Positions 1-64,000 of a DNA stretch of 64,000 bases are shown piece by piece; position 1 is the first letter of the stretch, and each line of letters starts with the position of its first letter. Under the pieces are notes generated by a model. That model was given only the letters and a program-made list of their open reading frames with translations, was not told where the DNA came from and made no database searches. The stretch is taken from assembly GCA_904063045.1 (NCBI GenBank), contig CAJFCJ010000016.1, positions 496,001 to 560,000 on the forward strand, read 5' to 3'. This stretch comes from Dimorphilus gyrociliatus (lineage: Eukaryota > Animalia > Annelida). The translations under genes and the position numbers were made by a program.

Positions 1-151
1 TGACTGAACATTGCGTCCGATCAGGATGGTTGGAAAGGAGGAAAGGTAATATTTAACTACTTATAATGTTGCACTTGACTTTAATCTGTTATCTTATAGT
101 ATATTTCTTATATTTATTATCTTCTCTATCCTTTTCCTGTTCTATCAGTTC

Positions 152-194
<43 letters not shown>

Positions 195-1728
195 CCAACA
201 GTTTACTAGGAAGGATAATATGAATAACTGATCTACGTTGAAAAAAATTAATAATAAACCATAGTCGTGATATACTGTATTAATAAAAAAAAATGAAAGA
301 AAAAAAAAAGCCAGTTGAATAAATACAGAACGATTGCCTTTATCTCTGTTGCTGTTTTATCAGATAAAGATAAAAAAAAGAGACAGCTTTCAAGACTATA
401 TCGTTTCCTATTAATATATAGATATATATAAAATAAATAAAGGGATAAGAAGGTTTTGAGTAAACGTTTTATCTACCTATCTATCTGGTTTCTCTCCATC
501 TTTTATATACCTCTATATTATCCTCTCTCTGTCTTTCTTTCTATCTCTCTCTCTCTCTCATTATCTCTCTCTCTCTCTCTCTAATATGCTTTTTTTTGTT
601 TTATACTTGTCTATCTTTTCTGTTAGTTGTATATTTTTATTATTATTACGCCTGTTTTTCAATAGTATGAATCAATAATATATTAAAATTTATTAAATAG
701 GCTCAAAGAAAGGTTCAGTCAAGTCGTATTTTGTTCTAACGTCGGATGGTTCACTTCTGGAACGTAAGAATTCTACAGCAAACAATATTGAAAATTTCTC
801 TATAAAAAACGGTGATTTTCAAGCTTTTGAGAAAAATCAAATACTCATCAGTCCGGAGGACATAAAACTAATTTTTGACGATGAACGGGATAGGGACGAT
901 TGGATGAGAGATATGAAAAGAATTGCTTATCCGGATTGCGGAGCTGGTATGTTTGGAGCCACTCTTAAGGACGCCTATCTATTCGAGCGGGAGAGGAATG
1001 AAACCGTTCCATTCATTGTGAGGAAATGTATTAAAAAGATAAAGGAGTTTGGATTACAATCGCAAGGCTTATTTAGAAAATCTGGAAAGATGACTATGGT
1101 TGAGAAATTGAAGGAATCGTTCGACAGAGGAGAGAGAGATGCCTTAGAAAGAGGAGATTTTACAGACGTTCATTCAGTTTGTTCTCTATTAAAGAGATAT
1201 TTGAGAGACCTACCCGAACCTTTAATACCTTTTAACTGCTATGAAAAAGTAATGCAAATTATGCAAAGAACGTTACACGAAAACGAGACAATAGCCTTTA
1301 TTAAACTCCAAAATACTCTGTACAGGATCCCTTTGTGCAACTTTTATATCTTGTCTTATCTAAGCCTCTTTCTGAATGAAGTTAGCGTAATCGATGGAAA
1401 TCTCATGAATGATGAGAATTTATCTCTAATTTTTGATTCATATTTCATAAGACCGGAAATCGATGACGCTGACTTGTTAGCTTGTACGCAACCCAATCGC
1501 CAGAAGGCGACTGCCTATATTATAAAAAAGGCTAGGAAGCTTTTTCCCGAGGAGAAGAGGGAAGAAGATATTGACAAATTACTGGACGAGAATTGTAGTG
1601 TACAAGATCTAAAAGATGTTATTAGACAGCAAAGGTTACAATTGACGAAGATGGTTGAAGAGAAAGAGAGTGCTTTAACCAAGGTTGTCCAACTTCAGAC
1701 AAAACTTGCTGAACTAATGATAAATTAA
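1..1728 (+). CDS. PH + RhoGAP + C-terminal coiled-coil protein (ARHGAP22/24/25-like); 5' end cut by the window edge
   Basis: Exon 1-45 (TEHCVRSGWLERRK) splices through GT..AG intron 46-700 into exon 701-1728 in frame. PH-like start (GWL..YFVL..W), RhoGAP motifs VPFIVRKCI, GLFRKSG (arginine finger) and DVHSVCSLLKRYLRDLPEPLIP, and a heptad-rich tail. Confidence 0.85.
155..192. repeat. (CT)n microsatellite in RhoGAP intron
   Basis: About 19 CT units read directly. Similar CT/GA tracts lie near 545-582, 6630-6665, 11101-11120, 15251-15269, 49640-49667, 62447-62470 and 63119-63141. Confidence 0.9.
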
Positions 1729-2385
1729 TGTATCATATAAATAATTACGTTTAACATTTAAAGGTTATTGTTAAGTCAACTCCTTGTTCAAGTTCTAATA
1801 CTATTTTAACAGAAAACTAGATTTAATATATGTTTTTTTTTACCGTTAAAAGTCCTTGACAATCAAGTAATGGCCAATAAACAGTATTGTATTGGATATA
1901 TTCAGATATTCATATTCTCCTACTACAAGGTTTTGGTTTCTCCAGAGTTTTAGAACTGTCAAACATTTAACTTTTCTCATAAAAAAAAGTAAACACAGCC
2001 TCTAGGAAAACGAGTCGACAACGGAATAAAATTGCAGTGAGCAATCACATTAACAGTATATATAAACATTTATGAAAGATTTTATACTGATAGATTTATA
2101 TATATATATGTATATATATATATATAAACATATAAATATAAACATGTACATTTATGAATATATTTATGAATTATATACATATTTTTTTTACATTTTTTGA
2201 ACATTTTGTATATAATTATTAATTATCTTTGTACGTTAGCTATACGATATACACGCAAAACTAGTTAGAAAATGGAAATATTCTTCTTCATCTTTTTTTT
2301 TAATCCATCTTCTAAAAAACATTTAGGAAAGTTTTGAGGAGACTGAAGATCCACTCCGGAAAAATAGAATAGACTAGACACTTTC

Positions 2386-4580
<2,195 letters not shown>

Positions 4581-4909
4581 AACTGATTTTTCTTAAGCTC
4601 TCTTTTTTAGATTCCGTCAAGCATTTTATTTAAAACGCTTGCATAGACGACAACTTTATGTTCGATAATAGTTTTCTTTGAACTTATAACAATGCTTAAG
4701 CGGGTAGTAATTAAACGAATTTCTAGTGCTTATTTGCAATCCTTTCCTGGACTTCCGGTAGATGAAATCGTTATTTTCGTACGAAAAATTCCGATCAACA
4801 ACTTTTTTCCTGAAAGATCTATTTTTTATTTAATGATTAAATTTTTAGATGAATGTAATTCGAGGAAATTATCTTCGAATCTTTTATTTTTCAAGGTTAA
4901 GGTTAAAAG

Positions 4910-5549
4910 ATGAACGTGTCTAAGTTGTGTAAAAGTTCAACAAACCTATTCCTTATTAGCATTCGCACAGCAAAATCGATGGCCGGTAAGCAATAAAACA
5001 AATTACTTTACCCTTTTTCCAACGTTTTTTTTCAAAGGTAAAGGCCTGGCTGGAGCGGGAATGCCAAAAAAGGAACGAATGGTCGTGGAAGAGGACGCGG
5101 TAAAATTTCTATTCTCTTTTCTGCCTTTTCGTTCATTCTTTTGTTTCAAAAGCAGTACAATTTAACACTATGTTATAATTTATGCAAAATTTAATTTGTA
5201 ATATTACTAGTTAAAGTGGAATTTTAATAAGGAAAATAAGAAACTACTTTTCTTAATTTTTTGAAGATAATTAATTTACACATTAATAATTAATATCTTT
5301 ATCATATAGGCGAAATTAACAAGTCAATTATGCGGTGGAAACATATATATAGAAGGTGAAGATCCAAAATTAAAGGACGATAGCGAATATCCCGAGTGGC
5401 TATGGAAGATGAGATTGGACCGAGGAGCTACTCCACCAGAAGAACTTGACCCTAATGACTCTTATTATTGGAAAATAATTAGAAGACAAAATCTACAACG
5501 ATCAAGACTTATTGCTAAACAAAAATATAAATTTAAAGATTTTGATTAA
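4910..5549 (+). CDS. MRPL54: Mitochondrial ribosomal protein L54 (mL54), 3 exons
   Basis: MNVSKLCKSSTNLFLISIRTAKSMA / GKGLAGAGMPKKERMVVEEDA / AKLTSQLCGGNIYIEGEDPKLKDDSEYPEWLW..ELDPNDSYYWKIIRRQN. The motif G.NIY..GEDP.LK.DSEYP.WLW is characteristic of mL54. Confidence 0.85.
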
Positions 5550-6086
5550 ACAATGTAAAATGTTAAGTATTACATAATATTTTATAAGATAAAAGGTGTA
5601 GTTTGTCAGGCAAATTGCTTTAATGAAGAAGAGAAGGAGTAGAAGTGTGAAGAGTTCGTAGGAAAAAAAATTAAGTAAAAATTTGCATAAAGTGGATAAT
5701 TGTCTACTTATGATTTGTGAAGTAGAAAAAGCGTCTAAATTAATTTCTTATTCTAAACATGAAAGAGAAAGACGCCAATAGCTATATCTGATTAGTTATG
5801 GTTCTTTCAGCTCGGTTACAGAATTTAGTAGATTGACGAGTAGAAGGTGAAGGAATAATACTATATATTCTCCTATTCTACTTGTTTGTTAGGATTTTAG
5901 AGAACAGCCTCAGAATACAAAGTATTTTTAGAAGCCAAAGCCGAACACCCAACTTTCATGAGGGCTGTTGACTGTACCCGAGAAGGTTTCCTACAAAAGG
6001 CTCTCATTCTTGATGTTTTACAAATCAAACAGTTTACTGTTGCAGTTTTGTTATCGACTTTTTCTTTTTTTTCATCAACCAATTGT

Positions 6087-6341
6087 TCAAAGGAATACAA
6101 TTTTGTCGATGAGTTCCCAATATCTTAAATAGATAGGCGGCGCTTCTATTAGATGAAAAGAGCTATCATCTTGGAATGTAATTCGGGACAAAAAGTAAGT
6201 TTTGTTTTCGCTAAATGATTACAAACCAGATGCTCTCTGAATTTCTCTTTTCTCACATCTTGGGAATTTTAATGACTTAAAGCTTTCCTCTAAGGAGTTG
6301 TCGATTATAGAAAGATCTTGATCAATTTCCTGGATAAAAGA
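6087..6341 (-). CDS. Two candidate in-frame exons of an unidentified gene; 5' part not found
   Basis: Exon 6341-6227 (SFIQEIDQDLSIIDNSLEESFKSLKFPRCEKREIQRAS) and exon 6169-6087 (DDSSFHLIEAPPIYLRYWELIDKIVFL*) join with matching phase 1 across a GT..AG intron. No family recognised. Confidence 0.25.
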
Positions 6342-6683
6342 CTAAAAACCATAGAATATTCTTAATCTATAATTTTAGCCCATTGATAAAGTTAGTTGGA
6401 CTACAGTATTTATAAATAGACAGTGGAATAATCTATAAGAAAATTGCTATTCAATTCTTTATAAATAAGATAAATTATGTTTCTTTTTTTGTATTCATTT
6501 TCTTTGGCGTTTCAATTAAATGTTCAAAACTTAAATTAAATCGTGTCTTGAAAATTCAAACTTGGTTTTAATCATGAAATATTATAAAACTTATCAACTT
6601 TCTTCTTTCTTACTCTCTTTCTTTCTCCCTCTCTCTCTCTCCTTCTCTCTCTCTCTCTCTCTCTCTTTAGTTGTATGGTTGAC

Positions 6684-7675
6684 TTATGCTGGTGATAATT
6701 TCAAAGATGGAGCCACAATAGCGCAAATAGCTGACAAGGAGCTGATGACGCCTAAAAGTCCCGTAATACCCTTATTTGCGCATTTGCAATAGCCCAGAGC
6801 AGATAATGGAATTACAACGTCAGCCGAATTTTTTAAAAAGTCTACAGCAACTTCCGGATGTCTTTTTAAAGCTCTTTTGAATGTCGAAACACCAGAATTG
6901 GATGTATTAGGCGTCTTCTTTCGATGACGTTCATTAATATAAATGTTACATAATTCGTATAAATCTCTGACTAAATTAAATATTATTGATAGAAGCCAGA
7001 ATTTAAACGCCCTATGAGACCATTTTGTAGTGTCAGTCTTTATAAGACCCAATTTTGCAAACCAGGTTACGTGATCGGCCAACATGTACACAGCTAAAGA
7101 AATTTTGCTCGCTGTAATGGTAATTTTATGAAGAGGGTCGGAGAGTTTTAATGATTTTTTGGTAGCCAGAAGAAAATCCAACGTTTTTCCGAGTCTAAGA
7201 GCTGAAAGGAACAGATAGAATATTCTATTATCACACTTAATCTTCCTTATTTATTACTAATTCTATATTTGAGCCTTGTCTTTACTTTTCTGTCTTTTTT
7301 TTGAGTTTTTTAACTACTAGTACTTAGTATCTTTTAATCAGTTCAACTTTCCGACCTTTAACAGAGTAACCTCGGGCAATTAGTCTCCTTACCTTTCCTT
7401 GTTGAGCTCATTGCCTGCTCTAAATTGGACATCTTGACAGCCATAGAATCTTGAGAATGATATGAACAGAATCTTGAAAAATATTGGATAAGTCTGTATA
7501 TGTATAAAAAAAATAGAACTATAGAAGAGAAGGAAAAACATAAAGAACACCTTTTTACAAATGTTTATATTAAAATTTCAAATATAGAAAAGTTAAAAGG
7601 CATCTTTAACCTAAATAATTTATCACGTCCATTTGTTTGGGAATTAAACTTTACTATTTCCACAAATAAGCTCAT
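6684..7675 (-). CDS. PEX11: Peroxisomal membrane protein PEX11 (alpha/beta-like), 3 exons
   Basis: Exon 1 MSLFVEIVKFNSQTNGRDKLFR, exon 2 LIQYFSRFC..KMSNLEQAMSSTRK, exon 3 ALRLGK..AVYMLADHVTWFAKLGL..VDFLKNSADVVIPLSALG..GLLGVISSL. These are PEX11 signature segments. Confidence 0.9.
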
Positions 7676-8220
7676 TTTTAAATATTTCTTTATAATAGAA
7701 TTTCTTGTAGAATCTAAACAGTTCAAAAAGCGGGTCCCCTTTTATTTTTTAATATTTTTTTTTTTAAATTGGCCTTGACCTTCCCAGTTTCACAACGCCA
7801 TCTATTATCTAGATTGTCAAGATAAATGGAATAAAACATTGCTAATTTCTATATAATAATATTATTATTTCTATAAAATAATAATAATTTACTTTTATTA
7901 CAAAAATTAATTAAAAAAAAAAGTATTAAAGAGAAAATAACAGAAAACAGCAATGTTAAGAGCTTTTCAATATGATTCAATATGAAGAGGCAAAATTTAG
8001 ATCACCAGTAATCATAAAGCTTAACAAATGGAATTTGACCGAAAATACAAGCAGCTGGTCTTTTAATAGACATCAACCAATATTACGGCCTTAATTTATC
8101 AATATAGAATGAGATATTCTCAATTAATCGAGCTGAACCTCTCTTGAAATAGATTTTTTAACAAGAATTAACAAAGGATTGATAATAGATTAGAAAAGTT
8201 TGATTTAAGGGAGTAGAAAC

Positions 8221-10280
8221 ATGGTAAAAACGATGTATAATATGTAAAATTTATATTACAGATGATAAATAGATTATGAACATTAATTAGCAAATAGAGA
8301 TTATTGAATAATTCGATTGTTTGTCTTTGAATTTTCAAATATAAATCGGTGTCTATATTATGAACTTTGATCTAGGTGGATTTAAAAAAGAATATTATAA
8401 ATCCTGATGGATCTTTATCGTGTCCATTCCCCAATTATGAACCGATGAATATTTCAATGGCCGAAGCCTTTATAGGAGCTTTGAGTGCCCATGATGGAAA
8501 TCTTAAAGCATTGGTATGTACATAATAATCTTATTTCTAGTTTAATCAAGAATAAATCATTCAGATTGATGCTGAAACCGAAAGAACTGTAACTTTTGGA
8601 GAATTAAACGTTCTATATAAGAAAATTAGTAGTTCATTAGTAAAGATGGGATGTTCTGAAAAGGAAATTATTTGCTTTTTTGCACCAAATTGCATTGAAT
8701 ACGTTCTTATGTTTGTTGCCTGTATAACGGCAGGACTTACAATTTCACCAGCAAATTTCGCATATACATCTTGTAAGTGAGAACCTTCTGCCTTGTTCAT
8801 TATTATTTCATTATACCATTTATATTTCGTTATTAATATTGAACACAGATGAACTTAAACATCAGTTGAAAGACTGTTCGGCATCCTATGTCTTTACTAC
8901 CTCTGAACTTTTACCGACAGTCAGATCTTCTTTAAATCCAAATATTAAACAAATCTTCATTTCTGATGACAAGAATATACCTGGTTGTACTAGCTTGCAT
9001 AAGATGTTTACTGACGACGGATCGGCTTTCAGGGGAAATAATTTGCATGTTAATCCAAATGAGGATATTGCTATAATTCCTTATAGTAGTGGAACAACTG
9101 GATTACCTAAAGGTGTTGAAATAACACACAAAAATATGACTTCTATCCTTCAAGCTCTCTCCCAACCCCAATATGCACCCGATTATGAACCAGAGAATGC
9201 TAATAAGTTAGCTTTTTTGCCATATTTCCACGCCTACGGACTACAAGGTACTCTTGTTGCCGGTCTCTTTCAAGGAGCTACCCAAATTATCTTTAAAAGA
9301 TTCATACCAGATTTGTTTTTAGACTGTATAGAAAAATACAGAGTTAGTTGATAAGATAAAAAAAATAATATATCGATGCACTAATCTCAATTTATTTCAG
9401 CCTCATACTTTATCCCTTGTTCCACCTATTGTGAACTTTTTAATATCCTACCCGAGAGCCAAAACCATTGATTTTTCCTCCGTAAAAACTGTTGGTTCTG
9501 GCGCGGCACCTCTAACTAAAGAGACGGAAAGAGAATTTTTAAATATTCTTAAACTTCCTAACCTAATTCAAGGTTATGGTTTGACTGAGACCACTGTTGC
9601 AGTATCTTATGCAACATTGAAATTTTATAAACGGGGAAGTTCAGGTCTTCTAATACCAAATACACATGTGAAGATTGTCAATCCGGAAAATCAGCGTGTA
9701 CAAGGTGTAAAAGAGGCAGGAGAAATATGGGTGAAGGGTCCACAAGTTATGAAGGGTTATCACAAAAAACCAGAGGCTACTAGGAATACTCTAACTAAGG
9801 ACGGATGGCTTAAAACTGGGGATATCGGTTATTTTGACGAAGAAGGATATATTTTTGTAATCGATAGGATAAAGGAATTGATTAAATATAAAGGATTTCA
9901 AATAGCACCAGCCGAACTCGAATCCGTAATATTAAATCATCCAAAAGTTCTTGATGTTGGTGTAATAGGCATTCCAGATGATAGAGCTGGAGAAGTACCA
10001 AAAGCCTACGTCGTCAAGAAAGATCCTAGTCTAAAGAGAGAAGAAATTAACGATTATGTGAAAGGTATACTATTCTAAAAGATATGAAAATGATAAAAAC
10101 GTATTATCGTTATTGTTTTATTGATATGTTTTCTTAGAAAGACTTACGTCGTACAAACAACTAAGAGGAGGAATTTCATTTGTCGACGAAATCCCAAAAT
10201 CACAAAGCGGTAAGATTCTTAGAAGAAAACTGAGGGAAAGAGCTATAAACGAAAGTAAATCTACCAAAAGTAAACTTTAA
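8221..10280 (+). CDS. 4-coumarate-CoA-ligase-like / firefly-luciferase-family acyl-CoA synthetase with C-terminal PTS1 (SKL)
   Basis: ANL motifs [50 protein letters not shown] and [11 protein letters not shown]. The last exon ends ESKSTKSKL* (stop 10278-10280). The start is tentative: ATG 8221 spliced to 8376 ([12 protein letters not shown]). Confidence 0.9.
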
Positions 10281-12507
10281 GCAGAAGGCAAAAGAAGGAA
10301 AGGGAAATAAAGAAATGAGAAAGATAATGTTACTGTACGTAAGAAATTAGTTTGCTGATTATTAATATTATTACCATTTCTATCATCATCTTTCAGACTT
10401 ACGGCAACATTTTTCTTCTCTTTTGACTAGTTTCAAACTATACTTGATTCTAAAAAGATAAAATTTGACATATTTTCCTATTAATTATAGGACAAATTCA
10501 ATAAATTCATGCACGAATTGATTAATTGAAATAATAAAAGATTGAAAATTATGTTAATTACTTTTTTATTGACCTAAATTTCAGACTAAAAAAAAGTGGG
10601 GCGTAACAGTCATTTTCGTTTCTCTTTAGCCTATCTTTTCCATCTTTCGGTGACCTTCTCCTCATACTTTCCCCAACAATTTCAATTCTTTTTAATTACA
10701 GGTTAATGCCAATAGTGGTATGCTATTAGTTTATAAACAACTATCATGATAGTTGTACATAATACGGACCAATGAAGAATCTAGTTCTCCCCTTACCTTC
10801 TTATTCACTTTCCTTCTCCAACATTTTCTATATTTACTAAATGAGCATATTTTATTTTTTTCATTAATAATATAATTATTATAATTATAGGCCTAATTCA
10901 GAGTTGAATTCCCCTAATTTTCCGAAAGTAAGCCGTATTATTAAGGAAATTGATGAAACTATTTAAATAAGAAGAAAATATCCACTACCGCTTTCCTTCT
11001 ACTCCCATTTCTACTCCCTCATATTTCTCCTATACTTTCTTTCTATTTAAGTTAGTTCAATTAAATGAAATGGATGAAAAAGGATAAATATAGTGGAGAG
11101 ACAGAGAGAGAGAGAGAGAGAAGGGGAGAAAAAAAGGGAGAAAAACTGGGTGGAAATTATGGGTGGTATAGATGAAAATTTAAATACTATATATTGATAA
11201 TTGATTATCTAGGAATGATTAATTGTTTCAATCTAAACCCAATAATCTATGTTGGTGGGGGGAAGCTGTTTGAAGAGCTAGTATAGAGTTTAATTTAATG
11301 GATGATACGGTTCCTCTATACCTCATAGTAGAGGTATTACAGGTTTACCCAAAGGATTTAAAATAACTCAATATAGCTATAGAATAAGAATAAGCCTACT
11401 CGTTGAAATAGCCTAAATTTCGTCCACACCAGATCGGGGAACATACCATTGCTACGAATAAAAATGAAGTAGTGTATATTTTATCTTCTATTCTGAAATG
11501 TGCGTATATCTATTTATAGTAAGTAATCTTTATCAAAGACGATAAAAGTCTTGAAAAGAGAGGCACGGGTTAATTATTATGTATTTTATAAAGGTCTATA
11601 CAGCTAGTCCACTCTTCCTTTCGTTAGCTATAAAAATATCTAAAAATAGATTCATCTCTTATTACTTTCCCTCCTCTAATGACCCTCGAGTATGGAAATA
11701 ACTGATTTATTTCAAACTAAAGTAATATTTTACCTTTTTTCCCTTTTCTTATACTTATAAAGGGTTGGAAATAGAAGGAACAAAATGGAAAGGAAAAATG
11801 GTTATTTAGGAAGGGAAGAGCAAAAATTCCTTTTTTATAAAGGAAAATACCATTAATAAACAATAAAATAGATTGACCCTTTTTAACGACTTTTTCTCTT
11901 CCTTATGAAGAGAAGATGGAGATGAATTCAGTTGTATTTGATGTCAAAGAGATTAAAAGAAAATTGATAAGCTCCATTGGTGGAAAAGAATTTTTTGAAA
12001 ATTGATAAACTTTTAAAGAGAGAGAGAGAGACAATTCTCACGATTGCTTAAATACAATAGATATAGATTAACATGATCAAGATTTTACTTTATCTCTATG
12101 ATAGATAGACTAAAAATTATTGATTGAAGAACAAAAAAAGTTCCGAAGAGCTTCTGTCGAAAAGGAATTTTTATTACCAAATCATCCGAGAGAAGAGGAC
12201 GCTGGCATGATTGGGGAAGAGGATAAAAGAGTGGCTGAAGTCCCAAGAGTCTACAATGTAAGAAAAGATAAGAGTATAACGGGAAGAGGAGTTATACGAC
12301 TGTGTTAAAGGTTTTGATCTTTTCTTTCTCTCTTTCTTTAAGAAATTTCATTAGGATTTTCCTTGGTTTTTCCTTTCAACAACAAAGATAACCTAATCTA
12401 TTACAAACAATTGAAAAAAAAGAGAGAATCATCTGTATTGACCTAATTCACGAAGCTATGACCAGAAAGATACGACAAAAAGATCATTGAAAAGAATTAA
12501 AGAAACT

Positions 12508-12533
12508 AGGTCAGAAAGGTCAAGAGTAGGTCA
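12508..12533 (+). promoter_or_regulatory. Three direct AGGTCA half-sites (DR3 + DR5), candidate nuclear-receptor element
   Basis: AGGTCA-gaa-AGGTCA-agagt-AGGTCA read directly. The first and third copies are preceded by T (TAGGTCA, ROR-type extension). Confidence 0.4.
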
Positions 12534-14427
12534 TTAAATACGGGTTAACTTAGTTAACTAAGGGGGTGGAAATATAAAAAGAAAGAAAATAAAAGAAGAT
12601 CTAAAGTTTCTTTGTAGTTAAATTAGAAAGTTTTTCGGGATTGGTTCAAAAGATTTAAACAGTAGAAAAAAAAGACCATAAAAAAAGACCTTAATTGTCT
12701 AATTACGTAAATAGGACGTTAAAACCTAAGAAAATAAAAAAACCTATTGTTTAATTGATAACCTGATATTTTAGAACCTTTTAATCAAATTGCCAATTTA
12801 TTTGTCTTGAAAATAAATCCTTAATCAAATTTCTTAATTAACCAAAACGGGGTATATGTGCATTAATGACGGACATATTATAATTTGCATAAATTATGGA
12901 GAATATATTGCGTAATATTTATTAATATTCATATGCTTTCTTGTTACTTATCCAACATTTTGCAACCGTGCACGAAGCCGTTATAGAGTCAGACAGCCTC
13001 TCTTCCCTTCATTAGTTTATTTTCTCTTTGTCTTTCTATCTCTCACTCGTTCTATTTCTTTATCCTCTTATTCGTCTCTCTATCCTTAACCCACTACTTT
13101 ATTTTCTCTGGACCAAGATATCCAGATAAAAAGCGAGCGCCATCTAGCCTCTAATTATCAAATATTGTTAGAAAGGTTGCGGATAGAACAATCGATTGCT
13201 CTTTTCTTTCTAACGAGTAACAGGGAAAGCGTTAAAATATTCAAGAAAAAGGTAGTAATGGGAAAATGGTATTTTCTGAGTATGGAAATATTGATCTTAT
13301 CATAATAAATTCATATCGATCTGTATTGAATTGTATAGTAAGAAGAGAATAGAGGGGGAGGAATAATTGTCATCGGGAGAGAGTGAGAGAGAGAAAAAAG
13401 GGCAATATTCCCTTGCAAACTTTTCAAATTAAATAATAGAATTTTTTTAAAAAGGAAATTTAGTGTATATCTCTATTTGTTGTATGTGTAGCCTACTTAA
13501 ATAGAATTGCTTCTGATGTTTGTCCAGTTTGGCTGAATTATTTTTATTTTAGGGTTATTATTTGGGCCTATGTATGTTACATTTTCTCATCAGCAGTCAA
13601 ACTATGATATGAACGTTTTCTTTTATTACTACTGACTTGTCAGTTAATAGTACATCTTTCTTTCTTTCTTTCTCTTTTTCTCTCTCTAGATGGTCTATAT
13701 ATATATATATATATATATATTTATGTATGCCTATATACGCTCTCTATGCTTCATCTATATGTTTTTGTTATTAGTCTTTTTATGAATAATACTATGAAAA
13801 ACAATGGTAAGAGTTTTTCTCTCCTTTTTTTATGTGTTGTTTTTATACTTTAGATAGGATAGACGACGCCTATTAATCATTTTTTTTATCCAAGTCAACC
13901 AACAGGTGTCTCTTTAATGAAAATTTTGTAGAGGTGATATAAACCTATTCCTATCCTCCTACCTCCCACACATAATCTTTCAACGCCTACCCTCTTCCCT
14001 ATTTTCTCTCTCTCTCTACCTCTCTCTCTCGATTGTAAATCGTGGGAGAGTAGCCAAATTTACTCTTCTAAAAAGTTTTATTGGACTACACGTGACTGCT
14101 CTTGTAAAAAATAAACAAAATAATCGATTATTAATGGGATTGAGTAAACTCAGTTGACCTCTTCTGGAATTTACATATACAACATGCAATTTTTTTTCAC
14201 CCATAGGCCTATGTACATTTCCTTTCAGTTACATCGAGTGAGGTTTTTTGATCAACAAAGAGTTATTGATTTCATATAATACTATATGGGACATTGTAAT
14301 TTGGAACACTTGTACGAAAAGCGTTGTGTGAACTTAATATTTCATATGGAGCGAATCAAAAAGCCATGTGGGGGAGAATATCAGGTGAATGAACGAAATA
14401 GAGAAATATTGGGGTGGTAAGAGGGAA

Positions 14428-14590
14428 CGAGAGAAAGAGAGAGCGAGAGAGAGAGAGAGAGAGAGAGAAAGTTTGAAAAGAAAGGGGGAGGAGAGATGAA
14501 AAGAGGGAGGAGTAAGAGAGAGAGAGAGAGAGAGAGAAGGAAAGAATGAATGAATAAAAAAAGAGAGCTAAAGCAAGAGAGAGAGAGAAA
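14428..14590. repeat. GA-rich compound microsatellite
   Basis: Interrupted (GA)n tracts. These explain the spurious low-complexity ORF 14356-14760. Confidence 0.85.
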
Positions 14591-16020
14591 GAATAGAAAA
14601 AAACTAGTAATTCTAAGCGCATGCGCATAACGAAAAGATATGAATTATATAAGAGAAACTGTAAATAATTTAGTAGGAAAACTTGAGGAAAAAAAAAAAA
14701 AGCAGAGGAAAAGGGAGAAAAAAAAGATAAAATAGACGTGAAAGAAAAAATGACCCCCATGGTAAAAAAATATGAATTATTGGTTAAAAAAAAAGAAATT
14801 TACTTGTTTATTCATTTTTACAAATTGTAAATGAATGAAATGTGAAAATATTAAAATTTTACTATAAAAAATATAAGTTATACATGTAAAAAAGGATAAT
14901 TTTTAATAAAAGAATATTTTTTAAGACGATTTCCCTTTTTCTTCTCTTTTTTTCTCTGTTTTCTTTTTTATTAGTACAATTCACATAAATCAACAAACTA
15001 TAAAAAAAGTCAATAAATAATAATGAAAAATTGGCGTGTAGGACTTCCAGCGCCCTCTTACGTTGAGATTCGACACTGTCGACATCTATACAGAAATACA
15101 AAAAAAAAGAAAAAAAAAGCGTGAACTCGTTAGATTACGATAAGAATCGTGAGATAAACGGATAAAATTTATTTTTAGTCGATTTTATCAGTTCCCGCAT
15201 CCGCTTTTAAACAAGCCCTGAAGCTGTAGTAGTGGCAGTCATGGTAGTCGAGAGAGAGAGAGAGAGAGAAAGTATAGATAGAGGAGAGTAGAGAGAAAAA
15301 AAACTAGAGAAAAATTTTCGAGATAGAGAGAATGAGAGAGAGGATGAGTAAAAAAAAGATTCTTTCCAGTAAAAGATTAGAGTGGCGGTCTCTTTGTTTC
15401 TTTTCTCCTTTTTTATTATAGTTATGTACTATGTTTAGTCGATGCAAAAGCCTTTAAAATGTTAAACAGGCATGAATTTTTTTCGCCGACCGATAAAATG
15501 TACCAGGCAGGAAGATTCGCCTGGCTGCCTCTGTGTAAGGGAGTTGGCAGCGTTCCAATGTGTCATACTCGTCCGTTTTTCCATCAATCTATCCGCATTC
15601 TATACATGTTTCATGTACGTAAAGCATGAAATAGTACACTTTAGTACAGAAAAACAAAAGCCAACGTATTATATTCTTTTGCAAAACATTTTCTCAATTC
15701 ATTTTAACAAGCACATTTTTTTTATACATGTCCTTTTTCATGTAGAAAAAAAATACATAGGACTAAAACCCGTACATTATTGATGCAGCATGACGTCGGA
15801 CACCAGCTGCTTTCTACATTTGCTTCCGTCTATCTCTGTATTCGTTCGTTCTTTCCTTTTGTCAATCAATGCCGCCGCCGCCCTATTCTATTCGTCCGTC
15901 AGACTGCCGCCGCTTTCACTCCATCCCTCATATTTCACGTTCCGCGTTCTTTTCCGGACGAAATTCATTCTTCTTTCTATCCTTCACATTCTTCAATGGA
16001 AAGTAGGCCCCCGGTTGGGG

Positions 16021-17271
16021 TCAGATGGCGGTCAGGGCGTGACCGGCATGGTTCCATAAATGCATGTTGAAATATTTTAAATCCGCCATGTTTGTCAATC
16101 TTTCTAGGCCTACCGTTGTCATTGAAACACAACCGTAGACATCCAATGCTTTTAATCTTATCAGATATTCTGAAAGAACAATGGCGGACGCGTCTGTCAA
16201 TTTAGAACACTGTCCAATGTCCAAGGCGCGAAGTTCTATTTGAGATTTTGCAAGATTCGAGACGCCTTCGTCAGTTATTTTACACGCACTTAAACTTAAA
16301 GCTTTTAAATTGAACAGTCCCCTACTTATATGTGTTAAACAAGAGTCCGTTAGACGCTCACAAAATGCTAAATCTAAAGTTTCTATTTTGGATCCTCCCT
16401 CTACGAGGTAGCCGATTCCTGTGTCACTTACGTTGTCACAACTCCTAACGTTTAGGTGCCTAAGAGACGTAGATTTTGCAAGATACCTAAATGCTGTATC
16501 GGTTATTCCCGCGCAAAATGATATATTTAAACTGTCCAAATTCTTCAGGCAACTCAAATGCGAAAGAGCGTCATCTGTAACGCTCTGGCAGTCCTGCAGG
16601 ACTAGATCAGTCAAATTTAGGTTTCCCTTGGGTTCCAAATCGGCTGGCTGTAACCCGGAAATGTAGGATATCCCCCTGTCGGTGACCCCTTTACAGGATC
16701 TAACGTTCAATCTTTCCAACCGTTCTAAACCCACACTAATTAAAGTCAAGGCATTCGAAGTAACTTGAGAACAACCGGCTAACTCTAAAACTTTTAAATT
16801 TCTTGCGTATTGAGCAACTCTAGCAATTGAATTGTCCGTTATTTGTTTGCAGAAGGAGAGAACTAGTCTTTCTAGGAGCGGAAGTTCATGTTCCAATGCA
16901 TGTATAATAAGAGCATCAGTCACATTATAACATCCAGTTAGGTCCAAACTTTGCAGATGTAAACTGGTAATATCTCTGAGTGTTTTCCGAACGCTCAGAA
17001 CTTGAATACGCCTAATCCCTCGGCGTTCCAGTGAAGAAAATACTAAAGGATTTGTCCTCTTTAAATGCAGTCTTGCGCATGCGCCCCTCCAAACCGTTTT
17101 TCGATTACAAACTTCCCTCCAAGTCCGGCATACCTGCGCAGCACGTCCCTTATCGGCGGGGTCTAGATATGAGAAGATGTAGGATAAGATTTCGGGTAGG
17201 AGGCAGTGGATGTCCGTATCCCTCTTCCATCGTGGCCATTTTTGAAGAAGGAGTTCACCAGAATCCATCAT
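16021..17271 (-). CDS. FBXL14: F-box/LRR protein 14 (Partner of paired ortholog), intronless
   Basis: F-box DIHCLLPEILSYIFSYLDPADKGRAAQVC..W followed by KTVWRGACARLHLKRTNPLVFSSLERRGIRRIQVLS and about 11 cysteine-containing LRRs (LSFCKQITD, LQDCQSVTD, LSACKITDEG, DVYGC). Confidence 0.93.
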   Translation of the reverse strand: MMDSGELLLQKWPRWKRDTDIHCLLPEILSYIFSYLDPADKGRAAQVCRTWREVCNRKTVWRGACARLHLKRTNPLVFSSLERRGIRRIQVLSVRKTLRDITSLHLQSLDLTGCYNVTDALIIHALEHELPLLERLVLSFCKQITDNSIARVAQYARNLKVLELAGCSQVTSNALTLISVGLERLERLNVRSCKGVTDRGISYISGLQPADLEPKGNLNLTDLVLQDCQSVTDDALSHLSCLKNLDSLNISFCAGITDTAFRYLAKSTSLRHLNVRSCDNVSDTGIGYLVEGGSKIETLDLAFCERLTDSCLTHISRGLFNLKALSLSACKITDEGVSNLAKSQIELRALDIGQCSKLTDASAIVLSEYLIRLKALDVYGCVSMTTVGLERLTNMADLKYFNMHLWNHAGHALTAI

Positions 17272-17728
17272 TTATAAAAAAAAAAAATAAGAGTATTTTT
17301 TCTTCAACGCTCGTTCTGCATGACAACGACCGGAGGACTGACTGGGAGTGTCGGGTTTTCTTGATGTTTTGTATCCTACCACCGTTTCCTTTCATCGACA
17401 AAAACCGGTTTCTGAACGGTTTTTCGTATAGAATGCAGTTTGCGATACAGATGGCGCACAAAGTCGATATTAAATAACCGTTAAAAAAAGTTCTAACAAG
17501 GATATATTTTCAAAAATTTCTTTTCCAAAATAACACATCGATTTTATAAGATTAATTTATATATTTAAATTCCTAAATATTTTTATCTATTATTAAGTTA
17601 ATATAAGCATATCGAAATAAGAATCGATTTAGTTTTATAATCGATGATGCACCGGATACGGAAATACTAATTAAACTTTCCGCCGTGTTTTGATTGTAAC
17701 CAGCCATTAAAACTCAAATCTCCACAAA
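17272..17728. promoter_or_regulatory. Bidirectional promoter region FBXL14/Dvl with YY1-like AGATGGCG
   Basis: Head-to-head starts about 460 bp apart, with AGATGGCG at 17449-17456. Confidence 0.5.
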
Positions 17729-20700
17729 ATGGCAGAGACAAAGATTATATATCATATAGAGAATGAATCAACTCCATATCTTATAAAGATACCCATACGG
17801 AGCGAAGTTATTACTCTCGGCGATTTGAAGAATGCTCTAAATAGACCCAATTATAGGTTCTTCTTTAAGGTGCCTGACGATGACTTTGGGTAAGTAGTTA
17901 AACAAAAGTACATAAACTTCAAGTCAAAGCAATTATAATTGCATTTTATTATTAAAGATTTGTTAAAGAAGAGATTGGAGATGATGGTCAAGGTTTACCT
18001 TCAATAAACGGTCGGGTTGTTACATGGGTAGGTGCTTTGAATAAAACTGCCGACTTTTTTACCGTTCTCAATTAAATATTTTAGTTGGTTACGTCAGAAA
18101 ATAGTGTTATAAACAGTCACCTAGATTGTACAGAAACAAGTAGCACAACAACTACAGCTGTATCAGAAGATCATCCTCGAAGAGGCGAAAAAATTCAAAA
18201 GTAAGATAACAGATGTCGCTGTAGTATACAGCATACAATAAGTATATATGTATGAAGGTATAACTATTAAGCAAAGTGTTCAATTTTGTTGTATGGCAGT
18301 AATAGGCAACAGGAAATTTGTTCCCTCACGTAAATTGCTTATCTAATTAATTTTTAAAGTTAATTCCTCTCCTGAAATTATAACAATAGGTTACATTTTC
18401 ACTTCCATATAGAAATATCTAGTTAACCTGAGTTTGTTAAATTTATGATGCTATACGATTAATTCATATTGTCAGGCCTATATTAAACTAGGCTTAGGAT
18501 AATTCAATCAATATTATAGACCCTCGACAAAACAGTCATTCCTGTATTTCATTGTTTAATATTTTGGAGTGATGAAAATGTCACTACAATTTGATAGTAT
18601 TAATTTTTTTATCAGTTCTTCAGTGTTTATTTTTAAAGATGGAGAAATAATTTATTTATTAGACGACTAATGTTAATACTTGCTTTCGGGAAAATAAGGA
18701 AATAAGATCTTTGAACAACTAAGTAAATTGATTTAAGCGTTGATATGTGTCATCTGTCTTGTATTTGATAAGCAGATGGCGCCATAGGCATCAGAAAATA
18801 ATCAAGTAAAGGATCTGTACAAAATTTATTTAAATATTGCACGCGCAGGCTTCTTACCCGTCGAGATTTCCAAGCAATCTCCAAACATTTCGAAATACAC
18901 TTGAGACATGAAAAAGATAAATATACATAGCAGTAATTTATCCTTGAAATAACATTGATAATTTCCTAAAAATTAACAATTATAGCAATATTTGAGTTAG
19001 ATTAGACTAAATAATACCTTTTTGATCCTTTAGCTTAAGCAGGAAAATTCGTAAGTATTACGAAGCTTTCTATACAGCTATACTTTGTCTCGTTACTGAT
19101 TTTTTTCTGCTCAATTTCATGCCTTTTATTCTCATTTTTATTGATTATTCACCACAATCGATCCTAACTAATCGCTCTTCCATTTTTTATAAAATATGTT
19201 TGTAGGCCAACCTTCAACAAAAAGCGATATTTTTGCACTTAATCGTTGTCAAGGTCATTCATTGAGCCGGTGTCGGAGTTTACTGAAGGGATATTCGACT
19301 AGCCGCAATATTCCCAAGTACCTTAACTTGTACTCACATAAAGGGCACAAACTAAGGTCTCAGGGACATTGAGACAGTCAATATTGTAGCTTTGTTCTTG
19401 TATTTTATCATTCGTACTGAGAGACCTCTAGACGTCAATGCCCTTGGGTGTGTTCTTCACCAGTTACCCGACGAAGCAAACTTGTAGATAAAACTAGACA
19501 TTTTTTTGTAAATTTTTTTTATACAAGTTCGTTACTACGGGTTTCTGGAAAAGAGCCTGTCTGGTTTTTTTTTCTAATTTTTTCATCTGGTTTCCTCTTT
19601 GCTATACATTAAAACTAGCAGAACTATGTGAACCACATAGAAATTAAGGCTACATAATACCTAGCTACAAGATCATTTTTGCTATACAAAGTGAATACTG
19701 GAAGGGGTTGCCATATTGAACGATAATTTTTTTCAGCTCTTGTTTTCTTCCGTTCTATCGGATTCTGTAAAAAAACTTCTATCACAAGCCATTAGTGTTT
19801 TATATTTTAACATAGGAATAGCTGGTAGGACAGTTAGATAGCTCATAGGGGGGATTGAACAGAGAAAGGATGCAGTACAATGAGGCTGTTTTTTGATTTT
19901 ATACGCTTGAAATTTGATTAATAGGTAGACAGCTTTACATTCAGAGACAAAAACATTTTGACATGCAATTATTTTGCGTATTTAAAAGAATTCGATATGC
20001 ATTAAAGTTATCAAGGTCATTGGTTTAGCATTTCTTCCAGTTTTTGTCCTAAAATATTAAGTTAGATTGATGTTTCTTTGCTCATTGAGGTCGTTAAGGA
20101 GACGAAAACGAAGAATGATAGAAATCTACAAAGCACCAATGACCTACTAAATTTTTTTATGATTTAATAAGAGCAGACGAACATTTTCTACAGTTTTTTT
20201 TTTGCATGGTTTGATTTATAATCATCCAACGATTTACATGGCATAATCTACTTTTAGCATATGTCAGCCTTTCAAAATGGCGATCATTTACATACATCCT
20301 ACTGTAGTTTAATACCAGCAGGTTTTTTTTTCAACGCGAGGAATGAGATAAAATTAAACGATAATTATTTATGCAACAAGCGCCTTAAACAGCCATGGTA
20401 ACGTCCATTCTTTTCTTCCCATGCCAGACGAATAAATTAAGTACAGACAGAAAATAAATGATATTAGCACATACTCTAATAACTGTTACACTAAATATAT
20501 CTATGATTACTTTTAAAATATGTACATATAAGCAAAATTATAGAAGAAATATGGTACGATGTTAAAAATGTATGTTCTTTTTCTAGAACAATTTTTTTAA
20601 TGTAAAAAAAAAAGGAATCGAATGTTTGAGTACTTATCTATTTTTTTCTTTCGATGTTACAGGATTCAGGATGTAGACTCGATAAGAGAAGGTGAGAATT

Positions 20701-23700
20701 TTCCACTATCAATCAACTAATCGATTAGTTTCGACCTTGTCTGAAAAAAAATCCTAAGTTGATTTTTTTCCAAGCCATTCTTAACTGAATTCTATTTAGA
20801 AAAGCTTTGATCTTAACTAACTATAAGTTTACTTGATAAATATCTGGTTAAATTAGACGGAATCGTGCTCTTTAGCTGGTATGGCTCTACGCTATACTTA
20901 AACCGTCTGTCTGTTAGCAAAAGATCGAGGCTGTCTGCTTCGTGGACTGGAATTTCTCGGAACCTCCCTCATTATGACGTCATTTTAGTGAACATAGATG
21001 GTGTTTGCGCCTATTCCATTTAAAAAATACATTAATAAAATGACATCTAGCGGATATCAATAAATGATTATTACTTTTTCTATTAACGTATTAATTGACA
21101 ATGAATATAAAAGATTCATAAGTTTAGAAAGAAGAATAAAGAAAAAACTCGTAGATTTCTCTGTCTAACAAAATAAATGAAATAATTTATAAGTTTTGTA
21201 TTTGTAGATGAATCGTCAAAATTTCCTGAAGATGATACGTTGGACGCAGCAGACTGCGATAGCAGCAGGTGAAGTTAATTATTAAACTTATTAATTATAA
21301 AAGAAAGGAAAAATACTATTTTTTTTGCCCTCTTCTCTTCAGTCATAAATTACAGTTAATTATTTATTGTTAAGATAATAGTAATATTATTTTTATAATA
21401 TATAGATAAAAAGAACTATTTGCTTTTAGATTATCTTCTTCAACTGCTTTCGGCAGACGTCAAAAACGCAGGAAACGTCGACGAAAAATTCCTGCGGCAT
21501 CTACATTATCGTCAATGAGCGATTCAACAATGTCTTTGAATATAGTTACAGTAACGTTAAATCTAGGTATGATAACAAAAGGAAACGCAACCGAATAGCA
21601 TTCATTATAATTCATTTAATATCTCGTTATAGATTTTGTTTAGGCTGTTAAACACTAAACTTTTCAATATCAGTTTGAATATTTTAACATGAGAAAAGGT
21701 ACTTTAATTAATCAATACTTAAAGATATACTAGACAGATGCATGAGGGAAACAAAGTGACATATTTAGCTGAAAAATAACACTATGTCTTAATATCTATA
21801 TATATATATATATAATATATTATCACGAGAACGTAATTATATATGTATTTTACGTTTCCAAGATAACTATAGCAGTATAAATATTATATATCCATATATA
21901 TATATGTATATACATATTTATATAAACGAATATTCCTTTCTCCTTTTGAATAATAGATTCTACAAAGTTTTTGGGTATAAGTGTTGTTGGACAGAGCAAC
22001 AAGGGAGATGATGGAGGAATTTACGTTGGTTCCATTATGAAAGGGTAAGAAGATATTCTTCTATTTAATGATCATTTTACAATACCATACTAAGTACTAT
22101 AATCATTAAACGAAATAGCGGTGCCGTTGCTCAAGATGCTAGAATTGAACCTGGTGATATGTTGTTAGAAGTAAACGGAAATAGTTTTGAGAAAATCAGT
22201 AATGATGAAGCTGTTAAATTACTTAGGGAAGCAGTCCATAACCCTGGGTACGTTAGAATTATATCTTATTGAAATGTATAATGAATTTCTTTGACCAATT
22301 GTCAATTTTCTGTTTTTAGACCAATTACGTTAGTTGTTGCCAAATGCTGGGATCCTGAACCAGAAAAATACTTTTCAGTACCCAGAGAGGAACCTATCCG
22401 GCCAATAGATCCAGCTGCTTGGTTAGAGCATACATCAGCGGCTCTTAATGTGAGTTGTTTATTAGATTTTATACATACAATAACAAAGTTACGTAAGAAA
22501 GGGAAATATATTAGTCCATCAAATTTACATATGCTAATTCAGCAATTTACATAGTTAACTGGTGATTTGTGTTATATTTTTTATCCTAATGGACAGAATT
22601 AATGTTGACCCTAATAAGGGTAACGTGCTAACGCTTCTATCATTTTATCGGATGATCAATGACCTTTATTAGTTGAATTATATAAGTGTAGATTTAAATT
22701 AACGATCATACTAAACTTGTTTGACTTATGAAAATTTGGCAAATGAAAATTAATGGGATGGTTAATTCAAGTTGAATTATTTGGTTTGTAAAAGAAAGAA
22801 TGAATGAATGAATGAAATAGATAAAGATGGCTTGCTTTCGTTTGTTAATAATGATTTCCTTTCTTTTTTTCACAGGTTGATAAAATGTCTCAAAGCGTTT
22901 CGACATTAGCGTCTATTCCCTCTTCTATCGCATCTGAAACAAATTTAAGTATTGAAGCTGATATGATAAGCGTTATTAAATCTATGTCACATCCCGAATC
23001 TCGTTTGAAAATGAATAGTCGTCAAGAATTTTTAGGATCTGATCTCATATCCTGGTTGTTTAGTAATGTTGAAGGTTTCGCTAGTAAAACAGACGCTAGA
23101 AAATATGCGTCTAAATTGTTAAATGCCGGATTTATACACGAAGCTGTTGATAAAGGAGAGTTTTTTGAAGGGGCTTATTACGTTTTTGCGGGTAACATCA
23201 GGTTATAATTGAATTAATGGCAATTATTAATATGTTATTAAACACCTCTGTAGAAAAACTGCCACGTAAAACGGTTTCGGAAAGACCAGTTGAATACGAA
23301 CCAATAGGTAGATTGACTCCTGCAGAATGGGCACCGCTGTATCGGCCACAGATTCCACCTCCACCAGCATCGTACGCCTCTCTAGCCGCTGCTAAGAATC
23401 GCAAATTATCTGAGGATGAAAACGGTTGTGGTAAATATCGACTTTGGCACTTTTACATAAGAAATTATTATAATATTATATAGTTAGCCTATAATATTCT
23501 TTCACGAATTCTTTATGGAATATTATATTGATAAAAACCTGTTTTTTTCCCGCTAATCTGTCAAACCCTAAGAAGGAATGTTTTATCGCCATTTTAATCG
23601 TCTATAGTAGTTTTAGTTTATTTTCTCTTCAACTTCAAAATATATAACATAAGAGAAAAAACAGAAATAAAAAGGCATAGAAATGCTTTGTATTATAAAC

Positions 23701-24404
23701 CCGCGAAGAGCACAAAGAAAATGGGTTAAAACACCTCTACTTCCTGTCTTAGTCTGCTATAATAGAGATTTTCTGTTCTCTTTCATAACTGTAAATGCGT
23801 GCTTTCATATTTTTCTTAGCTTATCCCATCAGAAAGTACGCTTTTGACGTTTTTTGACAAGACAAAATGAAAGGTCAATAGGCCTACGGTATTTTTAATT
23901 GGAAGAAGCTGAACGAATACATAAAAATATTTCGTCTATGTAAAATTGAAAAGTATAGGTAGAAGGTCGTAAGGTAATAATACCACCTATCGGTTGGTGA
24001 AAACTCCCCTTTTCAAACATTATATAAAATGTTCAATTGTAAAAAATGTTGGGTTATTTTATTCGTACTCTATTATATTTAGTTGACTATCCATACTATT
24101 TCCTTTAACCACAGCGAAGAATGGTACTGAATGCAGTAACTTTATGACGGGCCTGAGAAAAATGTTTAACAAAAAAGCAGAAAAGAAGATGAAAGCGAAG
24201 AAATTCGATGAAAAATTTTACGATTCAACTTCGTCAAGTACGTTTAGTTTTTAATTAATTAATCATATAGATCGTAATAAAAAATCAGTATTTTTTTCTA
24301 TATAATTTATTCATTCAAGTATCGTGTCAAAAACTCTGAATTCATAATAACAGTGGATCATTTCTTTCTTTTGAACAGGTGACGAAGAACAACAGAACGT
24401 TTAA
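17729..24404 (+). CDS. DVL: Dishevelled (DIX-PDZ-DEP), divergent paralog; alternative end at 23857
   Basis: [37 protein letters not shown] (17729-18028). Basic region [11 protein letters not shown] and [51 protein letters not shown]. Proline motif [40 protein letters not shown]. Intron phases checked for most junctions, including micro-exon 20663-20691. Confidence 0.93.
19307..19370 (-). ncRNA. mir-125: pre-mir-125 (lin-4 family), antisense in Dvl intron 3
   Basis: 5p arm 19366-19345 is UCCCUGAGACCUUAGUUUGUGC versus canonical UCCCUGAGACCCUAACUUGUGA (seed identical). The 3p arm ACAAGUUAAGGUACUUGGGAA pairs back to form a hairpin with a loop of about 14 nt. Confidence 0.9.
19460..19548 (-). ncRNA. 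mir-100: pre-mir-100, antisense in Dvl intron 3
   Basis: 5p arm 19543-19522 is AACCCGUAGUAACGAACUUGUA versus canonical AACCCGUAGAUCCGAACUUGUG. The 3p arm UACAAGUUUGCUUCGUCGGGU and the CCAG/CUGG basal stem pair back. It lies upstream of mir-125 on the same strand, as in the conserved cluster. Confidence 0.85.
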
Positions 24405-24618
24405 GTGTTTCATTTTTTTTTTCTTCTTTTTTTTTTAGTTTCATATAAATATAAAACATTTTATTTGTTGTCCATATACATTTACATGAAAATATAGAAT
24501 ATTTTTAGAAAATAGAAAACAAACAGGAAAAACAAATTTATAATTAAAAGGTAAAAGAGGGCGAGACGTTTTTTATGGTTTTTTCCTCTCTAGGAAACCC
24601 CTTTTCCTTTTTTATCGT

Positions 24619-25324
24619 TCAAGACAACCCTTTAATTGCTAGTGGCAAACCCGTTAAGGCTGCCAGGGTATAGTGTAGGGTACAATTACTCTTTTTGCTA
24701 GCTGTAATTGTTCTTGAATCGTTTGGTGATTTACAAATATCTTCAATTCTTAGTTTTGACTTGAGATTTTCAATTTTAAAGCCAGGATAAGGTAGAACTT
24801 GTCTCGGCCATAAATAGAGTGAGGAGGCGTTTTCAGGGAATACGTAAGGTCCAAGGTAGGGCGGTGCTAGATTGTCATTATAAGCTTCTGGTGGTATTGA
24901 GAAAGTAGTTAGACCTATAAGAAAAAATAGACAAAAGCGAATAAATATATCATTTGTTTAATCTATAAATATACTATATACTATTTCTAGCTAACAAATA
25001 ATTACTATTGCAGATATATCAGGGCTCCACTGAGCATAAGATAACTTTTATCATTTATTAATAATTTGCATTATATTAGTTTTATTCATAAGAGAGAAAC
25101 TACTTACTATGATGTTTTTGTTTTTCCTTCATAAACTTCTCTTCTTCAAGTTTCTTCGAGTTTATATAGTCGGTCATATTGATAAGAGGTGGTGGTGGAG
25201 GAATACATTTCTGAGTAAATTGTTGAGCCCTTCTCAAACGCTTTTTTACGGGAATACTATCTTCATCGGGAGATAGTGTACTAAACGTTGAATCACTTGT
25301 ACGTAACTCAATATTTAGACTTCT
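24619..25324 (-). CDS. Last two exons of a gene of unknown function; upstream exons unresolved
   Basis: Exon 25324-25108 (217 nt, RSLNIELRTSDSTF..CIPPPPLINM..KHH) and exon 24914-24619 (296 nt, SLTTFSIPPEAY..LAIKGLS*) join in phase 1. About 171 open codons with GTAAGT/TAG splice sites. Confidence 0.55.
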
Positions 25325-26211
25325 CTAGTAGGTAGAAAGATAATGAATTAATTGAATTATACTTTTAAATTAAAGGGGTAATTACCTTTCTCGGTTTGCT
25401 CTCTACCAGCGGCATGTTGATGAATGACTATCTGTTCTATTGCCTTTAGCTTTATTTAGAATATTTATTTGGAATATCGCAAACGTGTGAACCGATATTC
25501 ATAATTCAGCCTGCAATTGAATATTTTTGTAAAAGAATTCTATCGAAAACCTTGTCTTGATAAATATTCATACTAGGTTTAGTGGAAAGAGCAACGTCCG
25601 TTCTTGAAAAAGTTGTAAGCCTAGCGATCAGGTCAACTTTTTTTATACAAGCTATTTTGACAACTAAAGTAAATTTACATATAGTCTACCAATAAAAAAG
25701 CTCACCTTGAGAGAAATAGTATTAATCATCATAGTTTTAATTAAATAAACTTATAATTGCAAGGGAAAGATGTTACTTATAAAACTTCCAAGTGTAGTCT
25801 ACCCTAAATATAGATCTATCGTATAGTCGTATTTAATACGATAGAAAATATGAGTGTATATTTAGTCTTTAAATGAGTGCCAAAGTTGCATTGAAATTCT
25901 ACAATTTTTGAATAAACAAGGTCGCTTACGCTATGTATTATACTCATATGGGATTCAGCAAAGTGCAAGGATATGGGATTAGTAGCGAATATATTCAATT
26001 GTACCTATTAATCTGAAATGTCCATCCTTTAATAAATCATCTATTTAAATAATTGAAATATTAGTTTTAGTCAATATTTTAAAGAGGAGGAGGTTGTGGT
26101 GGTTGTGAAGGATAGAATAATAAGCTCATAGACAGGAGAGAGAAAACACAAAAGGGTTATAAGAAAAACATCACGTTATGTAATTTTTAAAAGACAGTTG
26201 ACGCTATCAGT

Positions 26212-26283
26212 AGCAGAGTGGCGCAGTGGAAGCGTGCTGGGCCCATAACCCAGAGGTCCGTGGATCGAAACCACGCTCTGCTA
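26212..26283 (+). tRNA. tRNA-iMet: tRNA-Met initiator (CAT)
   Basis: AGCAGAG acceptor stem with A1:U72, anticodon arm CTGGG-CCCATAA-CCCAG, initiator-type T-loop GATCGAAA, and a downstream T-run. Confidence 0.97.
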
Positions 26284-26790
26284 AAAATTTTTCTTTTTTT
26301 CTTCAACATGCGCTTTCGTTATGAGCTAAGATCATGGTTTTAAACCCATTTTGGTATTTTGCATTCAATTGTATCATCAGGTGTTTTTAGCAAGCAACCT
26401 TACGTCAAAGAAAAATTGTAAAAAAATCTGGTTTAAATATGTTTACAAGGCTCAGGGTCTATTCCCCATTCAAATCCTTAATTTTCTCCCTTACGTTCAG
26501 TGCACAACAATACACGGCTTGTATTGTTCCGTAATTCATAAAAAATATTGCTCAAGTATCGTTTGAACAATGTTAACGTGTCAGATATTGTATATAATGA
26601 TACGAGAAAAGAAAATTTTATTTTATTCAAGTATTTAAGCAACGAAAGAAATAAAGAAGGAATGGGAAAGAAAGTCTTCTTTCTTTCTTTCTCCATTGCT
26701 TGATAATAGTTAGAAATGCACGAGCCGAATAAAAAAATTGTCTATACATCATTTTAAATAATATTTTTTAATTGTTAAAGAAGTTATTTA

Positions 26791-29700
26791 TTACTTTTCT
26801 TTTTGTAAAGCTTCTATAAATTCCTCTAACAACTCTTGAATTTGCCGTACACGTTCTGAATAGGAAGGCACAGATTAGGTATTTTCTATTATATATAGAA
26901 AAACAATACTCTTTGTAAAACTTACTCAATTCTTCGGCCAATTGAACTCTTCTACCAGTTAATAGACTTTGCAATTTATCTTTATCTTCTGAAAAGTCGT
27001 CTAAAACATTTTTAATATTCCTCTCTAGACGACGAGCTTCATTATTCATAACTTGTTGCCTTAGTGCGTTACTTGTGACTTGTAACATTCTTTGAATTCT
27101 CCAAAATAATACAACATCATTACACTCCATCTAGAGAAAAAATTGAGTATTTAAAAGATAAAAAACATTTCTTTTGTTAAAATTACAACAACAAGGAATT
27201 AAATTTGTAAAAAAAGAATAGTAAAAGTAAAATATAGCAAAAATTATCATGCTAGAAAGACTAAGGTTATAAAAAAATATTGTTAAACTAGAATTACAGA
27301 TTATTACTTTTTAAATGACTGATTGATGAATTTAATATTTTGATTAATTTCCCTTTAAACGTTCTAAAGTTATATAATCAATTTAGTCGCCTTGCAATTA
27401 TTTAAATATAAACAATATTTTATTATAACAATAAAAATGACTATGTAAATGATAACACTATTTCCAACTATGTCAACCATTGAGAAATAGGAATGTATTA
27501 ACTTAAAAACTTAATAATATTAGGCATTTTGCTTTGAAAGAGTTGTCTAATAGAAAAGGCTAATTAAACTTTGGGATTATATACAATCTTTCTTTGTATA
27601 CATTTGTTCACTAAGCTTCCCAGCGTTTAATTTACATTTTAGAAAAAGAAAATTCACACACAACACGTTTTCTATTCTACTACCATTAAACTTACCAGCT
27701 TACGTCCGTCACCCTTTATATATGTGTATATACGTATATATATATATATATATATATACATATATGCGTGTGTATATGTATATGTATATGTATATTGATT
27801 TATGAATATATATATAAGGGGCGAAAAAATGATCGGAACAATGTCACTTTGGCTAAATACCATGCTTTTGGATTTTTTTTATCAATACTTAATTCTTACC
27901 AGTTTACTTACGCTCTCAAGAGCAAACTTTATTGGTTAGCTATGGAGCCTATTATGAATTGAAGTAATGACTAGAGGCTAAGCTCGTACTATAATCCATT
28001 TCTATCCTAAAAACAATATTTCCAAAGGAAACTATCTCGTTTAGGAAGTCTTTCAAGTATCGGTTCAATAACATGTGGAAGTCTGCCATTCTTTGAATTT
28101 AGGTGTCAGCTGATAGGATCCTTAAGATCCAATATTTTTCACTAAAATCCAAATGTACTTTACAATATTTGAAAGCCGAAAGCAAAAATCTTCAGTAAGT
28201 CTTCTAAATTAAATATTGTATTCTCTATAATTTGTTCTTGTATTCTGTGAGTGAAGATCCTATCCTTTACTTTTCTGGTACAAATTTTCCCATTTAAATA
28301 TCAATACGTAAATAACTAAACATGCCTCCTCTTTGGTCCATTGAATGACATATCACCGTGGTTATAGTCAAGAATAATTAATCAAATTAATGAATATATA
28401 GGGAATTGTTCCGTTTTCATTTGATCGCCCCTTATATATTATGCTATGCTTTTAAGTATGTGATAAACAACAGTAAGAAATACTCTTATGGAGTTTTTGA
28501 ATTCAAGATGATTTTAATAAAAGACTCACCCCAGACTCTGTAAATCCTCGTTGGTAATAGTAAAATCCTTTCCTACATTCAGATACTGTGTTTAATGACT
28601 TCTTTAGAAAATTCTTTCTATATAGAGGATGCCAAGTTTCTTTAAGCTGACGGACAAAAATACAAAAATATTTAAAAGTTCAAAATTATATAGATAATTA
28701 ATAAAACAAACAAATTCAGCGTCAACGAACACTCCATGCGTTTCAAGATTTTTTCTGACTGTTGTTAACTCTTCATAAGATAGATGTGGTGTATGTTTCT
28801 AAAAGAGAAAAGCAGAAGAAAAGTTTATTAAAATTAACGCTAATTTCTACTATTATAATTTATTCAATTCTAAATTTTACTTACTTTATGAGATGTCATC
28901 AATTTTTCTAATTCTTTTAATGCAACACAACGATTTTGTTGTTCAGCTGTTTTACTTTTCCAATTATACCATTGTTCTCTTGTTCCCGGTCCTTTCATTC
29001 TCTTTAATGTATTTTCAACCATTTCTAATTGCTCATTGACAGCAGTTTCCATAAATTTAACAGCACTATCCCATTGATTTTTATCTGATACGGATCTATC
29101 TTCTAAGATATTTCTTTGAATAACCCTTAATGATTGTTCCGCTTTGGAATCCCACTCATGTTTTTCCATTGAAGCGTCTCTTACCGCTACCTTCAATTTC
29201 TCAAATATATTATCGCTTTCTCCTCTTTTTAACATGTTAGAAAATTGCTCTTTTAACGTTTGTTGCCCTACTTCTACACACTTTTTAGGTAATTGTTGAT
29301 CAGCCCATTGTTTTAATTTAATATCAATAGTAGTATTAAAAGTTCCAGAATTCTCACTCTGCGCAGCAAGTAAATAGATATTTTCGAAAACGTGAGTAGT
29401 CATCTTTTCCCACAAAGTTTTCGTAAAAGCATCTTCCCATTGTCTAGGTGAAATATTGCTTAGATTAATTAATTCGTCTAAAATTTCCCCTCTGGCTTTT
29501 TCAAATAGTTCTTCTCTATCCAATTCTCGAACTTTTGAAAATGTATTCTTCCATTCAGTTTCCAAATTAAATCTTGTCGCTAAAAGAATATAAGAAAAAC
29601 AATACGATTTATTTATAATGTATAATAATATTAAGATTCTATTTTAATAGAATTGAAACCTTTAAAACTATCGGCTTGCTGTTCGACGGAAGCTTGAACC

Positions 29701-32434
29701 ATTTTCCAAAAACATTCGCTAACTGCGCAACTAAGATTATGGGTTGTCATATTCGACGCTTTTAAAACTCCAGCTTTGAATAATTTTGAATTACGGAAAA
29801 AGCTCTCTTCATAGTCTTTAATAGTAGATATACTATCCTCCGTATTGCCTAATTAAGAATAATAATGAACTTTATCACTTATATTGTCTATGTATTATAT
29901 ACCTTTGCCAGTTACAACGGCAAAATATCCCAAAGCTTTCATAGGGAATAATCGTCCTTCAAGAATTTTTTGTATCTAGAAAAATTTTCACGAGTCATGA
30001 GTCATGTTCTTGTTATCTATACTTAAATCTAATATTAAGAAAAGGCTGTATGGAACGTACTCTGTCTGGATTATATAAGTTACTTTCGGCCAGATCAACT
30101 TTCGTTAAAACGAATATAGTTCTTTTACCAGAAGGATCCATTGTGCTCACTAAATCAGTTACATTACTTCTCTCAGCGTCTATTGAGCCGTCTGTTGAAA
30201 GTAAATATATGTAAAGTGTATCTATAACTATTCCTATAGATTCGATTAAGTTTACCTTGGATGCAAAGGATAATTGCGTTTGGATTTTCCATATGTTGCA
30301 AGCACATTTTTCTTATAGAGTCCTTAGTATCATGCGACATGTCAGTTGTTACAGTCTGAATAAAAATTGTAAGGATCCATTAGTCAAGTCTAAACAATAT
30401 AACAGGTCAACTCCTACGCTAATTATTCCTGGAAGATCAACAAGCACCATTCTTTGCAGACCAGGTCCCTTAACGGTCATTGAAATTATCTAATTTAGCG
30501 GAAATAAAAGTTAATTTAATTTTATATATCAAATATTTGTAAATTACGAATAGATTGAGTACTTACATCGCTACTGACGGTTTTACCCGAGCCAACAGAA
30601 GCTTTCATCCTTACTTCAACCTCTTTCCTCAGAGCGTCCAATTCTGATTCCTTTGTCAGATCAAATTCTCTTGTGCTATCTTTAAATTTGGCAATGTGAT
30701 AAGGTCCTTCACTCAACGTAACTTTTACAGGTGATCTGGTCATCATTTCGCCCGATCCTCTTGGAAATATTCTAGCCTTAGCAATCATTTCTAAAACGCT
30801 AGTTTTCCCTGAACTTTGATCCCCAACAACTACTACTCGGGGAAGATGATCTTGGGTATTATAGCTAGAGTCGTAATCAGCTAGCTCATCCAGCACCTCT
30901 GAATACATGTCAATAGGCGATCTTTTCAATTTTCTTTTCTTAGTATCCTTTTGCCCTTTCAGTAGTATTTGTTTACGTAAATCCCGATTTTCTTTCTCTA
31001 ATTTATCGATAAGCTTTTGATATTTTGTCTGAGTTTTCATCAATTCATCTTGTAATTCGTCAACTTTTTCTCTATCCCTTTTCTTCGAAATTAAGAATAT
31101 TTAATTAATTAAACTTTATGTACTTTAGTTATTTAAAAATAAAACAAACAAGTTAAAAAAAAATCAATATTTACAGGACTGCTTCCATTGGGAGCAACAC
31201 CTTGAAATGGGAGAACAGGGAGTGGAGTTACAAAATCTGAATCTGTTAAAAAGAATATAAAATGTTTAAGAATGCTACCAAAAAGGAATGATATAGTATC
31301 AATTATAAATGAAAAGAGCTACAGTAACATTGTCGGTTTTGTTTTTGTTTGGGTGTAGAATACAAGATTACTAGCACTTTTAATTAAGATAATAAAGCTT
31401 TCATAATGATGAAAGTCGTTATTATCATTATTACTGTCAAATTATAAAATTGACAATAATTTACTATTTAAAATTCATTATTAATATTATAGTAGTATCT
31501 TAAACTTGGATATATTTCTAATGATTATTTTTAAAATCGAGCCTCGCATTCCACACACCGTTCAATTCAGCAACATTTATGTAATTTCCATAAAATCCAC
31601 CTGTGTTTTTTAAGTTGATTTATCTTAAAGAAATAATATGCTGAAAGAAAAGAAAACAAACCATCCGTTTGTAGTAAATCACTTTCTTGTAAACCGTCCC
31701 ACCATTCTTTTAAATCGTCTAACTTTTTCAAGATTAAGCCTTCACTAAATTTCGCATCAGGCATTTGAAAAGACTGTTGAATTTTATTAAACTTTTTCAT
31801 ATAGCTATCTAGTTTTTCCTGTTCAGGAAGGTAATTTTTTATCCAACTGAAATCTGGTACTTGTTCCTTGATTGCCTCATATTTCTGTATTAATATAAGT
31901 AGTTAACGGCTTAATATTTAGTGAATATATGATTTACCTGATGAATAGAATATCCAATACCACCAGCTCCTGTTAGGACAATATAACGTATTTTTAGGAG
32001 TCTTCCAGCTGCCTTAACAAAACGGAAGGGTGTGAAAAATCTTGTTTGCATATCAAGCATTTGAGGATAGTTTTTATTCAATAAATTGACAGTGTCTCTT
32101 TTAACTAAAGTATGATAAGCGGAAGAGTCTTTTATCATCAGATAATGAGGTTTCGATGAATGTTGAAAGGTTCTAGAGCATAAGGAACAGGCAGGGCTGA
32201 AAAATTATTTTTAGCGATTTAAACAAGAACTCTTTTGTAGAATAGAATAATGACTTTTATCTTATATTATTCTATTTCAAATTATTCAACGACATATTTA
32301 ATAATAGTGATTATTTTTTGCAAATTTCGTCATTTGCTATAAAATAGAATATTTTTAAAATTAAGATACGTTGATAGATTAAAAATGCGATTTTAAAAAT
32401 ATTACCCAAAATTTCCTCTTAATAATCTTAACAT
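26791..32434 (-). CDS. OPA1: Mitochondrial dynamin-like GTPase OPA1, multi-exon
   Basis: Start exon [10 protein letters not shown] (ATG 32434), [12 protein letters not shown] region, [50 protein letters not shown], and C-terminus [34 protein letters not shown]. Confidence 0.96.
27719..27812. repeat. (TA)n/(TATG)n microsatellite in OPA1 intron
   Basis: Read directly. It generates the spurious ORFs 27672-27863 and 27768-27962. Confidence 0.85.
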
Positions 32435-32571
32435 GGTAAAATGAATTTAATGTATATAATATATTGAGGAATATTGTTTATGATCGAAAATGACTTTGAT
32501 TCGGGAAGATAACCTTGACCTTGAACATGGACAATGCTAAACGATCAGGAACAAATTTGCAGACTATCAAA
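32435..32571. promoter_or_regulatory. 137-bp bidirectional promoter OPA1/GTF2H2
   Basis: Divergent ATGs at 32434 and 32572; the spacer contains TGACCTTGA and TGACTTTGA. Confidence 0.55.
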
Positions 32572-34509
32572 ATGGCGGCAGCCGACGATGATATCGAAAA
32601 GGGATACGCCTGGGAAACGGAGTATGAACGAACATGGTAAGATTGATAGATTATTTTATACTTTACAAAATAATCTTCAACTAGGTTTCTTTTAGATAAT
32701 TTTTTGTCTCAAAATATGTCCAAAATTTGCCTTTTAACTTTAACATGTTTTTTAACCATCAAATATCGCTCTTAGGGAAGGCTTAACGGAAGACTCAAGT
32801 GGCTCGCTACAATCCAGTGTCAACGAAATTATACGTGGAAACAAGAAAAAGCAAATAATTAAAAGAGCTTCCAATCTTAAACTTGGAATGGTTAGAAATA
32901 CACCACCAAAACCCTACAATATTTAAACATCTTTTCAACTTTCACCCTAGATAAGGTACCTTTTCTTAGTGATAGACGCCTCAAACGCAATGAATGAACA
33001 GGATTTAAAACCAAATCGTCTAATAGCAACTACAAAAGTATTTTATTATTTAAGGAAATCAATTTGAAATTACTGAAAGTTTTAACTTTCCCTCTCAGCT
33101 CTTAGAAACGTTCATACACGAGTTCTTCGATCAAAATCCTATTAGTCAACTGGGTATAATCTCAACATCAAATAAGCGATCAGCAATTATTTCGGACTTA
33201 TCAGGTAGGCAATAAATAAAATTATTCCAAAACGAAAACAAAATAACATTGTACATTGCTGCAGGGGATATTCGACGTCATCTTAATTCACTACAAAAAT
33301 TAACCTCAGGTGCCGGGGAGCCATCATTACAGAATTCATATGAGGTATAATTTCTTTAAATCAATCATTTTTTTTTACGAAACTAATTAGAAGTATAATT
33401 TCCTAGATGGCTATTTCTGTATTAAAATACGTGCCAGACCATTCCAGTAGAGAAATCTTAACTCTCTGTGGGAGTTTAACAACCTGTGATCCATTTGATA
33501 TTAATTTTACAATAAAAACTCTTCGGGAGCATCGAATTCGAGTATCGATTATTGGCTTAGCTGCTGAAGTTCGTATTATGAAAGTTCTGTGCAAAAATAC
33601 TGACGGTTTGTAATTTGAAGAAAAATATTATAGATTTTAAGCAGTGTATCTGCATTTTAGGTAAATATGCAGTTATGATGGACGTTCCTCATTTAAAAGA
33701 GTTATTAAATGATCAAGTAGCACCACCCCCAATATATGTAAGATAGATATTCGAGAAATCCTTTTTTTATTTCAATTGTCATTTTACTCCCTATGGTAAT
33801 AGAAAGAAACAAAACCTTCTCTTGTGCTTATGGGCTTTCCAAACGAAATATCTGCTGATGATGCTATGTTAAGTACCTGTTGGTGGTAAGTTTACTTATT
33901 CAGCTATAAAAGAACTATAAACTAATTAGTATGTCTAATCTCCATTTTTTTCTAGTCATATTAAAAATGAAGCAAAAATTACTGGTCACGGATATCTTTG
34001 TCCAAGATGTCAAGCCAAGTGCTGCGATTTGCCGTCTGAATGCCAAGTTTGCGGTAAGAATAACAATTTTAATTGATGTTTTGCGTAAAATAAGTTTAAT
34101 TGATTCACTGTCCTAAAACAGGTATTTTACTCGTATCTGCACCTCACTTAGCTAGATCTTATCATCATTTGTTTCCCTTGGCTCCTTTTAATGATGTATC
34201 AACTGAAGACGCACTACCAGCTCATAGACGGTTAGTAGCGTATATACAAGTATACATATGTCTTTAAATAACGAATATTTTTATTAACCATTAACATTGT
34301 AGATTTTGCACTTCGTGTCAAACTTACTTAACGGACAAAATCGTTAGTTTTTAAGTAATTAAGTTTTTAAATTGAACTAACTTTTTCTTTATTGTTTTCA
34401 GAGCTATCAATGCCAAAAATGTAACTCCGTATTCTGTGTGGATTGTGATGTTTTTATACACGACTCTCTTCATACTTGTCCTGTTTGCACGTCGGGCAAA
34501 ACCAACTAA
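32572..34509 (+). CDS. GTF2H2: TFIIH subunit p44 (SSL1 ortholog)
   Basis: [22 protein letters not shown], vWA exons ([65 protein letters not shown]), C4 finger [22 protein letters not shown] and C-terminal [18 protein letters not shown]. Confidence 0.95.
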
Positions 34510-34769
34510 ATTTCAAAGATCTCTTAATATTTATAAAAATGTGAATAATTAAGATTAGTATGCAATGTATCTTTTGTATGAAAATTCCGATGACAATACA
34601 ATAAAACAAGAAAGTCTGAAGAGTACTTGACTAGGCATGACATTTATCTTGATTTAAAGAATCATTTAACTGAACTTTGACACGATATCAAGAACAAGTT
34701 AAGTGGTTTATAAACTTTCAAACTTACGAAAGTACTATACTTTCTCTCATTTTCGTATTTTTTTGAGAA

Positions 34770-34777
34770 CCGGAAGT
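34770..34777 (+). promoter_or_regulatory. ETS/GABP-type site CCGGAAGT just upstream of the ZDHHC start
   Basis: Exact consensus CCGGAAGT ending 7 nt before the ATG at 34785. Confidence 0.4.
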
Positions 34778-34784
34778 TGACAAA

Positions 34785-36469
34785 ATGGCCGTCTTCCGGT
34801 CGGATCCTTGTGGAATTTTGTGTATGATTATAACGTATTTGTGTGTCTGTTACGCCGACTATGTTGTTGTCAAACATTTAGTAATTGCTTCTATGTCTGA
34901 TTCGTAAGTATCATTTAATATGACATTTCTAAATAATTATCTTATCGTGTTTTTCGTAATTGCAATTAACACAGGTTATGGGGAGCTTTAAACGCCTTTG
35001 TATTTAACATAATTATTTTTCTACTGGTCGTATCTCACTTAAGGGCAGTGTTTAGCGATCCTGGTCTGGTACCATTGCCTAGGAACCGATTAGATTTCTC
35101 AGATATGCAAGAAGAAAGAGGTTCTAAAGAGGAGGACGGATGGACTGTGTGTATGAAATGCGAAACATACAGGCCTCCTAGAGCACATCATTGCAGAGTG
35201 TGTAGACGCTGTGTGAAAAAAATGGATCACCACTGTCCTTGGTATGTATTAAAAGTAGTAAATATCAGAGTAGAAAGAATGAAAAAGTTTTAAACGATGA
35301 TCTCAGCCCTCCTAAGTAATTATTATAAACTTTACAAAAGTTTAAGTCTACAAAGCATAAAAATGTGCTCAATTAATGACTTTTGTTTCACTTGGAAGAG
35401 TTTAAGTGCTTATTTCTTTCCTTTTAATCTAATTTTTTGTATTTCTATGAGTGAAGTTTTTAAGATTCAACTAAGTTTAATAAAGGAGATAAGTCAAAGA
35501 GGATGCTGTATTGAAAAGTACAGTTTATTGTACTTTTTACAATACATAATCTCCTTATCATTTCCGTATCCTGTTTATCTATAAAAAATTTTATTTGAAT
35601 AGCCATTCGAAATATAAAAAAGTATAGAAAGAAGAGATTAATAAATAAAAGATAAGAACATCCTGATAATTGTATAATGTAATGGTTTTTCTTTCTCTAT
35701 CCAACTGATGTATTGCCCAATGGATTTAAATTAATAATTATTAGAGAGGGAATGCAGGCGGATCGAAATTTTGTAGAAGAAAACAAACTATATTTATATA
35801 GACTGATAGCATATAATTTTTTATATCAATAATAAATGTATGCGATGGTGTATATAGACAATAGTATAGGCTTAATTTGTATTTGTATAAAATTATACCG
35901 GCTGGCGGTCAATTATAGTAAATACAAATATATATTTTTAAAGATTATATGTTATAAGCTCCTTTCTATTCCTTTCATACAGGATTAACAATTGTGTGGG
36001 AGAATATAATCAAAAGTTTTTTATTCAATTTCTCTTTTACGTTGGTAAGATATAAACATTTACTTTCTTTTTTTTAATGATACAATAAATTAAATTATTT
36101 GTTACTTTCAATTCAGGTTTGTCTTCTCTCTACGCAATAGCATTAGTTATAGCATCCTTTGTTATTGATTCAAATAGCTCTTCTAAGAACGATGAATCCG
36201 CTCGTACTAAACTTGTGCATTCCATTGTTCTGATTATTGAATGTGTCCTTTTCGGCTTATTTGTTATAGCTATTGGATGCGATCAGTTCCAAGCAATTCT
36301 TAGTGATGAAACAGCAGTGGAACATGTGAAAGGACAAGGTCGATATCGACCGAAGAGACCGAAAATATCTCTGCTAGCGGAAGTCTTTGGTCGAGGGTCA
36401 AAATGGCTATGGCTGTGCCCCTTCTCTTTCCGTCCTATTACAGTAGAAGTCGCAAACTATGCAGTATGA
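34785..36469 (+). CDS. DHHC palmitoyltransferase (ZDHHC3/7-like)
   Basis: MAVFRSDPCGILC..YADYVVV, AVFSDPG, DHHC-CRD CMKCETYRPPRAHHCRVCRRCVKKMDHHCPW/INNCVGEYNQKFF, TM3-4 and DETAVE (TTxE-like) motif. Confidence 0.92.
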
Positions 36470-37351
36470 CATGAGGGGCGGGCGACTTCTCCAATACAAG
36501 AACAGCCTGCTGTTGAGCCAATTGAATCGGCTAGTAGCCAAGAAATGATGATATCCAGAATTTAGAGAGTCGTCCGCGAGTACATTTTAGTTGACTGATC
36601 TTTTATCTTTTGTATTGCTTTAATCGTCAACAATAGGCAGTTTTTGTATTTGAAACGATTTGACAATACTCCCGAATGCTAGATGGAATCTCCATGGTTT
36701 GTCAAGAATTTAATAATATAAATTGAAGGATTGTCGTATCTATTTTTAAGTTTATAGAACAATCAAATTTATCATCGAACTTATGCTAAAGTTTGACTGT
36801 TTGCTTTTATTATTGAATACATTCTACAAGGAATAAAACCTAGTTTGATGAGACTCATTTTCTTCTCATTTACTTTTTGTCATGTTTCCTACTTTCATTT
36901 ATTCAAATCTCAATTCAACTTGCACCAAGATTGCGCCTGTTATTTATTTCTTGAAAAGATAAGCCGCAAGCTGTTACGTGCCAGCTAATTAGTATACGCA
37001 AAAATCCGGATATTTCAAAAAAACAAGCTACCAAAAATACAACGTTCACAATAGTTTTGAGCGGCCCGACAGACTCTCAAACGGTAGCACTAAACCAATT
37101 AAGCTAAACAATCAAAGAAAAAACCCCGGCATACTAGTATAACGCCTGTTTCACGATTTACAATTCTTCCTCAAACAATTAAACATGCCTTTTATAGTGT
37201 CTCAGCAGACAAGCAACCATTTTTGTTTAGAAATCAATGAACACGAGAATAATAACGAACAAACTTAAACCTATAGAGTGTTGTTACACTACGTTGGACG
37301 AAATGAAAGAAAAACAAACAAGATTTCTCGGCCGCTCTCTCCAACTCTTTC

Positions 37352-38843
37352 TTACTTTGGAGTGGTGGTTGCTTCATCAGCGGCTTTGCTTTCATCATAG
37401 CTACCTTCATCGTCGCTTCCCTTTTCACGGCGCCCTGAACCGCCACGTCCTCCACGATAACCTCTGCTGAACCTGCCACGACCGCGTCCTCTTCCACCGC
37501 GGAATGCACGGTATCCTCTAAATCCACGGTATCCATAAAACTCGTTGCGATAGTAGTTTCCACGATAATATCCACGACCTCTGCCTCGAGCTACTACTTG
37601 TCCACCGTCCCCGTCTCCGCGTCCTCTTCCTCGGTATCCACTACCCATACTGCGGCCCCGGAATCCGCCACCGCCAAAGGGGCGACGACGCCAAAAGGGA
37701 CGACGAGGTGGACCAGTTGATTTTTCTTCTCCTTCCTCTTCATTTCCCTCACTGCGTTCTTCCTTATCTCCTCCTGACTATTGTCCGGAATAGAAAAAGT
37801 ATAAATTACAGAGCTCGATGAGATATTTATAAACACTTTAGCTTCTTTCGAAAGAGAATTTTTTCGTGATATGAATTTCATCTAACTTTCTATCTAATAC
37901 CGCGCACGAAACTGTATTAAATAAAAACCAAATACCTGACGACCGCGTCCACGACCTCTTGGATAAAAACGTCTAAAGCGTCTTCTGTCGGCAGCGTACT
38001 TGCTTCCCTGAACAGCTTGTCCATCAGGTCCAGTGACACGGACTGCCTCGTTACCTGATTAATAAAAAAGTAAACAATAAATTTTAATCTCTATCTGATA
38101 AGTTGAAAATTAGATATGCTTTTTTAAAAACTTTGAACACTAACAATCCAATTTCTTTTAAAATATTTGAAAAAAAAATTGAAATTCTTTTATAACAGGT
38201 GCAGAAAAACTGCATGATATTGACTCCTTATATAGGTTTTTAAAAAATCTTACAAGTTTCAATGCTTAAATTATTTAAAATCAACAAAGATGTGGCAAGG
38301 AAAAATTTTAAAAGCATTTTGTAGAAAAAAACAATCTTACAAATTGTTTAAGATGTTTTTGAAACATTTGAGTTGTATCAAGCGTTTGAAAAAACATCGA
38401 ATTACCTTTTTCACCTGCAACTACGTCGAATTCGACGGTCTCTCCGTCACCCACGCTTCTCAAATATTTGCGAGGGTTGTTCTTAATAATGGCTGTTTGA
38501 TGCACGAAGACGTCTTCTTTGGTGTCGTCACTGGAAGTAAAGAAAACAATTGCATTATATTATGCAATTAGTGCAGAAATTATCGTCTTACCGATTAATG
38601 AAGCCATATCCACTTTTTACGTTAAACCACTTTACAGTTCCTTTCACCTTGGTCGCTGAAAATCATAACGGTTAATTCAAAATATTTTTTCGTAAACACG
38701 TGCAACGGTCGTCGCCATGTTGGAACCGCTACTCGCTATTATTTATATTCTTAAAAAACACCTATAAAAGTATGAAACCTACCCAAAACTTTCTTCTCTG
38801 CTGCTTCTCCTTTTTCTTCTGCTGATTTGTCCGTGTCGGACAT
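37352..38843 (-). CDS. YBX: Y-box cold-shock-domain protein (YBX1/2/3-like)
   Basis: [20 protein letters not shown] / [21 protein letters not shown] / [38 protein letters not shown] / [24 protein letters not shown], followed by an RG/Y-rich tail. Confidence 0.95.
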
Positions 38844-39162
38844 GGCTCCAAGATGTTACTAGATGGAAAAATTCGAAAATCGACACGATACGATCTAATT
38901 TACCGCTCCTTTGTTCTTGCTCTTACTGAACATGGCGGCGGCCCTAGGGTTATCGCTGATTGGTTATTTCATTTTGTTAACTTATTGCTGATTTGTTGAT
39001 TCCTGCCACGTTTTCATCTATTGGATGAACTATTTTTATTTGACGTGTATTATGAATATTTATAAATTTTGTATTTTATTCATATCTTAGGAGTTATGTG
39101 TCTAAGTTTAAGTAATAAACCGGTACAACAAAAATAATGATCACAAACGTGCATACAGTAAA

Positions 39163-42003
39163 TTAATCAGACTTCAAAGTGTCAATGTAGTCCTTTAGCT
39201 CTTGAATACACCTTTGTCCAATTTCTTTAAGATTTTCGCGAAGAGAATTTTGCAACTTTTCTTCCAATGATGAATCTTTACTGCAAAACAAACACGGGAA
39301 TTAATTAAAGCGACATGGTGTTTGTTACATCTAAAACGTTCTGGGAATAATATTTGCTAATCTATCGCATTTATCTTCAAATGAACGACGATAGACAAAC
39401 AGTTGACTATGTTTAGACTTAAAGGATATGAGTATACTTTATACTGTGATATCTTATATTAGTAATTTATTCTCATTTTTACCTGATAAGCATTTTCACA
39501 ACAGCAGCGAAGGTTTCACAGTCTTGTCTGTATGATTGTTCAATTTCCTCTTTTTTATTCTTTAAAAGCGATAATTTTTCTGGGGGTAAACCAAATATTT
39601 CTGCTACTTCATTATTCAAAACGGCATGCTATTTGAATAAATATTAAATTACTAAATGTTAAATAACATTATTTATAGCCTTACATCTCCATGAACACTC
39701 TTATCCTGTTTCGAAATCGACCTGTATTTTGAATTATTTCAAAAATTAGATTTACAACTGCAGAAAAATATTAATGATTAAATTATACTAACATAAAATT
39801 TCCATTTTTGTTGAGTAGTGTCTTGTGATTCTCAGGAATATTCGCATTGTCGGCACTAGCATATTCTCCTTCTTCAGCATCATCAGTTGTCTGTTTTTTT
39901 TGCTTTCCTATATGATAAATAAAAAAATAAATACAAGGGTATCATTACAAAGCAGATAATTGATATTATACCTTTACGTAGTATCTCATTTTTATCTCTG
40001 CTCGAATGCCTATCGTAGTCCGAGCTAGGACTTCTATGATGCTTCCTATGAAAGAAACAAAAATATAAATAAATTTTTTTAGATAAAAATAAACAGATAT
40101 CGATAGTATAGTTTATACTATACTATTTTTTGTTATTCACTTATCAATATTTGAAATATTTCATTTGTAAATAATGTGTGAACGAATGCTGGTTGTAAAA
40201 TAGACATAAATAATCTTGCAAGTTATCAAATGATCTAAAAATATTATGTTTATATATAGGATTAACTATGTAGGATGTAGTAACAGCGTGTTTACGTAAC
40301 AGCTTTATCGATGGGATATTAGTGTAGTAAATATGTCTTTTTTACAAACAGAAGTCACCAGCTTGTTTTAAAAATTATATTGTAATATGTTTTACCGAGA
40401 AGCGATTTTATATTGAATTTAACCTATTCTGATTAAATTACTTAATTACTAATCTCTACTAACAATAAATGAGAAAGTAATTAATACTAAGACTAAGCGT
40501 TAAGTGAGTCTAATAAAACAACTAACAAACGTTAATATGAAAGATCAGGTAGTAAAATAAAAATTTACTTGTGCTTTTTCTTTTTTCTTTCTACAGGCGA
40601 CCTCGAACGTGATCTCATAGATTCAGAACTACTGCTCTTACGTCTTGGAGTTAAACTCCTACTGTATGTTCTAGATCTTGATCGTGACCTGGATCTGGAC
40701 CTAGATCTGGAGCGAGATCTTGACCGAGATCTTGATCTAGATCTGGATGAAGAATAATGATATCGACTGCTTTTGGTGTCCTTCGAATAGGTAGCCGAAT
40801 AATCATAATTGTTGTGACTACCAGATGAAGTTCTACCACGTTTGAAATTGCCTCTACCTCTACGGTAGAACATGCCTCTTCTTGGGCCGTTCATTTCAGA
40901 ATTGAATAAATCACGTGGACTAGGACCCAAACCTTTTTCATAAAGCTCTTGAGCCTTTTCCCTGGCTTTTTTCATATCACGAAAATAAGTGATTTTAACG
41001 AAACATCCAAGAATATCTGTAGAATCGAATCTACAAAAAAACAAAAAATTTTTTAATATTGTAGTTTTTTTTATCATAAAGTCAGGTGAGGGAAAAATGC
41101 CTGCTCTGTTAAAATTAAAACACGATATTCGATTTTTAAAACTATGAAATTTCCGAAACAAGAAAAAGCAAACAATAATAACAACAATCCTTAATAGCCA
41201 CATTTCCTCTTAAAAATAGAATTTATTTATTTTAAACGATGTGGAAAAAAATTAGGAACATATGTTGCTATCGTTTTTAAAGAGAACAGGTCGAAAAAAC
41301 TTTATGACAGAAAATGTTCTTTAAAAAGAATAAAAGAAGCATATCTGCCTATTTCCTTCTTTTTCTTTTAAATTATAAAAAATAAAAGAATAATAAGAAT
41401 ATTTACTTTTCGATAACTGACTTAGCGATGCTTTTACTATCGAATCTTAAAGCCAAATACAGAAAATTTTTGTCTTCTGAATCTCGCATGAATTCTACTG
41501 TTGGTAGACATCCTGTTTTTTCTTCGAAGAATTTTCTGAAAAATTAACATTCTAGTATAAAACGTGAGTTCAAGTCAAAAATTCTAAAGCAAATACGCTT
41601 CAATTTGTCTCTTTCAACCATAACAAAAATTTTTATTTTTACTGAATTTTTTTTAAAGCCGGACCATTTGTACCTTCTGTTGTAAAAGAATAATTTAAAG
41701 AGAAACGGATACAAGAGAATATTTTATCCCCATCCATCGTATTTTTCTGAAATAGTAACGCGTAGAACCGTTTAATTAATAATTGAATAAGAATTTCTTC
41801 AGAAATGGTTGACCAACGCCCTCAGCTTAAATTTATTCCAGAGCTGATATTTAAGTTATTTGACATAATCGGCTCCTGAAAAACGACGTGTAATTGCCTA
41901 ATATGTTTATAAAATACCTGATATCGTCAGTTGAAACGGATGTTGTGAAACCCCGTAGAAATACGGCATGTTTTGAACACGGAACGACCAGCTGAGAAGC
42001 CAT
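39163..42003 (-). CDS. PPHLN1: RRM + RS domain + periphilin C-terminal domain protein (388 aa, 8 exons)
   Basis: Exons 42003-41918, 41535-41407, 41030-40569, 40045-39972, 39907-39793, 39721-39685, 39628-39483 and 39280-39163 total 1167 nt; all are GT-AG and phase-consistent. The C-terminus KKEEIEQSYRQDCETFAAVVKMLISKDSSLEEKLQNSLRENLKEIGQRCIQELKDYI matches periphilin-1 as recalled (KEIEQVYRQDCETFGMVVKMLIEKDPSLEK..LRQNLHEIGERCVEELK). Confidence 0.85.
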
Positions 42004-45000
42004 TTTGAAACGGAAATGGAACCTTCGTGCTGCAGATGGCGCTATTTTGTATTAACTTTTAAATTAATTGATCTCATATTTCATGTATATTTAATATAAG
42101 ACTTTATCAATAATGGAAAATTCCGCTTTAGTAGTTGATCACGACAAAGCGTCACATTTGCTATTTTATTGCCAGCCAATCTGACTTGAAGTAATATTCA
42201 GAGCAATAGCCGTATAGATAATTAATTGAACAGAGAATAATCTGAAAGTTAATCATATAAAATATCATTTTTTTTCTTTCCTTCATGATATAATATTAAA
42301 ATGTTACAATTGTCAAATGACGTTTAATAAGAATTTTTCTAATTTCCTTTTTTTTTAAAATATGAAGAAGAAACTATAAAAGATGCTATAAAGTCATGCA
42401 TTAAAAAGTTCAAAATAATCCAAACTCTCTATTTCTTTTTATTAAAAAGAGAAACTTTCCTATTTAAAGTTTTATTCTAAATTGAAGAAACGAAAGTAAA
42501 AGAAGTTGTTTTTTTTCCCGTCTGCTTTTCTATTAGAAGCTGAGAACACAAAACTGTATTTACTATGAAAAACATTGTATAATTAATTGAAAAAATACTG
42601 TATTAAAATGAATATTGAACATAGAAATTGTTGTTATTTCGGAATATTTATTTATTAATTTATTAAAAATTATCATATAGACATAATAAAATAAGAAAGA
42701 TTTTATGTTTCTGGGTCAATATTCCGTTTATGTAAAAAGTATAAAGTTTTCAGTGAACTAACAAGTTATATAGTCAAGTAGGTTTGGTTGAAAGTCATAG
42801 TTTTTTCTCATGGTTATTTTCTAGTACTAGATAATATTAGGTTGAGGTGGTTTATTGACCTAGGTACCCAGTGAGTAAAATGTCCTACTTTCCTAAAACT
42901 ATCTGGCCTTGTTATAGTATTCAGACTGTTTTTTTTTTTTTACAAATTCAACCTAAAAAACAAGATCAAAGTCGAATTAAGAAACTAATTACATAAAGAC
43001 GAGTTTATTTTGTAATTTTATTTAGATATGAAAGATGCTTTCATTTGTTTTATTTATATTCTTATAATTTTATAGAATCTTTTCAAATTGCTAAAATATT
43101 GTTTAAGCAGACTTAGGTTTATTATAACTAAAACAAAAAGAGTGGGAAAGTTTATTTCATTTTTTTTTTTTTGGAGTTCATTAAAATAATAATATTATTT
43201 ATAGGATATAAGATAAACTCGCCTACGAATGGGTGGGTTGTATGAATCTATAATACTAGTGAACTCGCTCGTGACATTGGATTTTTTCTGGATTAGTTAA
43301 CGAAGTGTTCTAAATTGTGCAAGGTTATTATTGTCCTATAAGATAATTAATATTTATACAATATTAATTTAAGAGCATTTTAATAAAGTGGAGAAGTCGA
43401 AAGAGAATAGTTCTATTTTTTCGTAATATATTAAAGCTTGAATTTTATGAATAGTTACAAAGAAATATAAATTACTGATAAGACAAACTAAAAATTCATA
43501 TACAATGTCTAAATGCATAGTATAAACAGAATATATGAATTATTTCACGGGAATTTAGGATAATTTTGGCCAATGCTTAACGTCTTTCAGTTAAGTTTAT
43601 TAACCTCCTATCTTTTTTTTAAACTCACTTCCTGGGAATAATGTTTAAATATATGAATAGATTATTTTTAGGATTTATTACCAAGAACCCATACGTATGA
43701 GTTTCTTTTGGTCTTCTACGTATTTTTTAGGTTAGCCCTATTTCTCGTTGGTCCAATATCTTAATTTATTAGGATAGTAGAACAGAGTTTGAAATACTAA
43801 ACAGAAAGAGTATATTAGGTTAGTATGTTCAACGTTTTCATTTGAGATCAGTCGCTTTCTCTTTATTATATAGGCTTATACTCTCTATGTATTTCAAAGA
43901 AATCCTTTACAAGGGCTTGCAGCTTACAAGGGAAAAAATATAAAACTTATAATTTTTCGTCAGTATAAAGAGATAGAAAATGGGTTGAAAATAGAGAAGT
44001 TTCGATTCAGTCTTTAGTAGCTATCGGTTAGGAGTTGTTTGAGAAGTTTGTTTCTAATTATTGTCTTTGAACTAGGACATTTCCTGTTTTTTATTAACGG
44101 GTATCAACTTTGTACCCAATATATTAGTATAAACTAGAAAACAGAAATATTCCTGTTTTTAGACTATGTAAATAACATTAGCAGTCTAGGAGTAAGGATA
44201 GTGATTTCGAATGACCTTGAGAGGGACTTGCTATGCCAACCATTTCCGACTAACTTGCCGCAAGGAGGTTAATTTATGCAAAGTAAGGCCATCTGCACTG
44301 GATAAGGACTCAGGGGTGTCGACTTATTATTTAATATAGAAGGTCGGAGAATTTAGTCTAATCCCTTGGTCCAACCTCCTCTTTTTCAGGCCGACACTCC
44401 CCCCTCTAAAACAAAATACTATGTGACCTTTGGATTATGAGACGACTCTCGTTAGACTTAATCTGTTATTTTTGTTTCGTTTAAATGTCTATATATATAT
44501 ATATATACAGTATATATAATATGCACATGTTCAAAATTCAAGAAAACACTTTACTTCCTGAAAAAATGAAGATAAAAATAGGGCTACAATAATTAAATAT
44601 GATTTTTCATCAAGGTTATACTATTTAAAACAATTTTAATAGTAGAAAATTAGTCTCATATCATTCTAATTAGTTTTAATAAATCCTAAAGTACTTTGAA
44701 ATGGTAATATAAAGGCAAAATATTGTTGGAAAATGGTTTTGTTAATAAACTCAAGAATTATGGATAAAATTTCTCTTTTTCATAATTAAAAATTTCTTTT
44801 TTAACAAGATTTCTGATATAGATTGCTTTGTATTTGATTAAAAAAAGGATAATGGCAAAACGTATTTCTTGGTAATTATGAAAAATGCATTGACTTATAG
44901 ATATAGGCTTATGTAACAAAATAAAGAATATAATACAGTAAACAGTTCATATGAATACATTCATGCAATTAGGAGGAATATCTCATAATTCTAGAGAAAT

Positions 45001-45021
45001 AGCCAAAAAGGAAAACATATA

Positions 45022-45092
45022 TGCATTGGCCGGGAGTTGAACCCGGGTCTAGTGCTTGGAAGGCACCAATGCTACCGCTACACCACCAATGC
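45022..45092 (-). tRNA. tRNA-Gly: tRNA-Gly (TCC), copy 1
   Basis: GCATTGG/CCAATGC acceptor stem, anticodon arm GGTGC-CTTCCAA-GCACT, T arm CCGGG-TTCAACT-CCCGG; 71 nt. Confidence 0.95.
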
Positions 45093-45654
45093 TTATGCAT
45101 TGAAATCGAACTTGAATTCTCTCTCGTTTTCCATCATAAGTGCATATTCAAGTTAAAGTTATCTCTATAGAATTTTATAGATAAATAATTATAACATATT
45201 ATGTTCATAATACTTTAATGTAAACTCATGCGATACAGCCTTTATCAACTAACTTACTTGAACGTTACGATTATCACCAAATTATTCCTCATAAACATTA
45301 AAAATGAATATAGTACATTGCGCAATAAGAATAAATAATAAAATATTTGTTACTATTATTGTAGAGGCATTTAATGCCTTTAAGTGTTATTTCTCTATTT
45401 TTCTTTGAAAAACTTTTCTTTCGGAAGTGAGAATAATGCTGATGACAAACTGTCGGAACTGCGACTGTATGGTATGGTTCATATGTTACTTAAGTGGAAG
45501 TTGATTGTATTCTCAATATTATTTATTCATATTTATTACTACATCTCTGTTCTATGTAAAAGAATAAAGTGAATAATTAATTGCATAGTTATGGAGTAAA
45601 CTGGGACTGGTGATGGGAATAAAATATAGCTAAATAAGCAAGATTTTTATCCAC

Positions 45655-45725
45655 GCATTGGTGGTGTAGCGGTAGCATTGGTGCCTTCCAAGCACTAGAC
45701 CCGGGTTCAACTCCCGGCCAATGCA
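45655..45725 (+). tRNA. tRNA-Gly: tRNA-Gly (TCC), copy 2
   Basis: Identical 71-nt sequence, with a T-run downstream. Confidence 0.95.
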
Positions 45726-46244
45726 GGAATTTTTTTAATTAAATCTAACTAAAATTCTGTTTTTCTTTTCATAAAGATATTTTTTTGTACATATACGTGT
45801 CAAGTTTTGAATTGTGAAGGGGAAGACAATAGGGAACTATTATTTTACGCAACGCCATCTATGTTACAAATACTTAAGATTGAAATTGAAAAAGAAAGAA
45901 AAAACACCAATTAATAGTTCTGATATACTTAGACTAAGTGCATGCAATACTTTATAAAAAGGACAGAGAACTCCCAGCACTATCGAATTAATAGAAAAGG
46001 TGCATCGTTATCCTCAAGGTGAACAGGTGATTGTATTCTCAAAATTTCTTTGGGCTAGTTTATTGTTTCAAAAATTATGAACTCTACCACAATTAACCTT
46101 TTACCCTTTGTATTTTGAGGTATTAGAATAAAGAAATACCGAAATAGCGCTATAATTAAATATACTATAGTAATAATAATTAGTTATTTGGTACTGATGA
46201 GAGTTAGCAGAGGGAATTATTTATTGTTAAAATTGTCATCAACA

Positions 46245-46315
46245 GCATTGGTGGTGTAGCGGTAGCATTGGTGCCTTCCAAGCACTAGACCCGGGTTCAA
46301 CTCCCGGCCAATGCA
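46245..46315 (+). tRNA. tRNA-Gly: tRNA-Gly (TCC), copy 3
   Basis: Identical 71-nt sequence, with a T-run downstream. Confidence 0.95.
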
Positions 46316-46712
46316 TGTAAATTTTTCTTTTTGCTTATGATACAAAAAAGGACGTCAGCTGTGCTACTCTGCAATAAATAAGATAAGAGGAGAATCGGTG
46401 TAATACTTCTTTTCTCCTTTTGGTTGCATAATCCATTAAAAAAAAATATTGAATGATTGACCATGTTTACTCTGATGGAAATTGACATGATTAGATATCG
46501 CAATCTTTAGAAGTAAACATTGCGTTCTATTACAGTTGAAACACTGTTAAAAAAGTTAGAGCTGTTAAAATTTTGCAGTATAAATGATATAATATCAAAG
46601 AAAAGTATTAAAACCATCACTCTGTATTACGAAATATCAACTTTTGGGAGGTGAATGATGCTTGGTAAACAGAAAGGATTTGTGTTTGAAAATAAAATGA
46701 AAAAAATATGCC

Positions 46713-46783
46713 TGCATTGGCCGGGAGTTGAACCCGGGTCTAGTGCTTGGAAGGCACCAATGCTACCGCTACACCACCAATGC
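46713..46783 (-). tRNA. tRNA-Gly: tRNA-Gly (TCC), copy 4
   Basis: Identical 71-nt sequence on the minus strand. Confidence 0.95.
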
Positions 46784-47213
46784 GTGGACTATTGACGGTG
46801 TTCAAATTATTCAGATGAACTGAAGAAAAGACCTATACTGTCCTCTTTTAAATGTTCTCATAATAGTTCTGGAATTATTCTCAAATATATTAGATTTATC
46901 CATTCTCTTCATTGTTTGAATATTGGACACTAACTATATAGATTATCTAATGATGCTTTGTTGTTTTACTCTTTTTATGTTTATCTTGGGCAACACTTTT
47001 CATAATCACAAACTACTGTTTGATTACTTTACAAAATCCTACTAACAAAATATATACAATATATAACACATCTTTTAAGTCTTGTTTTTTTAATAATGAA
47101 CTGATCAGAAGAGAAAATAAAGTCTGTAGATGGCACCACATACTTTTTTCATAATCATAAAGTTCTTTGTTGTATTAAAATGAAAAGAATGAATAATGTG
47201 ATTAATGAGTTAA

Positions 47214-48494
47214 TTATGAAGAAACATAAAAGATGGAGAAACTTGTTAGATAATAAGAATCATCAAAACAAGCACTGTTTGGTGAGGAAAACGAAAGAAC
47301 GTCTCCATCTTTAAGCTCAAGGAGCATATTCATTGTATTCGTATTTTCGTCTCCAGGTCCAGTATTATGGTTAAGAAGCTCGCCTTTAAGTTCATTGTTT
47401 ACAAGAACCTCCATTTCCAATTTACATCTACGGTATTTGCCCCCAGTTACACTCAAAAAGTATAGACCACTTGTTTGGATTTCGTATTGGTTTTCTCTGG
47501 CATTCCAATAATTTCCCATGATAGCCAGAGTAGTATCAAACTCAATGGGATTCAATGCACCAAATCCTAACCAACCAGCTTTTCTAACAGCACTAAAAGA
47601 GGGTTTAGTATTTGAAGAATCCAGACGAAACATTAAAAAGCTTGTATGATATTTATCTACGTAGTTGCCTTTTAAACCACGAAGGGAGACTTCATCCTTC
47701 TCTTTTAGTTGGAAAATCCATGATCTTGTTGAAGACATGATATATTCTCCAGATTCATCATTATTTCTAACTATTTTACCAACTGACTGGAAAAGAGCTT
47801 GACCATTAATATAGATTTCTACTTCATTATTACTTGAATTGGTTGTTCCGAGTGTTATAGCAAAAAAGTACAATCCAGATTTTGCGATTCTCAATGCATT
47901 CTGACCATAACCTATTCCTTTTAAGATTCTAACATCGTTAAATATCATGTTATTGCCGTTTTTTTCAGTATATCCAGCATAAAAGATATTATCTGTATTA
48001 TATTTGAACGCAAGCCAAGATGTTGTTTTTGATATGGTATCACTAATAGTGGTAGATGATTTGAATGATCTTATGTTTTCCCTTCTCGACGAACTTCCAC
48101 TCTTATGTTCATACATGGAAATTCGGCTAGAAGTGACAACGTCATTGGCATTTGGTGGCTGGATTACATACTTATCGCCATAAAAAAAGTTGTGTCGAAA
48201 ATTAACCTCTCCGTCTTTAGGAGTAGCTGCATTAAGTGCTGAAAAGTAATAACCTGGTTCTGTAATATGAGCTGCATTATTGGTGTAAAAATTTTGCTTG
48301 TTTATTGCAACATCTGAAAATTGAACTGCTGCATTATTTGAGTAATGACGAAGATCAGAATCAAAAATGAAGAAGGCAGGATCTATAAAATACATACATA
48401 AGTACAAAAAAAGTTAATAAAGGTAAACTTATAGCTTACTTAGAAAAACGAAAGAGAGTTGAATACTCAAAATAAGAACGGCAAATAATTTCAT
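47214..48494 (-). CDS. Secreted protein with three tandem gC1q-like domains (paralog 1)
   Basis: Signal exon MKLFAVLILSIQLSFVFL (ATG 48494) spliced to the large exon. Repeated gC1q motifs PAFF..PGYYFSA, SGLYFFAITL..LKEKDEVSL, and PSFSA..FDTTLAIMGNYWN..SGLYFLSVT..LELKDGDVL..TSFSIFYV. Confidence 0.75.
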
Positions 48495-49635
48495 AATGTT
48501 TTAATATTTCTTAAAGAAACTTTACAGAAAGAAATATTGAAATAGAAAACAAGTTTTCCATCTTATATATGATGAAATCTCCTTTTTAACTAACAGCTGC
48601 TTTCTCTCAAAGAGAAGATTTTTTTTATGATATCATTTTGACCTTTTATACTTTTTAATGAACTGCTTGGTTAAATATACATAGAGTGATATAGCTTACT
48701 AATGCATTTTTATGGATATTTCATATCTATAAAAAAACTGTATATTTAATTTTGAGTATAAGCGAAAGTAAAGGAAATTGAACATTTGGCCATGAAAGGT
48801 TCAAAGGTTTCTTACCGAAAAATCGTAACTAGTACAGTACATAGATAGTGATTTGTATGAATACAGAGCATCCATACGGTTTTCTTTTCGAGACATGCAA
48901 TTTGGTTAAGCTGTAAGCTGTAACGTTGAATACATGTTTATAGTAAAGGATGGATGTAATACTCCTGGCTATAATAGGAATGGAGATAGATAAATGGATT
49001 ATCATTATCAGTCTGTCTATAGTATCGTTTTAGTAAAGAATCCTATTTGAAATCTCTAATTACTGAAGACATAAATTAAAGTTTACAGAAAAGAAATTCG
49101 ACAGAAGAGATTTATTATAGGAAAGCTTGTTTTTAATAAGGAAATATTTTGTATTATACTAATCAGGTATAGACATTGACATACAGTATATTAGAGTATT
49201 GTCAGGTAAAAATATCTACTATTTATATATATTAGTATATATATATATTTATATATACTAGTATATATAGTATACTGTATATATTAATATAAATTAATAC
49301 AATTGCAAAGAATTTGATCTATAAGAAAGAGTTAATCTCTTGGTTTCGTAGAAATATTAATTAGTGTTTCTTTGAATTTTTCTCTTATATAAAAGATTTA
49401 ATGCTATTTAAAAATATTCAAACAATGCTTTAATAAAAAAAATGAAAAAAATATCAAACATATAGATATGCTCAGGGAAACACGTCCACCTTCTTCTTTT
49501 TAACAATAGAGACTTTTTAATTAATGTATATGATCTAATAATATAAGTTTATGATAAAGGTGAAATTAATTATTATAAGGTGTTGTTTTGTTCTATTCAA
49601 TCGCATAAAAGGTTGAAGAAAAAGAGAAAGAAAAG

Positions 49636-49668
<33 letters not shown>

Positions 49669-51156
49669 GTATATGCGTGTTTATTGTAATAGTTTTGAAT
49701 TTAATAGAATTATATATCTGTAACCTAGAAAAGGGAAAAATTTTTTTGAAAGTGTATCTCTTTTGGAAGAGTCAATTTTCAAATATTCATATTTTAACCT
49801 TTATTGACATTGCACGTGTATTTTTATTCTCTTCATTATCAAGTTACCTCTATCTTTGTTGTTAAGCTTCATCTTTATGTCCTCAATGTTGTTTTCGGGC
49901 TTCTAGATAGTATTGAAAAACAGATGAATTTGTTACAATTTTTCCATGGCATTTCAACAATTCCCCGTGTTTATGAAAATTTTGTCAAGTTTAATAGGTT
50001 ATTGTCTAATCTTGTTCTTCCCCAGTGAGATTAGGACAAGGCGAAAATATATATTTCAGATTTTATAAAGCAAAAAGTGAATATCTTATACTTTCACTTA
50101 CTTTGTTGAAAAATCACCCTATTAGACTGTAAAATCTAGTTGATGATAAAAATTTAATCGCTTGGGTTTGTAGTTGTCAGTATTCGAGGTCAGACTGAAA
50201 AATCAACTAATATATATATATCAGCATTTGCCTATGATGTATATAAACTGTTTATGAAATTATGCAGCATCATTGTAACACATCTTAATAATATGATTAA
50301 ATTTTCACCAAAAATTCTAAAGAAAGGTGGACAGGGTTGAAAAGTTTCTTTTAAGTTTCCCCTTACTTTTTACTTTCTGTAGAAAAGACAAAATACTGAA
50401 ATGTATTATATTCTCAAGGTGACTTTTAAAGCTTTTCATGAAAAATGAATATGTCGTTTCTCACTAAATATACATGATAAAGGCTTTAATAACTTTTCAA
50501 AAGCTTCTTTCAGCAAATTCATTTTATGTTAAGAAAATATGTTCTATTTGACCCTTTTAACCTGATATTGATTGCAATATATAACATATATTACGCGATT
50601 CTAGGGCAAACTTGTGTGCAGTATGAAAGATGCTCTAATTGCTTGCTTTAAAAGGATGATCCGGAAGTATATTATAACGGAAATTACTTAAACAAAACAT
50701 CTAACTTTTCTATATTTGATACAAAAGAGAAAGTACTAAAGAAAATAGTTTTATTTGATTTTATAATATTGAACGGAGCATTAATCATTACGGTAAAGAT
50801 TTTTTAATTCAGTAGGAAAAAAGAAAGTTACATTACTAAAGATACAACTGCATTAGGTTAATAGGAAAACATTAAATACATGACCTGTTAATATATATTC
50901 ATTTTCACTTTTCTTTCATTTCCAGGTAGCATGAATACATTTACATAATTAGAATAGGCGATTGGAGGAAAGATATATTAATGTGTGTGCATATGTTTAG
51001 CATAACTCGCGTTAATTTATAAAAATAAGGCGATGACGCTTCTGACGATCACCATTACTGAGGGGGATAAATTGTCACATAGGGGTCTAGGTCCTAGGAG
51101 AGTGACAGCGAGAGTGGGATAGAGAGTAAGCAAATCGAGGAGAGAAAATTGAAAAT

Positions 51157-52008
51157 ATGAACGAAACACAATCAGAATGGCTTGTTGAAGATCATATAGC
51201 ATATATATTCATAGCATATATTTCAACAATCTTTGTTTTGGGAATATTTGGTAATGTATTGATAATTCTAATATATAAAGCAAGAGAAAAGAACAGCTCA
51301 AAAGCTTTTATTATGGGTTTGGCAATAATTGATCTATCTTCATGTATAGTCTTTGTACCTCTTCACATTGTTCATGTATTTGGCTTGTTGAGTTATGAAC
51401 TTGAATATATATTTACAGATGTTTTAGCCTTCGGCTTTATTCTTATAGGAATTTTCTTCGTTTCAACAGCTTTTGATAGATACTTTGCTTTGGCAAAACC
51501 TCTGCTATTCTTGTTAAATTACAGAAGAGCGATTTATGTGATCATTTTGGATATTGTTATTGCTCTTATTATAACTGCACTCTTTGAAATCTTTACTCTA
51601 TTTCTATTAGATTACTACGCTCTGTTCAGATACTTTGTAATTGGCTCGTCTTTAGTTATAGTAGTTATTCTCTATACCCTGGCTTTTTTAGCATTAAAGA
51701 AAAGAGAAAATATTCAAATTAACGTCCCCAACGAATTAAATTCAAAGCAGCAAAAAAATAAGCAAGAAGCTATAAGAATGGCTAAAGTTCTCGTTGTTCT
51801 AACTATTTTATTCACTTTGGCTTATGTCCCCTATATGATATATGACGCTATTCCGGAGAGACTACGTTTCTTATTGATAAGATTATATCATCTAAATAAT
51901 ATTCTTAATTTCCCTGTCTACTATGTTTCAAGTAGTCGTTTTAGAAAAGAAGCTAGTAATACCTTACGTTCATTTAGATTACCATTCTTTAAAAGACGTT
52001 TTATGTAA
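51157..52008 (+). CDS. Orphan class A (rhodopsin-like) GPCR, intronless, 283 aa
   Basis: TM1 GIFGNVLII, TM2 LAIIDL, TM3 AFDRY, TM6 FTLAYVP and TM7 LNFPVYYVSSSRFRKE. Confidence 0.85.
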   Translation: MNETQSEWLVEDHIAYIFIAYISTIFVLGIFGNVLIILIYKAREKNSSKAFIMGLAIIDLSSCIVFVPLHIVHVFGLLSYELEYIFTDVLAFGFILIGIFFVSTAFDRYFALAKPLLFLLNYRRAIYVIILDIVIALIITALFEIFTLFLLDYYALFRYFVIGSSLVIVVILYTLAFLALKKRENIQINVPNELNSKQQKNKQEAIRMAKVLVVLTILFTLAYVPYMIYDAIPERLRFLLIRLYHLNNILNFPVYYVSSSRFRKEASNTLRSFRLPFFKRRFM

Positions 52009-52754
52009 TACTGGCTAGTTAATTTTTAATTATAAAATCTTAATGTTGTCATTATCTCATTCCGTCTCCTCTCTTTTCAAATCCTGCTGTCTATTTATTA
52101 CTTTTCAAAGAATATTATTGCAAATTAAGAAGATAAAACAAACGTTCTTACATCTTTGTTGGTTTATCTATTGACTGAGATAACTTAATACAATGGACAA
52201 TACTGTATTTCTTTATAAACTCATAACACTAAATAAACAATCAATAGAAATCGTTTTACTTGATGTATTCTTGTAAATTTATAGAAACACTATTTCTTTA
52301 TAATACATTATATACAGTATTTTCAGAATTAATTATAACTAAGCAGGATAATTATGAGAAAAGAACACATTAATAATATATATTTAGAAGTATTTGTATA
52401 TTAGCTATTTTCTATTAATCATAGAGAGTAATAGCATTCATTTCTTTCAGCTATGAGACAACTGAAACTCTTCTCCAAGTGTAAATTAGCATAATAACTC
52501 ATAAATATACTCCATTATCTGGTAGAAAAAAATCCCAATTACCCTTTTTTAACTAGACTTCCGATATTTTTACGCGAATATTATATTTCACAGTAAGTTG
52601 AAGAGTAAGATTTTTAAATTTTGCAGCCTAGAGTTGTATCATGTCATTCTTGGCGATATACATAACTCTTACCAGTTGTATTTACACAGTTGACAAAATC
52701 ATAAACTTACGATAATTCTCTACTCAGTCATTTTTCATTAATAATATACTGTAT

Positions 52755-54803
52755 TTATACTATTATACTGTATATAATGTGGTAAATGCTTTCCCGGAAG
52801 ATGGAGCAAGCAATATCAAAAACCATGTTGTAAAGGTTTACTTTTAGAGCGTCACCCATTTTAGAAAAGGAAAAGCGTCTCTTTTTAGCCTCTTTAGATA
52901 TAATAGAATCGGCTATATCAATACTTCTTTCATTATCTTCACGTCTGATCGTTAAAATCTTTAATTGTTTTTGAATATCTTTTGTTTTGCTTAAGAGATC
53001 TTTTACTTCGTTTGTGCAACAACTATCTGGTAAGTATAATTCTTCAATTTGACTAATATTATTATCCACAATGTTTTGGAATAGGGTCTTTGCAACCGAA
53101 GCTCCTATGCTGTTGTAACTACAAGATAAAACCTTTAAATTTTTCAACTTTCCAACGGCATTACCAAAACTATCACCAATTTCATTATCCATTCCTATAT
53201 TGGCTACATACAATTTCGAGATTTTGTGACAGTGTCTCTCAATGTTTTGAAATACTGTTTTTGCAGGTTTGCTTCCAATCTTGTTACTATTCATATTAAA
53301 CTCTTCCAAATTAACTTGTTTACCTACAGCCTTTCCCAAGATATTTCCAATATCCTTTCCAATAGCTGTGTTTTGAATAATAAGAACAGTCAACTTCCAA
53401 CAATTGTCTGCAATATTTTGAAGAATAGGTCGAGCGCCAATAGAACCAATTTTATTGTAACTGAAGGAGAGCATTTGTAATTCTCTTTGTTTACCAATAG
53501 CTTTGCCTGCAATATATGTATTCTTTTTATCCAAGTTAATATTCGCAAAGTATAGTTTCTTTATCTTTGAACAATTTTGAGCAATGTTTGTAAACAAAGA
53601 TGTTGCAACCTCAGTCTCAATGTTATTATTATTTATAAAGAGTATTTCTAGGTTAACCAGTTTAGAAATAGCCGCACCAAATGCATCTGCAATATGTTCA
53701 TTAGTTAAATTATACTTCGAAAGAGAGAATTCAGTAATAGAACTGTAGCGGTTGTCCACAATACATTGAAAAATATGTTTTATATCTGTTTCATTCGATG
53801 GATTAATAACTAAACTAGTACCTTTTAAAGCACTGCCTACAAATTTGCTTGTATTTTTTTCCAGATCAGTTAAATCAGAAGGAGTGACGTCCTTACATTG
53901 TCTTTGTACAGTTTTAGGCTTTTTTTTTAGTTGAAAATCAACTAGTTCGTACTCTTGAGCTAAAAAACTGCATTTTATCCAGATAACAAAAGGAAAATGG
54001 TAATTATCTTCTATTATTACTTTTCGAAAGATATCAGAATCTTTTACATTCAACAATTCTTCAGTTTCATCAACGAATATTAAAACTTTTAATGGCATTG
54101 TAGAGTTATTCTGTTTATCCATATAGTACAAGAAAGCATTCAACGTTAGTGGTGTCTGAAAGGTATCGGGAAAATTTTGCTTAAAGAGATTCTCTTCAAG
54201 AGAAATATCAAAATCAACTTTGTCTCCAGATAATCTCAATATTAACAAATCTTCTTTTAGTACAAGTTTTTTTGAAGCATAGAGATAAATTAACCAATTA
54301 CTATAAATAGTTCCTTTATTATTTTTATCATCTATAACTAATTTATTATGTTCTTCTTGTAAAACTTTTAAAAGTATTGTTTTAGTTTCGTTTTCCAAGT
54401 CACTGTTATAGGATTGATCCATTAATATTTGAAATTCTGGAATTTTATCATGCGTTTCAGAAAGATGTAATTGTTTAGAATTGTTTATAAATTTATTCCA
54501 ATCTGTTCTAATATCTTGTGATAAATTTTGAAATTTTTCCGACATTTTGTTCAGAATATCCGTTATTACATGAGTTTTAGCAGTTTTAAAATAGTTATGG
54601 AAGACTTCAGAAGAAATCTTTTCAAATTCATCTGCTTTCAATATTTCATCGTCTATGCTTTCTCGAGAGCATTGATCAATTTGTCCATAACTTTGAAGAT
54701 ATTTCAAAAATATCTGAAGATTCTCCCCGTCATGTTCAAATAGTTGTTTAAATTCATTTTCGAACTGTGCAAGAATCCCGTTAATTAGTGAACGATTAGC
54801 CAT
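52755..54803 (-). CDS. Ribonuclease-inhibitor-type LRR protein (NLR-like C-terminus); ends probably spliced
   Basis: 682-codon open frame. The C-terminal half alternates about 28/29-aa LRRs (KLVNLEILFINNNNI, KQRELQMLSFSYNKI, KQVNLEEFNMNSNKI, KLKNLKVLSCSYNSI interleaved with CSKIKKLYFAN-type units). There is an acceptor before the ATG and a donor at AAG|GTAAAC near 52838. Confidence 0.75.
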   Translation of the reverse strand: MANRSLINGILAQFENEFKQLFEHDGENLQIFLKYLQSYGQIDQCSRESIDDEILKADEFEKISSEVFHNYFKTAKTHVITDILNKMSEKFQNLSQDIRTDWNKFINNSKQLHLSETHDKIPEFQILMDQSYNSDLENETKTILLKVLQEEHNKLVIDDKNNKGTIYSNWLIYLYASKKLVLKEDLLILRLSGDKVDFDISLEENLFKQNFPDTFQTPLTLNAFLYYMDKQNNSTMPLKVLIFVDETEELLNVKDSDIFRKVIIEDNYHFPFVIWIKCSFLAQEYELVDFQLKKKPKTVQRQCKDVTPSDLTDLEKNTSKFVGSALKGTSLVINPSNETDIKHIFQCIVDNRYSSITEFSLSKYNLTNEHIADAFGAAISKLVNLEILFINNNNIETEVATSLFTNIAQNCSKIKKLYFANINLDKKNTYIAGKAIGKQRELQMLSFSYNKIGSIGARPILQNIADNCWKLTVLIIQNTAIGKDIGNILGKAVGKQVNLEEFNMNSNKIGSKPAKTVFQNIERHCHKISKLYVANIGMDNEIGDSFGNAVGKLKNLKVLSCSYNSIGASVAKTLFQNIVDNNISQIEELYLPDSCCTNEVKDLLSKTKDIQKQLKILTIRREDNERSIDIADSIISKEAKKRRFSFSKMGDALKVNLYNMVFDIACSIFRESIYHIIYSIIV

Positions 54804-55480
54804 ACTGCATTGTAGCTCTTTAGATTATAAAAGAAAATAATTTAATTGCTAAAAATTCTCAATAATCTGGATTTATCGCTCTTTCAGTTTAAAAGGCCAT
54901 TTTGAATATACTGTATAACAGATACTGTGGCTCGTATAGGCATGTATCGATTACTTATCGAATAATAAAAAACAGAAGTTTAATAAAACTTGAACTTAAC
55001 TTTGAGCTTTCAGAGTATACCATTTTAATAAAACTATGACCAATCTAGCAATTTTATGAAATAGATAAAGATTTGAACTTTACTCCTACTATTTTCTCAT
55101 TACGATTGCCTTTTATGTATTCTGTATAATTTTTTATTGAGCGATAAATGATTGAATGATAAAATTACAGTATTGTGTTAAACTCTTGAATGAAGAAGCG
55201 GTAAATGACAAACTACAAAAAAAGGAAATGACAATATGATTACATATTTGCATAATAATTTTTTTTACTGCAAAAATAATGAAAATTGAATTAACTATCT
55301 ATTGAATTTATAATGGTCCTATTCAAATATTACTGTAAAATTTATGCAAATAATTCTAGAGTGGTATCTGTTATTTCCTTATTTTCTTGATTCGATTCAA
55401 AAGTTTTTTGACCTTATATAGGTAATTTTTTATTCAAGAGAAATAATTGCTTGTCATTGTTACGGAGTCTTACCTATAAA

Positions 55481-56253
55481 ATGACAAAAATACCTATAAA
55501 TCCTTTTATACTTATTCTGGTTCTTATACCAATATTAATAAGCTGTCAAGTTGAACCTTACAAAGCAGGTTTGAAATTTTCATATTATATAATTAGTTAA
55601 GAGATGTTGTTTACTGTTGAAAAAAACTTTAGGTACGTATGAATGGAGGAAGCATATAAAGCAGGGTATAGCTGGCAACAACGTCGCAAAGTACGAAGGA
55701 ATTACAGACTGGAGAGAGTGTTTACTAAAGTGTCTCGAAAAACCGATAGTTAATGGAACGAAGTGTTTAACTGTAGATCATTCAGTAGTTAGTAGTTAAA
55801 ATGTGTGGTTTATGAATAAATCTTTTATTTACCATAAGTATTTTATTCATCAGAAGGGCAACTGTTTTTTAAATAGTCTAAACATTACTGGGGCAGTACA
55901 CGGAAATTTTCTCCACACATATCAAGATTATGATCTCTATGAAATTGTTTCACACGTAAGAAAACATTTTATTAGTTCTATATATAATTTAACATATTTT
56001 TACTTTTTTCAAGACAACTTTCGTGGAAGATTACTTCGTAAAGATTAGTTATAAGGAAAAGGATGATAAAGCAGCTGGTCTCTTTAAAATTCATCCATAT
56101 ATATGTGTTGAAGAAGGAGTAAATGTGAATACCGTACACTTACAAGTGAAGAGTAGGAGTAGCTGCGTTTTTTCGTGCATTACCTTTTCCTGTATTTATC
56201 TTCATGCAGTGTACGAATCTTTTAATAACTATTTGTGTAAATTATATTACTGA
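55481..56253 (+). CDS. Small secreted protein with two PAN/apple-like domains, 4 exons
   Basis: Signal MTKIPINPFILILVLIPILISC. Domain 1 GIAGNNVAKYEGITDWRECLLKCL..CLTVDHS/GNCFLNS. Domain 2 HPYICVE..SRSSCVFSCITFSCIYL..YLCKLYY. The Cys spacing C-x3-C..C..C-x-L is PAN-like. Confidence 0.6.
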
Positions 56254-56760
56254 GTAAGTTGTGAAGTAATGCTCTATGATGTATAATACATTTATTATCG
56301 GAATTATATACTGTTATGTGGTTAGTAAACAGATATTTGGTTTTCAAGAAACAAGAATAGAGTCAGAATAATTCGCTTAAAAAGTCAAAAACTATTGAAT
56401 TTTTCATTCAAAACACTTTTTAGGATGTTTATAATTAAACAAAATATTCTTAACTTCCTTTTTCTAATGTTATTTATAACGTTGTTGTTTTTTGATAAGA
56501 GATATCTTTTAATCATTTCTAAATTGAAACTAGATTTTAAAGTTCCCCTGAATTGGTTTAACCTTTTATAACTTTCGTTATAAATACTTTTAAATTATTT
56601 ATAGAAAATCTATATCGAGTTTAAGTGCATAAAATCTATAGTTTTGCGTCTTTTCAAGGACGAAGTAAAATTTAATAAGATACAGTTAATAAGATACACA
56701 ATAAAGAAAGCTTTTAAATTATCATTTAATGTATTTTCGTTTCAATTTTGAGGATTTAAA

Positions 56761-58066
56761 TTAAGTTTTTGAAAGATAAAATAAAGAGAAACTTGTTACA
56801 TCAAATGTATTTTGCAATGCTGAATTTCTCGTTACCAGAAATTGAAGAATATCTCCCTTATTTAATTTAATTAGCATGGTTCGAGAGTGAGTTAAGGTGC
56901 TGCCTGACCAGTTCATTCTGTTCTCATAAGTTAAAAAGAGTCCCTGGCTTTTTCTGTTCACAAGAATATCTATTTCCAATTTCTCAGATATGCTCGACCC
57001 GGCACTTAAACTTAGAAAATATATCCCACTTGCCCATACTTCATAAGTGTTGTCAGCATTATTCCAGAAATTTCCAATCTGGTAATAAATGTTTTTAAAC
57101 GGAATTGCGTCTAATTCCATTGCACCACGCCATCTATATAAAGAGTAGGCACTGAATGCAGGCCTTTCAATATCAGCGTCTATTTTAAACACCGTCAGAG
57201 ATCCCAATAATTTTGAACCAACTGCATTTGAAGATGAGACTGAAATTCGATCATTTTTCTTCAATTCGAGTACCCAAGATTTGGACACGACCTGGCTATT
57301 ACTAGACTGTTTTGAATATCCAAATAATATTTTACTAGAAAACCCTGTATTTTGTGAGTTCGAAATTGTTAGGGTTACTTCATAAGATGTTTCGTATTTT
57401 TCAATTCCAATAGAAATACTAATAAAGTAAACACCATCTTCGATAATTCTAGGGGTTAATGTATCATAACCTATACCTTCCAGAGCTTGAACATCATTGA
57501 AAATTACCCGTCGACTATTCATGCCTGTATATCTCCCATAGAATATATTGTTGGTTGGATATCGAAACATTGCCCACGATAAAGCTTTTGATGATCCGTC
57601 ACTGTATGCTATTGAATTATTACCACGAGTAGTTAGAAAAACGTCTCTATTAGAGGTTACTTTTGCGACAGAAATTCTGCTGGTCATTGACACTCCTTCA
57701 TTAAAAGTCCCATTAACATCTATTCGGTCACCTCCAAACGCTCCAACATGCTCCAAAGAAAGTGTTTTAGATGTTGTAGTTGAGGAGGTTACAGCCGAAA
57801 TGTAATAGCCATTTTCTCTTATATTTGCCTGATTTGAAGTTGAATTGAATAAAGAATTTTGATTGAATTGAATTTCATCAAACTGTAAAGAAGTTTCCTT
57901 TTTGTAAAACTTTCTTTGTGTATTATGAACAAAGAAAAGTGGTTGATCTTTTTTAAAGATAAATTGAAAAAAAGTAAGAAAAGAAGTATGAAAACAAAGA
58001 CTAATCAATCAACAAACCACATATAGACATAGCTGGAAATAAAATAAAAAGGCTCCAGAATAGCAT
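56761..58066 (-). CDS. Secreted triple-gC1q protein (paralog 2)
   Basis: Signal exon MLFWSLFILFPAMSIC (ATG 58066), then DQPLFF..NGYYISAV..DGVYFISISI..LELKKNDRI..PAFSA..IGNFWN..SGIYFLSLS..LNKGDIL..TSFSLFYL. Confidence 0.75.
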
Positions 58067-58291
58067 TTTTTTAATCTTTCGTACTCTTTCTTCTAAACTG
58101 TAGTTTAGGGAAATTTTCAATTGTTTATATACAAAATCCTACTGGGGAACAAACGAACTTTCCCATGAGATAAACGTTATCAGTTCTATTTAAATTTTTT
58201 CAAGAGCTTTCCACAAAACGCAAAAATATTTAAAGTAATTATATTGTGATGACAAAGATATAGATTATATTGAATTTGTATTGACAAATTT

Positions 58292-59565
58292 TTAAAGAGG
58301 CGAAACATAAAAAATAGTAAAGCCAGTATAGAATAATCTAGTATTTCTGGTCAATCCGCTATCAATAACAAATTGTAGTTTATCACCCTTTTCCAGCCTC
58401 AACAGCATTGTTTTTGTTACGGCATGTGTACCCGAAAACGATCTACTACCGTGAAAAAGTTTTCCCGCTATAGTTTCGTTTATCATGATATCTATACTCA
58501 ATCTTGAAGAGGGTTGAGCATCAACAGTTAACGTCAGAAAGTAGACGCCTTCTGTCCATACTTCGTACGCATGATCTCTTGAATTCCAATGATTTCCTAT
58601 TTCAGCATCTCTGACAGGAAAATCAAGGAATTTTGTGTCAGTTACCTCATTACTAAAGCGGTTCATTGCGGGTAATGCTGAGTCTTTTTCTATTTGAAAT
58701 AAAGCTAATGAACTATGTTCCTTTAAAATGGGCCTATTTCCGTTTCCTTTGAATGATATTTCATCATTTTTATCTAAATAAATAATCCACGACTTTGAAA
58801 GAATTTTGGTGTAAACTGACCCTGAAGCGGAGCCAAATCCTACTTGTCCATTAGAGTATTCATTCCTGTTTCGAAAGAGATTAACCTTAGAGCTTGGACC
58901 TTTTTCAATATCGATAGATATGCTAATAAAATATAAGCCCTTTTCTGTAATCCGAATAGTTTTGCCAAAATATCCAATATTTTGGTTTGCAACTATGTCG
59001 TGAAACAGTAAGTAGCTGTTACGGTCCATTCCAGTGTATCTCCCATAAAATACATTTTCAGTCTTGTAATAAAACATTAGCCAAGATGTAGCTTTGGAAG
59101 AACTGTCCGCGAAGGTTATCGAAGTATTTTGAAAGGCTTTGATATGTACTTTTTGGGAACTTGATATTCTTGCAACAGAAACTCTACTTGCCGTTGCAGT
59201 TCCAGTAATTAATCTTCCATCAACAGCAATTCTATCTCCTCCAAACGAGCCATCGTGAGCAACATAACCAATGCTCTGAGCTACAGTAGCGATACATACT
59301 GAAGAAATATAATACCCATTTTTATCGACAATTGCCTCATTTAATGATGAATTAAATAAGTTTCCATTATTAATTCCAACCTTTTCCCAATTCAATTTCT
59401 CTTCAGCGTGATGTGTTCCTGTAGTTTCATTATAAACATAAAACGCAGGTTGACACCCTATTGATATAAAAAAGACTTTTAGAAGATGTAACAAAAATTT
59501 ACAAACTACAAACAACAAATTTGAAGAAATGTTTGCCAAATAAGAAATATCTTCTTGATAGACAT
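58292..59565 (-). CDS. Secreted triple-gC1q protein (paralog 3)
   Basis: Tentative signal exon from ATG 59565. It shares FGGDRI, SRVSVA, FYGRYTGM, IGNHWN..YEVW..GVYFLTLT and LEKGDKL motifs with paralog 2. Confidence 0.75.
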
Positions 59566-59775
59566 AATTCTTCTTTTCGTACTTTTCTTAAATTTGATAT
59601 GTAAGCTTCTGAAATATCTTTAAATTTTTTTAATTTAAACTATATAGATACAGGAAGATAAACAGATGGACTTTTTTCCCATTGTTTTGTATTGAATGTA
59701 AAATAGTTGTATTTTTCATTTATCAACAACTAATAGTAAAAATGTTGATATTAATATTACAGAACAATCTGTTCA

Positions 59776-60693
59776 TTAGTTAACAACGTAAGTTTTCCCT
59801 AATTTTCTTTTCTTCTTTCTTCGCTTTTTAAATAGTTCTTCGCTATTCGCTGTGATAATTGTTGGAGGACCATCCTCTAAATGCTTCCTTAGACCATTGG
59901 CTACGTAACGCTTTGGTGATGCTAATTGCGGTTGGTGATTGCTTTTAATTGGTTGTAGATTGTTATGACTAGAAGATTTTGTTGAAGTTAATTCGGTTTC
60001 CTCATCTCCTGAAGATTTTTGGTTTCGGCTTTGAGTTGTATTTTTTATGGAGAGGCTATAGAGGTAATTTTCGGATTCAGGTAAATAGTCATTCTCCGGT
60101 TTCACAATCAGATATCTGAATGTACAGAGAAGAAAAAAGTTAAATATTATAGGCTCCTATACCAACGAAATACAATATAATATTGAATACCTTAGTAATT
60201 TTTTCCTAAAAATTATTATAAAGATTAGGCCTAGTAGAATAGCTAATGAAAGACAAACAAAAGTAGCTATTGTTTCTCCCCTATTCAATTTCCATTCTGT
60301 AACAAAACAAAAAAACAAGAAAAGGAAAAAATTAAAACTGAAAGAAAACTGGGAGCATAAATTGATTTTATATAAAAAGAAATAAATATATATATATATA
60401 TAAATGAGTAGACGAATATAATTTGCTTTTTATTGGTTTAATAGATTAATAGCGTGCGTTAAAATTGCTTAATTTCTTCTTTTTTTTTAAAAAAAAAAAA
60501 AAGAAATACACGTCTAACTAAACTAAGATAGAATGGTTAACTATATTTTATGTCTTCTGAGAACGATATTTACCAGTATTTTCAATTAAATCAAGACTTT
60601 TAGCTGTTGTTTCTTGATTAATAGCCGTCGATTTTTCTATGTAGGTAAAATCGATCGTGCTCATTCTTTGAGACGGATCAATAGTCGTTTGAA
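59776..60693 (-). CDS. Single-pass membrane protein of unknown family (3' exons only; 5' exons unresolved, possibly up to about 61530)
   Basis: T/S-rich exon (QTTIDPSQRMSTIDFT..), TM exon (IATFVCLSLAILLGLIFIIIF followed by RKK) and cytoplasmic exon (RYLIVKPENDY..KKRRKKKRKLGKTYVVN*) join phase-consistently. Confidence 0.6.
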
Positions 60694-63635
60694 CTGTATT
60701 GAATGATTAATTAAATGAAAATAAGAAAAAGCAGATGGCGTTAGTGAGTTAACTTCTGCAAAAGTAATGAGAGGAATACCAGATTTCGTACTTGGTTGTA
60801 AAATTTAGTAAATACTGCATTGAAAAACAATCAACTATTACCAAAATCCTTAATACGTTGTTAATTTCCTGTATACCCTTTGCCAAATAAACAAAAATCT
60901 GGAACATTTTACCTATTAACTCAGAAATTGCCCTATAAATAATTAGTTACAGTAGGAAAAATACATTTTACACAAGATATCCTGAATATTCTTCTAGAAT
61001 GTCGGAAATCGGAAATGAATGAGGAGATTCGAGCATCTCTTTCGAAAATTTCCAGTTTTCTTAGCGTAGCTTTGCCCTGTTAATCTTTTTTCATTCTCAA
61101 TAAAAATCTGGTATTCATCTCAAAGATTCGGATTATGGATGAAAGGCGTGAAGATATATGTTTTTTCAATGGGATAAGTTGAATACAAATGAAATAGAAA
61201 GAGTACGTTTGGGAATTAGAGAAGGGAGAAAGAGAGAAAGAGAGAGAAAGTATGAAAAAAGCCAGTTTAGAGAACAAAACGAAAGTAAATATTGATATAA
61301 ATTTATATACAGTATATATATATATATAAAGAAATAAATATAGGTCTAATTGTAATCTTACCATAATCCTTATTGTTCGCTTCTGTTGGGTAATTATAAC
61401 GAGTCATAGAAGCGTTACACTTCATAGAAATACTGCTATTCAACCAAGGAGGTTTAGGTGGTGGTTGTCTGAGAAACTTGGCAAAATTTGGTGGTTCAAT
61501 CCTTTTCAAATTTTTCATTATTTCTCTCATTTAAAGCATACACAGAAAAAACTGGTAAATGTAAAGTTGATGAAAATAAAATTGCAGGCGAGGAGAATGA
61601 GGACGAGAGGAGAATTTTTACGTTCTTTCTCTCTTTTTTTTTCCTTTCTTGTTTATATTCGAGGCTTGATGACTAACACCTGTGTTCTTATTCCACAAGC
61701 TTCTTTACATATACATAGAATATATGTTTGTATCTATATATCTATTATCTAGATATATGTATATATATAATGGTATATATACTGTATGTTTGTCCGTATT
61801 ACAGTATTATATGCTGTTGTTTCCAATTCAAAATTACAAAATTGCGTGATGTCTATCCGGGCCTATCCAGTGTGAGAAACGTCCGTTTGGAATATTAATG
61901 AAATAGAAAAAAAAAGTGAATAGGCCTATCCAACAGAGTTGATTTTAACAGATTTCGTCGAGTGTTTGTTAAGGAGTCTTCAGTCTAGACTCGACCTTTC
62001 TTTTCCTTTTTCAATTTTCTATTCAAAAAAGAAAAAAAGTTCTAAAATTGAAAAAAAGAAAAAAGAAAAAGAAAAAAGAAGAGAAGAAACTAGAATGAAA
62101 AAGTAAAAATGTCAAAAACATTAATACAAAAGAAGCAAATAAATAACATTTTCATTTCGATTGAATTGTTAAAAATATGATCTTTTTTCGTATAAACACT
62201 CTAATTACTGTATATAGTTTATATAGGTTGATTTTGGTTGAGAATAACGCTCTTTATATCGTTAAATACTATTAAATAAAATTAATTTGATTTACTATAG
62301 GCCTTGAACTAGAAAATGGAATAAACATACATAAACTTACCACCAAGTTGATATCAGTGTATTCTTATTTATACTTGTATAAAGCACGTACCGGGTAAAG
62401 TAAAGATCTTTAGAAAGAGACTGCTTTTCTTTTATTTTATTTCCCTTCTCTCTCTCTCTCTCTCTCTCTCCGTCAATAACATCAATCAATCGTTCTGTTT
62501 TATATATAAAACGCCATCTAGCTATCGAAATACTGAGTTTGATATAGGTGGCGTTGTTTTCTTTTTTTGATTGAATAATTAAAAGCGGAAAAGAATTTAT
62601 AATAATTAGTAACAAAGGCTAGAGAGGGTTAGATATTAAAATTTCATGACCTAATTATATGTGATAATTAAATCTTGTAAACAATAATATGAAATATGCA
62701 TAATATTATGAATAAATATTAGTTATATTGTATACAAACTCCATATACACATATATACAGTATATACAGTATATATATATATATATATATTTAATAGTTA
62801 TTATTAGTTTAATATGTACGCTAAGCCTATAATTATAATTATTTGACGCTTTCAAAAATTTTTCTTATGAAAGGAATAAAGAAATGAAAAGAGGAGAAGG
62901 GGAATAAAAAAGAAATTGAAAGGGAAAAACAGTGGAAAGAGAAGAAATATGAATATATATATATATATATATATATGTTTTTCAAGTAAGGAAGAAAGTT
63001 GTAGATAGTGTAAACAATTAATAATAAAAAAGGAATATATAGCCTTCTGGTTAACTTAATTGTTTACTTAACGGTAAAGTAACAAATATAGAAGTCAAAT
63101 GTTTTTTTTTCTTTCTTTCTCTCTCTCTCTCTCTCTCTCTCACTTTCAACTTCAAACGTATGTCTACAATCAATTTTTTTTCACGTTTACCTTATTAATT
63201 ATATGGTTGTTTGTACTCGTAATACAAAAGGTAGGAAAGGAATAAGAGAACACAAGGCTAATTAGTTAAGAGAAATTTGTTAAAATAAATATTAGAATAA
63301 CTATAGAAATAATGAATATTTATATAGCTGAACTATTCAGTTTAATAGTTAAAAATAAGGGTTTTCTTATTTAAAAAACAAAAAAAATGCAGCTAAAAGA
63401 GGAAAAAGTATATAGTATTAAAAATCCTTGTACCGTGAAATACTCTCTATTGTTTTGCATGCCCTCTAGATGGCGCTCTACTCTTAAATTACGTTTAACG
63501 TATATTGATCATAATCTGCTGGAGACCTGAGAAAAATAGACCTCTATGTCCTATTTTAATATCAAATCAGCTTTTTGATAAAGTGAAGTAAGCTGTTAAA
63601 AGCAGTGAAAAAGATTTAACGTTTATTAAGAAAAT

Positions 63636-64000
63636 ATGAGGACGCTGCGTAAAATAAAGAACGTTGTAAAATGGAAAAACAAGCAGGATGATTGCCAGGT
63701 ACTAGTAAAGGAATCGATAAAACTTCACCAGGAACTAGAATTGGATAGTATCGAAACTTTAAATAATACTGAGGTTAGTAAGGATGGTAAATTTACTAGA
63801 GGAAATGCAGAAGATGAAACGGACGATGAGGTGGAATTAGATGAATTAATAGAGAAAAATGACAATAAATCGAAAAAACAAAAGCGTAAGGAGAAACGAA
63901 AAAGAATGAGAAAACGTTGTTGGAAAATGTGTAGAAGAACATTTAAATATTTAAGAATTGGATTTACACAATGGGCAAATATGACAAACTTTGGTTTCTT
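63636..64000 (+). CDS. Partial ORF of unknown function running off the window
   Basis: MRTLRKIKNVVKWKNKQDDCQVL..acidic stretch..KKQKRKEKRKRMRKRCWKMCRRTFKYL.. is open to the end of the window. An AGATGGCG motif lies upstream at 63468. Confidence 0.55.
   Translation, partial: MRTLRKIKNVVKWKNKQDDCQVLVKESIKLHQELELDSIETLNNTEVSKDGKFTRGNAEDETDDEVELDELIEKNDNKSKKQKRKEKRKRMRKRCWKMCRRTFKYLRIGFTQWANMTNFGF

Follow-up and report, generated by a model that had tools for sequence, protein, structure and literature searches.

The annelid Dimorphilus gyrociliatus has a second Dishevelled (Dvl) gene whose DEP domain has lost its finger. The gene lies on the forward strand, between positions 17729 and 24404 of the window, a stretch of 64,000 nucleotides from contig CAJFCJ010000016.1 (positions 496,001 to 560,000). 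Judged from its sequence, it is a real and selectively maintained gene, with 11 exons and a product of approximately 490 amino acids. We give a probability of about 0.6 to the following reading: this second Dvl, shared with a sister species, has lost the finger, is uncoupled from the receptor and acts via DIX polymers or as a PDZ scaffold. The DEP finger is both the contact between Dishevelled and Frizzled and the hinge of the domain swap that builds signalosomes. Its length is almost invariant across the animal Dvl proteins in our survey. If our reading is right, the window copy amounts to a separation-of-function allele of the DEP that arose naturally. The finding concerns one small annelid lineage.

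The DEP domain is encoded in its entirety by exon 8 (22876..23191), a single uninterrupted forward-strand frame that also includes the pre-DEP linker. An earlier note on this DNA placed the end of the exon at 23190, which is nearly right; the actual end (phase 1) is one base further. Only 10 residues separate helix 1 (PES) from helix 2 (GSD..WL), and the short loop occupies positions 23002-23031. Finger length was surveyed among the best 150 of 1.84 billion representatives, using P[ED]SG and GSD..WL as anchors. The same place holds 18 residues in the copy on contig C24 and in 70 of 71 other cleanly measured Dvl DEP domains; the remaining one has 20. Among the 73 clean Dvl DEP domains and the C24 copy that were measured, a length of 10 occurred only in the window copy and in its sister-species ortholog, P0001. 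Six other finger lengths were spurious, as the anchors had been falsely placed in fragments or intron read-through. Of seven matches lacking a length surplus, none was a second finger-less Dvl. Briefly, P0022 and P0109 keep the finger, P0073 either keeps it or is a fragment or intron read-through, and P0138, P0135, P0145 and P0080 were ruled out as fragments or intron read-through.

What is missing corresponds to residues 443-450 of human DVL2, MWLKITIP. Using phmmer against human DVL2 DEP chains 5lnp, 5suz, 8wm9 and 3ml6 (E 1e-18 to 1e-16), we found one gap of 8 residues facing this motif. The same gap appeared in a MAFFT alignment with 42 other Dvl DEP domains. These alignments bear out the earlier claim that about eight DEP residues are missing. 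Furthermore, helices 1 and 2 share one exon. Hence, as also claimed, no intron is able to conceal the missing residues. Exactly which eight residues were lost depends on the alignment. In an alternative that is ungapped on the C-side, against LKITIPNAFLGSD, a nominal L-K is kept and strand beta1 is deleted instead. Under both alignments, W444 and the protruding hairpin are absent. A polar NSRQ turn replaces the hairpin and the loop contains no W-L-K-I (the W444-L445-K446-I447 finger). The M443/L445/I447 triad is absent, G436 at the loop base is replaced by arginine (R43) and D460 is replaced by serine. The earlier note was also correct that the C-loop has changed. It is altered from HTVNKITFSEQCYY (canonical HTVNK.TFSEQC), and the near-invariant residues affected are H to E, S to F and C to A. 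Equivalents of R442, Y502, E499, S418 and S435 are kept: R49 aligns with R442, Y101/Y102 align with Y502 and E98 is retained, as are several lysines and arginines of helix 3.

The domain is otherwise recognisable. Pfam DEP (PF00610) matched with an E-value of 8.8e-11 and 42 bits, against a cut-off of 32.7, over profile positions 18-72 only. The best PDB relatives were the DEP domains of DVL2 and Dvl1 (E 1e-18 to 4e-16), with other DEP families at 2e-5 or worse. We conclude that the window protein is a Dishevelled family member with a DEP domain of the Dvl type. Structure prediction, which the earlier note had suggested, was done using AlphaFold2. The window DEP was modelled as a folded three-helix core without the hairpin (pLDDT 82-91). 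In the control, the same pipeline gave the C24 DEP a confident hairpin (E35-39 and E42-49, pLDDT of at least 90). Using Foldseek, the window model superposed on the DVL2 DEP with an rmsd of 1.6 Å (3ml6) and a TM score of 0.79 (8wma_C). The Foldseek matches also include RGS7, RGS9, DEPTOR and DEPDC5.

The remainder of the gene has the domain order DIX, basic region, PDZ and DEP. The reading frame opens in exon 1 (17729..17889), which has the start codon and covers 53 codons from the beginning of the N-terminal DIX domain of the Dishevelled family (Pfam PF00778, E 1.4e-18; E 2e-15 by phmmer with the DVL2 DIX structures 6vcc and 6jck). It is 72% identical to the canonical Dvl P0003 and 76% identical to the C24 paralog, and its GT donor is kept in the sister-species sequence L013. 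The short exon 2 (17958..18027) ends the DIX domain. It is 73% identical to the C24 paralog and 53% identical to P0003, with AG and GT sites kept in L013. Exon 3 (18085..18200) encodes a Ser/Thr-rich linker with no Pfam match; its frame is open in the two species, whose amino acids are 89% identical here, and the dN/dS is 0.13. The 3.2-kb intron may contain additional exons, and had no Rfam match at the gathering score. Exon 4 (21430..21566; dN/dS 0.04) encodes the basic region and the end of the Dishevelled-specific domain. Although its Pfam PF02377 match is weak (E 5e-4, profile positions 124-160) and, for this single exon, under the cut-off at 20.8 bits versus 26.9, the basic region and the Dishevelled-specific motif before the PDZ are present. 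Identity to P0003 here is 55-59%.

The central PDZ domain begins in exon 5 (21957..22044) with the carboxylate-binding loop FLGISVVG. This exon has partial Pfam PDZ matches, 81-83% identity to P0003 and a dN/dS of 0.02. Exon 6 (22119..22247) matches PF00595 with an E-value of 2e-8 and its 44 residues are 100% identical to L013. Exon 7 (22320..22449) completes the PDZ and adds a conserved post-PDZ stretch (VVAKCWDP...RPIDPAAW). It is 72-74% identical to P0003 and the C24 paralog, with zero non-synonymous changes against L013 at a dS of 1.08. Good conservation of DIX and PDZ had been noted earlier and was evident here, with 69-83% identity to P0003 in DIX exon 1 and in the exons of the PDZ. Conversely, identity is 45% in the DEP, the most diverged domain. 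Summing the exon bounds gives 1473 nt, equal to 490 codons plus a stop, and all phases are consistent. The exon joins and the expression of the window copy are predicted from conservation. The sequence searches were done exon by exon, and the tree described below was built from the DEP exon alone.

After the DEP, a short, unrelated, lysine-rich tail stands in place of Dsh_C. The replacement of the C-terminal third and the lack of Dsh_C are points beyond the earlier note. Exon 9 (23254..23430) is a lineage-specific, proline-rich region (KLPRK...) preceded by a 61-nt intron with conserved GT and AG. Exon 10 (24115..24237) encodes the lysine-rich segment, with 11 K/R in 40 residues; conservation begins at the AG and ends at the GT, and 38 residues are 100% identical in L013. 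The coding part of exon 11 (24379..24404) ends in SDEEQQNV and a TAA stop, and both the AG acceptor and the stop are kept in L013. Exons 9 and 10 matched nothing in Pfam and, by BLAST, neither the C-terminus of P0003 nor other Dvl C-termini. The C24 copy, unlike the window copy, does match the Dvl C-terminus. A word search with the ORF containing exon 9 found a sole relative, P0151, from the sister species. A possible amphipathic helix in exon 10 was rejected, as its hydrophobic moment was no greater than that of shuffles (P 0.32). Since some accepted Dsh genes likewise lack Dsh_C, its loss is no bar to family membership.

We found exactly two Dvl loci in the genome, the window copy and the copy on C24, which confirms the paralog status proposed earlier. 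The canonical C24 copy, in which RDRQWLKITIPNAF is retained, matches a 771-aa canonical Dvl along its whole length, with weak matches to Dsh_C as well. In the sister species, the locus is syntenic with that in the window; exons are 80-95% identical between the two and introns about 50-60%. Word searches with the DEP exon and the exon 9 ORF found only the sister-species sequences P0001 and P0151, and no more distant orthologs. This comparison bears on two rival explanations for the short finger. An assembly or sequencing artefact, in which 24 nt were dropped from a normal DEP exon, is almost certainly wrong. The a priori rarity of such a deletion is all that favours it. The same short loop is found in sister-species contigs from three separate runs (SRR23372229, SRR23372231 and SRR23372216; independent Logan assemblies), 45 nt spanning the deletion site are identical in both species and many other derived substitutions accompany the deletion. 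The three assemblies also answer, in the negative, the concern over an assembly deletion raised in the earlier note. Alternatively, the gene could be a decaying duplicate or pseudogene, with finger loss as one functionless lesion among many. The divergence of the DEP, a C-terminal third without detectable Dvl similarity and a very long stem branch would fit with decay. However, the frame is intact over 490 codons, and consistent phases and GT-AG sites are conserved in both species. Across the nine exons with in-frame scores (exons 1 to 5, 7 to 9 and 11), dN/dS was 0.02-0.14 with dS up to approximately 1.4. The values include 0.04 for the DEP exon, at a dS of 1.15, and 0.035 for exon 9 of the new C-terminal part. 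In the tree of DEP domains, the stem leading to the window copy measures 1.38 changes per column and the tips 0.03-0.08, consistent with fast change after duplication followed by constraint. Hence, decay is very improbable. Sister-group placement with C24 is weak on this tree (93/11). The strong purifying selection had not been remarked upon in the earlier note.

Two further alternatives accept a functional gene and concern what the altered DEP does. In DVL2, interface I with FZD4 consists of W444, L445, K446 and I447, and activity is lost when residues there are replaced by alanine; R442 and Y502 belong to interface II (PMC11369211). The substitutions L445E and K446M block recruitment by FZD5 and are inactive at physiological levels, although signalling persists upon overexpression (PMC5087658). 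In the domain swap, in which G436 and the M443/L445/I447 triad have a role, the finger continues into the beta-sheet linking the cores of the DEP dimer, and both swapping and signalling are prevented by G436P (PMC5065529). The earlier note did not mention this second role of the missing residues, as hinge and sheet for swapping of the DEP. In this mutagenesis and in the FZD4-DEP structure, the contact with Frizzled and the sheet of the swapped dimer both map to the residues lost here. An uncoupling of the window copy from Frizzled is therefore probable, and is the best supported reading. It is unlikely that the short-finger DEP still binds Frizzled, via groove residues, the basic helix 3 and lipids, in an ordinary divergent Wnt transducer. 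Retention of the R442, Y502 and E499 equivalents and of the helix-3 basic residues would allow this, as would the strong constraint on the DEP core and the use of R442 and Y502 by interface II. Against it, the hydrophobic W444/L445/I447 surface of interface I has no counterpart, the polar NSRQ turn being found there instead. Single interface I substitutions already abolish recruitment, and the C-loop changes affect near-invariant residues. The L-K pair survives in the alternative alignment, and a weaker or different Frizzled contact may therefore persist. It is also rather unlikely, though it overlaps the preferred explanation rather than excluding it, that a neofunctionalised DEP and lysine-rich tail bind another partner (a receptor, lipids or a nuclear target) in a pathway that is not Frizzled-proximal. 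In its favour, the DEP and the novel tail, including the fully conserved and basic exon 10, both changed in a burst and then came under strong constraint. Other DEP families, as represented among the Foldseek matches (RGS7, RGS9, DEPTOR and DEPDC5), use other surfaces. However, no partner can be named, and the tail has neither a Pfam match nor a significant amphipathic moment.

Hence, we return to a finger-less Dvl uncoupled from Frizzled, which probably works without touching the receptor. Extrapolating from the DVL2 work, the window copy would be unable to insert into the intracellular cavity of Frizzled. The same work suggests that the finger-derived beta-sheet of the domain-swapped DEP dimer is probably not formed. 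Hinge shortening can promote domain swapping in other proteins, and the effect on dimerisation is uncertain for this reason. DIX domains heteropolymerise through DIX-DIX contacts. Acting away from the receptor, the window copy would most likely join DIX polymers of canonical Dvl and Axin and, as a subunit that dilutes or caps them, may influence how signalosomes assemble. Alternatively, it could be a PDZ scaffold whose new tail makes a novel contact with a membrane or a partner. The earlier note had read the protein as Frizzled-uncoupled, and as a dominant-negative or scaffold; this agrees with the published finger mutants and the FZD4-DEP structure, and we retain it as an interpretation. A more specific version is offered tentatively. 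Here, a natural Frizzled-uncoupled Dvl was selected as a regulator that enters signalosomes only via DIX co-polymerisation, with a DEP that neither docks nor swaps, and so caps or dilutes polymers; or as a scaffold redirected to another membrane anchor by its lysine-rich tail. A selected finger-less copy would show that a scaffold of DIX, PDZ and DEP core can be maintained by selection for what it does away from the receptor, and would supply a natural construct with which to separate Frizzled docking from the other functions of the DEP.

We compared the window copy with known systems. Canonical Dishevelled proteins (human DVL2, the C24 paralog and P0003) have the same domain order, a superposable DEP core and the S418 and S435 equivalents in common with it. 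Unlike them, the window copy lacks the eight finger residues, has arginine for G436 and an altered C-loop, and has neither Dsh_C nor an FFVD(I/V)M end, at approximately 490 aa versus 600-770. Finger alleles (Drosophila dsh1 K417M and dshA3 R413H; DVL2 K446M, L445E and W444A) affect the same structural element, blocking Frizzled recruitment and leaving DIX-dependent activity on overexpression. However, these are single substitutions, engineered or selected in a Dvl gene that is either the sole one or a member of a redundant set, whereas the window copy is an extra, maintained gene with a natural 8-residue loss. Lineage-specific loss of Dvl parts is already known from nematodes, where Dsh duplicates likewise shed architecture (Cang-mig-5 without DEP; DSH-1b and Asuu/Ppac dsh-1 without DIX; Dillman et al. 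2013, PMC3564985). The nematode paralogs lose whole domains, but the window copy keeps the DEP fold and loses only the receptor-binding tip of the hairpin. Finally, Dixin/Ccd1 and Axin are not known to bind Frizzled and, if our inference is right, would resemble the window copy in entering signalosomes only by DIX-DIX contacts. Both lack PDZ and DEP domains and neither is a Dvl paralog, whereas the window protein is clearly Dvl-derived.

We focused on the DEP domain of the window Dishevelled (Dvl) gene. The DEP exon, at 22876-23191 (+), is a single open frame preceded by a CAG acceptor, and its translation starts VDKMSQSV. The Pfam DEP profile matched with 42 bits (cut-off 32.7), the match being limited to profile positions 18-72. 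In a phmmer search of all PDB chains, the DEP domains of mouse Dvl1 and human DVL2 were by far the closest, with E 1e-18 to 4e-16, and no other DEP family did better than 2e-5. In every DVL2/Dvl1 alignment, one 8-residue gap faces MWLKITIP (DVL2 443-450; human DVL2 numbering is used throughout). An earlier note had proposed that about eight DEP residues are absent between 22984 and 23190, and this was correct. Helix 1 and helix 2 are both within the exon. Hence, no intron can conceal the missing residues, as the note had also argued.

The missing residues belong to the finger, a β-hairpin that contacts Frizzled. HMMER and MAFFT alignments placed the deletion at the hairpin tip. Alternatively, 13 window residues can be aligned with LKITIPNAFLGSD without a gap, so that strand β1 is deleted and a nominal L-K is kept. 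W444 and the protruding hairpin are absent in either case. Near-invariant residues are also altered; G436 is R, the H of IRHTV is E, the S of FSEQ is F and the C of QCYY is A. Equivalents of S418, S435, R442, E499 and Y502/Y503 remain. D460 is replaced by S, at a position that is variable in other Dvl proteins too.

Finger length was compared across Dvl proteins. Briefly, 1.84 billion representatives were searched exhaustively with HMMER, yielding 460 matches. For the best 150 of these, and for the second, canonical Dvl locus of the same genome (the C24 copy), we counted residues from the end of helix 1 (P[ED]SG) to the start of helix 2 (GSD..WL). Among clean Dvl DEPs in this set, the spacing is 18 residues in 70 matches and the C24 copy, with W-L-K nearly invariant. 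P0004, another Dvl match, is the sole clean DEP with 20 among the best 150. Within the same 150 and the C24 copy, a 10-residue spacing was found only in the window copy and P0001, a 105-aa ortholog from a sister species. Spacings of 4, 16, 19, 24, 39 and 40 were rejected, as they stem from a clipped pattern match or from anchors falsely placed in fragments or intron read-through; some of these sequences visibly retain the WLK finger. Further candidates, with no length surplus across the gap, proved on reading to be fragments or unspliced models. Numerous Dvl fragments of other animals have GSDVVDWL as their exact start, with intron-like residues before it, suggesting an intron directly behind the finger in many animal Dvl genes. 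Both Dvl paralogs of this genome lack that intron.

A 24 nt deletion in the assembly, which the earlier note named as a refutation, would also produce a short loop. P0001 shares the short loop of the window exon, to which it is 91% identical. Its coding sequence is present in Logan assemblies of three separate runs. Of these contigs, L013 (12.5 kb) is the longest; its synteny with the window extends to the upstream F-box/LRR gene, and identity is 80-95% in exons and ~50-60% in introns. The source of L013 is a sister species, and so an independent assembly; the shared short loop is not an assembly artefact. The upstream gene (FBXL-type) is a single exon of 416 aa at 16021-17271 (-), directly upstream of Dvl in the window and in the same position in L013. 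At 23002-23046, 15 consecutive codons are nucleotide-identical in both species, in an exon with a dS of 1.15. They coincide exactly with the shortened loop plus the beginning of helix 2. No other such run in the gene is as long (P 0.006 with codons shuffled within the exon; weaker when corrected for 10 exons). The segment may be constrained at the nucleotide level.

We traced the remaining exons by homology to the C24 copy, the 771-aa canonical Dvl P0003 and L013, searching exon by exon. The gene is predicted to have 11 coding exons, all on the + strand. Exons 1 (17729-17889) and 2 (17958-18027) encode DIX, exon 3 (18085-18200) a linker and exon 4 (21430-21566) the basic region. PDZ is encoded by exons 5 (21957-22044), 6 (22119-22247) and 7 (22320-22449), the last with a post-PDZ stretch. 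The DEP exon is exon 8. Exons 9 (23254-23430), 10 (24115-24237) and 11 (24379-24404, with the stop) encode a new tail. Every junction is GT-AG and kept in L013, phases agree, and conservation against L013 begins and ends at splice sites. Summed exon lengths are 1473 nt, or 490 codons and a stop. The 3.2-kb intron may hold additional exons. The new tail is rich in lysine, with 11 K/R in 40 residues, and 38 of its residues are 100% conserved. It contains YxxPhi-like motifs, YEPI and YASL, short enough for chance occurrence. Right after the predicted stop, identity to the sister species is ~90% across ~85 nt (24436-24520), which are probably part of the 3'UTR and form a conserved element there.

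The window DEP was modelled using AlphaFold2 with a 43-sequence alignment, and the C24 DEP was passed through the same pipeline. The window core has block pLDDT values of 82-91. Its elements are a helix (30-38), a short loop (39-50) with a single bridge residue, a strand (51-53), helices at 54-64 and 71-84, and two short strands. A polar NSRQ turn occupies the place of W-L-K-I in the stub. The C24 model has a confident two-stranded finger (strands 35-39 and 42-49, pLDDT 90 or more). Foldseek aligned the window model to monomeric DVL2 DEP (3ml6) at 1.6 Å over 86 columns, and to FZD4-bound DEP (8wma_C) with a TM of 0.79. The window copy is thus modelled as a folded DEP without its finger.

Selection was assessed exon by exon between the window and L013 (Nei-Gojobori, excluding exons 6 and 10). 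For exon 8, dN/dS is 0.040. Values for other exons are 0.035 (exon 9, dS 1.16), 0 (exon 7, dS 1.08), 0.02 (exon 5, dS 1.42), 0.04 (exon 4, dS 0.69) and 0.11-0.14 (exons 1 and 2, DIX; dS 0.14-0.33). In exons 6 and 10, 44 and 38 residues, respectively, are identical in the two species. In a tree of the DEP exon alone, with finger columns removed, the window copy and P0001 pair with support of 100/100; the placement of the pair beside the C24 paralog is weakly supported (93/11). The stem of the pair is long, at 1.38 changes per column, where the median tip is 0.32; the tips within the pair measure 0.03 and 0.08. Such branch lengths are those of fast change after duplication, then constraint, and the gene is taken to be functional. 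We put the probability that a selected, finger-less Dvl paralog exists at about 0.9.

C24 is the only Dvl locus in the genome besides the window copy, making two in all. The C24 copy retains RDRQWLKITIPNAF and matches P0003 at 89% in DIX and 73% in PDZ-DEP, the match extending into the C-terminal region. It also has weak Dsh_C matches, at both profile ends. For the window copy, identity to P0003 is 72% and 53% in DIX exons 1 and 2, 69-81% in PDZ and 45% in DEP; the part after DEP has no match to P0003 at all. In C24, PDZ through DEP is one exon with a 246-aa open frame (G000:C24:434957-435694, L010/L012), and three introns interrupt the equivalent window region (21957-23191). Hence, the window copy is not a retrocopy of C24.

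The lost residues have described functions. Hydrophobic interface I of the FZD4-DEP cryo-EM structure joins W444, L445 and I447 to TM5-ICL3-TM6, with K446 at its border; W444 is also hydrogen-bonded to ICL2 (PMC11369211). R442 and Y502 contribute to interface II, the groove seating ICL2, and alanine substitution of each FZD4-interface residue lowers signalling (PMC11369211). Drosophila K417 (dsh1) and R413 are equivalent to K446 and R442 (PMC11369211). L445E and K446M block FZD5 recruitment and are inactive in stable DVL triple-knockout rescue, yet signal on overexpression (PMC5087658). On extension, the finger forms the β-sheet joining the domain-swapped DEP dimer; M443/L445/I447 mediate tetramers, and the G436P mutant is blocked in both swapping and signalling (PMC5065529). 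S418 and S435 stabilise the swapped dimer (PMC8256032). Nematode Dvl duplicates have lost whole domains (PMC3564985), whereas here the finger alone is deleted inside an otherwise intact DEP. Known finger alleles are classic point mutants; this is a natural, conserved deletion. Our literature searches found no other such deletion in an otherwise intact DEP, and no paper describing Dishevelled in Dimorphilus.

The window copy, in which DIX and PDZ are intact, would be unable to dock in the Frizzled cavity, and swapping into the canonical DEP dimer is probably closed to it as well. DIX-DIX polymerisation with canonical Dvl and Axin would be its one remaining way into Wnt complexes, where it might be a subunit with a modulating, diluting or capping effect. 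Alternatively, it could be a PDZ scaffold positioned by the new tail. This specific Frizzled-independent mechanism is offered tentatively. Of the residues that we take, after Schwarz-Romond 2007, to form the DIX interface, Y27, V67 and K68 are unchanged and F43 is replaced by L. Four more loci have DIX matches without a Dvl-type DEP (L003-L008; G000:C3:550407-550574, C14:467536-467860, C30:127494-128308 and C7:698880-699181). Three of them look similar, each with a two-exon DIX. These are possibly Axin- or Dixin-like genes and, if so, would be partners for DIX co-polymerisation.

Nothing in the 3.2-kb Dvl intron reached an Rfam gathering score. A sub-threshold mir-10 family match (19457-19550 (-), 29.6 bits against 47.5, E 1.6e-4) falls within a conserved block (19280-19520), 93-98% identical to the sister species. 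A further intronic block, 20817-21020, contains TGACGTCA and is ~90% identical between species (88-95% per 60-nt bin). One frame is open in both species; the block resembles neither Dvl nor any Pfam family, and Rfam gave no match. Candidate identities for this block are a regulatory element, an RNA of unknown type and an exon missed in the gene model.
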